Of a stretch of 64,000 nt of DNA, positions 1-64,000 are shown piece after piece; position 1 is the first letter of the stretch; every line of letters begins with the position of its first letter. Location of the stretch: NCBI GenBank assembly GCA_000002445.1, contig CP000068.1, forward strand, positions 864,001-928,000, read 5' to 3'. The translations under genes and the position numbers were made by a program. Source of the DNA: Trypanosoma brucei. Lineage: Eukaryota. The notes below the pieces were generated by a model, which searched no databases, had not been told where the DNA came from, and worked only from the letters and a program-made list of their open reading frames with translations.

Positions 1-2
1 AA

Positions 3-629
3 GAGCGCCGTTGCTTGGAGATAGATCACCAGGAGTGTCGCTCGAAGATAAGTGCCACACGCAAAAATAGTCTTTCACTGCGCGGTGATGAGACGAAGTT
101 ATCGCAAATAGCCTCGCATACAGAGGCACAGTTAGATAAGGAGGAGAAGTCGCTGAACGAGCGCCTGGCGTGGGTGAATGAGCGAATGCTCAGTGAAACC
201 CGCGAATTAGAACTTATCACGGAGCAGATTAACAAATGTGAGAAGAATCAAAAACTCTTGGGTCAGCGGGAGGAGGAGCAACACAAAGCGGAGCGAGATC
301 TTGATATGGCCCAGCGGGAGTTGAAGTCGCTGGAAAAAGAGATTGACGAGCGAAAGTCATCACTTGAAAAAAAACATGAAAACATTGTCATGTGGAACCG
401 GTCACTGGACAACCGAGAAAAAGAACTTGCGCGATATCAGGAGGAGTTTAGGGAAGATTTAAGACGGGTAGAAGAGGAAGAGAGGCGCTATGGGATTTAC
501 AATAGTTTCAGCAAGGTGGCACCGACCGTTTCTTTACGTGAAGTGATGGATGACTACAACATGTCTATTGAAAAGGAAAGCCTCTGTGAAGAAATCGAAA
601 GGGATGAAGAGGACGACACGTTGCCGTAA
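3..629 (+). CDS. C-terminal fragment of a coiled-coil protein; the ORF is open back to the window edge, so the 5' end is missing
   Basis: Frame 3 has no stop from nt 3. The tool start at 15 is a TTG, not an ATG. Translation is heptad-rich and charged (E/K/R/L: EKEIDERKSSLEKKHE...), typical of coiled coil. It lies on the same strand as the downstream genes. No recognisable catalytic motif. Confidence 0.5.
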   Translation, partial: ERRCLEIDHQECRSKISATRKNSLSLRGDETKLSQIASHTEAQLDKEEKSLNERLAWVNERMLSETRELELITEQINKCEKNQKLLGQREEEQHKAERDLDMAQRELKSLEKEIDERKSSLEKKHENIVMWNRSLDNREKELARYQEEFREDLRRVEEEERRYGIYNSFSKVAPTVSLREVMDDYNMSIEKESLCEEIERDEEDDTLP

Positions 630-930
630 ATAACGGAATTGAGTCAACTGTGGGGAATGGAGGGAGAGGGGCGGTAGAGCATTGCATAAGAAGTGTTGAT
701 ATTAATTTACATGATCACGTTTCACGCACACATGCACACACCTACCCACTAGGGTCCTCTTTTTGTCTCCTTCTTGATTTTTGCCGTTGCAGCACCGTTT
801 TTTTTTTTGTGCGCGCGTGTGCATGTGTGATACTTGGCGTGTGTTTTCCCATCGTACCCCATGTTGATTACCCATTTCGTTAAAATCATGACCACGATGG
901 TGAGATTGTAAACGTTTTTACTTTATGGCT

Positions 931-932
<2 letters not shown>

Positions 933-961
<29 letters not shown>
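933..961. repeat. (TA)14 microsatellite in an intergenic spacer
   Basis: Direct read: tatatatatatatatatatatatatata. Confidence 0.9.
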
Positions 962-966
<5 letters not shown>

Positions 967-1440
967 TATAAAAGGGAAGGATAATGATTAAGTTGCTTTT
1001 TTTTTCTGAATAGCATTTTACTCAGCGAGCCCATGATGAAATTTTTTCAAAAAAAAATCTCCCGTTTATCAGAACAGTTGCTATGCAGGTTTCTTCGGCA
1101 CACCGCCATACGAATTACTGACGTTCCATAGAGCATCACGGGGTCGCATGGGAGAGGGGTAAAGGAGCGCTGTCACTCGTGACGGAGGCATACATTTCCT
1201 TTCTTCTATCAGTTTTTAAAAGTGTCAACGTCTTTTAAAGCACGAAATTGGGAGGAAATGTGTTATTCTCTTTTACTGCAGTGAACATATTTGCTCACGT
1301 CTCTCTTAGCTGTGTCTTCCATTTTTTTTTTCGGGGATGGATGGGATGATGTTGTGCGTGACAAACTCCCCTATCTCTTTTTGTTTCCCCCATTTTCATC
1401 ATTGTTTTCTTTCCCTTTTCCTTTACTTAACTCACACTAT

Positions 1441-1522
1441 ATTTCGACCCAAATATTTTGCTGTTGTTGTTGTTTTTTCTTTTTCCTTTTCCTCTTCTAA
1501 TACCACCTTTAAAATATCAGGG
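1441..1522 (+). promoter_or_regulatory. Polypyrimidine tract plus AG (probable trans-splice acceptor region) upstream of the TBC gene ATG
   Basis: The stretch is more than 75% C/T (ttttgctgttgttgttgttttttctttttccttttcctcttc), followed by tcAGggATGG with the ATG at 1523. This matches kinetoplastid splice-acceptor architecture. Confidence 0.45.
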
Positions 1523-2962
1523 ATGGATGAACTATCGGATATTTATGACTCCATCGTAGCAAGGCGCATTGCAGATGCTCTACTACAGCGTACTATGAAC
1601 TTCTGTATACGTAAACGTCGTTCTTTTGAATCTCTTCACAGTCTCCGTTGGCGTTTGCTCACGGGCCTTCTTCCCACAGATGTACAACTCAACAACTTCT
1701 CGGAGAAATGGTCCTCATGTACTCAAAAGTGCATGACAAGGTGGCGTACAATGAATGAAGATTTAAACAATCGCGCACCAGATGACTCAAAGAAAGGGGA
1801 GGTTGTGAAGAGAAAAGCGCGTTTTGAGGAATTTGATTCTTCCAGCGAGGAAGTAGATGATGTGACGATTGAAAATCCTTTACTGCCAAAAAATGGAAGC
1901 TTTTACGCGCTCAGGTACCGTTTGAACAAACTGTGTTCCATTATCGCTCTGGATGTTGACCGGATTCACTGGGATATTCCCCTTTTCGAACTTCGCACCA
2001 CAAGGGATGCCCTGCTTAAAATCCTTAGTGTTTACTGTGTACAACACAGCTGTGAGTACAAACAGGGCATGCATGAGGTTGCGGCTTTTGTGTTTTATTT
2101 GACACATAACGATGCAACCATTCTCGAACACCTCCGCAATGAGCGAGGTTGGGGACACGCCTCCCTACCCAATATCTTTGCTCCAATATGTCCAGTGGAA
2201 GGAGTGGTAGCGGTAGCGTATTACATTTTTGACGCCATAATGACTGAAAGTGGTGTGAATTTATCCTTCTTGTACTTCAGCGCTTCCGATGGTCAAACAG
2301 ATGGCATTACTGCTGCCACTCACAACGTACAGGGCCGACTGTTGCTGAAACTAGACGCACAACTCCACAAACAAATCAATACTGTATATAAAATCACTCC
2401 AACATTGTACCTTATGCGATGGTTACGACTCCTCTTCCTTCGGGAATTCACGCTTGAACAATGTGCAGACCTGTGGGATGTCTTCCTTTCGGAGCGTTTT
2501 GTTACCCCTGCGGAAGACTACCACCTCGAAAACAGCGTCGTTACATTATTTGCAGCTGTCATGTTGTTGAATATCAAAGCCAATATCATGAAAGGCTACA
2601 ATGAGGCAATTGAAAAAGTGATGAGGTATCCGTCGGTCGGGCAAATTAGTTTTTTGATTCAAGAAGCAGTGCTTCAGTTAGAGAGAGTAAAACATTGCTT
2701 AGGGCGCTACTTTGTGGTCGAAGACGCCGTTCACGTTGAGGAGGAGCAGTTGTTTGGAGTTGATTCAGACAGACGCGTGTCAAGTGTGATCACTGAATCA
2801 TCGGTGAGGGGGATGCAACAAAACATCGGCGCATTGGAGTTTGTTGTCACCATGGACGAACAGTGTGGTACATCCACCAAAAGCTCACTTGGTAAAGCCG
2901 TAAACACGGTTAACTCGAATGGGTATTATGATGTTATCGCAGATGGGGCATATCCGAAATAA
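1523..2962 (+). CDS. TBC-domain Rab GTPase-activating protein
   Basis: Arg-finger motif IALDVDRI (IxxDxxR) and Gln-finger motif YKQGMHEV (YxQ), with spacing typical of TBC/RabGAP. The first ATG after the polypyrimidine tract is at 1523 (MDELSD...). The tool ORF starting at 1337 reads through the polypyrimidine tract (FSFSFSSS) and is an artefactual extension. Confidence 0.8.
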   Translation: MDELSDIYDSIVARRIADALLQRTMNFCIRKRRSFESLHSLRWRLLTGLLPTDVQLNNFSEKWSSCTQKCMTRWRTMNEDLNNRAPDDSKKGEVVKRKARFEEFDSSSEEVDDVTIENPLLPKNGSFYALRYRLNKLCSIIALDVDRIHWDIPLFELRTTRDALLKILSVYCVQHSCEYKQGMHEVAAFVFYLTHNDATILEHLRNERGWGHASLPNIFAPICPVEGVVAVAYYIFDAIMTESGVNLSFLYFSASDGQTDGITAATHNVQGRLLLKLDAQLHKQINTVYKITPTLYLMRWLRLLFLREFTLEQCADLWDVFLSERFVTPAEDYHLENSVVTLFAAVMLLNIKANIMKGYNEAIEKVMRYPSVGQISFLIQEAVLQLERVKHCLGRYFVVEDAVHVEEEQLFGVDSDRRVSSVITESSVRGMQQNIGALEFVVTMDEQCGTSTKSSLGKAVNTVNSNGYYDVIADGAYPK

Positions 2963-3967
2963 ACGTTCTCCGTGATGCGGAAAAGAGGGAATATGGGTTA
3001 TTTGCTCCATCAAGTAGATTAGAATATGGATGCGATGAAATTTTGGGGCGGGGGAAAGCAAAAAAAAAAGGAAGTAGATACAGGAGGAAAGTTGTGAATG
3101 TAATGCTCTGCATCGACGTGGAAACAACAATTATGGGGAAGATTGTGCACCTGCGCTGTCCGTTTGACAAGATGGGTCCAAAACAGTAAGTGACATTCGG
3201 AACGTAAGCAACGTTGAGCCACCTGCGGTTTTTTTTTTTTGTGAGGAGCATTTCCTATAACGTCAAGTATCGCGGTACAAATGTGTATGGGAGAGAAATA
3301 CGTCACCGCGAAGTACTACATATGGAAATCGTTAGTTAGTGACATCCGTCGTAGGGAAGTTTTCCGACGGTATGCGAAAATGGCCTGGAAACTCTGGGAT
3401 TTGCTTGCCTGTTTTTTGTTTTCTTTCTTTACAGTTTTTTTTTTCTCAAGTGTGCGAACGACAGTCAGACGAAAAGGTTTTGGGACTATTGCGCCACTTG
3501 CAGCGGTGCTATCTTTTTTTTCTTTTTTTAGATGGTGACGCTGGGGGTTGAATCCACTTCACATTTGTCGAAGTGTCAAATGTGCAGTCCATTCCAAGTT
3601 TTTATTTTTGTTTTCTTGTCACTACTTCTTTCCCTTCAAGCACTGTGCTCGTCAGTTAAGTGCTGTAGTGCTGTAGGGGTGACCGTAAACTGCAGTGGAG
3701 GTGCGACGCTCATCCCATTAAATTTTGCACCGCTGCGCGGGTAAATAGGATGGAATGTGGGAAAAGGTGATTTGCGGTGGGGAAAATGAGCGGGCTCGTA
3801 AACTCCTGCTTGCTCGCTGAATTATTACTTTCGTTATTACCATGTCTTCTTATGTTTTCGTTTTTGCTCATCCCCATTTCCTCTGTATTTTTACACGTAT
3901 ATTATATGAAACAACAACAAAATAAGAAGAAGGGGAGACATATCCTTTTAGTTTGCTAGCCACACAT

Positions 3968-5248
3968 ATGACTTCCTTAAAGGAGAAGGTACTGTTCTTG
4001 CTTTTGCACACCCTCATTCACATATTGGTTATACATTTTTGGAACGTGGTTCGCACGCTTGTGGACGGGATCTTTGGGAAAAGGCGACGTCGGTCCCGCG
4101 GAGTTATTGAAGTTGTGGCTCATGGAAACACGTCCAAAGTTTTTTTCTCTCTTGATAAAGTGGAGAAACTGTTTTACCTCTCGCCACCGTATGACGGCCG
4201 AATCAATACGGTTTTGTGCGCCCTTCGGCCAAACTGGCCGATAAGTTACACGCGCGAAGTTGTGAATGGTGTGGATGACAATCCCATTTGCTTAGATTGG
4301 CTCATTGCGGACACATCGGAACGAGACGCGCGAGGGATTTTGATTATTGTCCCAGGCCTCGCATCCTGGTCACAAACGAATTATATTCAACGTTGTGTCC
4401 TACTCGCACACCGTTACGGCATTCACTGCTGCGTCTTTAATTGCAAGGGCCTTGGGGACACGCCGTTGACAACCCCCCGCATGATATCCGCTTCATGGAC
4501 AGGGGATTTGCACAAAACATTTTCCACCGCCCTCTCGAGGGAAGCGCTGTCCCGAAAGTTCGGCACTGCGGCCAATAATATATGGGGAGCCGGGTTCAGC
4601 CTCGGTGGGGTAATCATGTCAAAGTTTCTAAAGGAATGTGCGCTCCAGGGGGTGAAATCACAGCCGTTGGATGCCGCCCTCATCATCAACAGCCCCTTGG
4701 ATATGGAAGAAACAAGCAGGACCTTGAATGAACCCCAAAACGCCATGTATCAGCGGAAGATGATTAGCAACGTTATTCAGTTCGTCACCAAACACATAGA
4801 TGTTCTTAAAAACGTTAAGGAGATAAACCTTAAGGAACATGACAATGACATTCTAAAGTTCATGAAAAGCTTACGATCACTCCAAGAATTTGATGTACAC
4901 ATTAACACGCCGCACAATGGTTTTGCCACTGTCAAGGACTTCTACGATGCTGTGAATGTCTTTACCTCGCTGCGACACTGTAACATTCCAGTGCTTTGTC
5001 TGGTGGCTGAAGATGACCCAGTCATCGGCTCACTGCCAAGCAATGCATTCGACGATGTGGCATCTTGCAATAAACTGGTAGCATTTGTAAAGTTCCCGTA
5101 CGGTGGACACCTTGGTTTCTGTAGAAGTCCTATGGAAGAATGGAACGGAGAACCTTCGGTGATGGAAATGTTCATCTGCGATTTAATCAGTTCGCATAAA
5201 CATATGGAGGAAATGAAGGAACCAACTGAAGGTATTTGTTTGTATTGA
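3968..5248 (+). CDS. Alpha/beta-hydrolase, ABHD1/3 (YheT-like) family
   Basis: Nucleophile elbow GFSLGG (GxSxG) and the downstream ...LVAEDDPV... aspartate motif typical of the abhydrolase YheT/ABHD3 family. The N-terminal hydrophobic segment LFLLLHTLIHILVIHFW suggests a membrane anchor. The tool start at 3953 is a TTG; the first ATG is at 3968. Confidence 0.8.
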   Translation: MTSLKEKVLFLLLHTLIHILVIHFWNVVRTLVDGIFGKRRRRSRGVIEVVAHGNTSKVFFSLDKVEKLFYLSPPYDGRINTVLCALRPNWPISYTREVVNGVDDNPICLDWLIADTSERDARGILIIVPGLASWSQTNYIQRCVLLAHRYGIHCCVFNCKGLGDTPLTTPRMISASWTGDLHKTFSTALSREALSRKFGTAANNIWGAGFSLGGVIMSKFLKECALQGVKSQPLDAALIINSPLDMEETSRTLNEPQNAMYQRKMISNVIQFVTKHIDVLKNVKEINLKEHDNDILKFMKSLRSLQEFDVHINTPHNGFATVKDFYDAVNVFTSLRHCNIPVLCLVAEDDPVIGSLPSNAFDDVASCNKLVAFVKFPYGGHLGFCRSPMEEWNGEPSVMEMFICDLISSHKHMEEMKEPTEGICLY

Positions 5249-5776
5249 GTAGAAGCATCGTGAATTGTCTCTTGCCTGCATTTCCTTGTGTATTCTGTCC
5301 GCATCTTTTGCATTGATTTCTGTTGTTTTTTTTTTTTACTCTTCGTTTGCGCCCACGGCAGCGGTGTGGGCGAAGGGGAACCAAAAGGGAAATTACACGC
5401 TTCCTCTTTCCTGCCAAGGTTTTTTTATGTTTGGCGGTTTCTTACGGTTTGAATACCATTATCCCCCCTTAATGTCTTTCATTTGCTTCTACCGGCGTCA
5501 ACTTAACTTTTCCTCGCATTCGCCTCCGGGTTTTGTGTACTTTGCGCAAATGTCAATGATGGTGACATCTGACAAGCGTAACGTCCGTCGATGTTGTGAA
5601 AACAAAACAGGGATCGGGTTGATGTGATTTAACAAAAGGATGAACATTTTGCCGCGTTTATGTTGTTCATATGCTATTCCGCTTAACTTGTCTACATATA
5701 CGCACCAGCACCTGTCACGCGATGCGGCATGTGGAATATGAGAGGGCTGCTGATCCACGAAAGGTGGAAGTTCCGT

Positions 5777-5796
5777 TATATATATATATATATATA
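5777..5796. repeat. (TA)10 microsatellite
   Basis: Direct read in the intergenic spacer. Confidence 0.9.
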
Positions 5797-6420
5797 TTTA
5801 TTCTTGGCTCTGTAAAACCACATGAATCATAAGCTCCCGGTGTTGTGGTGGCTGGTTTCTGCAGCGTCTCTGCTCGCGCAGAAGCACTGTGACGTGATAT
5901 AGAGTTATTTGAATGCGTATTATGAGGAAAAAGATGGCGAACTCGCTACCGAATGCGCAACTCGGTTGAAACAGAAAACTGTGGTTTGAGATTCCGAATG
6001 TTGTTTTCCCGAGTTTTTTTTTCGGTCTGACGAATTGGAGAGTTTTGGGCCCCCGTTGATATTTCCATCGACTTCAGGAAACAAATGTGCCATGCAATAT
6101 GTAGGGGGACAAAAGAGGGAAAGGTGAAAGAATGAATGAATGAGAACGTGTCCAAAAGAGCGGGAATATTTGGAGTAGAAATCTCTTCCACTCTTCGCCT
6201 TTTCTCTATTATTAATCTTTCCAATTTTTAATATTTTCCCCATCATCTTGGGTGGGTGCACTTCACCGTTGTACTTGCGGGGATAAAATATTGGCACCAG
6301 TAATCACCATAGGAGTAGCGTGTGCGCACTGGTGGGGCATTTCGTTTGGCTTTTACGCACGTGGCCGATTGTGGTCCCAACGGTAACGAAATGGACCACC
6401 AGTTTGAAAGTTGGCACCTA

Positions 6421-6610
6421 AAAGCTCCATTTCTTTTTTTGTTTTGTTCTTTATCTGGTTCATTTCAACTCTTCTCACAACACTGTATTTACTTCCCCCC
6501 TCCTCTCGATTTACCTCATTGATTTATTTTTGTTGCATGCATCCGTGGCCTGGGGTCTTCTTTTCTCTTCTCTTCCCTTTTTTTTTAGTGTAGATATTCT
6601 TATAAAGGAA
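6421..6610 (+). promoter_or_regulatory. Long polypyrimidine tract with several AG dinucleotides, upstream of the glycosyltransferase ATG
   Basis: ctccatttctttttttgttttgttctttatc...cttttctcttctcttcccttttttttt AGtgtAG...aaAGgaaATG. Confidence 0.45.
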
Positions 6611-7765
6611 ATGTTTGCTAGGGTTAAAAGGGTAAGGCAAAAGCGTTCTATGTTCCTTACTGTAATAGCCTTGATTATTGGTATCGTAGTGCTGCGGAAA
6701 CTTATCCACTACAGCGTACAAAAACACCAAGAAATGAGTGATGAATATGCGGATAGAAGGGCCCGGTACGATCCGAGCCCGCATGTTGACACACCCTTTC
6801 AGTACATTTCGCCTGAAGTGTTGGAAACATGGAAGTCGCGGGACTATCTTGTGGCATTGGGGGTTTTGTCTCCGGATATTAGCGTGAGGCGGAGACGCCG
6901 CTTCCTTCAACGCATGACATGTTGGACGTTCCCCGATGTGGCTACAAAGAGGAATAACTTCACTGGGGCCATGATACCATTATATGTTCTCGCGCGGCAT
7001 CCGGTTCATAATTTCAAGTACTCAGATATATTAAAGGAGGAGGCTCGTCATTGGGAGGACATTATCACACTTCCCATTGATGAGGGTCGCGTTTCAACAA
7101 ATAAGAAAATGGGAGATGGCACCTTTTGGGGACCCGAGACGGAGGTTGGTATGAGCCGAAAAACATTCATGTGGTTGGATTTGGCACTGAACCTTTTCGG
7201 TACTGCAACTTTCATTAGTAAAGCTGATGACGACATGTACCTTCGCGTACCACAGCAACTTGCCAATATACGCGTCTTGCCCACCCATAAATTGTACTAT
7301 GGCTACAGTATGCCGAACCGCTATCCATACCAGTTCCGCTATGCTGATGGATCGGTCTTCACCATTTCCAGAGACATCGCTGAAAAAGTTGTGGGTTACA
7401 GACCCCTGCGCCGTCTCGCTAATCAATCATATGATCGCGCGTACCTTAAACATTATCTTTTGCTTTTCATGGACCATGAGGATATGATGGTGGGGCACAC
7501 AATATTCCGCGTTGCAAAGGACGTTACTTACGCGACCGTTAGGCGATGTCATTTTCATAATATTTACGGAAGGTTTGATGTTTCCCCGCTGACGTTCAAC
7601 TCAATCATGCTGCACAATATAAAGGAAAGTGAATACGCCGACCTGATGAGGCATTTCAGTAATATTAAACCAACTCCCACAAGGTACGTCAAAACTAGTG
7701 AAGGAATTTTCTTCGAATGCGAATTCCACAGCGGCAGACCTCTGCATTTGGGTGGAAGGTGGTGA
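6611..7765 (+). CDS. Type II membrane glycosyltransferase of the GT31 / beta-1,3-GlcNAc(Gal)T-like family (kinetoplastid 'UDP-Gal or UDP-GlcNAc-dependent glycosyltransferase' family)
   Basis: Short cytosolic N-terminus (MFARVKRVRQKRS), then a signal-anchor (MFLTVIALIIGIVVL), then a luminal domain with the DxD motif ...FISKADDDMYLR... typical of GT31. The size (385 aa) fits the T. brucei TbGT family. A specific family member, possibly the chromosome 5 copy, cannot be assigned from sequence alone. Confidence 0.8.
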   Translation: MFARVKRVRQKRSMFLTVIALIIGIVVLRKLIHYSVQKHQEMSDEYADRRARYDPSPHVDTPFQYISPEVLETWKSRDYLVALGVLSPDISVRRRRRFLQRMTCWTFPDVATKRNNFTGAMIPLYVLARHPVHNFKYSDILKEEARHWEDIITLPIDEGRVSTNKKMGDGTFWGPETEVGMSRKTFMWLDLALNLFGTATFISKADDDMYLRVPQQLANIRVLPTHKLYYGYSMPNRYPYQFRYADGSVFTISRDIAEKVVGYRPLRRLANQSYDRAYLKHYLLLFMDHEDMMVGHTIFRVAKDVTYATVRRCHFHNIYGRFDVSPLTFNSIMLHNIKESEYADLMRHFSNIKPTPTRYVKTSEGIFFECEFHSGRPLHLGGRW

Positions 7766-10265
7766 CAAAATCTACCATAGTCAAAAACGTTCCTCCCCTT
7801 CATCTTTTCAATTTTGTACTTTCTGTCCTGGCGAACAGACGGAAGAACCTGTAAGTGCGTCTGATATAAATTTTTCTTCCCTTCAATTACATGCTGTCAT
7901 GCGCTACATTCGAATGCGGAAGTCAGTTCCTGCACTCCCCTACAAACCCCCTCTCTCCTCCCCCGCATACCTAATTTTTTTCTTTTCCTCCCTTAAAATA
8001 AGAAACGGGATGCTAAGAGATACCGTGGAAGGTCCCCACTTCGAGAGGTACGATGACATCATCTGCCGTAAAGGCTCCTGAGGTTCAGCTCCAGGAGTAC
8101 TCTTCATGAATGTGATTTATCGAGCCTTTTTGCCTCGCAGGCGACATCCAATATCCCTCCGTGGAGTTATCCTTGTGATTTGTATTCTCCGCATCCCCGA
8201 GCTGTGCTTGTCCCGGTCTATCTTTATTTCTCATAGTCCGAGCGGAGAGTCCCCAAGCCAACGCGGATGGTTCGTGGCCTCCCCATTTTATGCTGCCCTG
8301 CCTCTTTGTTTTGTGTTCGGGAACATGGCTGACGGCTGCTCTCGTATTTATAACGCACCCGGGTTGGTGCTGGGACCCCTTATATTTGAATTTGGAGGGG
8401 TCGGCGTGTGAGACGTTTTTTTTATTTATTTGCTCCGTGGGGGTTTGTATCTTCCTCGGTATCTTCTTCGTGAGCCTCCTCCTGATTGCGCGGGTTTTGT
8501 ACACTTTGGGGATGCTCCCCCGTTTTTTGATCGACGGTTAGGAAAACATTGGGTACCGTCGATGAGGACTCGGTGTTCTGCTGAATCGTCGTGTTTTTGT
8601 GTATATTCCTTGATACTGCTGGGTCGGGACGGTCCTCTAATTCGTTGTTGTTCATACGCCGTTAGTTGTCTGCGTGGGCGGTTTTTGAACTACGCTGTGA
8701 ATGCTTCGATATTGCGTTTCAGTTCATCTTCCGGTGTGAGTTTTCGGCGTAAGTTGAGGCGTCGACCCAGGTATTTTTTAGCGGGGATCGATGAACAAAG
8801 TTCCTCGTATGCGACTTGACCTTCCTGTACGAAACGTTCCCCGTTGTCTTTATTCCCGCTTACCATAAGCTCTTCTTCAACCGCGATCCAAGCCGAGTCG
8901 ATGTTTGTTTCGTCGTGTTTCCAGGACCCACCAATGGACCATAAAGTGACCAGGATAACTGTTATTTAGAATTATCCCTCCTCACCTGTGGGCACTCCCA
9001 TCAGTAGTTATCGTTCAATTCAACGGCTTAACTACTTTTAGTAAGGGAAGTGGATGTTGTGGTTCGCTGTGCAATATCGTCGTTCTGGGGCTGGAAAAAG
9101 CCCCCTTTCACACTGGAGCTAGGGGTTGTAGCATAATCAATCATCGGATTCTGAGTCCAATGTTCCTGATATCGTCCAAGGAGTTTGATGGTGGAAAAAC
9201 ACTTCATTTAACTAACTCCTAGTGCAGATCCCGCTGTGCGAAGACCATCTACCTGGGGTTTCCCAACGTTACCGGCCTGAAGCGCTTCCAGCGGCGCTAA
9301 ACCGTATTTTAATTTGGCGCCCGCAGGATCCCTGCATATTATGGCCTACAGCGGTGGCAACTCCTTACCGTCTGATGAATTCCCTCTCGGTTCCTCTGTC
9401 CCGACTGCCATTGAGCCCTCTCCTGTTCCCACTTCGCAGCGTAGCCGCCAATTCAATACGTCCAAGAACAGGGGTCCCATCACTGGCTGCGAGGGCCTAT
9501 AGCTTCCCGTGCTGTCAGCGCACTTTCCCTCAGGCTCGGTGTGCCAAGTGCTTTTCCTGTCACAACCATTGGTTTTAGAGGGTATATAGGCAATGACAAC
9601 CCCCAGCTATTGTCCCGCAGTTGACCTAACAGATGCTTCTTTGTGTTCCCTGTTTGTTTTAAACCTTCTATTCTATTCATGTCACCCTTTGCCAGCATCA
9701 ATGTTCATATGCCTCTGAACGATGACGTTATTCCGAGTCTTCCTATTCAAATTCTGTTTTGCGTTGCGCTTCTACGTTGCGCCCCCATATTTTCTGCAAA
9801 ATGCGCAGTTCACTTTTTTCTTCGCAAAGGGACCTTGAAAACGTTAATTTTTTTTTTAGCATGGAGGGGCCCCAAGCATTCCATCACGATTCACGCGGGA
9901 TCACGCAGCCATTCTGTTCCACACCCCCGATAACAATACCAGCAGCTGTTTGCAGAACTAAAGGAACAGCTTTCCATGTTCGGAAGAGTTGATATATACC
10001 TCCCCCCGTACTGGCGAGCACCGATGGCTGTGCCGCTACCTCTTTCTCCAGTAGCCGACTGCACACTTCAGCTCTTAAAGGCGCGTGGCCGCTGAGGTGC
10101 ATAGTTTTCTCTCCATAGAATTTTCCGAATCCTGGCACCAAAATGATGGAGCCACTGTCGCTTTGCCCAATCGACAGGAAATGAACGGTATCAAGGCGCT
10201 CTCCTCCGATAGGGTTTTACAACACCGCTGTAACACCAAGTTCACATAATAGACCCGATTTCGTC

Positions 10266-10337
10266 TCCGGTGTGGTATAGTGGCTAGAACAAGCGGCTCT
10301 CACCCGCTAGACCCGGGTTCGATCCCCGGCACCGGAA
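10266..10337 (+). tRNA. tRNA-Glu (anticodon CUC)
   Basis: Cloverleaf read by hand. The acceptor pairs TCCGGTG with CACCGGA. The anticodon stem pairs AGCGG with CCGCT, with loop C-T-CTC-A-C (U33, anticodon CTC, A37). The T-arm pairs CCGGG with CCCGG around loop TTCGATC (B box GGTTCGATCC). An A-box-like TGGTATAGTGG is present, and the discriminator base is A. Confidence 0.85.
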
Positions 10338-10748
10338 GCCTTTTTTGGAGACCAACGTGCAGCTCCGCAAAAGGCTTATGAAAAGACAAAAAGTGGAACC
10401 GGAAAGCCGAACAACGGAAGCTCTCGTTTAGTCAGAAAGGCAACACAGAGGAAGGGTCGTCCCCCACCACGCATAAAATGACGGTGCCCTTCACTTCTTC
10501 ACAGAGCGTGATACCCGTTTGAGGGCAATGAACGATATATGAAGGACAGTTCGAGTGGGCATGAGAGCGCCGTCGCAGTGGCGGCATCGTATTGTTCGGG
10601 TTTTGGTTGGTCAGGTCCGGTTCTCTACTCGCCATTTGGGGCTTCGACACGGTTAAGTAATTTGGCGTGCCTCGTCGAAGGGCGTTATATTAACACAAGG
10701 CCTCTTTTTGGCGACTGCGGTGGTTGTGCGATATGGCCAGTGCCTGGA

Positions 10749-20792: not shown

Positions 20793-21519
20793 TACTCTAT
20801 GTGAATTTGAACACTAAGGTCAGGTCCGGGTATTAGTATATAAACTATGATCCCCCCTGCGCGTGTGAGAGGTCGTCGGCCCACACAATAAGACGACTGT
20901 GACGTGATATCGCTATATTGACCTTCCGGTGCGTCCGCGCAATGGGTAGGAAGGAAAGCTTAAGCCAAGAACCACGTTTATCAGTTGATTCCTTACTTTT
21001 TCTTCGTAAACTTCCCACCCTATATTTAACTCGCCTTAAATCGCCAAACAGTGGGGCCTGACCGGGGGCGGCCAAAATCAATTCATTAGTAGAAAAGTAG
21101 AAGAAGAAACGCAAAGTGAACGGCTAACAACTGGAGTTCAGTACCTCGAAATCTACCAAACATTACCCTTTTATTGCCGTTGAGAGGAACGCGTCAACAT
21201 CGTGTGACGGTGTTTTAATGTGAAATGCCTATGCTTCAAAACTGCTCCGCAGTTTGGTGCCATGGTTGAAGCTTCTTGCGGGTGGATGGAACTACTTTCC
21301 CCGCTATTCGCGTGGTCTCCTACACATGATAGCAAGAGCGTCTGCCCCACCAGCGCTTCCGTGGTCGCATCGCAGCGAAAAGGCAGTTTAAAACAGCCTT
21401 CTTCATTCTGCTATCATACGATCGCACACAACTCAAACAACACCAATGCTTCCCGTGTGCTCAATGGTCGTTACTAACTGCACTGTCGTATATCCCCCAA
21501 CTTCCCAAATTCGGGGATA

Positions 21520-24500
21520 TCATTCACGTAGTCGTTTTGTTGTGCCAACACCCCATGATTCATATTCTTGCAGGAGTTGTACAAACAAGGGAGTTAACCG
21601 CGAGACTTCCCCACGCTCAAGTGCGTCAAACGTTAAACGCATGAAGTCAAAGCCGAAGCACATGGGTTGCTCAGGCTCTTGCTCCATCTCTTCACTAACC
21701 AGTGTTGGCATCTCCGTTTGCTTGGGGCGGTGGCCGCGCCTCTTGCAGTGAAGGTCCACATCACGCCCACCCAGATGCGCTTTCGTAAGACCGGGTAACT
21801 TCGGGTATCGCTGGGAAAAGTGGTTCAACACCACGTGTCGGGCACCGATTGCCCCCGCCACGCCAAGAGCCTCCCGGAGGGTTGAATGAGACTTTCGCAT
21901 CGCTTCGTCCTCGCAGCCATCACCGAAAGTGGCTTCGTGCAGGCAAATGTAAACACCCCCAATCGGGTCCTGCGACTCCTCTGAATCGCGGCAAGTGGTG
22001 TCTGTAAACTGACAACAGCGCTCCACGAGAAACGGGGAGGGTCGCGTGTCCCCTGAGAAGAGCAAAACACGAGATGGTGCTAAATCTGAAGGAGTAGCCT
22101 GGTGAACGGGAAATCGAAGGAGCAGCGCGTGGGCGTTCGCTGGGTGGTCCACCGGAAACACCTCGGCAGCCCAGAGCGGTCGATTTGCTCTGCGGGGCAC
22201 GGCTTCATCACTCACAATATCTGATTGCGAGGACACCATTTTGCTGCAAAGTTTCGAACACAGTTCGTTGAGGTGTGGCAGGAACGCTACATCGCTACGA
22301 AGTTGTTCCTCGCCGTCCTCTGCGGGGAAGACATCAAATATCACTTCCTCACTCAACCACTGCCCGCAGGAACGAGACTGCCCCCAAGTCTCCATAAGGA
22401 AGGCCCAAACCTCTTGGGGGCAAACAATGAGAATGGGTTCGATCGCGTCACGCTGCTTTCCGTTAGCATCCCGCTCAAAAAATAGACGGTGACGAAGCTC
22501 AAGCAGACTTAGTAACCCCAAGTGATGATCCGCATGCGAGTGGGAGATGAACACAAAGGTCAGGTCACGCACGAAGTCACGAAGCTGCTCCTCCCCATGA
22601 CCGTATAGCATCGACAACTGCCCGGTGCTACCTTCGCCAAAATCAAGCACAACAATGGCACGGCACGGCGGTTCCCTGTGTTGCGAAGTGTACACCACCT
22701 CCACAAATGCCCCACTGACGTTACGGTATTTACTCGGTATAGCGGAGCCAGTACCCAGAAATGAGAGGGCACCTCCGCCGTCTACATTGTATTCTCGTCC
22801 TTGCAACGTGGACAAGTCGAGTTTAGTAGCTGATGTGCTGGTGTCGTGGCGAACAGCGGCAACCGCAGAACGGAACTGTTCCGAAAGCATTGCAGCAGCG
22901 GAGGTGGCAGTCGGGTACCGCAGCAACCCCTTCACGTTAGTACCCTTCTTCTCTCTACCAGCAACATTCTGTTTGTCAAAATTTTCGAGTCCGCTCCGTG
23001 CGGAAAGGGTAGCGCCGGCCAACCTCTCAACGAGAACATGGGCTGCAGAAGGGTCGTCACTTATTTCAGTAACCAGTGGAGTGCTGGCACCAGGGGGAAT
23101 GAGTAGATGTTTCACGGCGTATGGCCAAACAGGCCCCTTTCCATCATCAACGTAGCAATGCCTAATCCAACATTCACTGGGTTCGCTGTCGCTCTTTTCA
23201 GACAGCGACGATGCTAGCGGAAACTGCTGGGCAGCAATACTGTTCAGATGATAACGATGAGCGAGTGCAGTTGGGAAAGCGGAGAAGGTGCTCTGAACAT
23301 CCGCGCAAAAGTGGTGTTTCGTCCCACCGGCTGTTGGCGGTTCCAACCCCACAGGGAAGTTAGCGTCGTTGGAAAGGCATTTCATAGCCTCTTGACGGAC
23401 AGGAGGGAAAACATGCGCAAACACATTCGAAATATAAAGCGATTGCCCAATGACGTGGTTTCCCCCTCCTATAGACGAAAAGAATTGCAGACATTGCACG
23501 TGAACGACGTGAACTAACGAAATCGTACGCTCCACTTGTGCTGTTCCGTCATCTTTGCAAAGGTTAGCGCCGTGGCTGCGGTACGCAAACTGTGGTTTCC
23601 ACTGCTTGAGAAGTTCATAAAGTTTACCGCTAGTACTGCAATCACCGCCATCCACAGTCGAATGTTCCTGGCGGAAATCCCGTTCCTCGGTTCCCGCCCC
23701 GTCACGACCAAAGAGAGTTTCCATAGCGGTCGCCACATCACAAACACTGTCACCATCCAGCACAAGCGTCACATAGAGAGATTGGCTACCCACAGTTGCC
23801 TGCTGTACACTGCGGGGGTCAATGAAGCGGCGCGTGTTACATTCGCCTTCAGCACCGGGAGTAGGAGGGTCATCCACCCACACGCCCACACCTTGCTTCA
23901 ACTGGCCGTATAAAGGACCCGCCGGAACACCAAGAGCCTTTGCACAGCGGCAGTCGAAGACGGCGGCCGGCGCATGCAAAATGGCATAGCCATACACTTC
24001 GTCCGCATCGCTCTTGTTGCCTTGCGATATGCGAAAACCAACCAATGCACTCGTCGTACTCAGTTGCAGCGCTATGACAAAAAAAGACGACAATGACGAC
24101 GCAGCGGCCTCGGGTACGCGGTGACCCCGCCCCTGACCAACGGTAGATATGGTTTCACTTCTATCAAACAGCAGCGGCACCTCATACACATAGTTCCCCG
24201 GCATTGACGTAGAAAGACGTCGCGGCAACTGGCCAACACGTAACTGCTGGAAGCTCATCTGTCGGTAAACAAAATAGTGACGCCGCAAAGCGTCTAACAT
24301 TTCAGCCAAACCTCCAGTACAGTTGCCAATTACATCGCTCCCGCAACTTGAGGACTGGGCAGCGGCAGCACTGTCACCAACGCCCTGAACTTCGTCGCTT
24401 CTGCCAGTCATCCCCATTCCGCCTGGCCCAAAGAAATTTGCATGGTGAACGCCAGCATCGTTAATGGTAAACAGGAGTCCTGGCATGCCCATCACGGTTG

Positions 24501-24774
24501 ACGGCACCCACCGTGTGAAGAAAAAACCACGTGTCCGCACTAAACGTATAGCCGCTTCGGCACTAAAGCGCTGCGTGCCTTCAGGGCAGTTGAAGAAAAG
24601 TAACTGACTCTCACATCTACTGGCCGGGGTTGGGCTTTGCGATGCACTACCAATAGGTGGCATGGGCTCGGTAACCCAGTTCAAAGCCTCATGCTGTACG
24701 TGACCGGTAAAGCAGCAGCTACCGTAGCTGTTTGGAACATCCGTACCCACAAGCTGAATGGTATCTACTGACAT
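21520..24774 (-). CDS. Long-form tRNase Z (ELAC2-like tRNA 3'-processing endonuclease, metallo-beta-lactamase fold)
   Basis: The C-terminal half has the HxHxDH zinc motif (FISHSHADHHLGLL) and the ELAC2-specific ...VVLNHFSQRYPK... (HFSQRY) motif. The N-terminal half is a degenerate pseudo-MBL domain, as in long-form RNase Z. The tool start at 24801 is a TTG; the first ATG is at 24774. Confidence 0.85.
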   Translation of the reverse strand: MSVDTIQLVGTDVPNSYGSCCFTGHVQHEALNWVTEPMPPIGSASQSPTPASRCESQLLFFNCPEGTQRFSAEAAIRLVRTRGFFFTRWVPSTVMGMPGLLFTINDAGVHHANFFGPGGMGMTGRSDEVQGVGDSAAAAQSSSCGSDVIGNCTGGLAEMLDALRRHYFVYRQMSFQQLRVGQLPRRLSTSMPGNYVYEVPLLFDRSETISTVGQGRGHRVPEAAASSLSSFFVIALQLSTTSALVGFRISQGNKSDADEVYGYAILHAPAAVFDCRCAKALGVPAGPLYGQLKQGVGVWVDDPPTPGAEGECNTRRFIDPRSVQQATVGSQSLYVTLVLDGDSVCDVATAMETLFGRDGAGTEERDFRQEHSTVDGGDCSTSGKLYELLKQWKPQFAYRSHGANLCKDDGTAQVERTISLVHVVHVQCLQFFSSIGGGNHVIGQSLYISNVFAHVFPPVRQEAMKCLSNDANFPVGLEPPTAGGTKHHFCADVQSTFSAFPTALAHRYHLNSIAAQQFPLASSLSEKSDSEPSECWIRHCYVDDGKGPVWPYAVKHLLIPPGASTPLVTEISDDPSAAHVLVERLAGATLSARSGLENFDKQNVAGREKKGTNVKGLLRYPTATSAAAMLSEQFRSAVAAVRHDTSTSATKLDLSTLQGREYNVDGGGALSFLGTGSAIPSKYRNVSGAFVEVVYTSQHREPPCRAIVVLDFGEGSTGQLSMLYGHGEEQLRDFVRDLTFVFISHSHADHHLGLLSLLELRHRLFFERDANGKQRDAIEPILIVCPQEVWAFLMETWGQSRSCGQWLSEEVIFDVFPAEDGEEQLRSDVAFLPHLNELCSKLCSKMVSSQSDIVSDEAVPRRANRPLWAAEVFPVDHPANAHALLLRFPVHQATPSDLAPSRVLLFSGDTRPSPFLVERCCQFTDTTCRDSEESQDPIGGVYICLHEATFGDGCEDEAMRKSHSTLREALGVAGAIGARHVVLNHFSQRYPKLPGLTKAHLGGRDVDLHCKRRGHRPKQTEMPTLVSEEMEQEPEQPMCFGFDFMRLTFDALERGEVSRLTPLFVQLLQEYESWGVGTTKRLRE

Positions 24775-25285
24775 TCCCGCCTTCGAGGCACCCCGAACCA
24801 AAAAATAAGAAGACAGAGGAGAAGATGTGGGTTAAAAACTAGCGTAGGAATAAAATGTATGGAAGTCAACAGGCTACCGAAAATGAAAGAAGGATAACAG
24901 AAGCAAATGACGATGACCACCGAAAACAGCTCAAAACACCCGCACCCCACGTCTAGAGGTGGATGATGCCGGCAACTTTGCGAGTCCCACGCCATGATAC
25001 TTCTGCAATCAATATGCTCGAGCACAACCGCCACACGGCCATCTTTCACACCACAGGGTATGATTCACCTTCAAGGACAGGAACTACACTTGCGTCACTG
25101 CCGTCACTCAACAACAACAACAAAGTAACGGTAGCAAAGCGACAAAACACTCAACCGAAACGGCGACACAACGTGACAAGTAGAACGTAATGGAGGCGTA
25201 GCACAGAGAAACAATTCGAGGAGTGAAAAAAAAAAAAAGACGGTGCTAGCGAGTTGTAGTCAGCCCGGGGCTGTGACGAATAACT

Positions 25286-25819
25286 TTACTTTGTGTTATC
25301 ACCCTCCTTCTTGGCATCATCCTTGCTTTCCCCTTGTTGTTTGCTACTTTGCTCTTTCTCTTTAGATCCATCCTTCGCGGCTGCCATGGCCCCCTCTGCG
25401 TTTGACGCTATCCACATGGGCAACATCAACTCCGTGTTCATCATTAGCCGTGGAAGTAACATTAACTTCAAGAACACAGCCATCAACCGAAAGGCCATCT
25501 CCTGCGGTACACGTGGCACCTCCCGCGTGATGAGAATAAGCGCTTGAGCACAGCGGTCCCACATAGGAAAAAATATATTCCTCTGCGTGTAGAAGGTGCG
25601 GCGCTCACCCCAAAATTTTTGCTCATCGCCGTGAACTACTTCCGCATTGATTACACGTGCGTACGAATGGTCGAGTACCTTCTTTTGTTGTTCTGGTCGA
25701 TACTCAACGCCAACTGCTGAGCGGCACACATGACGCCCACGACTGCGCGTGAGGAAGCTTCTATGCGTAATGCGCAGTCGTGACAACGCTGCAACAGGGA
25801 GTGGTGAGGCAGGTGACAT
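25286..25819 (-). CDS. Hypothetical conserved small protein (177 aa) with an Arg-rich presequence-like N-terminus, a hydrophobic core and an acidic/lysine-rich tail
   Basis: Clean ORF on the PTU strand with a verified ATG. The N-terminus MSPASPLPVAALSRLRITHRSFLTRSRGR resembles a mitochondrial targeting peptide. No catalytic motif was recognised. Confidence 0.5.
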   Translation of the reverse strand: MSPASPLPVAALSRLRITHRSFLTRSRGRHVCRSAVGVEYRPEQQKKVLDHSYARVINAEVVHGDEQKFWGERRTFYTQRNIFFPMWDRCAQALILITREVPRVPQEMAFRLMAVFLKLMLLPRLMMNTELMLPMWIASNAEGAMAAAKDGSKEKEQSSKQQGESKDDAKKEGDNTK

Positions 25820-25876
25820 ACTGTCAGCGATGCCCTACTATCACTGTATCACTATTGCTAACTAACCTTGAATATT

Positions 25877-25898
25877 CCTTTTTTTAAAAAAAAAAACC
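25877..25898. repeat. C2 T7 A11 element (T-run/A-run palindrome)
   Basis: cctttttttaaaaaaaaaaacc; one of three near-identical elements in the window (see findings). Confidence 0.6.
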
Positions 25899-27328
25899 TT
25901 CAAGTGTAGGGCCCGGTGGACAGCCGCTCCTTACTATTGGTTGATTGGTGACTACCATGTGCAAAAAAAAAAAGAATGAGATGATACGGAAAAGCAGTGC
26001 TGTCTTCAGACACAGTAAGAACATAACTACAACGGAGGACGGGGGGAATCAGTAGGCTTTCCGTTAAATAAACGACAGCATAAATACAGTCTCTCATTCG
26101 GTGTAGTTAATCACGCATCCAGCTCTTCGTCCTGCAGTAGTCGACACTATTCGTCATTTGCCGGTGAACTGTCAGGGGCCAACTCAAAAAAAAAAAATTA
26201 TACATATCCCCCTTAAAAGAACTTTTTCTTTGCATAGACTCTTAATACCGACCTGCCAATCGTAACTTTGCATCTTTTCCACTTCCTCCTTCCCGCAACC
26301 TCCGGTAAAATCAGTGACAGAGGGTTAACGATGGCAAAGGGGGGGGGAAACAAGCGAATTCAACAATACATTGGAAGGAAGAAAAAAAAAGGTAAGGAAA
26401 CTAACCAAATGAAACCGCTGAAAATGAAAGGAACTCGAAAAAGAAAATATTAACGGTATGACCAAACATGAAAGGAGAAACAAAGTCCACAAGTAATGTC
26501 CGTAACGGTAGATGCCGTGAAGCTGATGTATTGAAGAAGAAGAAACGTGGTACTTCCACTCACCCACCCAGCACTAACATCATTCGATTGGCCGGTTTTT
26601 AGGCATTAGTTGAAACCATTCCACTCCATTTTCTCCTGAAAACGATGAAATGGCGTCAAACAGCACCAAGTTTAAGCTGATAATAACAGAGGGTGGAGAA
26701 AACCAGCGCCGGAAGAAGAAAATTCTCCACTAGAAACATGTGTATGTAGAGGTTTGTGTTTGCCCACAGAGACGTACATTTGTGTGTAAGCATAAACCGC
26801 ACTTGCCGCAGTAAAAAGACGCACTTCGATGAAAAAAAAAAAAGATATCACAAAAAGGTCAGTAACACACGTATTTGCACTAGTACAAGAAAAAAGGGGG
26901 AGACTCAAAAAAAAAATGAATAAATACATAAACAGAAGCATCTCACTTGTTGGGAGTGAAGAGGAGTCGGCAAGAGAGTAAGTGATCCAACTTCGGTGCA
27001 TCAATCAATCGGAAAAAAAAGGATGGCTACGCACAAGTGCAGCCAAGAGATGCACAGCAAATTGCTGCACTCTTCGTCCCTTCGATACGACGAATATAGT
27101 GCAGAGTGAAGATGGGGAAAAAAGTACAAACGCGAATTCATAAATCATATTATCACAACATCGCAAAAACAATATGAGGTAATGTGCTGAAAAGGACAGC
27201 AAATGATACATGTGAGCGACTTCCTGTTGAAAGGAAGAAAAGATGGAACACACCGCCTCGGAGAAAAAACGGAAAACTGTCATGTGTTCAAAGAGTGTTG
27301 GGGTCGAGGGAATGGTACAAGAGGTTTT

Positions 27329-30300
27329 TCACTGTGCCGTAGCTCCACCATCAAGAGGCACAGTTTGCTGGAACAACTCCAGAAGTGCAAGACTTTCAGC
27401 CGATAGTGCTGCCTTCGCTACAACGCTGCCCTCAATGTTGCCATGTTCCATCGCAATACTTGACCCGCATTTGCTACAAGAGTACAACTTATAGGTCATA
27501 TCTACCATTGCGCCGTCATCGCTCAACATTGGTAGTTCCACAGCATATTCCGTTAAATTTTGCGGAAGCCTCACCTCAGAGGCGCTGGCCCCATCTCCTC
27601 CTTCTTTGGTACCTTGTAATGCTCTTCGCACCGGCGGTGACTCCCCTAAGTTTGAAAGTGCCTGAGCCGCTGCGACACCAGCGCCAGCAACTGGAGAAGA
27701 AGTGGGTGAAGCGCCAAAAGCCCCGCCGCCATGGTTCCGCTTGCCGGTGAAAAGCACTTCAAACGGTATGTCGGGAAGGTGCATCCATTCCACGCCACTC
27801 ACCGACCCAGAAAAGCGCAGGCACACCGTACAGTTGCAGACAAAACTACCGAATATATAAGATATGTGTCCCACAAAATTTACAGAGTTACACAAGCAAC
27901 CACCTGTGAACAGCGGGTCCACAAGGTCGTCCGCCCCCTTTTCCTTTGCAGTACTTGGGGAAGTAACCTTGGGAGAATGAGAAGACACCACTGCTGGGCT
28001 ATTCGGTATGCCTTTCACCCCCACCGCGTCCTTGTTAGTGTCGTTTCCGTCCTCCTTACCTCCTTTTCGGGCAGCATCTGCCAACACATGGGGTGCCACT
28101 ATATTTCTCCCTGGAAGGGCGGCCTCGTATTGTTCGATGAATAGCGGAATGCGCTCGTCTATTCCGTACCCCTTTGCAACCTCAGCGGGGACCTCGGCAG
28201 GTGATACCGGTTTGCGCCGTAACTCCTGTACATCAAGTGTTGTGCCGAGGGCGTCCGAGAAGTCTTGTCCCACCTCCCCCTCACCACCGGTATTCTCTGC
28301 ATCACGCGGATTATCTGGCGCCGGGGAATTGGAGAGAACGGACGGAGAACGTGTGACGGAGGGATTGCGTGTGTTTTCGCTGCCGTTCGTTGCCGCTTGG
28401 ACATGCTCAAAGTGTTCCGCCATTTCTTTCAGTACACGCGCAAGATCCCCTCTAAGCTCGTCTACAACTTTAGCGGCAGTCGTATCGGCACACCGCGAGT
28501 GTTGTTGTTGGTTGCCGCGGAAGACATTGTCTTTTTGTCCCCCACTAGCACCACCACCACCACCACCAGCAGCAGCAGCAGCCGCTGCCGCTGCGCCCCT
28601 CTCTACCGCTGGCAACTCCTTCCTTTCCGCTGCAGCTACTTCCCTAAATTCAACTTTCAGTGGTGGGATGTGAATAGGCTCCTTTCCATAGATCTTTTCA
28701 TCCCTATCGTGTTCCGCGTTGGGTTTAACAGAAGGGTTGCGAACCACCGGAAGTGCTGCGGGAGGATTCTCTTTCGGAGTGGCATTAGCATTCTTGGCTC
28801 CATCGTCTTCGGCATTCGCCCGCCGCTCTCTCCGCTCTATTATACGCTTCTTATTTGCGTCGTAAAGAAGAAACAACTCCTGAAGTGGTGTTCTACCGAA
28901 GGAATGTTTTAGCTGCAGGCGTTGTTGTGCCGGCGATGGGTACTCCATCTTCTTGACAATATTTTTTTCATGCTCATTCTCTATGGGGGTAGGTTTCTCA
29001 TCTGTCTTCACGTTCGGCTCGTCTCTGTTTTCGTACGATTCACCCTGAAGAGGGGTTCGGCCATTCTTCATCCCGTAGGCGAGCGGCAGTTGGCGGGCCG
29101 GCTGCCGTGGGGGCGGTTCCTCAGCTTTCAGTAACGGCGACACCTGCGGTGGCATCTTCCTTGCAGCTGGCAATCGGCTGGGCGACACCGGGGAATTAGC
29201 GGGACTACACATCTTTGGTTTTGGCAATTCCTCTCCTACGCGAATAAAGGGATAGTCGCCGTTACGCCTACGGAACAAATCCACATGCCCTAACATCCCC
29301 ACTCCAGAACGTGCACCACTGACTCCACATGGAGTTGCTCCAGCTGCACCGGCACCGGCCACACCACCCGCTAGCCTCTCTCCCTTCTGCGGTGCGGGAA
29401 ACTTCGATGGAATAAGGCTGAGCCGATTTTTTATAGGCGATGGAGGCTTAGCGCCAGGTGTAAGGACGCATTTGTACTCACTTTCGTAGCTTGTATCTAA
29501 CTCGCTCATTTTCTTCACCACGCTGGGGATAGCCCTCACCAAAACGGGAGTGCGCAGTATTTGATCAGCATCTGGGCGTTGCTTCGGGTCTTTTTGTAGC
29601 ATCCACAGGATAAGTTGCCACAGCTCATCTGAAAAACTCGACGGAATACGTCGGGGCTCGCGTTTACATATCTCGTCCATTAATCTGTTCATAGTGTTCG
29701 CTTCGAACGGCAACCTACCAGTCGTGCACAACTCGTACAGGAGCACACCGAGCGCCCACACGTCGGACTTGTTGTTATATGGCTTCCCTAGACACAACTC
29801 TGGTGAGAAATAGCACGGGGTGCCGCACATGGTCTTTGCCATAGCAACAGTACTCATCAGAACCGTGCTAATACCAAAGTCTCCGAGCTTGACCACGTGA
29901 TTCTGTGTAAGGAATACATTTTGGGACTTGATGTCGCGGTGCAGAAGCCGGCGATCGTGCATGTACTTCACCGCCATCGTCGTTTGAACAAACAAGCTAA
30001 TGACTTGCTCCTCCGTGAGTCCGCCGCAACGGCCACTGCCAAGGGCCCACATGCTCTTCCTCAGGTTCTTCAGGTGTGAGTAAACGTCACCACCATCAGC
30101 ATACTCCATGACAATGTAAAGGTGCGGAAAATCTTCGAAGAACTCCTCGTACCGGATGATATTGGGGTAGTTGAGTTGCTGTAGCACAACAATCTCCTGG
30201 TGAGCATCCTTCCTCTGTCTCGACGTCATGTTGGACATATTAACATGTTTCACTACATAATTTTTGCCACGCTCTTTGTGGCGTACCAAATATGCATTGC

Positions 30301-30421
30301 CGAAACTACCCTTACCAAGCAAGCGCTCAGCCTCGTAGCCAGAACCAACGAGCGCTACGGGGAGTTTCGGCCGCGACTGCCCAATGCCTAGTCGCGCGTT
30401 AAGCTCATCCAAGGCATTCAT
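27329..30421 (-). CDS. NEK-family (NIMA-related) serine/threonine protein kinase with a roughly 700-aa low-complexity C-terminal extension
   Basis: N-terminal kinase domain with GKGSFGNAYLV, VVKHV, the NEK-typical HRDIKSQNVFL, and DFGIS...GTPCYFSPE. The extension contains a poly-Ala/poly-Gly tract (AAAAAAAAAGGGGGGASGG) encoded by (CCA)n/(GCA)n repeats around 28548-28600, and a Cys-rich C-terminus. The ATG at 30421 was verified. Confidence 0.85.
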   Translation of the reverse strand: MNALDELNARLGIGQSRPKLPVALVGSGYEAERLLGKGSFGNAYLVRHKERGKNYVVKHVNMSNMTSRQRKDAHQEIVVLQQLNYPNIIRYEEFFEDFPHLYIVMEYADGGDVYSHLKNLRKSMWALGSGRCGGLTEEQVISLFVQTTMAVKYMHDRRLLHRDIKSQNVFLTQNHVVKLGDFGISTVLMSTVAMAKTMCGTPCYFSPELCLGKPYNNKSDVWALGVLLYELCTTGRLPFEANTMNRLMDEICKREPRRIPSSFSDELWQLILWMLQKDPKQRPDADQILRTPVLVRAIPSVVKKMSELDTSYESEYKCVLTPGAKPPSPIKNRLSLIPSKFPAPQKGERLAGGVAGAGAAGATPCGVSGARSGVGMLGHVDLFRRRNGDYPFIRVGEELPKPKMCSPANSPVSPSRLPAARKMPPQVSPLLKAEEPPPRQPARQLPLAYGMKNGRTPLQGESYENRDEPNVKTDEKPTPIENEHEKNIVKKMEYPSPAQQRLQLKHSFGRTPLQELFLLYDANKKRIIERRERRANAEDDGAKNANATPKENPPAALPVVRNPSVKPNAEHDRDEKIYGKEPIHIPPLKVEFREVAAAERKELPAVERGAAAAAAAAAGGGGGGASGGQKDNVFRGNQQQHSRCADTTAAKVVDELRGDLARVLKEMAEHFEHVQAATNGSENTRNPSVTRSPSVLSNSPAPDNPRDAENTGGEGEVGQDFSDALGTTLDVQELRRKPVSPAEVPAEVAKGYGIDERIPLFIEQYEAALPGRNIVAPHVLADAARKGGKEDGNDTNKDAVGVKGIPNSPAVVSSHSPKVTSPSTAKEKGADDLVDPLFTGGCLCNSVNFVGHISYIFGSFVCNCTVCLRFSGSVSGVEWMHLPDIPFEVLFTGKRNHGGGAFGASPTSSPVAGAGVAAAQALSNLGESPPVRRALQGTKEGGDGASASEVRLPQNLTEYAVELPMLSDDGAMVDMTYKLYSCSKCGSSIAMEHGNIEGSVVAKAALSAESLALLELFQQTVPLDGGATAQ

Positions 30422-30862
30422 GTTTAACTTTTCCAGCTGATTTACTGTACGTTTTACTACCTATATAACTCCTACTTTTATCTACTCTTCTTTTTGTTTT
30501 CCTTCTGTAATTCAAACTTCTGATGCTGTTGTGTATACGAGTGCGTGCACGACGAAGTACCGCTACAGTGGTTTGTCGTATCCTCGCGCGTACACTTGAA
30601 AGAAATGGAGAGAAAATAAGTTATGTTTAACCCCTTCGCAACACCAAGCAGCGTTTCATTATTTCAGAAAAAATGTCACTGGTACTTTTCATCGTAAATT
30701 CCACATCCGTTAACAACGAATTCCCGGCCTCGTTTGGCCGCGCACACACACACGAATATACACCTCTTCGCAACTAAGTTTGAACCTGCACTCAACGGCG
30801 ATGCAGGAATAAATAGGTATCAATATATGCATGTTCAGGTGACTTTTAGTGGTGACCGAGTT

Positions 30863-31417
30863 CTACACAAGTGTATAACCCTTCACCTTGCCGGTTTCCG
30901 GTTCTCTCACCATCTGCAATCTCATAAGACAATCTGTAATACCCACAATAAAGGGTGGCACTGGTGGGGACGGGGAGGAAGCAGAATTGACGCAGCTCTC
31001 AAGCGTTGTGCCATCTGCATCCAACACTGCCAACACAACGCCTTTCACCACAGCACCGGAGGGATCATCCAACCGTATAGAAACCACTCCCCCAGACCGA
31101 CTTTTCTCGGCTTTAGACTTCGGTGTTGAGGCGACAGGGCGGCTCAGCAACCGGCGTCTAGCAGAGGGAAGGTAATATGTCGGTTGTTTGTAAAACATGA
31201 AGTAGGCAGCGGCGATCGCAGGCGACCACAGCAGCACATCCCGCAGGCCCCGTGGAAGTCGCTGAAGGTACTCTCCAAGTGTTTGGTACCGCTGAGTTGT
31301 TCCACGTTCCTCCGCTGGGTTGGCTACCCTTACAAATGAGCGACGGGCACAACAGGACGGCCGCAGTTTGTTGTATGGAACGGTGTTTAGGCAGCCACTG
31401 CGAGAAACGAACCGCAT
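30863..31417 (-). CDS. Hypothetical protein (184 aa), presequence-like N-terminus
   Basis: ORF on the PTU strand with a verified ATG (cat at 31415-31417). The N-terminus MRFVSRSGCLNTVPYNKLRPSCCARRSFVR is basic/amphipathic. No domain was recognised. Confidence 0.45.
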   Translation of the reverse strand: MRFVSRSGCLNTVPYNKLRPSCCARRSFVRVANPAEERGTTQRYQTLGEYLQRLPRGLRDVLLWSPAIAAAYFMFYKQPTYYLPSARRRLLSRPVASTPKSKAEKSRSGGVVSIRLDDPSGAVVKGVVLAVLDADGTTLESCVNSASSPSPPVPPFIVGITDCLMRLQMVREPETGKVKGYTLV

Positions 31418-31734
31418 CCACCTTTTCTACGAGTCAATAGAACCCCCGTAGGAGGGAAATGTCGACGGACGGCCTTGCGGAGACCTGTGAATGAGAAACC
31501 CCTTGACTACAGCCGAAGTCTCTCTCCATAACCAAGCGGAAAACAACAACAAAAAGTGTGCCGCAGCGTGCAGCAACAGCAATAACAATAACAAAAGTGG
31601 GATGAAGTAAATGTTCACACCGAGATGAAGAAAGGGATCAACAATGAAGAGGACTAATACCGCTGTGAGCACTCGTATGTGTCACAAAAGTTTACACAAC
31701 TGGTTCTTCAGACCAACAAATTCTCGCTTAGTCC

Positions 31735-32151
31735 TCAACCACGCCACTTCTTACTGTTAGTGAATATATTTTTCCGCTCGCGGCGACCACTTCTCAATGC
31801 CTTCCGCGCCACCTCGTTCAACATTAGAAAATGCCGTGCTGTCGACATTGTCTGCCCCGCGGAAGCGGCGGGTCCCTTGCCAGCGCGATTTACCAAGTCA
31901 AAAGCCGTCTGCTCGCATTGGCGTCGTAACTTTGATCGATGCCCCTGCAGCTCCCCGTGAACTTCATTTATGTTTTGTCGCATTGATGACATTGCCTTTT
32001 GTTCCATAAATCGAGTGCGACTTTGTGCTAACGCCTGTTTGGAGAAGCGCGCCCGGTGTTTCGGACGTGGCTGCCAGTCACCCACACCTCGGCTGATATA
32101 ATACCAAGCGCATAACCGCGGTGGCGCTTGCGCAACGAACCGCCGAAGCAT
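31735..32151 (-). CDS. Hypothetical small basic protein (138 aa)
   Basis: ORF on the PTU strand. The tool start at 32160 is a GTG; the first ATG is at 32151 (MLRRFVAQAPPRL..., presequence-like). No domain was recognised. Confidence 0.4.
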   Translation of the reverse strand: MLRRFVAQAPPRLCAWYYISRGVGDWQPRPKHRARFSKQALAQSRTRFMEQKAMSSMRQNINEVHGELQGHRSKLRRQCEQTAFDLVNRAGKGPAASAGQTMSTARHFLMLNEVARKALRSGRRERKNIFTNSKKWRG

Positions 32152-33051
32152 ACCATACACTGCGCCCTAACCCTCCCCTTTTCCTGTAGTTTGTCCTCAC
32201 CCACTATAGCGCAGAAGCACGGTATGAATTGGCTAGGAGGAAAAACAACAAAAGAACCATATACGCTAAAACAATAATAACAAATGGGGGAAAAGAAACA
32301 AGTTTAAAACTGGGCAAATTGAATTGAAGACAACAAAAGGGAAACATCACCTCGCGCAACGACCCTTGAGGGTGAGGAGTTGATTTGCTGCCCAATTTCA
32401 TCTTTTCCACCCCTCAGGTATAAAAGAAGAAAAAACAGAAAGAGCTCCTGGTCGGAAAGTTGTTTGTCTCCTCTCTAGGCAAATGCTGCCATAAAACTTC
32501 GTACATGTGAGAGTTAACAAATGAATCGAAATGAACAGTGCGCCAAACTTCCGTGCGAACGGGGGAAAAGTTGGTGACAGAATAATAAGGTGACACCCCG
32601 AATGTAGGCCACATACACTCACGCAGAGAGTCGCAGCGAATGCTCTAAACCAACAAAGGAATTAGAAGATGAGAATGAGTGAAAGTACACACGGAAAACC
32701 ACAACTAACATATACGTCCTTCGTTTGACAACAGCAGCCGTCGAAATACATTCCACATTACTCTCCCCCATATGAACCAAGTAAAATTGTCTCACCCTAT
32801 TCCTCTTGAGCACTTACACTTGATCCTCCGCTTCCGTATGCGAAGCAGCAGCGCTGCACTTTCTTAGTGACCTACAACCCCACTCTCCACCCTTCATCTA
32901 ACTTTCTAGTTGAATACCCTCTTTATACACTCTTTCCCTTTTCTTTTCCTTTAATATTCCTTTTCGAACTCACTATCAATACGTTTCTCGTTATATACAT
33001 AACAACTACGTTCCGCACACTTCTATAACTGATACGTGTGTGCAACGGATT

Positions 33052-34608
33052 TTAGTTGCCTTCGTCCCCATCAGATCCTTCGCCATCACCGCCGCTGCCC
33101 TCCTCTTGCCCTTCCTCTTCAAGACGTGCGGCGGCGATCCCTTCCCACTTGGCTCGCTCTACACTGTCAGCTTCAATCCACAACTTCGCGAGGGCTTCAT
33201 CTGTATCAACACCAATCTGTAGAAGGAGGCGACGAACTGCGGCCTCATCGACCTCGTCGTCTTCGTCACGCAGCGCCTCTTCATCATTCGGATCGTTCAC
33301 ATCCTCCTCAGGCAACTCCACAGTCGCCGGGACCTCACGTCCGGCTTGTGTGAGAAGCTGCAGCCATTTGTCCCGTGCGTCACGGTACGCACTCGCTGTC
33401 CGAAGTAGCCGTAGCAGGGCGTACAATATAACACTGTGCTTTTTAGCAGTCTCCTCCACTCGGCTGGTGATGTTCGCAGCGCGATCAGCGGCTGCAGCAG
33501 CTGCTTCTAGGGCCTCGTGTTCCTCATCCGCCCCTGAACCTTCGGCATCAATGTGATCTGCAGGGTTGACACCACAAATGTACTCTCCGTCGTGCAACAA
33601 TACACGAAGCACGCGGCCTACACGGCGCGCCTGACGAGGCTTGGGTTGAGGGATTGGGACATCTCCATCTTGCATATCATCCCCCGAGTTCATATCGTTG
33701 GCGTTTTGGAGATTGTCCTCAAGGCGTAATGGACGGCTCCGCTGATACGATCCAACTGGATTAAAGGCACGGAGCAGCTGCATTAATTTAAAGGGTTTCA
33801 ACAGGGCGGCTACATCAGCCGGTGTGCTAACCTGCTTGGGGGTGCTGTCAAAGAGGAAATAGCACCAACAACGCAATACACGGAACAAAATCATGGGGGC
33901 GGAAATTTTTTCGTGTTGCCGTAGGGTTACCTGGCGCACAAGCTTCTCCATTGCATCGGAACTGGGGAGTGTACCTTTAGTTGCAGCAGCTATAGCCTCC
34001 GCTTCGTCCTTCTTCTGCGCTTCCTCTGTCGCAACCTCTAGCGCGTCGTGCATTTTGTCTTGTTCCATGCGTACCTCCTCCCGGCGGTCCACAAGCTCTT
34101 TCTTCAACATGCCAAGCAGCGCCTTTCGTATGTAAAGCATGAAGCGGTGTGCCTTGTAAAACTCCACACGAGCATCCTCCACTGCAGCAGCTGCATCATC
34201 GACATCGGCTGCGTCCGGCAGGGCGTCTCCACTATGATCCTTTTCACCAGCCACGTCTCCTAGTAAATCATCTGCTTCCGCTTCCGCTTCCTCATACTTG
34301 TTCCACAGTTCCTCTTCCTCTGCACGGCGTGCTCGCAATACCGCCTGGCACTGACGGAAAAATCGCTGAATGGTGTCAGCTGCTCGTTTCTCCCGCAGTG
34401 CACGTCGTCCCGCCCATGCCTGCCTCAGGGCTTCCACTTTCGCCTGTCGAGTGGCAGCAATGGCAGCGTTCTGCTCCTCCTGCAATACATGCAGCAAATA
34501 CAAAGCAATGTACTCCTGTGGGTTGCTGGGTTGAGCAAGAACTGTTTCAGCGACGGCTTTCGCAAGCACAGGACCAACACTGCATTTGAGGTATGCACTC
34601 TCAGTCAT
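33052..34608 (-). CDS. RIIa (Dpy-30-like) dimerisation/docking domain plus IQ-motif protein with an acidic C-terminal tail (probable flagellar/axonemal protein)
   Basis: N-terminal RIIa-like block YLKCSVGPVLAKAVAETVLAQPSNPQEYIALYLLHVL. IQ motif AADTIQRFFRQCQAVLRARRA. The C-terminus is D/E-rich (EEEGQEEGSGGDGEGSDGDEGN). The tool start at 34683 is a TTG; the first ATG is at 34608, downstream of a T-rich tract on the coding strand. Confidence 0.7.
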   Translation of the reverse strand: MTESAYLKCSVGPVLAKAVAETVLAQPSNPQEYIALYLLHVLQEEQNAAIAATRQAKVEALRQAWAGRRALREKRAADTIQRFFRQCQAVLRARRAEEEELWNKYEEAEAEADDLLGDVAGEKDHSGDALPDAADVDDAAAAVEDARVEFYKAHRFMLYIRKALLGMLKKELVDRREEVRMEQDKMHDALEVATEEAQKKDEAEAIAAATKGTLPSSDAMEKLVRQVTLRQHEKISAPMILFRVLRCWCYFLFDSTPKQVSTPADVAALLKPFKLMQLLRAFNPVGSYQRSRPLRLEDNLQNANDMNSGDDMQDGDVPIPQPKPRQARRVGRVLRVLLHDGEYICGVNPADHIDAEGSGADEEHEALEAAAAAADRAANITSRVEETAKKHSVILYALLRLLRTASAYRDARDKWLQLLTQAGREVPATVELPEEDVNDPNDEEALRDEDDEVDEAAVRRLLLQIGVDTDEALAKLWIEADSVERAKWEGIAAARLEEEGQEEGSGGDGEGSDGDEGN

Positions 34609-35448
34609 TAGTTTCTTGTTTCTACTCGATTCAGAAATACAAAAAAAAAGAGTGGAAAGAAAAGAAACAAAAGCTATAGTCAATAATACAAGGAAGAAAT
34701 GAGTGCCCGGGCATCTCCTCTGTGCGCATATGCATTTATACGTTTTGTTACCATATAATCATGCCACTGGTTGAAGATACTGGAGTGCTCCTGTTAGTTA
34801 TTTTTTTTCCCCTGCTTGTCCTTGTTCTTCCTCCACGGCAGCGAGTTAAGGTGTAGTGGGTTGACCACCACACTACTGACCTTTCAAACGTATCCCTTCC
34901 TCCTCATTACCAGAGGAACCCCATTTCTCCACTCACTCTGCGGAAAGTAGAACAAAAAAAACAAAATAAACAAAGTAGAGGCGAGCCTCGTGACTAAGGG
35001 AAAGAAAGCACCAGAGTGCACCCACACCGCATGAGAAGCCGTCACAAAAACTTCAACAGCGGCAGAGCAAAGAGAAGTTAAGTACGGACGGAGAACGGGA
35101 CCTGTTAAGCACTACAGCAAATAAAAAAAACAACTAAAAGGGACAAGAGAGGAATGGGGGACCCCCCCCTCCCCTGAGAAAGGCGACTGATGGGCATGTC
35201 CTCTACTTCACGGGAATTAAAGAAGAGAACCCACACTCTATACGGCCCAGTTGTATAGTCGTATATAGATTTTTAAAAGAAAATACAGTGCATAACCACA
35301 AGAGCACCCCAAATATAGGGAAGCCTCCCCCCCCACCGTTATTCTCTATAATAAAAAAACTGCTTTTCCCCCCTATTTCCTCTATCACAATTAAAAAGAA
35401 AAATTTAAGCGAACAGGCATATACCCAATACGTATACATAGATAAAAA

Positions 35449-35473
35449 ATATATATATATATGTGTGTGTGTG
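35449..35473. repeat. Compound microsatellite (AT)7(GT)5-6
   Basis: atatatatatatat followed by gtgtgtgtgtgtg. Confidence 0.85.
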
Positions 35474-35565
35474 GCTTTACTTATCTTTCTTTTACGCGTG
35501 CGGGCCAGTTCGGCCAACAACCTCGCCACATCCAAGAGCCCGTCACCATTTGATTATAACTCTGA

Positions 35566-36864
35566 TTACTTGCGTATCTGGCACTCAGCTTCCGTTTCCC
35601 CCTTTACGCCATCTCGAGAATTACTCGGGTGGACAAATAATAGGGGTATCATACCAAGTAACAATCCAACAAGCATACCTGCGGTGTTGCCTACACGAGT
35701 GGCACTACCGCGGGCCTTTGACTTCTGTTGAGCGGCGGTTAGAACCGGCACCCGCGCTAATCGAACCCTTTGCGTGAAGCGCTCGGCTACACCGTGCATT
35801 TGTACCCCCGCCACACCTGAAACAACACCACCAAGAGCCGCAGCCGTCATGGAAGTTAGCCCAAAAGCCTCCGCGCAGCGCCTATCAATAGCATCGCCAG
35901 CAGTCACGAAAATGGAGTTGTCGAGAATGCCGAAAGCCATAAACGGGACAGAGGCCGAGTATGCAATGCGTAGCCACAAGTTCCATGCGATATGGTCATT
36001 GGTGATAGTGGATTGTGAAGCTTTCGATGCCTCACTACTTCTCGATTGCTGTTGCTTTTTTACTCCGCTCTGTCGCGCCTCATTACGAGCGTCTGCACAC
36101 TCTCTCAACGCAAACTCCACCCAGGCATTATATTCTTCCGCCGAAACACAGTCCTCTTTTTCTGTATCCACTTTGCGCAACTGTTTCTCGACTTCCTCGA
36201 AACCGAAATACTCTTGCGCCGTTCCAAATAGGAGGAGCATCCGCAACGTGTCGTCCTCGAGCCCAGAAAGAAGTCGAGGCCCAAAGCTCGGATCCTTTTC
36301 AAGCACACACACGAGGGCCGACAGCAACTCCTCCCGCTGCTTCTGTGAAACCTCTCTATTTTCCGCTGTTATTTCAAGAGGTGGTGGCTGCACGGTGCTT
36401 CCCTCACCTCCCCCCTCCCTCGAGCACCAACTACTCAATAAATTGTGAAGTTGCTCAACGGCATCCGCCACCCTCGACTCCTCCTCAACCCGCTGATAAC
36501 CGCTATTGTTACCGGCATCGTTACTATCACACCGCTCCGGAACGCCACTTTGAGGAACTAAAAGCGGAGGACTAACCGCTGGTCGGCTGCTGTCGACGGA
36601 TCCGGGTGCATTGCCCACAATTACGCCAGGGTCCTTATACGCTACCGTAGTGGAAACAAGGGTAGCAGCACTATTGCTGGTGTTAAGAGCACCGACGCAC
36701 TTTGAAGGTGGTGGCGGGACCTTCTCACTTGCCAACTTTTGTCGCACTGCGGCGGAAAGGTGAGCGCATGGCATCTTGGCTGCAGTGAGAACCGGTGTCG
36801 AGGGTGGCCTCAGCGAGTTGCCCAGCAAGTGTGCTCCAAACATTCGACGTCGAAACTCCTTCAT
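35566..36864 (-). CDS. TMEM65-like (DUF2453) membrane protein with a roughly 280-aa N-terminal extension
   Basis: The C-terminal 150 aa match the TMEM65 pattern as recalled: ...FGILDNSIFVTAGDAIDRR...GLTSMTAAALGGVVSGVAGV...AGMLVGLLLGMIPLLF (compare the human segment GFLDNAIMIVAG...ISTMAAAALGN). The N-terminal region is low-complexity and Ser/Pro-rich. The ATG at 36864 was verified. Confidence 0.6.
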   Translation of the reverse strand: MKEFRRRMFGAHLLGNSLRPPSTPVLTAAKMPCAHLSAAVRQKLASEKVPPPPSKCVGALNTSNSAATLVSTTVAYKDPGVIVGNAPGSVDSSRPAVSPPLLVPQSGVPERCDSNDAGNNSGYQRVEEESRVADAVEQLHNLLSSWCSREGGGEGSTVQPPPLEITAENREVSQKQREELLSALVCVLEKDPSFGPRLLSGLEDDTLRMLLLFGTAQEYFGFEEVEKQLRKVDTEKEDCVSAEEYNAWVEFALRECADARNEARQSGVKKQQQSRSSEASKASQSTITNDHIAWNLWLRIAYSASVPFMAFGILDNSIFVTAGDAIDRRCAEAFGLTSMTAAALGGVVSGVAGVQMHGVAERFTQRVRLARVPVLTAAQQKSKARGSATRVGNTAGMLVGLLLGMIPLLFVHPSNSRDGVKGETEAECQIRK

Positions 36865-38806
36865 TTTCCCTCAGACAGTCATGCGCTACACACCGGGAGG
36901 TTGAAGGAAAAGAGAACACGGCCGACAAGTTCCGTGTATATCTCCAAGACCTTTTAATCACTCGTCTGGGCTTCCTGAGTGTGAAAAAGAGGAACCAACA
37001 AGAACCAGGGAGCACAAGTTGTTGGATATGAAAATGTGTTTCATTGTTTTGATATGCTGTCAACAATTTTTTTTTTTGACTGCAGCCTCGTACGAGGATA
37101 ACGTCAAGGAAAGAAATCAGGCTACTTCTTGATGCCCTCACCTCCCTGCTGAAGCGCGTTAATACCGATCCGCCCCTTCACGTTCCCACTCATGTAATAC
37201 TGTTAGTGGATAATACGGAGAGTAAGGTAGGGGAGGAGGGTCAGTGAAAAGTTACGTATGAAAATACGGATGTCCTCCGCCTCTATTGCCACCACCATGC
37301 TGTAATAATAACAAAAACAGAAACACAAAATCTAAACAATTAAATACAGTCGTGTGCATATCTGAGCTACCAACGATTTTTTACCTATTCACACACACGT
37401 TGAAAATCATTCTGTTCTCACACATCTCCTTTCAGGCGCCACTGGTTAAACGTAATGTAGGCACTCCGGACATGTGCCAGCGGATCAAAAAGAGGGAAAC
37501 TGAAACAAAACACACACAAAAATAAAATAAATAAATTGCCTGCACCTCCGGAAAAATGGTGCGAAAACTGCCCGGCACATCCTCTAGAGGCTATAAAAGG
37601 CGTGATTGGTTCAGCACATAGTTTTATAATTACGTGTTTACACGCATTCGTACATATGCGACGATATTGACAGACGAGGTACGTCCCTCTACTTTCCCTC
37701 ACCTCATACGTCGTAACGAACAGTAAAAACAAAAAAAAAGGCTGCAGCGGCAGCCAAACACCCTGAGTTACGAGGGAATAAAAAATAAGGACAAAATAAT
37801 AGATAATAATATGGTATGAGGGAAATGTAATGGGGAGTTGTGCGCGGGCTACAATTACGCATTTCTGCCATTGGGTGACGAAAATAAGCAAGTTAAAGGA
37901 GAGGAACTAAGGGCACCAATAAGTGAAAGAACGATGTTAGACGGTTGCCCACTACAGAGTAAGAAAGGGGAAATCAAAAGAAAATACAAAATTGTGCAAG
38001 CAGTAACTGCGGGCACTACGGGGCTGCTCAATACACACAAAAATTTAAAAAATAAAAATAAATGGAAATATACACAAAGAAAAAAAAATAGAAAAAAGTC
38101 TTTAAAAAGAAAGTAAACTACACATTTTTATATTTGTAGAATCACTGTTGGAAATCTTCTTCCAATTTATCTCCCTCCCTCTCCCCCGCGCACCAAAATT
38201 CACTTTTTCACCAGTAGTGAAACAAAGGCACTGAGCGGAGCAAAAAAGAAAAGCTCTAGTGAATCGGAAGGCCAGCAAACAATGGGGCATAATGAATACA
38301 TATATGCACAAAAAAAATACTAGTACACGCAACGTAACATAATAATATTAATAACATACAGCACACTCCTACTGGAGTTAGAACTCGGTGCAAAAAGCAA
38401 TAACAATGGCAGTAATGCGCGGCTAGAGATAGCGTCCGCTGAGCAAACAATGCATGTAAGGTTGTTGTTGTTTTTTAATCCCAACTCTTGTCAATTACTT
38501 CCGCAGATTCGTGCGTTTGCAGTATGAACGCTCAATAGTAAGTAGCAAAAAAGAAAAAAACGAGCAATATTAGCAACACGTCCTTTATCGATGTTCCCTC
38601 CAGCGATGCAGAAGAGAAGCGCCCACTGCCATGTGAAGTGTCCGGCAATTTTTCTTTTTTCAGCAGCATCCCCGTCAATCACATAAGTAACACACATCTC
38701 ACAGGGGACCCGTAATGCGCCTTCTGTGCCTCAGAATGGTTACGGAAGAATCCGCATTGGTGCAAGTAGTGTCGGTTAGTACCTGATTAACAGTGTTCCG
38801 GATGCC

Positions 38807-40249
38807 TTAAACCCCCCAAACGTGTTCCCCTTTGGAACCTTCCAGATGTTGAGGAGCCAAAATGTCGTTGCCCTCCATAGCACCTTCACTGACACGTGGG
38901 AGACCGACAACTGGAGCAACCAGTTGCTTGTTTTCTTTTGGTGCCCATTCCACACGCCTCTCAGAGCTAGAAAGGGAATAGGAAGAATAAGTAGTTAACG
39001 TATCCCACGTTGCCTTTACTGACCGAGTGACGAAAACCTTGTGAGCGTTCACAAGAAGGTTAAGTATCTTCGCGCGCTCATCGACTTCGTAACGCCGAAG
39101 CCGGCTTCGTTGCACTTCTTCTTTCCGTCCGAGCACAAGCACCGGTATCACCCAGAAGGAGGCCGTAACGTCCGCCGCATTTGATTCCCCGGTGACATCC
39201 AGTGACGGCACAGCAGCAAGAGTAATGTTCACCTCCTCTGACAGCGTGCCATTTAATGATCCCTCTTCCCCCTCTTCTTCTTCCTCCTCCTCCTCCTCCT
39301 CCACACAACCTTTTCCCACTTCGGAGTCGATACCTGTGGGTGCCGCACCCGCCATATCAAACTGAGGTGTCCCTCCACCCCGCCGCAACGGGGGTAGAAT
39401 CAACTTGCGGACAACAGGGGGCTTAGGGACCGTAAAATCTCCCCCACCACGTGCGCCTAGAAACACACACCCACTGCGGCCAGATGGCTGCAAGCGAAGC
39501 GAAATTCTGAGCGGCGGCATCATCTGCATCTGGGGTTGGGAAGCGATCTGATCCTCGTTCGTGGTGACCGCGGTGACACGATCTGAATCGGGCACAAGAG
39601 CCTGCTGAGGTCCACGATCTCCGGTTGCTGTGTGAAATAAGTTATCCCAGGAACAGCGGCGCTTCATCGTCACTTTGGTTTTATTGCTGCGGATACATTG
39701 GGGCAGCACACCTGACTCCTTCACGTCGCCCTCTACCGGTGGTGGTAGCACTAGCTTCGCGTTGCCATTCGACTCGGAGCGCGAGTTCCTGGATTCATTG
39801 ATGGGCACGGCGGGCAGCGTATGCACAGTTGACTCCAGGTCCGTTGAGGGGTAGCGTTCGAAGGTCGTACCCGCAACAAATTGTGGTGTTGACTTTACGA
39901 GGCGGGGACGACCAGTTTCCGCAGACTGCTTCGGCACGTACTTGCCATACTTAGGGTTATCAAAGTTACAAGGCAAGTCCCTGAAAGACTGAGATACTAA
40001 GCTCTCCGATGCGGTGTGTTCAACGTCCTCCCATTCATCACCAAAAGTGTCAACTTCCCGCAACTGGCTGCTTCTCAGCGAGTCCTCCGCCGGTGGCCAT
40101 GCTTCGCGATACGAGGAAGTGTTTCGGCTCTCCGACGCCGCCAGACGCATCCTGAGAAATACAATTTTGTTGTCCGGCGAACGTTCGTCCTCGCTGGACT
40201 CGTTGTTCGCCTTTGAGGCAGAACATTTATTGCACCCCTTGTGCGGCAT
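38807..40249 (-). CDS. Hypothetical protein (480 aa), low-complexity Ser/Pro-rich with a poly-Glu run
   Basis: Long clean ORF on the PTU strand with a verified ATG at 40249. Contains an E10GEEG acidic run encoded by (CTC/CTT)n at about 39262-39302. No catalytic motif was recognised. Confidence 0.6.
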   Translation of the reverse strand: MPHKGCNKCSASKANNESSEDERSPDNKIVFLRMRLAASESRNTSSYREAWPPAEDSLRSSQLREVDTFGDEWEDVEHTASESLVSQSFRDLPCNFDNPKYGKYVPKQSAETGRPRLVKSTPQFVAGTTFERYPSTDLESTVHTLPAVPINESRNSRSESNGNAKLVLPPPVEGDVKESGVLPQCIRSNKTKVTMKRRCSWDNLFHTATGDRGPQQALVPDSDRVTAVTTNEDQIASQPQMQMMPPLRISLRLQPSGRSGCVFLGARGGGDFTVPKPPVVRKLILPPLRRGGGTPQFDMAGAAPTGIDSEVGKGCVEEEEEEEEEEGEEGSLNGTLSEEVNITLAAVPSLDVTGESNAADVTASFWVIPVLVLGRKEEVQRSRLRRYEVDERAKILNLLVNAHKVFVTRSVKATWDTLTTYSSYSLSSSERRVEWAPKENKQLVAPVVGLPRVSEGAMEGNDILAPQHLEGSKGEHVWGV

Positions 40250-41100
40250 TGGCCACGTAATTCTAAAAGAGAATTAATGAATGTAATTTTTTGTGATATT
40301 GAATGTCACACTGTGAGCTGACCCGGCAGAACAAGACGACAAACGCGGTAACTCACTGGAATTTTTACCTCCTTAGGCTGTGTCGTCACAAGTTTCACCT
40401 TATTTGAATAATTTCCACCTCAGCTATCAAAGTCTCACCACCACTTTGCAGTTCCTTTTTCCTATTCCTCAACAGTTTTCCCACCTCTTATGGAGGTACA
40501 ATGCCCTCTTCGCGACAAAAAAATATGGTGGAAAACTACAACACAAAGAGTGGGAAAGAATAGAAAAAACAAAAGCGGAGACACCCACAATCTTTTGTCC
40601 GCTTGCACCGCAACACCGTGCCTGAAAGAAAACGGGAAGAAAAACAAAGCAAAAAAATTGAGCATGTTAGAGGCAGCCAATGCCACAGCAGGTGGTATTG
40701 TCTCAACCAAGTACAAGGAAGGTAACCTAATAAACGTAAAGTAATATTACAAGAAGTAAACTCGAGAGACATGGAATTACGCGACCGTCTACACGCCAAA
40801 GCACGCACAAATGGTGCGCGTTACCTTGCGGCGTCGCCACTGACATTCCATGCACCACGTGTCACGGATTCACTGAGGTACAGAACAGGTCATGCTCGAC
40901 ACTTCCAAGACCCCTACGCTATCAACAGGGTCGTACCCACTCTTACAAAGTCTCAATGCCGTGCAAAACGACTCGGTGCTAGTGGCATTCTTGACCGTCA
41001 TAATCATCCGCAAGATACACTAGTGTACTCATGCGAAATCGCCACGTGACATGTTGAATGTTTCAGTTCCCACTTCGCGTCGGTAAACGAACGCGCTACC

Positions 41101-41667
41101 TCAGAAAAGGTTTAAATCTTTCCACTCTTTTCGCTGTCGTTCAAGCTCTGCAGCCAGCTCCGCTTTTTCTTTCGCCTCGCGCTCCAAACGCTGCTTCTTC
41201 CGCGCCGCCTCCTCGGCGAGCCGGGTGGCCTCTAACTGCTGCTCCACGACTTGTTCGCGTCGGCGCCTCCTCTGCCGCTCCGCCGGACTCAAGTTGGGGT
41301 CCTCAGAGGAACCCAGTCCAGCTGTGCCACCACTTACTTCCTCGCGAGCCTTACGCCGAACTTCTTCCTCCTTCAGTGCTGCTTCCCTTTCCTTCTTCCT
41401 CTGGTGCGCGACCTTCAGGCGAATAAGAACACCTTCATTACTTAACATCTTGTGTGCACTCTCAGCTATGTGAAATGCATCAGCGGCCTTCTCAACTGTG
41501 CACTTATCTGGGTGCACTTTGAGCACAATACGGCGGAAACTGCGATTAACGTCCGCGACTTCACACGTCTGCGGATCCAACTGCAGCACAGCAAATGGGT
41601 CCGCTCCCCCAGAGCTGAAGCGCAGTAACCGTCGTATTTCTTCCACTTGGTCCTCCTTTGACCCCAT
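41101..41667 (-). CDS. DnaJ (J-domain) protein with a charged coiled-coil C-terminus
   Basis: J domain DPFAVLQLDPQTCEVADVNRSFRRIVLKVHPDKC with the HPD tripeptide. The remainder is an E/K/R-rich helix. The ATG at 41667 was verified. Confidence 0.8.
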   Translation of the reverse strand: MGSKEDQVEEIRRLLRFSSGGADPFAVLQLDPQTCEVADVNRSFRRIVLKVHPDKCTVEKAADAFHIAESAHKMLSNEGVLIRLKVAHQRKKEREAALKEEEVRRKAREEVSGGTAGLGSSEDPNLSPAERQRRRRREQVVEQQLEATRLAEEAARKKQRLEREAKEKAELAAELERQRKEWKDLNLF

Positions 41668-42487
41668 TACGCCCTCGTAGCTATGTGATACGGGAGCGAA
41701 TAAGCGACCAGAGCCACTAACAGAAGAAACAAGGGGGGAAAAAAAGACGCAGCTGGACAGTAGTGATATGGCACGTAAACTAATTTAACAAGGGCGGGAA
41801 ACACCAATTCAGATGAAGGAAATGAATCAAAAGGGGTGTCTTTATCATATAGCGCGTGATAACTGGAAAAACAGAAATGTGGCACATCAACGACGTGCTT
41901 GTTCCTGCAGGCTTGCTCAAATCAAACAGAAGATTACAACTGTGCTGATGTGTTAAGAACGCAGACAAATGCCCGCGCCCAACCTAAATGTGAGGTACAC
42001 TGCCACATGCTTTCCATGCGAGCAGGAGCCACAACAAATCTTAAATGTGGAGCAAAATAAGTTAATACGTCCGTAGTCGACCTGACTACTGTTGGAAGAG
42101 TATATATTTTCCTCGTTGTCACTGGACGAACAGCATCAAACGCAAATAAAAATAAAAACAAAAGAAGATGTTAAAAAAGGAAACGGCATGGGTGGAGGTA
42201 TATCATACTAGCAAATTTGATATACAGAATTGAGTTGTAAGCAGTTGAACTAACGAGGGGAAGTCTGGCACAATGTTAACAAGTAAACCTGAGGTACCTG
42301 GCCCGACATTCAACACCCGTGAAATTTTCCTGAAAAATAAACAAAAAAATGAATCCACTAACTGAACAATCAACATCTGGAGATGCCGCAAGGTCACCAA
42401 CACTGCCACCACCTGAAACCATGCTTCCATGTATCTCTCCAATTACAATGTCATCTACCGCGTGCCAAGCGGCGCCATCACGCGAAA

Positions 42488-45400
42488 TTAAAGGAGGTTG
42501 ACAGACAAGAATATTTGTTTAAGGATGTGTGGGAGAGCCTGTGTGTCCATACATTCAAAGCCGTGTCCACTTGGCAGTTTCTCCCTCAGGTTCAGCGCCT
42601 GTTCGCCCAAAGTGGCAATAAAAATGCAGAACATTTGTACTTCTTGATTGCTTTCCATAATCTCACCGAGCTCGCCGGGCTCAATCCCGTATCGTGAGAG
42701 GTTTGCATCGCTAATCACGAAAACAAGGTACGCCTCACCCTTCTCCGCCGTGACGAGCTCAATACTCTGCCGCATCGCTTGGACGGTATTGTCGCCTGAC
42801 CAGCAGTACTGTGCGTGGGCAACCATACGTTGGCATACTTCCGCCCTTTCCTTTTGGTTAGTCGGTGGCTTGCCAAAGGGTACAAGCTCAATACACGCAC
42901 TGTCCCCGTTGTGACCTACCATGGCATAGTCAATTTTTTCTTCGTAGCCAGTGAACGCCTCCATAACCATCACCGTGGATTCGAGCAACTTCGTGAGCCT
43001 CTGATCCATCCCTTCAAACCGGTACATACTGGCACTTACATCTAGCACAAACAAGAGACGCTTCTTTCGCTTGAGCTGAAAGGGGCTGGCGTCAGCATAG
43101 TCGGCGCGCCGTTTGTAGATGTTACGCTCCCCAACGATGCCCTCTACAATCTTACTGTCATCCCATACTCCGTCCGTTTGGCCACGCAGCCACACGCGTT
43201 CACCTTCCGCAGCTTTAAGGCCACTTAACATACTCCTCAATATCGCCACAGGGGCACGCACCCGCCCCTGCAGCGCACCGTACCGCTCGTACTCCGTGGA
43301 GGTCATACCAATTTCCCGCAAGCGCTCCTGCAGTGCTACCCTTCCCATGCGTCTCGCTTCCTCTATTATATGTTGTGGAACCTGCTGCTTAGCTTCGGGC
43401 GATACTTGGTGAACCGGCCAGCCCTTGTCAAGACGGTACGGGCCAACAAGTCCGCCGAGGCCTGCAGTATCAGTCCCACCCGTACCGCCGGCGTATGTGT
43501 TGCCACCGTGATGTTCTTCATTATCCTCACGACCATGTTTCAGGTTATTAGATGCCGCATAGCGCGATGTACAGTAGGACATGCTAAGTTTCCCCTGAGG
43601 TGTGGCAGCTGCCGCCCCAACTTGTTTTACGGACCCTTGGAGCAAAGCGGAGAGTTGGCGATGGCGACATTCCACCCGTTCAGCTACGAGGTCACCTATC
43701 AACAGCTGCCGATTCACTTCATCATATCGAAGAATGTTACCCGCAACCTCGTCGAGGGAAAAACAAGGATAGGAAGGTTTCACCGACGATGAACGTGAGG
43801 ATGTTGTTGGCGTGGGAGCGAAATGGCGAACAGTATGATGATGATAATCGACGGCAAATAGAGAACCGCAAGTGTCAACTCCGTCGCTACCGCTGGCGAC
43901 CACAAGTTGTTTGTGCACACGGTCGATACCTATTGTTCCATGGTGATTCAAGTCAGAACACACAGCAGGGGAAATGCTGGGATTGGCAAAGGTGCGCATC
44001 GACCACGACTGCGATCGAGAAGAGTAACTCTCAACCATGGTGTACAAAACGCCTTCTTTCTCACTATCACTGCCAGCACCTGCGACGATGATAGCACCCT
44101 GGAGTTCCTCCGGTGTGACGGGCCCCATGGCTGCCTCAGTAGGCGTCGGTTCTTTCGTTCCCGTTAATCCTACTACAACTCCATTTATTTCATTGGGAAG
44201 CAAACAAAGACTTGCTGTCGCCACGCCATCAGACATTAATGAAAGCTTCATCACACCGCAAAACGTCGACTCAGACTTACTCAGGTGGACAGAAGCATAG
44301 TTGTTCGCAAAGAAGTGAATTCCCCGAATATCCTCCGCAGGAAGGGTTACACCGACACGGTGCCCGTTCGACCACACGTACAACTCCGGTTCGCGCGGTC
44401 GCGTCATGGCAACTAGGTTACATCCCGGGCAAACAGTGTGCCGAGTGAGTGCGACATCACTGGAGGGTGGCATCAAATGCACAACCAGCACCGATCCCAA
44501 CAGTTTATCACCAGCTGCGTCACCCTGACCTCTGACTTGCCCTCGTGGTAATGCAGTTGACGTTGAGCACAAACCAAGCGCGGACGCATCGGCAAGCAAA
44601 ATCGATCCTGAGGATGCACATGCAACTTCAACAAATGAAGGCGATGTCCCAAACGCACCATGCGAAGACTCCTTGAGGGCCTGAGAGGCTAAAATGCCGC
44701 TCGCCTCGGTGCCGAGGAAACGTAATGAAGAAGACGGAAGGGAGTTAAGAGGCAATAAGTCCGTTAAGTTAAGTAACTGTACCTGCCCTGCGGCAAGACG
44801 CTTCCGACCCACCGCAGTAGCCGCAATGGACGCAACAGACGGCAGACTCGCAATAGCTAAGAAAATCTCTGTTGTTGCGAGGGGACTGCTGCTGCCGTTC
44901 ATTTCCTCTCGAAGCACATGCTGGCGGGTAAAAAGGACGGCAACACTCTTGGACTCCCCCACCACGCACTCAGGAGCTTCCACGGCTACACGAATCACGC
45001 GGTCGCCCTGTTGCAGAAATGGTAGCCTTGTTGCTGTAGTCCATTCACTAAAACCGACGAGCCCACCGTTCGCCGAAACATCTGCGGCGAAGTCCGTGGC
45101 ATTATATGATTCACACCAAACAGGAGCAGACTTCCAGTTTATTGCACCACCACACTCCAAATCCGTGAGCCGTCGCACTGGTAGAGACATTACTACTTCC
45201 CCCAGTTTTAACGGCAAAAACGCCGGTGATTTCGCCGACATGTGAATCAGCGATGGTGAAGGCCGCAGTGGCACAGCTCGGCTGGTACGCAAAGGTAACA
45301 GCTTCTGCATTCCACCAAACTGTACCAGTGGATCCAAATGCAGCCGTAGTACATTGCGAACAAGACGCAGTGTATTTTCGTCAAACACGTCGAAGTTGAA

Positions 45401-48400
45401 GATATTATTTAGAGCTGCGTACACGCCATCACCTGGGAACATTGACATGTGCCTTACAACAGCGATGAGCTCCCGTAACGAAAAAGGGTAAGTAATGTTC
45501 CCTTCCTCAAAATCGGTTTGAAGACGTTGAAAACATTCAATAAGGCTCATCAGCAGAGCATCTGGAATGTTCACGCCATACGCTCTCAGAACCTGCAACT
45601 GCGAGTGGGCATCGGCATTGAGCATCACAGACGGTGCAAATAAGTCGCCACATTCCCGGTAGAAGTCATTGCCGTGGAATGGAAAACCGGGCGGGTTTGC
45701 CAACACAATGACTCGAAAATCAGGGTGCATGTTAATGATATTTTTTTGTTCGCTAGATCCGTAATCACTGGAAGAAATGCTAAATCGTACGACGTGCGCA
45801 CGTGGACCAAGTATTTGCCGTCCATCGCGGAGCCTCATCTCGTGATCCTCGATGAGTCCTTTTAGCACTTGTACCACCTCTACGGGTGCCTTGTCAATTT
45901 CATCAACAACAAGGCAGTGTCCCTGCTGCACCGCCCGTACTAGTGGTGAGTCTGCCCATACAACTCGACCGTTCTCGACTGTGGGATTGATAGTAAGGCT
46001 ACCGACTGTGGTGTCTCGATGTAGCTGAATATACTCCCGAGGGGTACCAACGCGTGCGAGAAAGGCATCGACAACCTTGTTTTTGCCAACACCTTGGTTC
46101 CCTATTAGGAGAATGTTGTTCCCCACGGCGTACTGTTTAGCGAGCCACACAATGACGGACTCATGAACAGGGTTGGGGTGAAAGTGTGGCACGTGCGGTA
46201 CCATGGCCTTCTCCTTCGCTCCGTAATTGCGGTTGATGCGGAGAATAGGTTTATCACCCAATCCAAAGACACGAGATACTTCAATTCCTTCAGCTTTACC
46301 GGCGCCAGCATTAGGAATAGTTGGGTCACAGGGGAGTAGGAACTCTTTAAGGGAATGGCAGTTCAACGTTTCCCCCATGCTACTCTTTGAAACGGATGAT
46401 GATCGCAGTGGATCCTGCTTGCGTTCCGCGAGCCCACTCGTACAGGTAAATCCACAAATCTGCATCACCTGACGCACTTTTTCTGCTACCAATGAACTCA
46501 GCAGTGGGAGTAGCAGCGTAGATTCAACACTAATGTTAAAGTCATCAGGATAACGAACGCGAAAGCGGGTAAGGTTTAGCAGCTGTCGAAGGCTTAGCTG
46601 CGGCGTTTTTGGTTCCGTGACTTGTAATCGCTCAAGTTCATCACGCAGCCGCAGCAGGGTATCCACATCACGCTTCAATCCTGATGATATCCCGCCCTCA
46701 GGGCCCACTGAGGCGCGGATACCGTCTACCTTTTCGTTCCCACAAAATTGCAACTCCAACTCAGCCACGCGAAGGAGAATGGCACGAAATAACGACTGCG
46801 AACATGACGGCATTTGGACAACCCCAAACAGCTCGGTGACATCGTGTGTAACGCGCCATTGGTTTTGCCACACTTTGTTGCCTGTCCCATTGCTGTTAAG
46901 CGCAGGAAATCGCGCTGTACCCACCACACGGAATGAAGGATGTATGGGAAATATGCGACGTGCCTTCATTTCCTCTTCGGTGGCGCGCAGCTTCTCCTTA
47001 ATGATCCCATACTCCTTGAACGATTTCAGCACGGACCCGTCGCAGAGTGAGGTGCTCCCGTCAATAAGGAGTTGCTGCAGCGAACTGAGCATCCCTAAAG
47101 GCATTTTATCAATTCCATCAAGTACAGCCATGCGACCGTTGAGTGCTGCGTCAACGAGTGCACTGTTCTGCCACACCGTGTCACCACTTACCGAATCGGT
47201 AGCTCGTCTCTGAAAAAGGTCTTTGATCGTCATATCCGCATAGAGGTACATAGTCTCCGTCTGGTAACCAAGAAGGCGCGCAAATTCGTGGAGCAACGTC
47301 GTTTTGCCACTTCCACTGGATCCCAGCAGCAAGATATGCCGCCCCGCAATGTGCAACTGCAACATGGACTGTAAAACGTGAACATGTCCTGGTGTAAAGA
47401 CTGTGCTCGAACTGCTACAGTACACTTTCACATCAACCGTTCTCCACTTTCTACCACTAGAAGGCGATGAAGGCCCACCACGCGATGATTTGAGAGCAAA
47501 TTCACCCAAATATAACGGAAGTTGATATTTCCCCTTCATCCCGTCGACACAAGCGTCGCCTACCACCACAGGGTGCTGCAACACGGCCAACACCTTCGAC
47601 TTTGCAACACGAACATTGTCTATAAACACAACATCATTATAATGCTTTGAAGAACGAACAGCGCAATCTTCATGCGTACAGTGATCTGTTGGTTTGCCAC
47701 TATCCCGTACGCTGACATCACTATGGTGGCAAATATGGTTTGACAGGGGAGTACCAATGTCACACGCGGCTAGCACCCTTTCGTAATCTCGAAGGCGTCT
47801 CATCGACTCTTCATAGGTGCCACTACCCGAACCAGTTTGTTGTGCATATAGCGTCCACGGGAAGGATCGTAGTAACAACTCACTCACTGGAACATCAGGA
47901 AATAGCATAAACTGTCGGAAGACTTGAGCCACCTCGTAACTTCCAATGGTCTGCAGCCCGCAAAGCGAAGACACACAACCACCAACAGCGCTGTCGCGGC
48001 CCTGGGTACCGCCAGAGGTGAATCCCCGCGTGCGCGCATTCATCTCCTCGATGGAAGCGCGCAGTTTAAGCAACGATTCAAAAACACCTCTTGCACGACC
48101 ACCAGGCGCCATATTGGTAACGTTTGTCGCTGCCAGGGTGGGTGGAGGAAGGTCAACATACAAGCATTGAAACCGTGAACGAAGCGGCGGATCCAGTGGT
48201 GTACCATCATACGGGGGAACTGGGGCAGTGATCCCAATGACACGAAAACTTTCCGACACGCGAATAAACCCCATACGCTGCAACTTCGCGTGAACCGCCT
48301 GCGGGATTTGGTTACCAATGCCACCTTCCACGTTAGCATCTTGCCTACCTCCTTTCAGTTCCTCACAGAGTGCCTCGTTGAAAATCTTATCATACCGCTC

Positions 48401-49081
48401 TGGGTGGATCAGCACCATCCCATTCTCAAGATGCATTTCGCGGTTCTCCAACAAGTTATTTATCACTGGAAGTACATTCCGTTCTACCCTCTCCAACCCC
48501 TCTAACAATAGCAGTTGTCCTTCGCGGGCAGCGATGACAACGCTCTGATCCTCATAAGAGAGCGTTCCGTTACGAATTTCCCGCCGTTGGCCGAGATCAC
48601 CCTCGTTTGTGTCACGATTGAGGGACACACACTGCACTTCGCGACGTGTGAGTCGAGAGTACAGCAACACCAGCCACCGCAGCGCAGGACCAGGCTCCCC
48701 TGTTAGGCACATGTCCTGTTTAAGGAGTTCCTTCTGACAGATCCAGCGTAGGTATTGGCGTGTGGCATTGTCTCCTAAATGAAAGAACATATCCCCTACA
48801 TCCAATGACAGTTCGTCCGCAGCGTCTTCGCCGATGTGAAAAGCACCGCTGTTGGTGGTGTCACCCGGCAAGACCCACGTAACCCTCTCTGGGTGAGAAA
48901 CGTTCGCAGGAACGGGAACTGTAACGTCACCGATTGTGAGGCTTACATCGCGGTTACAAGCAAGGGAGCTACCGCTCATTATCGTTACACTCCTGATTGG
49001 TGTTTGACTAACAGTTCCACTTGTATACACTTTTAACACAGCGCGAATAAAACCAGAAAACAAGAGCTGGCGGCGTATCAT
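42488..49081 (-). CDS. Giant AAA+ ATPase (multiple AAA_5 dynein/midasin-like modules) with a C-terminal von Willebrand factor A domain, VWA8-like
   Basis: Several Walker A P-loops (ILLLGSSGSGKTTLLHEF; NILLIGNQGVGKNKVVDAF; MRHILLLGSSGSGKT-type) and Walker B motifs (HCLVVDEIDKAP; MAVLDGIDKMP). The C-terminal VWA domain has a MIDAS motif: LLFVLDVSASMYRF (DxSxS). The tool start at 49102 is a TTG; the first ATG is at 49081 (MIRRQLLFSGFIRAVLKV, presequence-like). Confidence 0.85.
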   Translation of the reverse strand: MIRRQLLFSGFIRAVLKVYTSGTVSQTPIRSVTIMSGSSLACNRDVSLTIGDVTVPVPANVSHPERVTWVLPGDTTNSGAFHIGEDAADELSLDVGDMFFHLGDNATRQYLRWICQKELLKQDMCLTGEPGPALRWLVLLYSRLTRREVQCVSLNRDTNEGDLGQRREIRNGTLSYEDQSVVIAAREGQLLLLEGLERVERNVLPVINNLLENREMHLENGMVLIHPERYDKIFNEALCEELKGGRQDANVEGGIGNQIPQAVHAKLQRMGFIRVSESFRVIGITAPVPPYDGTPLDPPLRSRFQCLYVDLPPPTLAATNVTNMAPGGRARGVFESLLKLRASIEEMNARTRGFTSGGTQGRDSAVGGCVSSLCGLQTIGSYEVAQVFRQFMLFPDVPVSELLLRSFPWTLYAQQTGSGSGTYEESMRRLRDYERVLAACDIGTPLSNHICHHSDVSVRDSGKPTDHCTHEDCAVRSSKHYNDVVFIDNVRVAKSKVLAVLQHPVVVGDACVDGMKGKYQLPLYLGEFALKSSRGGPSSPSSGRKWRTVDVKVYCSSSSTVFTPGHVHVLQSMLQLHIAGRHILLLGSSGSGKTTLLHEFARLLGYQTETMYLYADMTIKDLFQRRATDSVSGDTVWQNSALVDAALNGRMAVLDGIDKMPLGMLSSLQQLLIDGSTSLCDGSVLKSFKEYGIIKEKLRATEEEMKARRIFPIHPSFRVVGTARFPALNSNGTGNKVWQNQWRVTHDVTELFGVVQMPSCSQSLFRAILLRVAELELQFCGNEKVDGIRASVGPEGGISSGLKRDVDTLLRLRDELERLQVTEPKTPQLSLRQLLNLTRFRVRYPDDFNISVESTLLLPLLSSLVAEKVRQVMQICGFTCTSGLAERKQDPLRSSSVSKSSMGETLNCHSLKEFLLPCDPTIPNAGAGKAEGIEVSRVFGLGDKPILRINRNYGAKEKAMVPHVPHFHPNPVHESVIVWLAKQYAVGNNILLIGNQGVGKNKVVDAFLARVGTPREYIQLHRDTTVGSLTINPTVENGRVVWADSPLVRAVQQGHCLVVDEIDKAPVEVVQVLKGLIEDHEMRLRDGRQILGPRAHVVRFSISSSDYGSSEQKNIINMHPDFRVIVLANPPGFPFHGNDFYRECGDLFAPSVMLNADAHSQLQVLRAYGVNIPDALLMSLIECFQRLQTDFEEGNITYPFSLRELIAVVRHMSMFPGDGVYAALNNIFNFDVFDENTLRLVRNVLRLHLDPLVQFGGMQKLLPLRTSRAVPLRPSPSLIHMSAKSPAFLPLKLGEVVMSLPVRRLTDLECGGAINWKSAPVWCESYNATDFAADVSANGGLVGFSEWTTATRLPFLQQGDRVIRVAVEAPECVVGESKSVAVLFTRQHVLREEMNGSSSPLATTEIFLAIASLPSVASIAATAVGRKRLAAGQVQLLNLTDLLPLNSLPSSSLRFLGTEASGILASQALKESSHGAFGTSPSFVEVACASSGSILLADASALGLCSTSTALPRGQVRGQGDAAGDKLLGSVLVVHLMPPSSDVALTRHTVCPGCNLVAMTRPREPELYVWSNGHRVGVTLPAEDIRGIHFFANNYASVHLSKSESTFCGVMKLSLMSDGVATASLCLLPNEINGVVVGLTGTKEPTPTEAAMGPVTPEELQGAIIVAGAGSDSEKEGVLYTMVESYSSRSQSWSMRTFANPSISPAVCSDLNHHGTIGIDRVHKQLVVASGSDGVDTCGSLFAVDYHHHTVRHFAPTPTTSSRSSSVKPSYPCFSLDEVAGNILRYDEVNRQLLIGDLVAERVECRHRQLSALLQGSVKQVGAAAATPQGKLSMSYCTSRYAASNNLKHGREDNEEHHGGNTYAGGTGGTDTAGLGGLVGPYRLDKGWPVHQVSPEAKQQVPQHIIEEARRMGRVALQERLREIGMTSTEYERYGALQGRVRAPVAILRSMLSGLKAAEGERVWLRGQTDGVWDDSKIVEGIVGERNIYKRRADYADASPFQLKRKKRLLFVLDVSASMYRFEGMDQRLTKLLESTVMVMEAFTGYEEKIDYAMVGHNGDSACIELVPFGKPPTNQKERAEVCQRMVAHAQYCWSGDNTVQAMRQSIELVTAEKGEAYLVFVISDANLSRYGIEPGELGEIMESNQEVQMFCIFIATLGEQALNLREKLPSGHGFECMDTQALPHILKQIFLSVNLL

Positions 49082-49906
49082 AGAACACGATAATAACGAC
49101 AAGATATCCCACTCCGATGTGCAGATTTGCGAGCACGTCTGCCTTGGATATCCGATGTCAATCTGTACTCAAGGCCAAAGACAGCAGAAAACACAGAGAC
49201 TAAATACAGTTCTGCAGTGCAAAATGTGCTCTAAAGGAGGGCAAGAAGGCCAGACAGAGTGTATCGGTACGTACGGTTGATTAGATATTAGTTCTCGAAC
49301 AAACAAAAATCACGCAAAATACAAGTTAAAAAAAATCACTCAGGAAATAATTTTATTGAAAGGGTTGATTTCACAGTATATGGGGAAGGTCTGAAAAGGG
49401 GCCCGGCATGTCCCGCCACAAAAAAAAAAAAGAAAGCTCTTATCACCCCCTCAGCTGGAGTGATTTGGTGTTTCTATCAACCAACGCCCGTAGCATCATT
49501 CCCCTGAGATTTTCCTTCATATCCAGAAGAGAAAAAAAGATTTACGGCGATGAAGTTTGCAGCAGCATTCGATCATGGAGGCAATAGCCCGTTTGACTCA
49601 AAGCTGCACCAGCGCTAAAAGAGTAAGGAACAAACGCAGAAATATAAGATGTGTTTCTTTGTGAATCTAATGTCGCCAGCTCTACCATATTACAGGATGC
49701 CCCGGAGAGAAGTGTGGGTAATATTGCGACAGACAACGCCATATGCACGACAAGAGCACAGTTGGGTGTACTCGACGTGCTCTTCGCACGGGCACCAAGG
49801 AAATAGCGCCGCAAAGGAAAACGTTCTGCGATAGGCAGTAAAAATAATAATAATAATAATCGAAAGCGTGCGCTCGATTTCAAACAATAAAAGGTATAGG
49901 TAACGA

Positions 49907-51667
49907 TCACTTGATGATATTGGACTCCGCATGTATAGCCAATACTCGTTTAACAAGCTTGTCGCACCACGCTACGTGACGCTCCATAAGCACGTCGTCG
50001 TCCGCTATTGCCCTTTCCGTTGACGTAGCATCCCCCAACCCTTGAGAAGACAAACCAGACGACAAAGACGTGGCCCCTCCCGTTTCATCCGTTCGCACCT
50101 CCATCCGCCGGGAAAGACGACTGCGTAGCTCCATCCATGTCTTTGGGGTCCGCAGGCGTGCATAATTAACCACTGCTACATCGTCAAATGGATAACACAG
50201 GGCGTGCGCGACGCTGACAACGCCACGGGAAACACCCTCTGGTGAGTACCCACCCTCTAGTACCGCCACCAAACCGATGGTCCCTTGCGACTGCAGGCAA
50301 AATCGCTTTAGCGCACGAACCACATACGCAAACCCTCCTTCCACAGCCATCCGCCCAAGTGGATCGCCGTGTGCGGCGTCGAAGCCAAGCGAAAGTAGGA
50401 TGATATTAGGGTGGAATTGTTCCAACCTTGGTAAAAACACATCGTCAACGACACGCGCAAAAAGCATATCACTTATAACCTCTTCGCAACGCGCAGGGTC
50501 GGTAGCCGCGGTGTCAACAGCGACGTTGCAAATATTACGATGTTGGCCAACATAGGAGGTCGCACCAGCGGGATCACACGGGTAAAAAGAACCTCGGTCA
50601 TAACGATGAAGAGAGAGGTACAGAAGTTGCGGCTCAACTTCAACAAATGACTGAGTTCCCTCACCATGGTGTACGTCGATGTCAACTATGGCTATGCGAG
50701 GTCGCTCTGGTATATCCCTTTCTTCGGAGGGAACTGAACGGCTACCTCCGACGCCACAATCGTATTTAACGTGCCAGTCTTGCAACAACTGCATTGCGGC
50801 AATCGCAACATTATTCACCAAACAAAAGCCGCTCGGGGTGTCAGCGCTGGCATGGTGTCCCGGAGGGCGAACAAGGCAAAAAGCAAATGCCGGAGAGCCA
50901 CTGAGGGCGCGACGCGCTGCATCAACCACCGCACCGACAGACAACCGAGTCGCTATACTGCTCGTTTTACCGTTGCAATACACATCTGTCTTAAGTGGAG
51001 GGAGCAATGCTGTGCCCTCTTCAATAAAACATCGGTAGCGATGAATATTGTGACACAATGTAACTTCATCTAGCGTTGCTAAACGGGGCGGAATCCATAA
51101 CGGAGTTCCGCTGGGCGCCGCGGACGGCGTCTCGCCTGCTGTTGCACCAGTTCCCACAGGCGCACCTTCACGAGGAGGGGACCTTTCTCCAGAACTTTGC
51201 AGTTCCATAGGCAAAAAATGAGCAGCACGCGGCGCCGAGCGTAGTGCCTCAACAGCGCGCTGCAAACGATAGGGTGTTTCCGGCACACGGTCAACGGGGG
51301 GAACGTGCTCAAGCACTCTAGGATCGTATGCCCATGCAACTGACACGTCCGGTAGAAACAGGTCACTATTATCATTATCCGTCTTGGCAGCATCCAACAT
51401 GGCAGGTCCAGAAACGAACACTTCCATTCCATTTTTTAGACTTCCAAAAAAGGTGATTCCTTGGGCGTCGACGAGACTTTCAACACCTGAAGCTTCCACA
51501 CCTACACGGAGCGCCACTTGATCAACCGGCTCCACCAGCTTTCCACGACGGATAGCAGCGGTTGTGCAGAGTCGTGGGTCCGCTTGGCACCTAACAGTCA
51601 CGTCACCGTCAAGATCCAGCTGGCGCCCATGAGCCCAGGGATTTTTATTCCGTTCCCTCACAGACAT
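49907..51667 (-). CDS. DAC4: Class II-like histone deacetylase (zinc-dependent HDAC family); probably the T. brucei DAC4 ortholog
   Basis: HDAC catalytic signatures FCLVRPPGHHASADTPSGFCLVNNVAIA, IVDIDVHHGEGTQ, and a downstream GFD...GD motif. The tool start at 51748 is a TTG; the first ATG is at 51667 (586 aa). The gene-symbol assignment is from memory of T. brucei chromosome 5 content, not verified. Confidence 0.8.
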   Translation of the reverse strand: MSVRERNKNPWAHGRQLDLDGDVTVRCQADPRLCTTAAIRRGKLVEPVDQVALRVGVEASGVESLVDAQGITFFGSLKNGMEVFVSGPAMLDAAKTDNDNSDLFLPDVSVAWAYDPRVLEHVPPVDRVPETPYRLQRAVEALRSAPRAAHFLPMELQSSGERSPPREGAPVGTGATAGETPSAAPSGTPLWIPPRLATLDEVTLCHNIHRYRCFIEEGTALLPPLKTDVYCNGKTSSIATRLSVGAVVDAARRALSGSPAFAFCLVRPPGHHASADTPSGFCLVNNVAIAAMQLLQDWHVKYDCGVGGSRSVPSEERDIPERPRIAIVDIDVHHGEGTQSFVEVEPQLLYLSLHRYDRGSFYPCDPAGATSYVGQHRNICNVAVDTAATDPARCEEVISDMLFARVVDDVFLPRLEQFHPNIILLSLGFDAAHGDPLGRMAVEGGFAYVVRALKRFCLQSQGTIGLVAVLEGGYSPEGVSRGVVSVAHALCYPFDDVAVVNYARLRTPKTWMELRSRLSRRMEVRTDETGGATSLSSGLSSQGLGDATSTERAIADDDVLMERHVAWCDKLVKRVLAIHAESNIIK

Positions 51668-54028
51668 ACGATAGAGTTGACTAAGTAAACACTTATCGAT
51701 ATTTATTACGTCGGATGCAGGTAAACAACGAAAAGATAGCAGACACAACCAAAAAAAAACCTGGGTTTGAAAAATACAATTTCGGACTTCCTCTCCGGAA
51801 CCAAGGCATTTATATATTTAAGGCTCCTCACTCAATCATTCCCCTGTTGTCTAAAAGAAAATTTCTCGAATATGAAATGCATTTGAGAGAGGTTGTTTAC
51901 ACCACAAGAGCACCTCATTGTTACACAGACATATCTGTCACCGAGCCTCAGCTACACCAACACGTTCAACTGTTTGTAAATCACAACTAAAGTCGACTGA
52001 GCATACAGGGGAAGTAATGCCCCACACACAGGAACAAATATATATATTTGCTTCAGTATCTGAAGCGCTAAACATCGCTTTAAAGCTCATTATACAACGC
52101 AGCACACACGGTAGTCATCAAAACACTAATACCAACACACCCGCATCCCCCCCCCCGGAAGCCATAATAAATAATGAACACTGGGTAGAACAATCAAACT
52201 CTCCCACAGTTAACTCCGCCGATGTGTCTATTGGCGCTCCACGGTAGAGCTCTTCCACTATTCGAACGAAGTATTCGTAAGTTAATTCAACGCGACACCA
52301 AATATGTGACTCTCGGGTTGTCCAGCAGCTCTTAGCAAAGGGGTAGTATTTCAGTTACACCTGATCTAACAGCTATTCCTCGGCACCGCGCATAGTTAGA
52401 TAGATAACTTACGTTTTCAAAAGTGCACTGCTAACAACAGACACTTTACCACGTCATTTTCTACAACGCAGCAGTGAATATTAACTTTGTCTTTGGGCGA
52501 TGGCTTTGGGAATAGAGTCATCACTGCCACGCCATCGTGTTTTCCCCCTGTATATAACGCAATTTAACCGTTCGTCTTCAAGTGTCAGACCCTCCTTCGA
52601 GAACAAACTTTTTTAAAGAAAAAGAGGAGAGAGTAAGAAGCACGATATGTATATTGCAGACTACCCGCGAGAGTCAGAATGATATCCGTCTTTATCTTAT
52701 CCTTTACCGTTCCCTTGTTATATATTTTCCCCCCGCGACCCGGCTGTATCTCATATCGCGCAACAGGCAGACCAGAAGATTTTCTTTCAAAAGGCCAAAC
52801 GGTGAAGGAGACAGCGTTTACTACCTTGCCGTATTGCTCCACGAAGTCGTGTTATGAGTTGATTCAACGAGTAGATATCCCACTACCAGGCGCTGTTAAC
52901 AACGCAGCTAAGCAGTTATTTGCCAGGTGGGCGAGTCCAGACACACGAACTTATGAGGAATAGAAAACACCTAGTAGAGAATTGTGCGAGAATAAAAAAA
53001 CGAAACAAAAGAAATGATAAGTGAGACCATCTAACCCTAAACATTAGAAGCAACTTCAGCAAACACTTCAGTCGGACCACGCATTAGCACTCCATTGTTC
53101 ACGATGCCATAACGAAGCTACAAACTAACGTGGAAGGTAAGATTTTTACCCGACACCACTACTAAGTTAGGAGTTTCCATATGTGTCCGCTCAGCCAGTT
53201 ACAAAGTACAAAATAAAACATGACACCTCGCTGATAGAAAGTAAATGCGTCCAAACCACGTTGCCAGGGACTCACATTTAAAATGTTAAGAACACTGAAC
53301 AAAGCCGCTACAACTGTGGCAACAAAAAGAATTGGAATATGCAAAAGAAACAAATGATCGGGGGAAACGCAGCATTTCGCAGAATCACCACTGACGTAGG
53401 GCGTGATCCACCAAGCCGTGCGCACATTCTTTAGCGTTATGATGCACCTACACGACCATCAAAAAGGAACACTGACAAGGAAGCTCCCCGCCCAACCGAC
53501 AAACCCATATTAAATCCCCAGGTAATCGAAACGGATAATATTGAATACCATTACAGGAACCTATAATAATTACTCAATATTCTATATTCAAAGTACCCTT
53601 TTTCCTTTTAAAGGAAAAAGATAGAAACCATAGTTAGGTTACGTGCTTTTCATTGTTGCATCCCGACTTTCTAACGTTGTAGTAACTAAATTCAGCTACA
53701 GAAGGGTACATTAGCACAAAAGTGTCTCTCTGTGGTAGGGCTTCGTGATTTGGTATAGAGCATTATGCCACATGCTAATGTGGCACATTTGGAAACCCCA
53801 TGTTGTCATCTCACCACCAAACAAACTAGTAGAGGTAATGCCACATCGGTGCGTACAAATGATATCAAAAACACCTGTGTGTGGCGTGTAACATCTCATT
53901 CGACCCTTATAAAGCCTATTACCAACTATGCTTTGTTGACAATAAGAACGTCGTATTTCCCAATATATAAACGTGAACACATAACTAGCATTTGAATATG
54001 CAAAGAGGAATGGGGAAAATCCACCTCA

Positions 54029-54050
54029 TATATATATATATATATATATA
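54029..54050. repeat. (TA)11 microsatellite
   Basis: Direct read. Confidence 0.9.
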
Positions 54051-54702
54051 TTTTTTCAAAAAAGGGAGAGCACATACGTCTATGTACGACAACAGAGGCA
54101 TGCAAATGTCTGGCTCTTCAAATAATGTACGATAGAACAATGAAGGGACAACAAGGGTAGAAAAAGGCATATCAGCACACCAATGTGCGTATATCAAGCA
54201 TAGGAACTTCAGATAGATTACAAAAAGTTTTTAAAAAAGCACTTACCTGTCGATGGCCATAGTGAAATGACTTTTTATTTACTATACAGGAGTGCACACA
54301 GAATATGGAAAACATAGACGAACAGTCCCGACGGACAAAATATTTTAAGATGGCAAAGAAAAACAAAGGCGTGTCAACAACGGGTAGATGAAATAATGAC
54401 ATCAATGGCCATGGTAGCGACGGTGATGACGACAATAATGGTAGCGAGGAATTTAATACTACAAATATCCCAACGGTAGAAATAATTACGACATGTACAC
54501 GGGCAGTTGTGAGAGGGTTCCAATGCCGGGGTTAGTCAGGTGCGGAACCGCTGCCAAACATTCCTTATACGCAGATAAGCAGCTACCAGAACTATGTTGC
54601 AACTAGAACCTTATCATAGAAAGGGAGAAATATAAGTGATAAGCCTCTTCTGAATCGGTTGGCAAAAAAAAACAATAATGATGCATACCGTTGTCGCCTC
54701 CC

Positions 54703-54704
<2 letters not shown>

Positions 54705-54740
<36 letters not shown>
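54705..54740. repeat. (CA)18 microsatellite
   Basis: cacacaca... for 36 nt inside the divergent strand-switch region. Confidence 0.9.
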
Positions 54741-54743
<3 letters not shown>

Positions 54744-57700
54744 CATAAAGATAGAGAATCGGTGGCATCAACTGACAACCACTGTCACGCTGACACCAAA
54801 GGTAAAGTTCACTCAAGAAATACCTGAGTCCTATGTGCGATTGGTCAACGAAAGTTCACACAAATTTTGCAAACTTGTCATTATCCTACAGAGGACCCTG
54901 TGCGAAAAAAAAAAGTCTCCTCCATTCAATGGACTGCGAAGCTAATAACAGGAAGTAAAGAAGCTGACATGGCCGAGCCGGCAATATACTCACACCCTCT
55001 CAGATAGCGGTTAGAAATCCATAAAGAGAAGTCAGATTCCCGTTGCCTGGTGGCGGTCACACATCTTCGCAACGGCGTGACCCGAGGCGGTGGTGAACTT
55101 TGGAAATTTTTAGCAAAAACATTCCACATATGTTCCTCTTCAGCAGGACATCGCCCTTTAGAGAGGTATTAAAAAGCCATGTACACGCATATGTGCGCAT
55201 TTTGCTGTCGAAAAACAACAGATACCACAAACCCGCATACACATATAAGAGCACAACGTGACAGGGGGGGGGAACGCCTCTACCTACTCAGAAAATTTGG
55301 GTGACCTCTCATCTCTAGTAAGTGAAGACCGGTGACTTGAGCGTTCGGACGTTCTTTGCAATAGAAAGAAACAGCCGTAGCCCGTAAAGATCATAAAGGA
55401 ACATATCGCTAACCAGCTACTGCGGAGAGATGCATACCTTCACATTCCACCATATGCAATCACAAATGCTCCTCCTTCACCTGTTAAACAGATTACCGTT
55501 CCGCAAATAGGTCCCCAGAATGCCGGTAACTTCGCTTCATGCTGATCTCAGTAAGCGTTGGCATCTCCCCCTCTCACGGGCCGCCGCAAAAGAGACCGAC
55601 CCGAGAGGAAATAGCTGCAAAGGAATAACAGAGCCCTCAGTATTACTGCAAAATACACGTCGGTTTTTGTTGTTTTTGTTGTTGTTTTAAAAAATATATA
55701 TCGTTACGAACTACTCTGCTCCGATACGTTGGACCCAGTCGGTCTCGAATGGAGGTGATGTGTCCAATTTCGGCCAAAACGGTATAGGACTGCTGAGAGT
55801 GTCAAGTACTGCTATTGAGGGAAAGACAACCGGTACAAACGCGGCAGTCCCAATAAGCTTACCACACCACGACATCAGCCCAGTTCCACAAAATGTTCAC
55901 AATGTAAAAAAAAATGCTAAGTTGAGCGGAGGCTGCGGGACGCCACTCACATGAGCTTATCCGGCCCCGCGTTGTCTTGTTTGGGACCCTCATACTTCAG
56001 ACAGTGATGCAAACGAAGTAATTATGCGTTGCCATGCCAGGAATGGCACGTGACCCCACGGCTCAGGAAATACCGGCCGGTGTCAGAAAGCGGGGCGGCC
56101 CCAGGTGTTAGATCCCACATGGAACGCGAAACAACACAAAAACTAGTCGGTGATCGGTCCGGCATGATGGTCGATGTCGTTGCCACCCATCCGATGGCAA
56201 AATATTATGAGTTTATGTCAGCGGTCGCTCTTTTCGTGGGGTGAAGGATGCTAATCATACTTTCAAAAACGGTGCGCAGTAGAAGTCCGAAAATGATCCA
56301 GTGAGTCGTCAAATGGCGGGAAAAAAGCGGTGGAGGACACGTGCACCCCAACACGCTGCGATCCAACGAAATCCACTCCCGGAAGGAAGAAAATTTGACC
56401 CCCCGTACCACACACGCACACTCTGATATCGGGTACCGAACCGCCACAAATATAATATGTGTCCAAGAGGTATTCCCGATGGGATTGCAGATTAAGTACC
56501 CATGCGACTGATAGCAATGGCCGCACATTGCACAGCTGTTTAAAAAAAAAAAATTAAAAAAACAGGACGCTTACGACATTCAACCGATAAATACAGGGAG
56601 GAACAGTGCCAAATTGTGCAACATTCGCTTACAACTCACAAGTACTATCGCGTTCAACTCTTCTGGTAGATAACCATGCGCGTGAAAAGCTGCTTTGGCA
56701 AAAAAAAAAAAAGGCATAAGTGCATGGAACGTGATGGCGAAAAACACTCTGCCGTGCCACCGACGGAGGTGCCGTCTGCCTGGAAAGCAACCATCAACGT
56801 GTTTCAGTCAGCTGAACGTATGACTTAGACATGGGGGAGGGGCAGCAAAAAACTGTTGCAGATAAGGGCTAGTGACCCACGATGTTTGCTGAAGTCATCC
56901 ATCCCCGAGCCGCAGTACGGAGAAGGGGTGGGGAAGAGGAATCGTGGCATCGCGATGCCGCACGGAGTAAGGAACGAACCTAACGCTGTCATGATGCCAT
57001 CTTTTCTCACAGCGCGGGCTGGTACGGCTAGTAGGGTGACAGTGTGCATGTCCTTCAGATGGATTCGAGTGTTTGCAAACAGAAATCACGGAAATACCTA
57101 GCAAATATCCAGGTAGTGCGCCCCAAATTAGGGCGCATAACTCAAGTTTTGGGAATTCAGGCTGGAGGGAGGGTGCCGATTCTCATCATAATGGTGTCCA
57201 CATGCTGTGGTACGTTGCCCTTGCTCGACTCTGGCAGGAAAGGTTGGCGGGCCGGTTCTTTACTCAACTATGTCGAACGTGAAGCGGTGTTCCACACCCT
57301 CTGATAATTTATTTGGCTTGGAAGACGGTGCGTCGGCTTCGCACATGTAAGTTTGGTGTAAAGAGATAGGGGCTCTCCCAGTCGAGTGAGAATGTAGGGT
57401 GATGCCTTCTCCCCCGTCTAACCCCATTGTTCGGCGGCAGTGCCGTTCATTCCCCCGTCACAGACCCTTTCGGTGGTGTTAGCGGCTCGAAGGGCGGAAC
57501 GGGAGGCCGCTCCCTCTGTCGGTTACACTTGTCGCCGAATAACGAAGTGCCAGCCTCGGTTGCTCGATTTGCTGTGAGGTCGAGGTGCCGGGTGTTGTGC
57601 CGTTGCTGTTATTTCTTTGACCCAGTTGGGGAGTAATGCCGTTTGAAGATGCACGGTTGAACTTTCGGTGCTCGTGCGTGAGCCGGAACTTGAGAGGAGT

Positions 57701-59346
57701 GAGTTTGACCGGACCGCCTTCATTGTCCGTGCATTTAGTGCTGCTGGTGCTTTTGGCAGTGCGATCTGTTGAGATGGGCCGTTCGTAGAGCCCTTTGCGC
57801 TGAATGAATATTGGATCTGAGATGTTACCTCTAAACTCTCGTGGCATTGTCTCTCCCACACAGTTTTAACGTGAGTTTAATGATAGCACTTGGGCATATT
57901 AAAGGAAGTAATGGGAGAGATCGTCACTGCTTGTTGATAGCGGTCAATCATTTAAACCGGTAAAAACTTGACAGGAGCAGTGAAGGGTGTCGAAAAAGGG
58001 ATGATATGTCTCGCTGGCGAAGGTGTCATCTCTGTGTAAGTAGCTCAACCACCGATCGTGAGAAATGAACTTCATCCATTTGCTTTTCGTGTGATAACAA
58101 CGGGACTAAGCACCGCTTTAGCTCTGCTGACTGCTGTCTATGCATTCAAACTCCGTCAGACGATATCGAGAAGGAACCCGAGATGATTTCCCCTAAGGGA
58201 CGTTTCCTTCATAAATTTTAAAGAGGGTTCGTGTAAATCTAGGTGGTGAAGCAACAATATGACTGTGGTTTGTGTGACCAGTGCCCTTTCGCAGCGTTCT
58301 CGACTGTCAGGAAACTGTAACATATGGTCGGGACTTCTCATGGTTAAATATTTAGATTCAGATTTTAGTTGCTGATATTGGTGTTGCTTCAGATAGCGTG
58401 GAAGGAAATCCCACCGACAATCGTTCGTAAACCCTACCAACAAGTGCGTCGCAGGTATTAAGAGTTGCAATAAATAAATAAATAATTGTCTATCGAACGT
58501 AAAATCTAGTGGGTGACAGTATCAATCACTCGACGTAGCGAGATACCGCGAGGAAGTGTCTTTCGAGATGTAAAAGATAGCATTACAAAGCGGTTGGATA
58601 AGTGTTGCGCACCCTTTGACAGCTGGGTCGCAGTTCTTTCAATTAAAAAAAAATGAGCGGTATTATTTTCGCGTGTTTTGTTGGGTTGCTGCATGACCTA
58701 TGTACAGGTGCTTTAATCTTTACCATTTCTGCCACACCACACACGGCTATGAGCAGCCACCTGTAGAACCTCGGTGAACCGCTCTGTCCTTCTGTTAAGG
58801 ATAAAATGGGACACGGGATAATGAGGAAGTACTATTTAAATATGTCACTGACCTGATGTTTCCTCTACCAGACGTAGTCACTGAGGTGATTTACCCTTTG
58901 CGCAATTAGTTGCGGGGTTAACGCAAATTTTATTTGGGGTGTTGACAAGATTATTGTGTCCTTAAATATGTATTTGTTTATGGATTTATCATGAGTGAAT
59001 GCTCCGTGGCGTCCGGCTCTTGGTATAGTGTTTATTATGGAAAAGCTCGCGGTTGTTGTTCCTGGTTTCGTGTGCGGTATCATACTTTTTTTTTGTTCAC
59101 ACAGCAGTAGGCAGTGCTGGAGCTCGCTGGCGATTAAAAAAATTTTTTCACTGCTTTAATATGTTCAGAGTGTTTGTAAGGCCTGTGTTTTGCCTACTCG
59201 CTGATTCCTCAGAGGTGAAGGTGCTGGGAGGTGCTGTTTCTTCTTCCACTGCTATTATCGCATCTTGACTCGTGTTTTACTGTTTGTTCCTTAGAACTAG
59301 TAGCTCGCAGGAGCGTACCTCACCACCCGCATTATACCCGGGTAAT

Positions 59347-59886
59347 ATGTTAGTCGAACGATCGTACAAAACCTCTTTCCAATATGGACGTGAGGGTGTT
59401 GAGGATGCTACCATTGCGTGTACTATATGTCCATCAATGGAAAAAATCCATATTCGTTTTCCTCGCTCAGTTGATGAAATTAAAAGGTCGATTTCCACCT
59501 ACGTTGCTGTGAATGAAGAGTGCATAAACCTCTATGTGCGGGGATGTGGATGTTTTACCGAGGTTTCTGATGAATCACCGATTGTTGGTGAGTATTACGT
59601 GTTGCTGCGGTTGCGTGCAGGGAAGGGTGGTTTCCGGAAGCAGCTTGAAAAAAAGGGTAGAGCGTTTGCTAGATCTAAGAAGCTGCGGAGCTCGACACGA
59701 CAACAACAAGGAGGCCGATCGGACAAGAATCGCGCCCAACCGATTAAATTGTCGAAGCCTCATTCGGACGATAAGGGTGTTGGTCGAAGAGAGCAGGGGA
59801 ATACTGTTGCTTCCGCAGTTGATATCAGCATCAGGGATGCGGTTTGTTGTGGAGTCAAGCGACTTGTTGAGGGACTAAGTACTTAA
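59347..59886 (+). CDS. Hypothetical protein (179 aa); first gene of the + strand PTU
   Basis: The tool start at 59272 is a GTG; the first ATG is at 59347, right after a C/T-rich tract plus AGs (cttcttccactgctattatcgcatcttgactcgtgttttactgtttgttccttAG). Basic C-terminal half (KKGRAFARSKKLRSSTRQQQGGRSDKNR). No domain was recognised. Confidence 0.5.
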   Translation: MLVERSYKTSFQYGREGVEDATIACTICPSMEKIHIRFPRSVDEIKRSISTYVAVNEECINLYVRGCGCFTEVSDESPIVGEYYVLLRLRAGKGGFRKQLEKKGRAFARSKKLRSSTRQQQGGRSDKNRAQPIKLSKPHSDDKGVGRREQGNTVASAVDISIRDAVCCGVKRLVEGLST

Positions 59887-60120
59887 AGTCAGTGAAGTAT
59901 TTATCTTGCGCTCCAGTAATATTGTATTACCTTACGTTACGGTTCTTCTGTGATGCTTCCCCTTAGGGATAATATGTTTTGCGGATCAGCGAACTGTATT
60001 TTGTTTCCAGTTTGCATTTTCTTTGTGAGTAAACATTATTTACTTTCTTCTCTTGTGCTTCATTTTTCTCTTTAAATACATCATGTGTAGCACAGAATAC
60101 TCTTAGTGTTTGTTCATTTC

Positions 60121-61500
60121 ATGTCCAGAAGTGTTCCGTGGCGGAATACTTGCCCTGAGGCAGTAACCGACATACTGAATCAATTACCTTCTTGCCAGCT
60201 TCTACTAGTCAAGCGAGTTGGGCCGACGAGTTTCCTTTTGAGCAAGCGAGACGGGCTGGTCAAGTACAGGACGTCTATCGGTGACCCCCATAGCTGTTCA
60301 TGTGACGCCTCGCGGGAGCAGTGCATACATGTCGTTTTCGTTTTGTGTAAAGTGTTTTTCTTACCGCGGGAGAATCCTTTAGTATGGCAGCGCTCGCTTG
60401 TTGCAGCAGAAATAGACGAAATCCTTAGGTCCGAAAACCGGCTTCGGAATGCCTGGAAGAATGTTGACGACACCCGCAGGGACGTTGCAGTTCCAAGGCC
60501 TATTGAAGAAGGTGATGTGTGCCCAATCTGTTTTGAAGAGTTTGGGAACGATACCTCTCTTGATTACTGTGGAGGAGGTTGCGGGAAATATATACATACT
60601 CGTTGCTTCAAACAATATAAACGGCACAATCTTGTAGGTCCCTTACGCTGCCCTTATTGCCGGAGCCTTTGGACTAATACGGTGGGTGCTACTAGCAAGA
60701 GGTGCAGTGGTTGCAAAAAATATGCGAATGGTTCCTGCTACAAGTGCTTATTTTGTCAAGAGTACTTTCTTTGTTCAGACTGTTTCCACCGTCGAGAAAC
60801 TCATTCGCATCATCCGTTTTCTTTGGTCGGGACGAGAGAAGTGGCCGAAAGACACGAAGGGAACAGTGCTTTACCCATGCCGGTGTCCAGTGAACCCACC
60901 GTTAGCATTCCTGAGGAGCTACATCCTCTCATGTATAGAGAAATAGACCCCGAAGACTACGAAACACTTCTTCGTCTGGACGATCAAAATAGTAAAAGGA
61001 AACTGACAGCAGAGGAGTTTTCAGTGCTTCACAGCGAGTGTTGGAGTTCTGGATTACTTACCGACGAGTGTAACATATGCTTAGATACATTTGATGTCAC
61101 CAGTGGTTGCGTGTGGTTGCCATGCGGTCATTTTTTCCATACATCGTGCGCTCAGAGATGGCTTACTGAGCACGTAGCAGAATGTCCCATCGATCACATC
61201 CCGGTTGTGGTGGACAGAGCCGATGTTCAGTCATTAACAGTGAATTCTTCATCTTCTGCTGCAGTTGCACCTCACATTCTTCGTCCCTCCAGACCTCGGG
61301 CTCGTGTGTTGCCGAGACGTCGACTCAACGTTCCGTATAGTTCAGCAACTGTTGGAGTCGAACCTCCAGCTCGGAGAAATGCCGAGAGACAAAGGGGTTC
61401 TGATGTATCACTTCCTTTTCTGGAGCTCCAAGCAGTGTCACTAGGTGTCGGACGACGTAGAGGGCGGTACAACGAACAATTCTTTTATGGTACTGTCTGA
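60121..61500 (+). CDS. ZSWIM2/MEX-like E3 ubiquitin ligase: SWIM zinc finger, RING-H2, ZZ-type zinc finger, second RING
   Basis: SWIM: HSCSCDASREQCIHVVFVL (CxCxnCxH). RING 1: CPICFEEF...C...H..C...CPYC. ZZ-type: CSGCKKYANGSCYKCLFCQEYFLCSDCFHRRETHSHHPF. RING 2: CNICLDTF...LPCGHFFHTSCAQRWL...CPIDH. The tool start at 60106 is a GTG; the ATG is at 60121. Confidence 0.75.
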   Translation: MSRSVPWRNTCPEAVTDILNQLPSCQLLLVKRVGPTSFLLSKRDGLVKYRTSIGDPHSCSCDASREQCIHVVFVLCKVFFLPRENPLVWQRSLVAAEIDEILRSENRLRNAWKNVDDTRRDVAVPRPIEEGDVCPICFEEFGNDTSLDYCGGGCGKYIHTRCFKQYKRHNLVGPLRCPYCRSLWTNTVGATSKRCSGCKKYANGSCYKCLFCQEYFLCSDCFHRRETHSHHPFSLVGTREVAERHEGNSALPMPVSSEPTVSIPEELHPLMYREIDPEDYETLLRLDDQNSKRKLTAEEFSVLHSECWSSGLLTDECNICLDTFDVTSGCVWLPCGHFFHTSCAQRWLTEHVAECPIDHIPVVVDRADVQSLTVNSSSSAAVAPHILRPSRPRARVLPRRRLNVPYSSATVGVEPPARRNAERQRGSDVSLPFLELQAVSLGVGRRRGRYNEQFFYGTV

Positions 61501-61559
61501 ATGGAATCCCCTTTCCATTGTACTTCGGAAGTATTCAATTCTTTCGTAGTGGTATCCGT

Positions 61560-61717
61560 ACGATGGATACATTGGAAGCAAAGACATTGCGTATGCATTG
61601 CTCATCGTGCTCTCTTCCTTTATTTCTGCTCACTTTTGCTTTTGCTTTCCCACCTCTCGTGGTATCATCTTCTTTTTGATATCTTTGTTATTTCCTGAAC
61701 GTTAGGAAGGAAACATA
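61560..61717 (+). promoter_or_regulatory. Polypyrimidine tract plus AG acceptor in the 217-bp spacer upstream of the 61718 gene
   Basis: ctcttcctttatttctgctcacttttgcttttgctttcccacctctcgtggtatcatcttctttttgatatctttgttatttcctgaacgttAGgaAGgaaacataATG. Confidence 0.45.
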
Positions 61718-62830
61718 ATGCGCCGTGTATCTTCCCCGAATATTACAATACAATCAGTTCGATGGATCTCCGGTGTCTCACCTCTCCTTTATTTTCCACC
61801 GACGACAACGTCAACTACCAACAGAGAAGACCAAATTAACAAAAACACCAATATCGCAATTCAGATGATCAAGAGGTACAAGGGGGAAGTACCTCCCCAT
61901 TACACTCGAAAATCTAGTGCCACCATAGAGCAGGTGGAGAAAGAAATCGATGCTCTACTTGGTGGTGCAGAAAAACTCCGGAAAACTTCAACAGATGATC
62001 AACCTATGGATAAGCTAACGCTTATGGAACGCTGTCTGCGACACGCGCTCTGGTCTTATCACAAGGAGGAAGGGAGATATGACTTTGATCAGATAGGGAG
62101 GTGGGTCGTGTACACGCCTGAGGATGAAGTGAAGTTGGCACAGTTGAAGCGCGAAGTGGAAGCGAAGGAAAAACTGGCGGCTTTGCGGAAACGTCGTGAA
62201 GAGGAGGGACTTCCGGGAGGCCCCGTCCCCAGGATCAATTGGCCTCAGGAATACAGCTCCTTCATTGATCGCGAACCTGTTGTTGCGAAACGCATTCGCT
62301 ACGACACTCTCGCATCCACAACGTTGGAGCGCGATGAGAAGCAGATCGAATCCACGTTGCAACAGTACAGGAGGGCCTCCCAGGATAAACGATTGGATGA
62401 CCTGGTTGATCTCCTTGAGCGCTTTAAGCCGGTACTTGCCCGAGAGGCTATCATGCAGCGCTTGACAATTAAACACCTAGAGGGTCAACTTGGCGTGTGG
62501 CGTTACATGGACTGGTGCCCAGAAGTGCGTGATCGGGCCGAACTCGAGGTGGATATAACTGGATGGCAGTGGTGGTCACCTCTTGAGGAGCGGCGGCTGC
62601 TTCCAGTGCGTTTGCGCTCCGTGAATGAAGTCCGTGAAATTATGTCCAAAACACAGGCAAAGAAGTCAGCTGAAGCTGCTGAGAGGAATCCAATTGTGAC
62701 TCAAACAAGCACGGGTGACAACGCTCGCGACCGTTTACTAAAGGAGGTTCTTGCCCTCCAGGCTCGCATTAATCAGCGCGATGAGGTTGAGCCTTCACAA
62801 ACCGAACAAAAGAAAAAGGCCCATCACTAA
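61718..62830 (+). CDS. Hypothetical protein (370 aa), presequence-like N-terminus, charged helical C-terminal half
   Basis: Clean ORF with a verified ATG at 61718. The N-terminus is MRRVSSPNITIQSVRWISG. The sequence is E/K/R-rich, which could fit a mitochondrial ribosomal or assembly protein, but that is speculation. Confidence 0.55.
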   Translation: MRRVSSPNITIQSVRWISGVSPLLYFPPTTTSTTNREDQINKNTNIAIQMIKRYKGEVPPHYTRKSSATIEQVEKEIDALLGGAEKLRKTSTDDQPMDKLTLMERCLRHALWSYHKEEGRYDFDQIGRWVVYTPEDEVKLAQLKREVEAKEKLAALRKRREEEGLPGGPVPRINWPQEYSSFIDREPVVAKRIRYDTLASTTLERDEKQIESTLQQYRRASQDKRLDDLVDLLERFKPVLAREAIMQRLTIKHLEGQLGVWRYMDWCPEVRDRAELEVDITGWQWWSPLEERRLLPVRLRSVNEVREIMSKTQAKKSAEAAERNPIVTQTSTGDNARDRLLKEVLALQARINQRDEVEPSQTEQKKKAHH

Positions 62831-63150
62831 TGCTGGTGACCCGGTAATGTTTTGAAGGAAATTTTGGTTGTGCAACGGCCGCCCGACACTTTTATGTTTT
62901 GGTAGGAAGCGGGTTCGTAGGATTAGTAGAAAGTGGCATTATGCGTTTTGACGATGCTTTCTTCATGAGTGTTTTCTGAGGAATAATAACTGTATGCGGT
63001 CGGATAAAGGGGCAATCACAGGTGCTGCCCGTGTCTTGTATCACCTTCTACTTACCCTATTTCACGCAAAGAGACGCTTGTTGCTGTTGCCCTTTATCCC
63101 CTTTGCTTTTCCACAGTTTTCTCTCGGTGTTCAGGCACTCAAAGTACTTA

Positions 63151-64000
63151 ATGGACGCAACGGAGTTAAAGAATAAAGGTAACCAGGAGTTCTCCTCCGG
63201 CCGATACAGGGAAGCTGCTGAATTTTTCAGCCAGGCCATCAACTTGGACCCGTCTAATCACGTTCTGTACAGCAACCGTTCCGCATGCTTTGCTTCCCTT
63301 CATCAGTATGCACAGGCTTTGAGTGACGCCGAAAAATGTGTTTCCCTGAAGCCTGATTGGGTTAAGGGTTACGTAAGACACGGTGCTGCGCTTCATGGGC
63401 TTCGACGGTATGATGAGGCAGCTGCGGTGTATAAAAAGGGTTTGACAGTTGACCCATCGAGCACTGCATGCAGTGAAGGCATTGCTTCTGTGGAGAAGGA
63501 CAAGGCTGCCTCCGCGATGCAAAACCCCTTTGCAAAATTATTCACTCCGGAGGCCGTGAAAAAAATTCAGTCTCATCGCAAACTATCGCTCTTCATGATG
63601 CAACCCGACTACGTACGGATGATCGATGAGGTTATAAAAGATCCTTCTAACATCCAACGGTATCTTGAAGATCAGCGGTTCATGATGACTTGTTTGGTAC
63701 TTAGCGGGATGAATATTCCTGTAGATGATGATGATGAGGAAGAGGAACGGCCGAAGCCAGAGGCACCTAAGAAAAACGAGGAACCCAAAAAGGCAGCTGC
63801 TGTGGAGCTATCTGCAGAAGCTAAGGAAGCACTTCGGGCTAAGGAAGAGGGGAATGCATTGTACAAGCAGCGGAAATTCGATGAGGCCCTGGCAAAGTAC
63901 GATGAGGCATCTTCCCTGGACCCCACAAACACCGTTTATCTTCTCAACATCACCGCTGTCTTCTACGAGAAAGGAGAGTATGAGCTGTGCATGGAGAAGT
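63151..64000 (+). CDS. STI1: Stress-induced phosphoprotein STI1 / HOP (TPR co-chaperone); 5' portion only, as it runs off the window
   Basis: Starts MDATELKNKGNQEFSSGRYREAAEFFSQAINLDPSNHVLYSNRSACFASLHQYAQALSDAEKCVSLKPDWVKGYVRHGAALHGLRRYDEAAAVYKKGLTVDPSS, a canonical TPR1 of STI1/HOP. It is followed by a DP-repeat-like region and a second TPR block (LKEEGNALYKQRKFDEAL). There is no stop before nt 64000, so the ORF tool did not list it. Confidence 0.85.
   Translation, partial: MDATELKNKGNQEFSSGRYREAAEFFSQAINLDPSNHVLYSNRSACFASLHQYAQALSDAEKCVSLKPDWVKGYVRHGAALHGLRRYDEAAAVYKKGLTVDPSSTACSEGIASVEKDKAASAMQNPFAKLFTPEAVKKIQSHRKLSLFMMQPDYVRMIDEVIKDPSNIQRYLEDQRFMMTCLVLSGMNIPVDDDDEEEERPKPEAPKKNEEPKKAAAVELSAEAKEALRAKEEGNALYKQRKFDEALAKYDEASSLDPTNTVYLLNITAVFYEKGEYELCMEK

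What the first reader, a model, noticed from the sequence alone, without database searches (positions are those of the whole stretch)
51668..59346. 7.7-kb ORF-free divergent strand-switch region with a sharp strand-composition flip near 57.0-57.3 kb
Between the DAC4 ATG (51667, minus strand) and the first + strand ATG (59347) there is no ORF with any recognisable motif. On the + strand, 51.7-57.0 kb is C/A-rich, that is, G/T-rich on the minus strand. Examples are caaacaacgaaaagatagcagacacaacc, (CA)18 at 54705-54740, and acaaacccgcatacacatataagagcacaacg. From about 57.3 kb onward the + strand becomes G/T-rich (ggtggtgttagcggctcgaagggcgg, gttgttgttcctggtttcgtgtgcggtatc, gtgttttgttgggttgctg). This is the signature expected for two divergent pol II start zones, each with a GT-rich coding strand. 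The flip point at roughly 57.0-57.3 kb is a candidate for the nucleosome-depleted centre. A G9 run at 55264-55272 and a (TA)11 at 54029-54050 also lie here.
Basis: partly seen in the sequence, partly recalled or inferred. Interest (0 to 1): 0.5.

Follow-up and report, generated by a model that had tools for sequence, protein, structure and literature searches.

The report
Known divergent transcription start region
This is the gene-free stretch on Trypanosoma brucei chromosome 5 where two long gene arrays start back to back. The strand-composition flip is real and marks the start zone, but this site and this kind of signature were published years ago, so it is ordinary.

Summary
The window is T. 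brucei TREU927 chromosome 5, bases 864001-928000. The finding is the divergent strand-switch region between DAC4 (Tb927.5.2900, minus strand) and Tb927.5.2910 (plus strand).

No ORF exceeds random expectation, and there are no Pfam or Rfam hits. G+T skew on the + strand is -0.124 on the left and +0.129 on the right. A single change point lies at 56799, with a support interval of 56747-57148. It is also the global minimum of cumulative GT skew for all 64 kb.

Kolev et al. 2010 list both flanking gene arrays as "Divergent" Pol II units.

Two corrections apply:
- **Not transcript-free.** Six published trans-spliced non-coding transcripts (Tb5.NT.66-71) tile the region. Only a 1.6-kb core (56260-57863) is left bare, and the flip sits inside it.
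- **Skew strength is not promoter-specific.** The arms (0.130 and 0.116 on the sense strand) match ordinary intergenic DNA inside the arrays (0.118). The published GT-rich promoter 10-mers are no denser here either.

Only the polarity change marks the start zone. The nucleosome-depletion claim is untested. Already known; low interest.

The parts
49907..51667 (-). DAC4 / Tb927.5.2900 coding sequence, the first annotated gene of the minus-strand polycistronic unit
   Evidence: Exact match to XP_844962. PF00850, E 1.3e-57. Kolev Table S14 lists it as the first ORF of a Divergent unit.
51691..51691 (-). Mapped spliced-leader acceptor site of DAC4 (5'UTR 24 nt)
   Evidence: Kolev Table S12 gives chr5 915691. 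AG and a polypyrimidine tract lie immediately upstream on the minus strand.
51810..52607 (-). Tb5.NT.66, a published trans-spliced novel transcript (797 nt). It contains a G10 run in the RNA sense, seen as C10 on the + strand at 52147-52156.
   Evidence: Kolev Table S7. AG plus a polypyrimidine tract lie at the 5' end. The homopolymer is listed.
52724..52970 (-). Tb5.NT.67 (246 nt), listed as putatively non-coding
   Evidence: Kolev Tables S7 and S11. AG at the 5' end.
53100..53984 (-). Tb5.NT.68 (884 nt)
   Evidence: Kolev Table S7. AG at the 5' end. The (TA)11 at 54029-54050 lies in the spacer just upstream.
54054..54649 (-). Tb5.NT.69 (595 nt; alternative acceptor site at 54609)
   Evidence: Kolev Tables S7 and S12. 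AG at both 5' ends.
54701..56259 (-). Tb5.NT.70 (1558 nt). Its 5' end is the outermost processed 5' end on the minus strand. The (CA)18 at 54705-54740 forms its 3' end, and the G9 at 55264-55272 lies inside it, antisense.
   Evidence: Kolev Table S7. AG at the 5' end. Runs are listed.
56260..57863 (.). Core of 1.6 kb with no mapped processed transcript. Both divergent initiation zones are inferred to lie here. GC is 0.51-0.57, against 0.40-0.48 in the arms.
   Evidence: It is the gap between the NT.70 and NT.71 5' ends.
56747..57148 (.). Support interval of the GT-skew polarity flip (best point 56799)
   Evidence: Change-point scan: log-likelihood ratio 51.9, against a shuffled maximum of 15.9. 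Global cumulative-skew minimum at 56798.
56260..56798 (-). Candidate minus-strand initiation zone. Sense GT skew is +0.184. It includes the T12/T7/T13 tracts, seen as A-tracts on the + strand at 56542-56712.
   Evidence: Function is inferred, not shown.
56799..57863 (+). Candidate plus-strand initiation zone. Sense GT skew is +0.129. The strongest block is 57299-57798 (GT +0.208); GC is about 0.57 over 57201-57800.
   Evidence: Function is inferred, not shown.
57864..59157 (+). Tb5.NT.71 (1293 nt, 0.05 RNA per cell), the first processed transcript on the plus strand
   Evidence: Kolev Table S7. AG plus a polypyrimidine tract lie at the 5' end.
59295..59886 (+). Tb927.5.2910: acceptor site at 59295, coding sequence 59347-59886. 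It is the first annotated gene of the plus-strand unit.
   Evidence: Exact match to XP_844963. Kolev Tables S12 and S14. AG at 59293-59294.

Best explanation
The region is a typical divergent strand-switch region of T. brucei, that is, a pair of back-to-back RNA polymerase II transcription start regions.

**Proposed mechanism.**
- Pol II initiates in a dispersed, strand-biased way inside the 1.6-kb core (56260-57863).
- It runs leftward on the minus strand towards DAC4 and rightward on the plus strand towards Tb927.5.2910.
- The primary transcripts are cut by trans-splicing and polyadenylation at polypyrimidine/AG signals from the first few hundred bases onward.
- This yields five low-abundance non-coding RNAs on the left (NT.70 to NT.66) and one on the right (NT.71) before the first protein-coding mRNAs.

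**Composition.** Each arm has the G+T-rich sense strand that all transcribed non-coding DNA of this genome has. The single sharp change of polarity at about 56.8-57.1 kb is therefore the boundary between the two transcription directions.

**Shown versus inferred.**
- Shown: gene orientation, the flip, the positions and splice signals of the published transcripts, and the published classification as Divergent units.
- Inferred: the exact initiation sites within the core, any causal promoter role for the GT-rich blocks, and the chromatin state (H2A.Z/H2B.V, H4K10ac, SPARC).
For: **Gene layout and flanking genes.**
- Minus-strand genes run from 12.6 to 51.7 kb and plus-strand genes from 59.3 kb.
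- The flanking genes are Tb927.5.2900 and Tb927.5.2910.

**Coordinates.**
- The window equals chr5 position minus 864000, derived from two splice sites and their UTR lengths.
- All 12 tested published 5' ends follow AG plus a polypyrimidine tract on the correct strand.

**Published evidence.**
- Kolev Table S14 lists both units as Divergent.
- Table S7 places NT.66-70 on the minus strand and NT.71 on the plus strand. All point away from a bare core at 56260-57863.

**Composition.**
- The GT change point at 56799 lies inside that core.
- It is the global cumulative-skew minimum of the window. The maximum lies at the convergent strand-switch region.
- Wedel 2017 TSR-enriched 10-mers are 20:3 sense to antisense in the left arm and 5:2 in the right arm.
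- In T. congolense, the 3.9 kb upstream of DAC4 shows the same sense-strand GT skew, +0.09 to +0.22.

**Literature.**
- Initiation occurs at the 5' end of H2A.Z peaks, where sense-strand G/T-rich 10-mers are most enriched (PMC5579346).
- Start regions are 5-10 kb wide (PMC9566855).
Against: - I could not read any locus-specific 5'-triphosphate, Pol II or histone-variant profile. The exact start sites and chromatin state at this locus are therefore not shown here.
- GT skew (0.130 and 0.116) and TSR 10-mer density (3.9 and 2.0 per kb) in the arms are no higher than in ordinary intra-array intergenic DNA (0.118 and 4.5 per kb). The composition alone therefore does not prove promoter activity.
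- Kolev's units are called 'putative'.
Confidence: 0.93

Rival explanations
1. The GT polarity is a consequence of divergent transcription, not its cause. It would reflect transcription-coupled mutation bias together with selection for polypyrimidine and U-rich processing signals in the tiled non-coding transcripts. The GT-rich blocks next to the flip would then not be promoter elements. Initiation would be set by chromatin, or by a different, sequence-specific core promoter. This rival agrees that the site is a divergent start region but disputes the reader's 'GT-rich signature equals start zone' logic.
For: - Sense-strand GT skew of the arms (0.130, 0.116) equals that of 18 ordinary intergenic segments inside the arrays (weighted mean 0.118). 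Coding sequence has 0.030.
- Wedel 10-mers are as dense in intra-array intergenic DNA (4.5 per kb) as in the arms (3.9 and 2.0 per kb).
- The arms are almost fully tiled by processed RNAs, each with a polypyrimidine tract upstream.
- The SPARC paper found no common motif under promoter peaks and notes that promoters may be heterogeneous.
Against: - Wedel et al. showed that synthetic GT-rich elements drive orientation-dependent transcription and H2A.Z deposition.
- The skew persists in the bare core upstream of the first splice sites, where there are no mature RNAs: 0.184 on the left and 0.129 on the right.
Confidence: 0.4
2. The flip is mainly a replication signature. The region would be an origin of bidirectional replication, and the skew would switch because leading and lagging strands switch there.
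For: In T. brucei, ORC1/CDC6 binds at the boundaries of transcription units, and 19 of 42 mapped early origins centre on divergent strand-switch regions (PMC3607257). An origin here is therefore possible.
Against: - The skew is about four times stronger in non-coding than in coding DNA of the same strand (0.118 against 0.030). This points to RNA-level or transcription-linked causes.
- Polarity follows transcription direction at both the divergent and the convergent switch, 46 kb apart.
- No chromosome 5 origin list could be read.
Confidence: 0.07
3. The stretch hides a decayed or unannotated protein gene, retroelement or structured RNA gene, and the composition reflects that.
For: In T. cruzi, T. 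theileri and T. grayi, DAC4 has further same-strand genes directly upstream. Gene loss in T. brucei is therefore conceivable.
Against: - tblastn of those neighbouring genes against the window finds nothing.
- ORF lengths match random expectation, and there are no Pfam or Rfam hits.
- No repeats were found beyond low-complexity tracts.
- There is no DNA or translated similarity to the T. congolense upstream region.
- None of NT.66-71 appears in Kolev's lists of conserved or peptide-supported novel ORFs.
Confidence: 0.03

Closest known systems
Divergent transcription start regions (dTSRs, or divergent strand-switch regions) of T. brucei. Sources: Siegel et al. 2009 (from my own knowledge; the paper is not held); Kolev et al. 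2010, PMC2936537; Wedel et al. 2017, PMC5579346; Staneva et al. 2022, PMC9566855.
   Same: - Head-to-head polycistronic units.
- A gene-free stretch within the published 5-10 kb width of start regions.
- Outward-pointing first splice sites.
- A sense-strand G/T bias that changes polarity in the middle.
- This very locus is listed as Divergent in Kolev Table S14.
   Different: Nothing substantive. The arms are asymmetric: 5.1 kb with five processed RNAs on the left, and 2.5 kb with one on the right.
GT-rich dispersed Pol II promoters (Wedel et al. 2017)
   Same: The published sense-strand 10-mers occur with the right polarity in both arms: 20:3 on the left and 5:2 on the right. A G10 run lies on the sense strand of the left arm.
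   Different: Their density is not above ordinary intra-array intergenic DNA in this window. No promoter assay exists for these fragments.
Leishmania major chromosome 1 strand-switch region and the G-to-C / T-to-A strand skew of trypanosomatid gene arrays (McDonagh et al. 2000, cited in PMC5579346)
   Same: Compositional polarity follows transcription direction and switches at the divergent region.
   Different: Different genus. From my own knowledge, the Leishmania region is much shorter (under 1 kb); I did not test this.
Bidirectional CpG-island-type promoters of metazoa
   Same: Dispersed initiation, a GC-richer core and divergent transcripts. Kolev et al. draw this comparison themselves.
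   Different: There is no CpG enrichment here (observed/expected 0.8-1.1, the same as the flanks). The products are polycistronic and trans-spliced.

Membership tests
T. brucei divergent Pol II transcription start region (dTSR) | Two polycistronic gene arrays pointing away from each other across a gene-free stretch | tested here: met
   ORF map. Flanking genes identified. No gene is called in the T. equiperdum annotation.
T. brucei divergent Pol II transcription start region (dTSR) | Experimental evidence of initiation (5'-triphosphate RNA enrichment) at the locus | tested here: met
   Literature look-up only. Kolev 2010 Table S14 lists both units as 'Divergent' putative Pol II units. The underlying read profile was not seen.
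T. brucei divergent Pol II transcription start region (dTSR) | The first trans-splice acceptor sites on each side point outward from a central zone | tested here: met
   NT.70 5' end at 56259 (minus) and NT.71 5' end at 57864 (plus). AG plus a polypyrimidine tract was verified in the sequence.
T. brucei divergent Pol II transcription start region (dTSR) | Broad enrichment of H2A.Z/H2B.V, H4K10ac and H3K4me3, with Pol II and SPARC peaks at the inner ends | not testable with these tools
   No ChIP-seq tracks are available. The data exist under GSE98061.
T. brucei divergent Pol II transcription start region (dTSR) | G/T-rich sense strand with a polarity switch between the arms | tested here: met
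GT-rich promoter element (Wedel 2017) | Strand-asymmetric occurrence of the published 10-mers, with sense exceeding antisense | tested here: met
   20:3 in the left arm and 5:2 in the right arm.
GT-rich promoter element (Wedel 2017) | Enrichment of those 10-mers at the 5' end of the start region relative to other DNA | tested here: not met
   Core halves have 5.6 and 2.8 per kb and the arms 3.9 and 2.0 per kb. Intra-array intergenic DNA of the same window has 4.5 per kb. Counts are small.
GT-rich promoter element (Wedel 2017) | Orientation-dependent promoter activity and H2A.Z deposition in a reporter context | not testable with these tools
   Requires transfection experiments.
Sequence-specific Pol II core promoter (Cordon-Obras 2022) | Presence of the defined promoter sequence elements | not tested
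   The paper is not held, so no motif was available to scan.
ORC1/CDC6-bound replication origin at a strand-switch region | ORC1/CDC6 ChIP peak and a marker-frequency peak | not testable with these tools
   No chromosome 5 coordinates appear in the accessible text.

The most novel reading that the evidence does not exclude
The two start regions may be interleaved rather than simply back to back. The + strand G9 (55264-55272) and the 27-nt G/T-only run (55662-55688) lie 1.1-1.5 kb inside the left arm, antisense to Tb5.NT.70. They might form an additional plus-strand GT-rich initiation element. Plus-strand transcription would then begin well to the left of the composition flip and overlap the minus-strand unit. 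A related possibility is that the 1.6-kb core is one compact bidirectional promoter whose axis is the flip. Either case would make this locus a convenient natural test of whether GT-rich elements or chromatin set the direction of transcription.
Probability: 0.1. Interest if true: 0.3.

Novelty: already known. Interest (0 to 1): 0.12.

Why it matters
It matters little beyond confirmation. This locus is already catalogued as a divergent Pol II start region. The sense-strand G/T bias and its switch at such regions have been described since 2000-2017.

The useful points are methodological. In this genome a cumulative GT-skew extremum locates the boundary between two transcription directions to within a few hundred bases from sequence alone. 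Here it falls inside the 1.6-kb gap between the first mapped splice sites. The magnitude of the skew, however, cannot be used as a promoter detector, because ordinary intergenic DNA inside gene arrays has the same skew and the same density of published 'promoter' 10-mers.

Tried and rejected
**Hidden gene or decayed gene.**
- tblastn of the T. cruzi, T. theileri, T. grayi and T. congolense DAC4 neighbours against the window found nothing.
- A Pfam scan of the ten longest ORFs found nothing.

**Structured RNA.** Rfam gave nothing at gathering score or at E <= 1, and ARAGORN gave nothing in the region.

**Repeats or mobile-element remnants.** Only low-complexity A/T and CA tracts were found.

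**G-quadruplex motifs.** No canonical G3 motif with loops of 1-7 nt occurs anywhere in the window. In the region, only one overlapping relaxed-loop (1-12 nt) motif was found, on the minus strand at about 53.5 kb.

**Conservation.**
- T. equiperdum is 99.5% identical. The differences are microsatellite lengths and assembly Ns, so the comparison is uninformative.
- The T. congolense upstream region shows no similarity by blastn or tblastx.

**Locus-specific chromatin or origin data.**
- The supplements of the SPARC paper do not mention these genes.
- The text of Tiengwe 2012 gives no chromosome 5 origin positions.
- Siegel 2009 and Cordon-Obras 2022 are not held.

**Promoter 10-mer enrichment.** The polarity is right but the density is not above background.
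Full report
**Identity of the window.**
- The two ORFs that bound the finding are identical to T. brucei brucei TREU927 proteins. The first is XP_844962/AAZ11403 (histone deacetylase 4, DAC4). The second is XP_844963/AAZ11404 (a conserved hypothetical protein). DAC4 carries the histone deacetylase domain, PF00850, E 1.3e-57.
- Kolev et al. 2010 (PMC2936537, Table S12) give the splice acceptor site of Tb927.5.2900 at chr5 915691 with a 24-nt 5'UTR. They give that of Tb927.5.2910 at 923295 with a 52-nt 5'UTR.
- These values place the start codons at 915667 and 923347. Those are window 51667 and 59347 with a single offset of 864000.
- I tested that offset on 12 published 5' ends. Every one is immediately preceded by AG and a polypyrimidine tract on the correct strand.
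- The window is therefore Tb927_05_v4:864001-928000.

**Gene layout.**
- Plus-strand genes occupy 1-7.8 kb and minus-strand genes 12.6-51.7 kb. Plus-strand genes resume at 59.3 kb.
- A tRNA-Glu lies at 10266-10337, in the convergent switch region.
- The finding is therefore the divergent strand-switch region between two polycistronic units.

**Check of the observation.**
- Both boundaries are exact. All quoted sequence strings and the three simple repeats are at the stated positions, apart from one wrong first letter.
- The longest ATG ORF in the 7679 nt is 122 aa, within the 102 +/- 19.5 aa seen in shuffled sequence.
- The ten longest ORFs have no Pfam match. Each reading frame holds over 100 stop codons.
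- There is no Rfam match even at E <= 1 and no tRNA. The T. equiperdum annotation calls no gene in the stretch.
- + strand GT skew is -0.124 for 51668-57000 and +0.129 for 57300-59346.
- A one-change-point likelihood scan puts the flip at 56799, with a 2-lnL support interval of 56747-57148. The log-likelihood ratio is 51.9, against a maximum of 15.9 in 300 block shuffles.
- Position 56798 is the global minimum of cumulative GT skew over the whole 64 kb. The global maximum, at 10938, falls in the convergent switch region.
- Runs of nine or more G/T-only or A/C-only bases tell the same story. They are almost all A/C up to 56712 and almost all G/T from 56925.

**What is in the 'empty' stretch.** Kolev's Table S7 lists six novel trans-spliced, polyadenylated transcripts here.

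| Transcript | Window coordinates (5' to 3') | Strand | Length (nt) |
|---|---|---|---|
| Tb5.NT.66 | 52607 -> 51810 | minus | 797 |
| Tb5.NT.67 | 52970 -> 52724 | minus | 246 |
| Tb5.NT.68 | 53984 -> 53100 | minus | 884 |
| Tb5.NT.69 | 54649 -> 54054 | minus | 595 |
| Tb5.NT.70 | 56259 -> 54701 | minus | 1558 |
| Tb5.NT.71 | 57864 -> 59157 | plus | 1293 |

- Their abundances are 0.05-2.1 RNAs per cell.
- NT.67 is on Kolev's non-coding list. None of the six appears in the lists of conserved or peptide-supported ORFs.
- Both arms are therefore almost completely tiled by processed, apparently non-coding RNAs that point away from the centre. The only stretch without a processed transcript is 56260-57863 (1.6 kb).
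- The composition flip sits inside that gap. It is 540 nt from the first minus-strand acceptor site and 1065 nt from the first plus-strand one.
  - (CA)18 is the 3' end of NT.70.
  - (TA)11 lies in the spacer between NT.69 and NT.68.
  - The G9 lies inside NT.70, on the antisense strand.

**Published status.**
- Kolev's Table S14 lists Tb927.5.2900->Tb927.5.2770 (minus) and Tb927.5.2910->Tb927.5.3090 (plus) as 'Divergent' putative Pol II transcription units.
- Wedel et al. 2017 (PMC5579346) showed that Pol II and 5'-triphosphate RNAs peak at the inner (5') end of the H2A.Z-enriched regions. They found that 10-mers enriched on the sense strand are mostly G or T runs and are most frequent in the first fifth of the start region. 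They also showed that synthetic GT-rich elements drive orientation-dependent transcription and H2A.Z deposition. They cite earlier reports of the G-to-C and T-to-A skew.
- Staneva et al. 2022 (PMC9566855) describe start regions as 5-10 kb wide, with one or two SPARC peaks at divergent ones.

**How specific is the GT signature?** I compared the arms with other sequence in the same window, always on the sense strand.

| Sequence class | GT skew | Wedel 10-mers per kb, sense (sense:antisense) |
|---|---|---|
| Coding sequence | 0.030 | 0.80 (27:16) |
| 18 intergenic segments inside the arrays | 0.118 (range -0.002 to 0.227) | 4.5 (74:24) |
| Left arm | 0.130 | 3.9 (20:3) |
| Right arm | 0.116 | 2.0 (5:2) |
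| Bare core, left half | 0.184 | 5.6 (3:1) |
| Bare core, right half | 0.129 | 2.8 (3:0) |

- The 10-mers are the 157 from Wedel's Dataset EV1.
- The polarity is as expected for a start region. Neither the strength of the skew nor the density of the published promoter words separates the region from ordinary transcribed non-coding DNA.
- What identifies the start zone from sequence is the change of sign alone.
- Whether GT-richness helps to cause directional initiation here, or is only a by-product of transcription and processing signals, remains open. I give the by-product reading 0.4.

**Other features of the core.**
- GC rises to 0.51-0.57, against 0.40-0.48 in the arms, without CpG enrichment.
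- Three long A-tracts (A12, A7, A13) cluster at 56542-56712, just left of the flip. On general knowledge, tracts of this kind disfavour nucleosomes. Wedel et al. saw nucleosome depletion over homopolymeric G and T stretches.
- The 'nucleosome-depleted centre' is thus plausible but untested.
- No canonical G-quadruplex motif is present, and there is no significant repeat.

**Comparative context.**
- T. equiperdum has the same region at 99.5% identity.
- In T. congolense, the 3.9 kb available upstream of DAC4 shows the same sense-strand GT skew (+0.09 to +0.22) but no sequence similarity.
- In T. cruzi, T. theileri and T. grayi, DAC4 lies inside a gene array with further same-strand genes directly upstream. 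Synteny downstream of DAC4 (the AAA_5 protein and a DnaJ protein) is kept. The T. brucei switch region therefore coincides with a synteny break.
- L. tarentolae has about 8 kb of ORF-poor DNA upstream of DAC4.

**Rivals.**
- A replication-origin cause of the skew is unlikely to be primary. The skew is about four times stronger in non-coding than in coding DNA of the same strand, and it follows transcription direction at both switches. An origin at this site is not excluded.
- A hidden gene or element is not supported by any search.

1. The flip is at about 56.75-57.15 kb.
2. Six published non-coding transcripts tile the arms.
3. The magnitude of the skew is not promoter-specific.
4. Nucleosome depletion is untested.

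The feature is an already catalogued divergent Pol II start region of ordinary size and composition, so interest is low.

Noticed in passing
window 55264-55272 and 55662-55688: A G9 run and a 27-nt G/T-only run (ggtttttgttgtttttgttgttgtttt) lie on the + strand inside the left arm, antisense to Tb5.NT.70. They are the main exceptions to the A/C-run pattern left of the flip. They resemble the published GT-rich promoter words but in the opposite orientation.
   Followed up: partly
window 56542-56712: A cluster of long A-tracts (A12, A7, A13) lies within 170 nt, immediately left of the composition flip. They read as T-tracts on the minus-strand sense. This is the most likely nucleosome-disfavouring spot of the core.
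   Followed up: no
window 56946-56959: A perfect 14-nt palindrome, GGCATCGCGATGCC, lies inside the flip support interval. About 0.5 such palindromes are expected by chance in 7.7 kb, so it may mean nothing.
   Followed up: no
window 8000-12600: This is a convergent strand-switch region with a tRNA-Glu(CTC) gene at 10266-10337. The global maximum of cumulative GT skew is at 10938. Kolev's Tb5.NT.63 (8003-8721, plus) and Tb5.NT.65 (12405->11245, minus) flank it.
   Followed up: partly
window 59347-59886: Tb927.5.2910 has no Pfam domain. It is reported to co-purify with the spliceosomal PRC5 and SmD1 complexes and is suggested to be a trypanosomatid-specific splicing factor (PMC8682746).
   Followed up: partly
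window 60106-61500: The mechanical ORF for the RING/ZZ-finger protein Tb927.5.2920 starts at GTG 60106 (464 aa). The mapped splice site (60091) with its 30-nt UTR, and the T. equiperdum gene call (459 aa), place the real start at ATG 60121.
   Followed up: yes
L003 12040-13293; L004 12370-13644; L005 12128-13333: T. cruzi, T. theileri and T. grayi share a conserved gene of 401-424 aa (54-60% identity among them) between DAC4 and the large AAA_5 protein gene. It has no counterpart anywhere in the T. brucei window. These species also have several same-strand genes upstream of DAC4, so DAC4 is not at a strand switch there.
   Followed up: partly
L006 1-10000: In Leishmania tarentolae, about 8 kb upstream of DAC4 has no called gene and few long ORFs. 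Cumulative GT skew reaches its minimum near 2070. This may be another start region with DAC4 as its first gene. Downstream of DAC4 lies a cysteine peptidase array rather than the Trypanosoma neighbours.
   Followed up: partly
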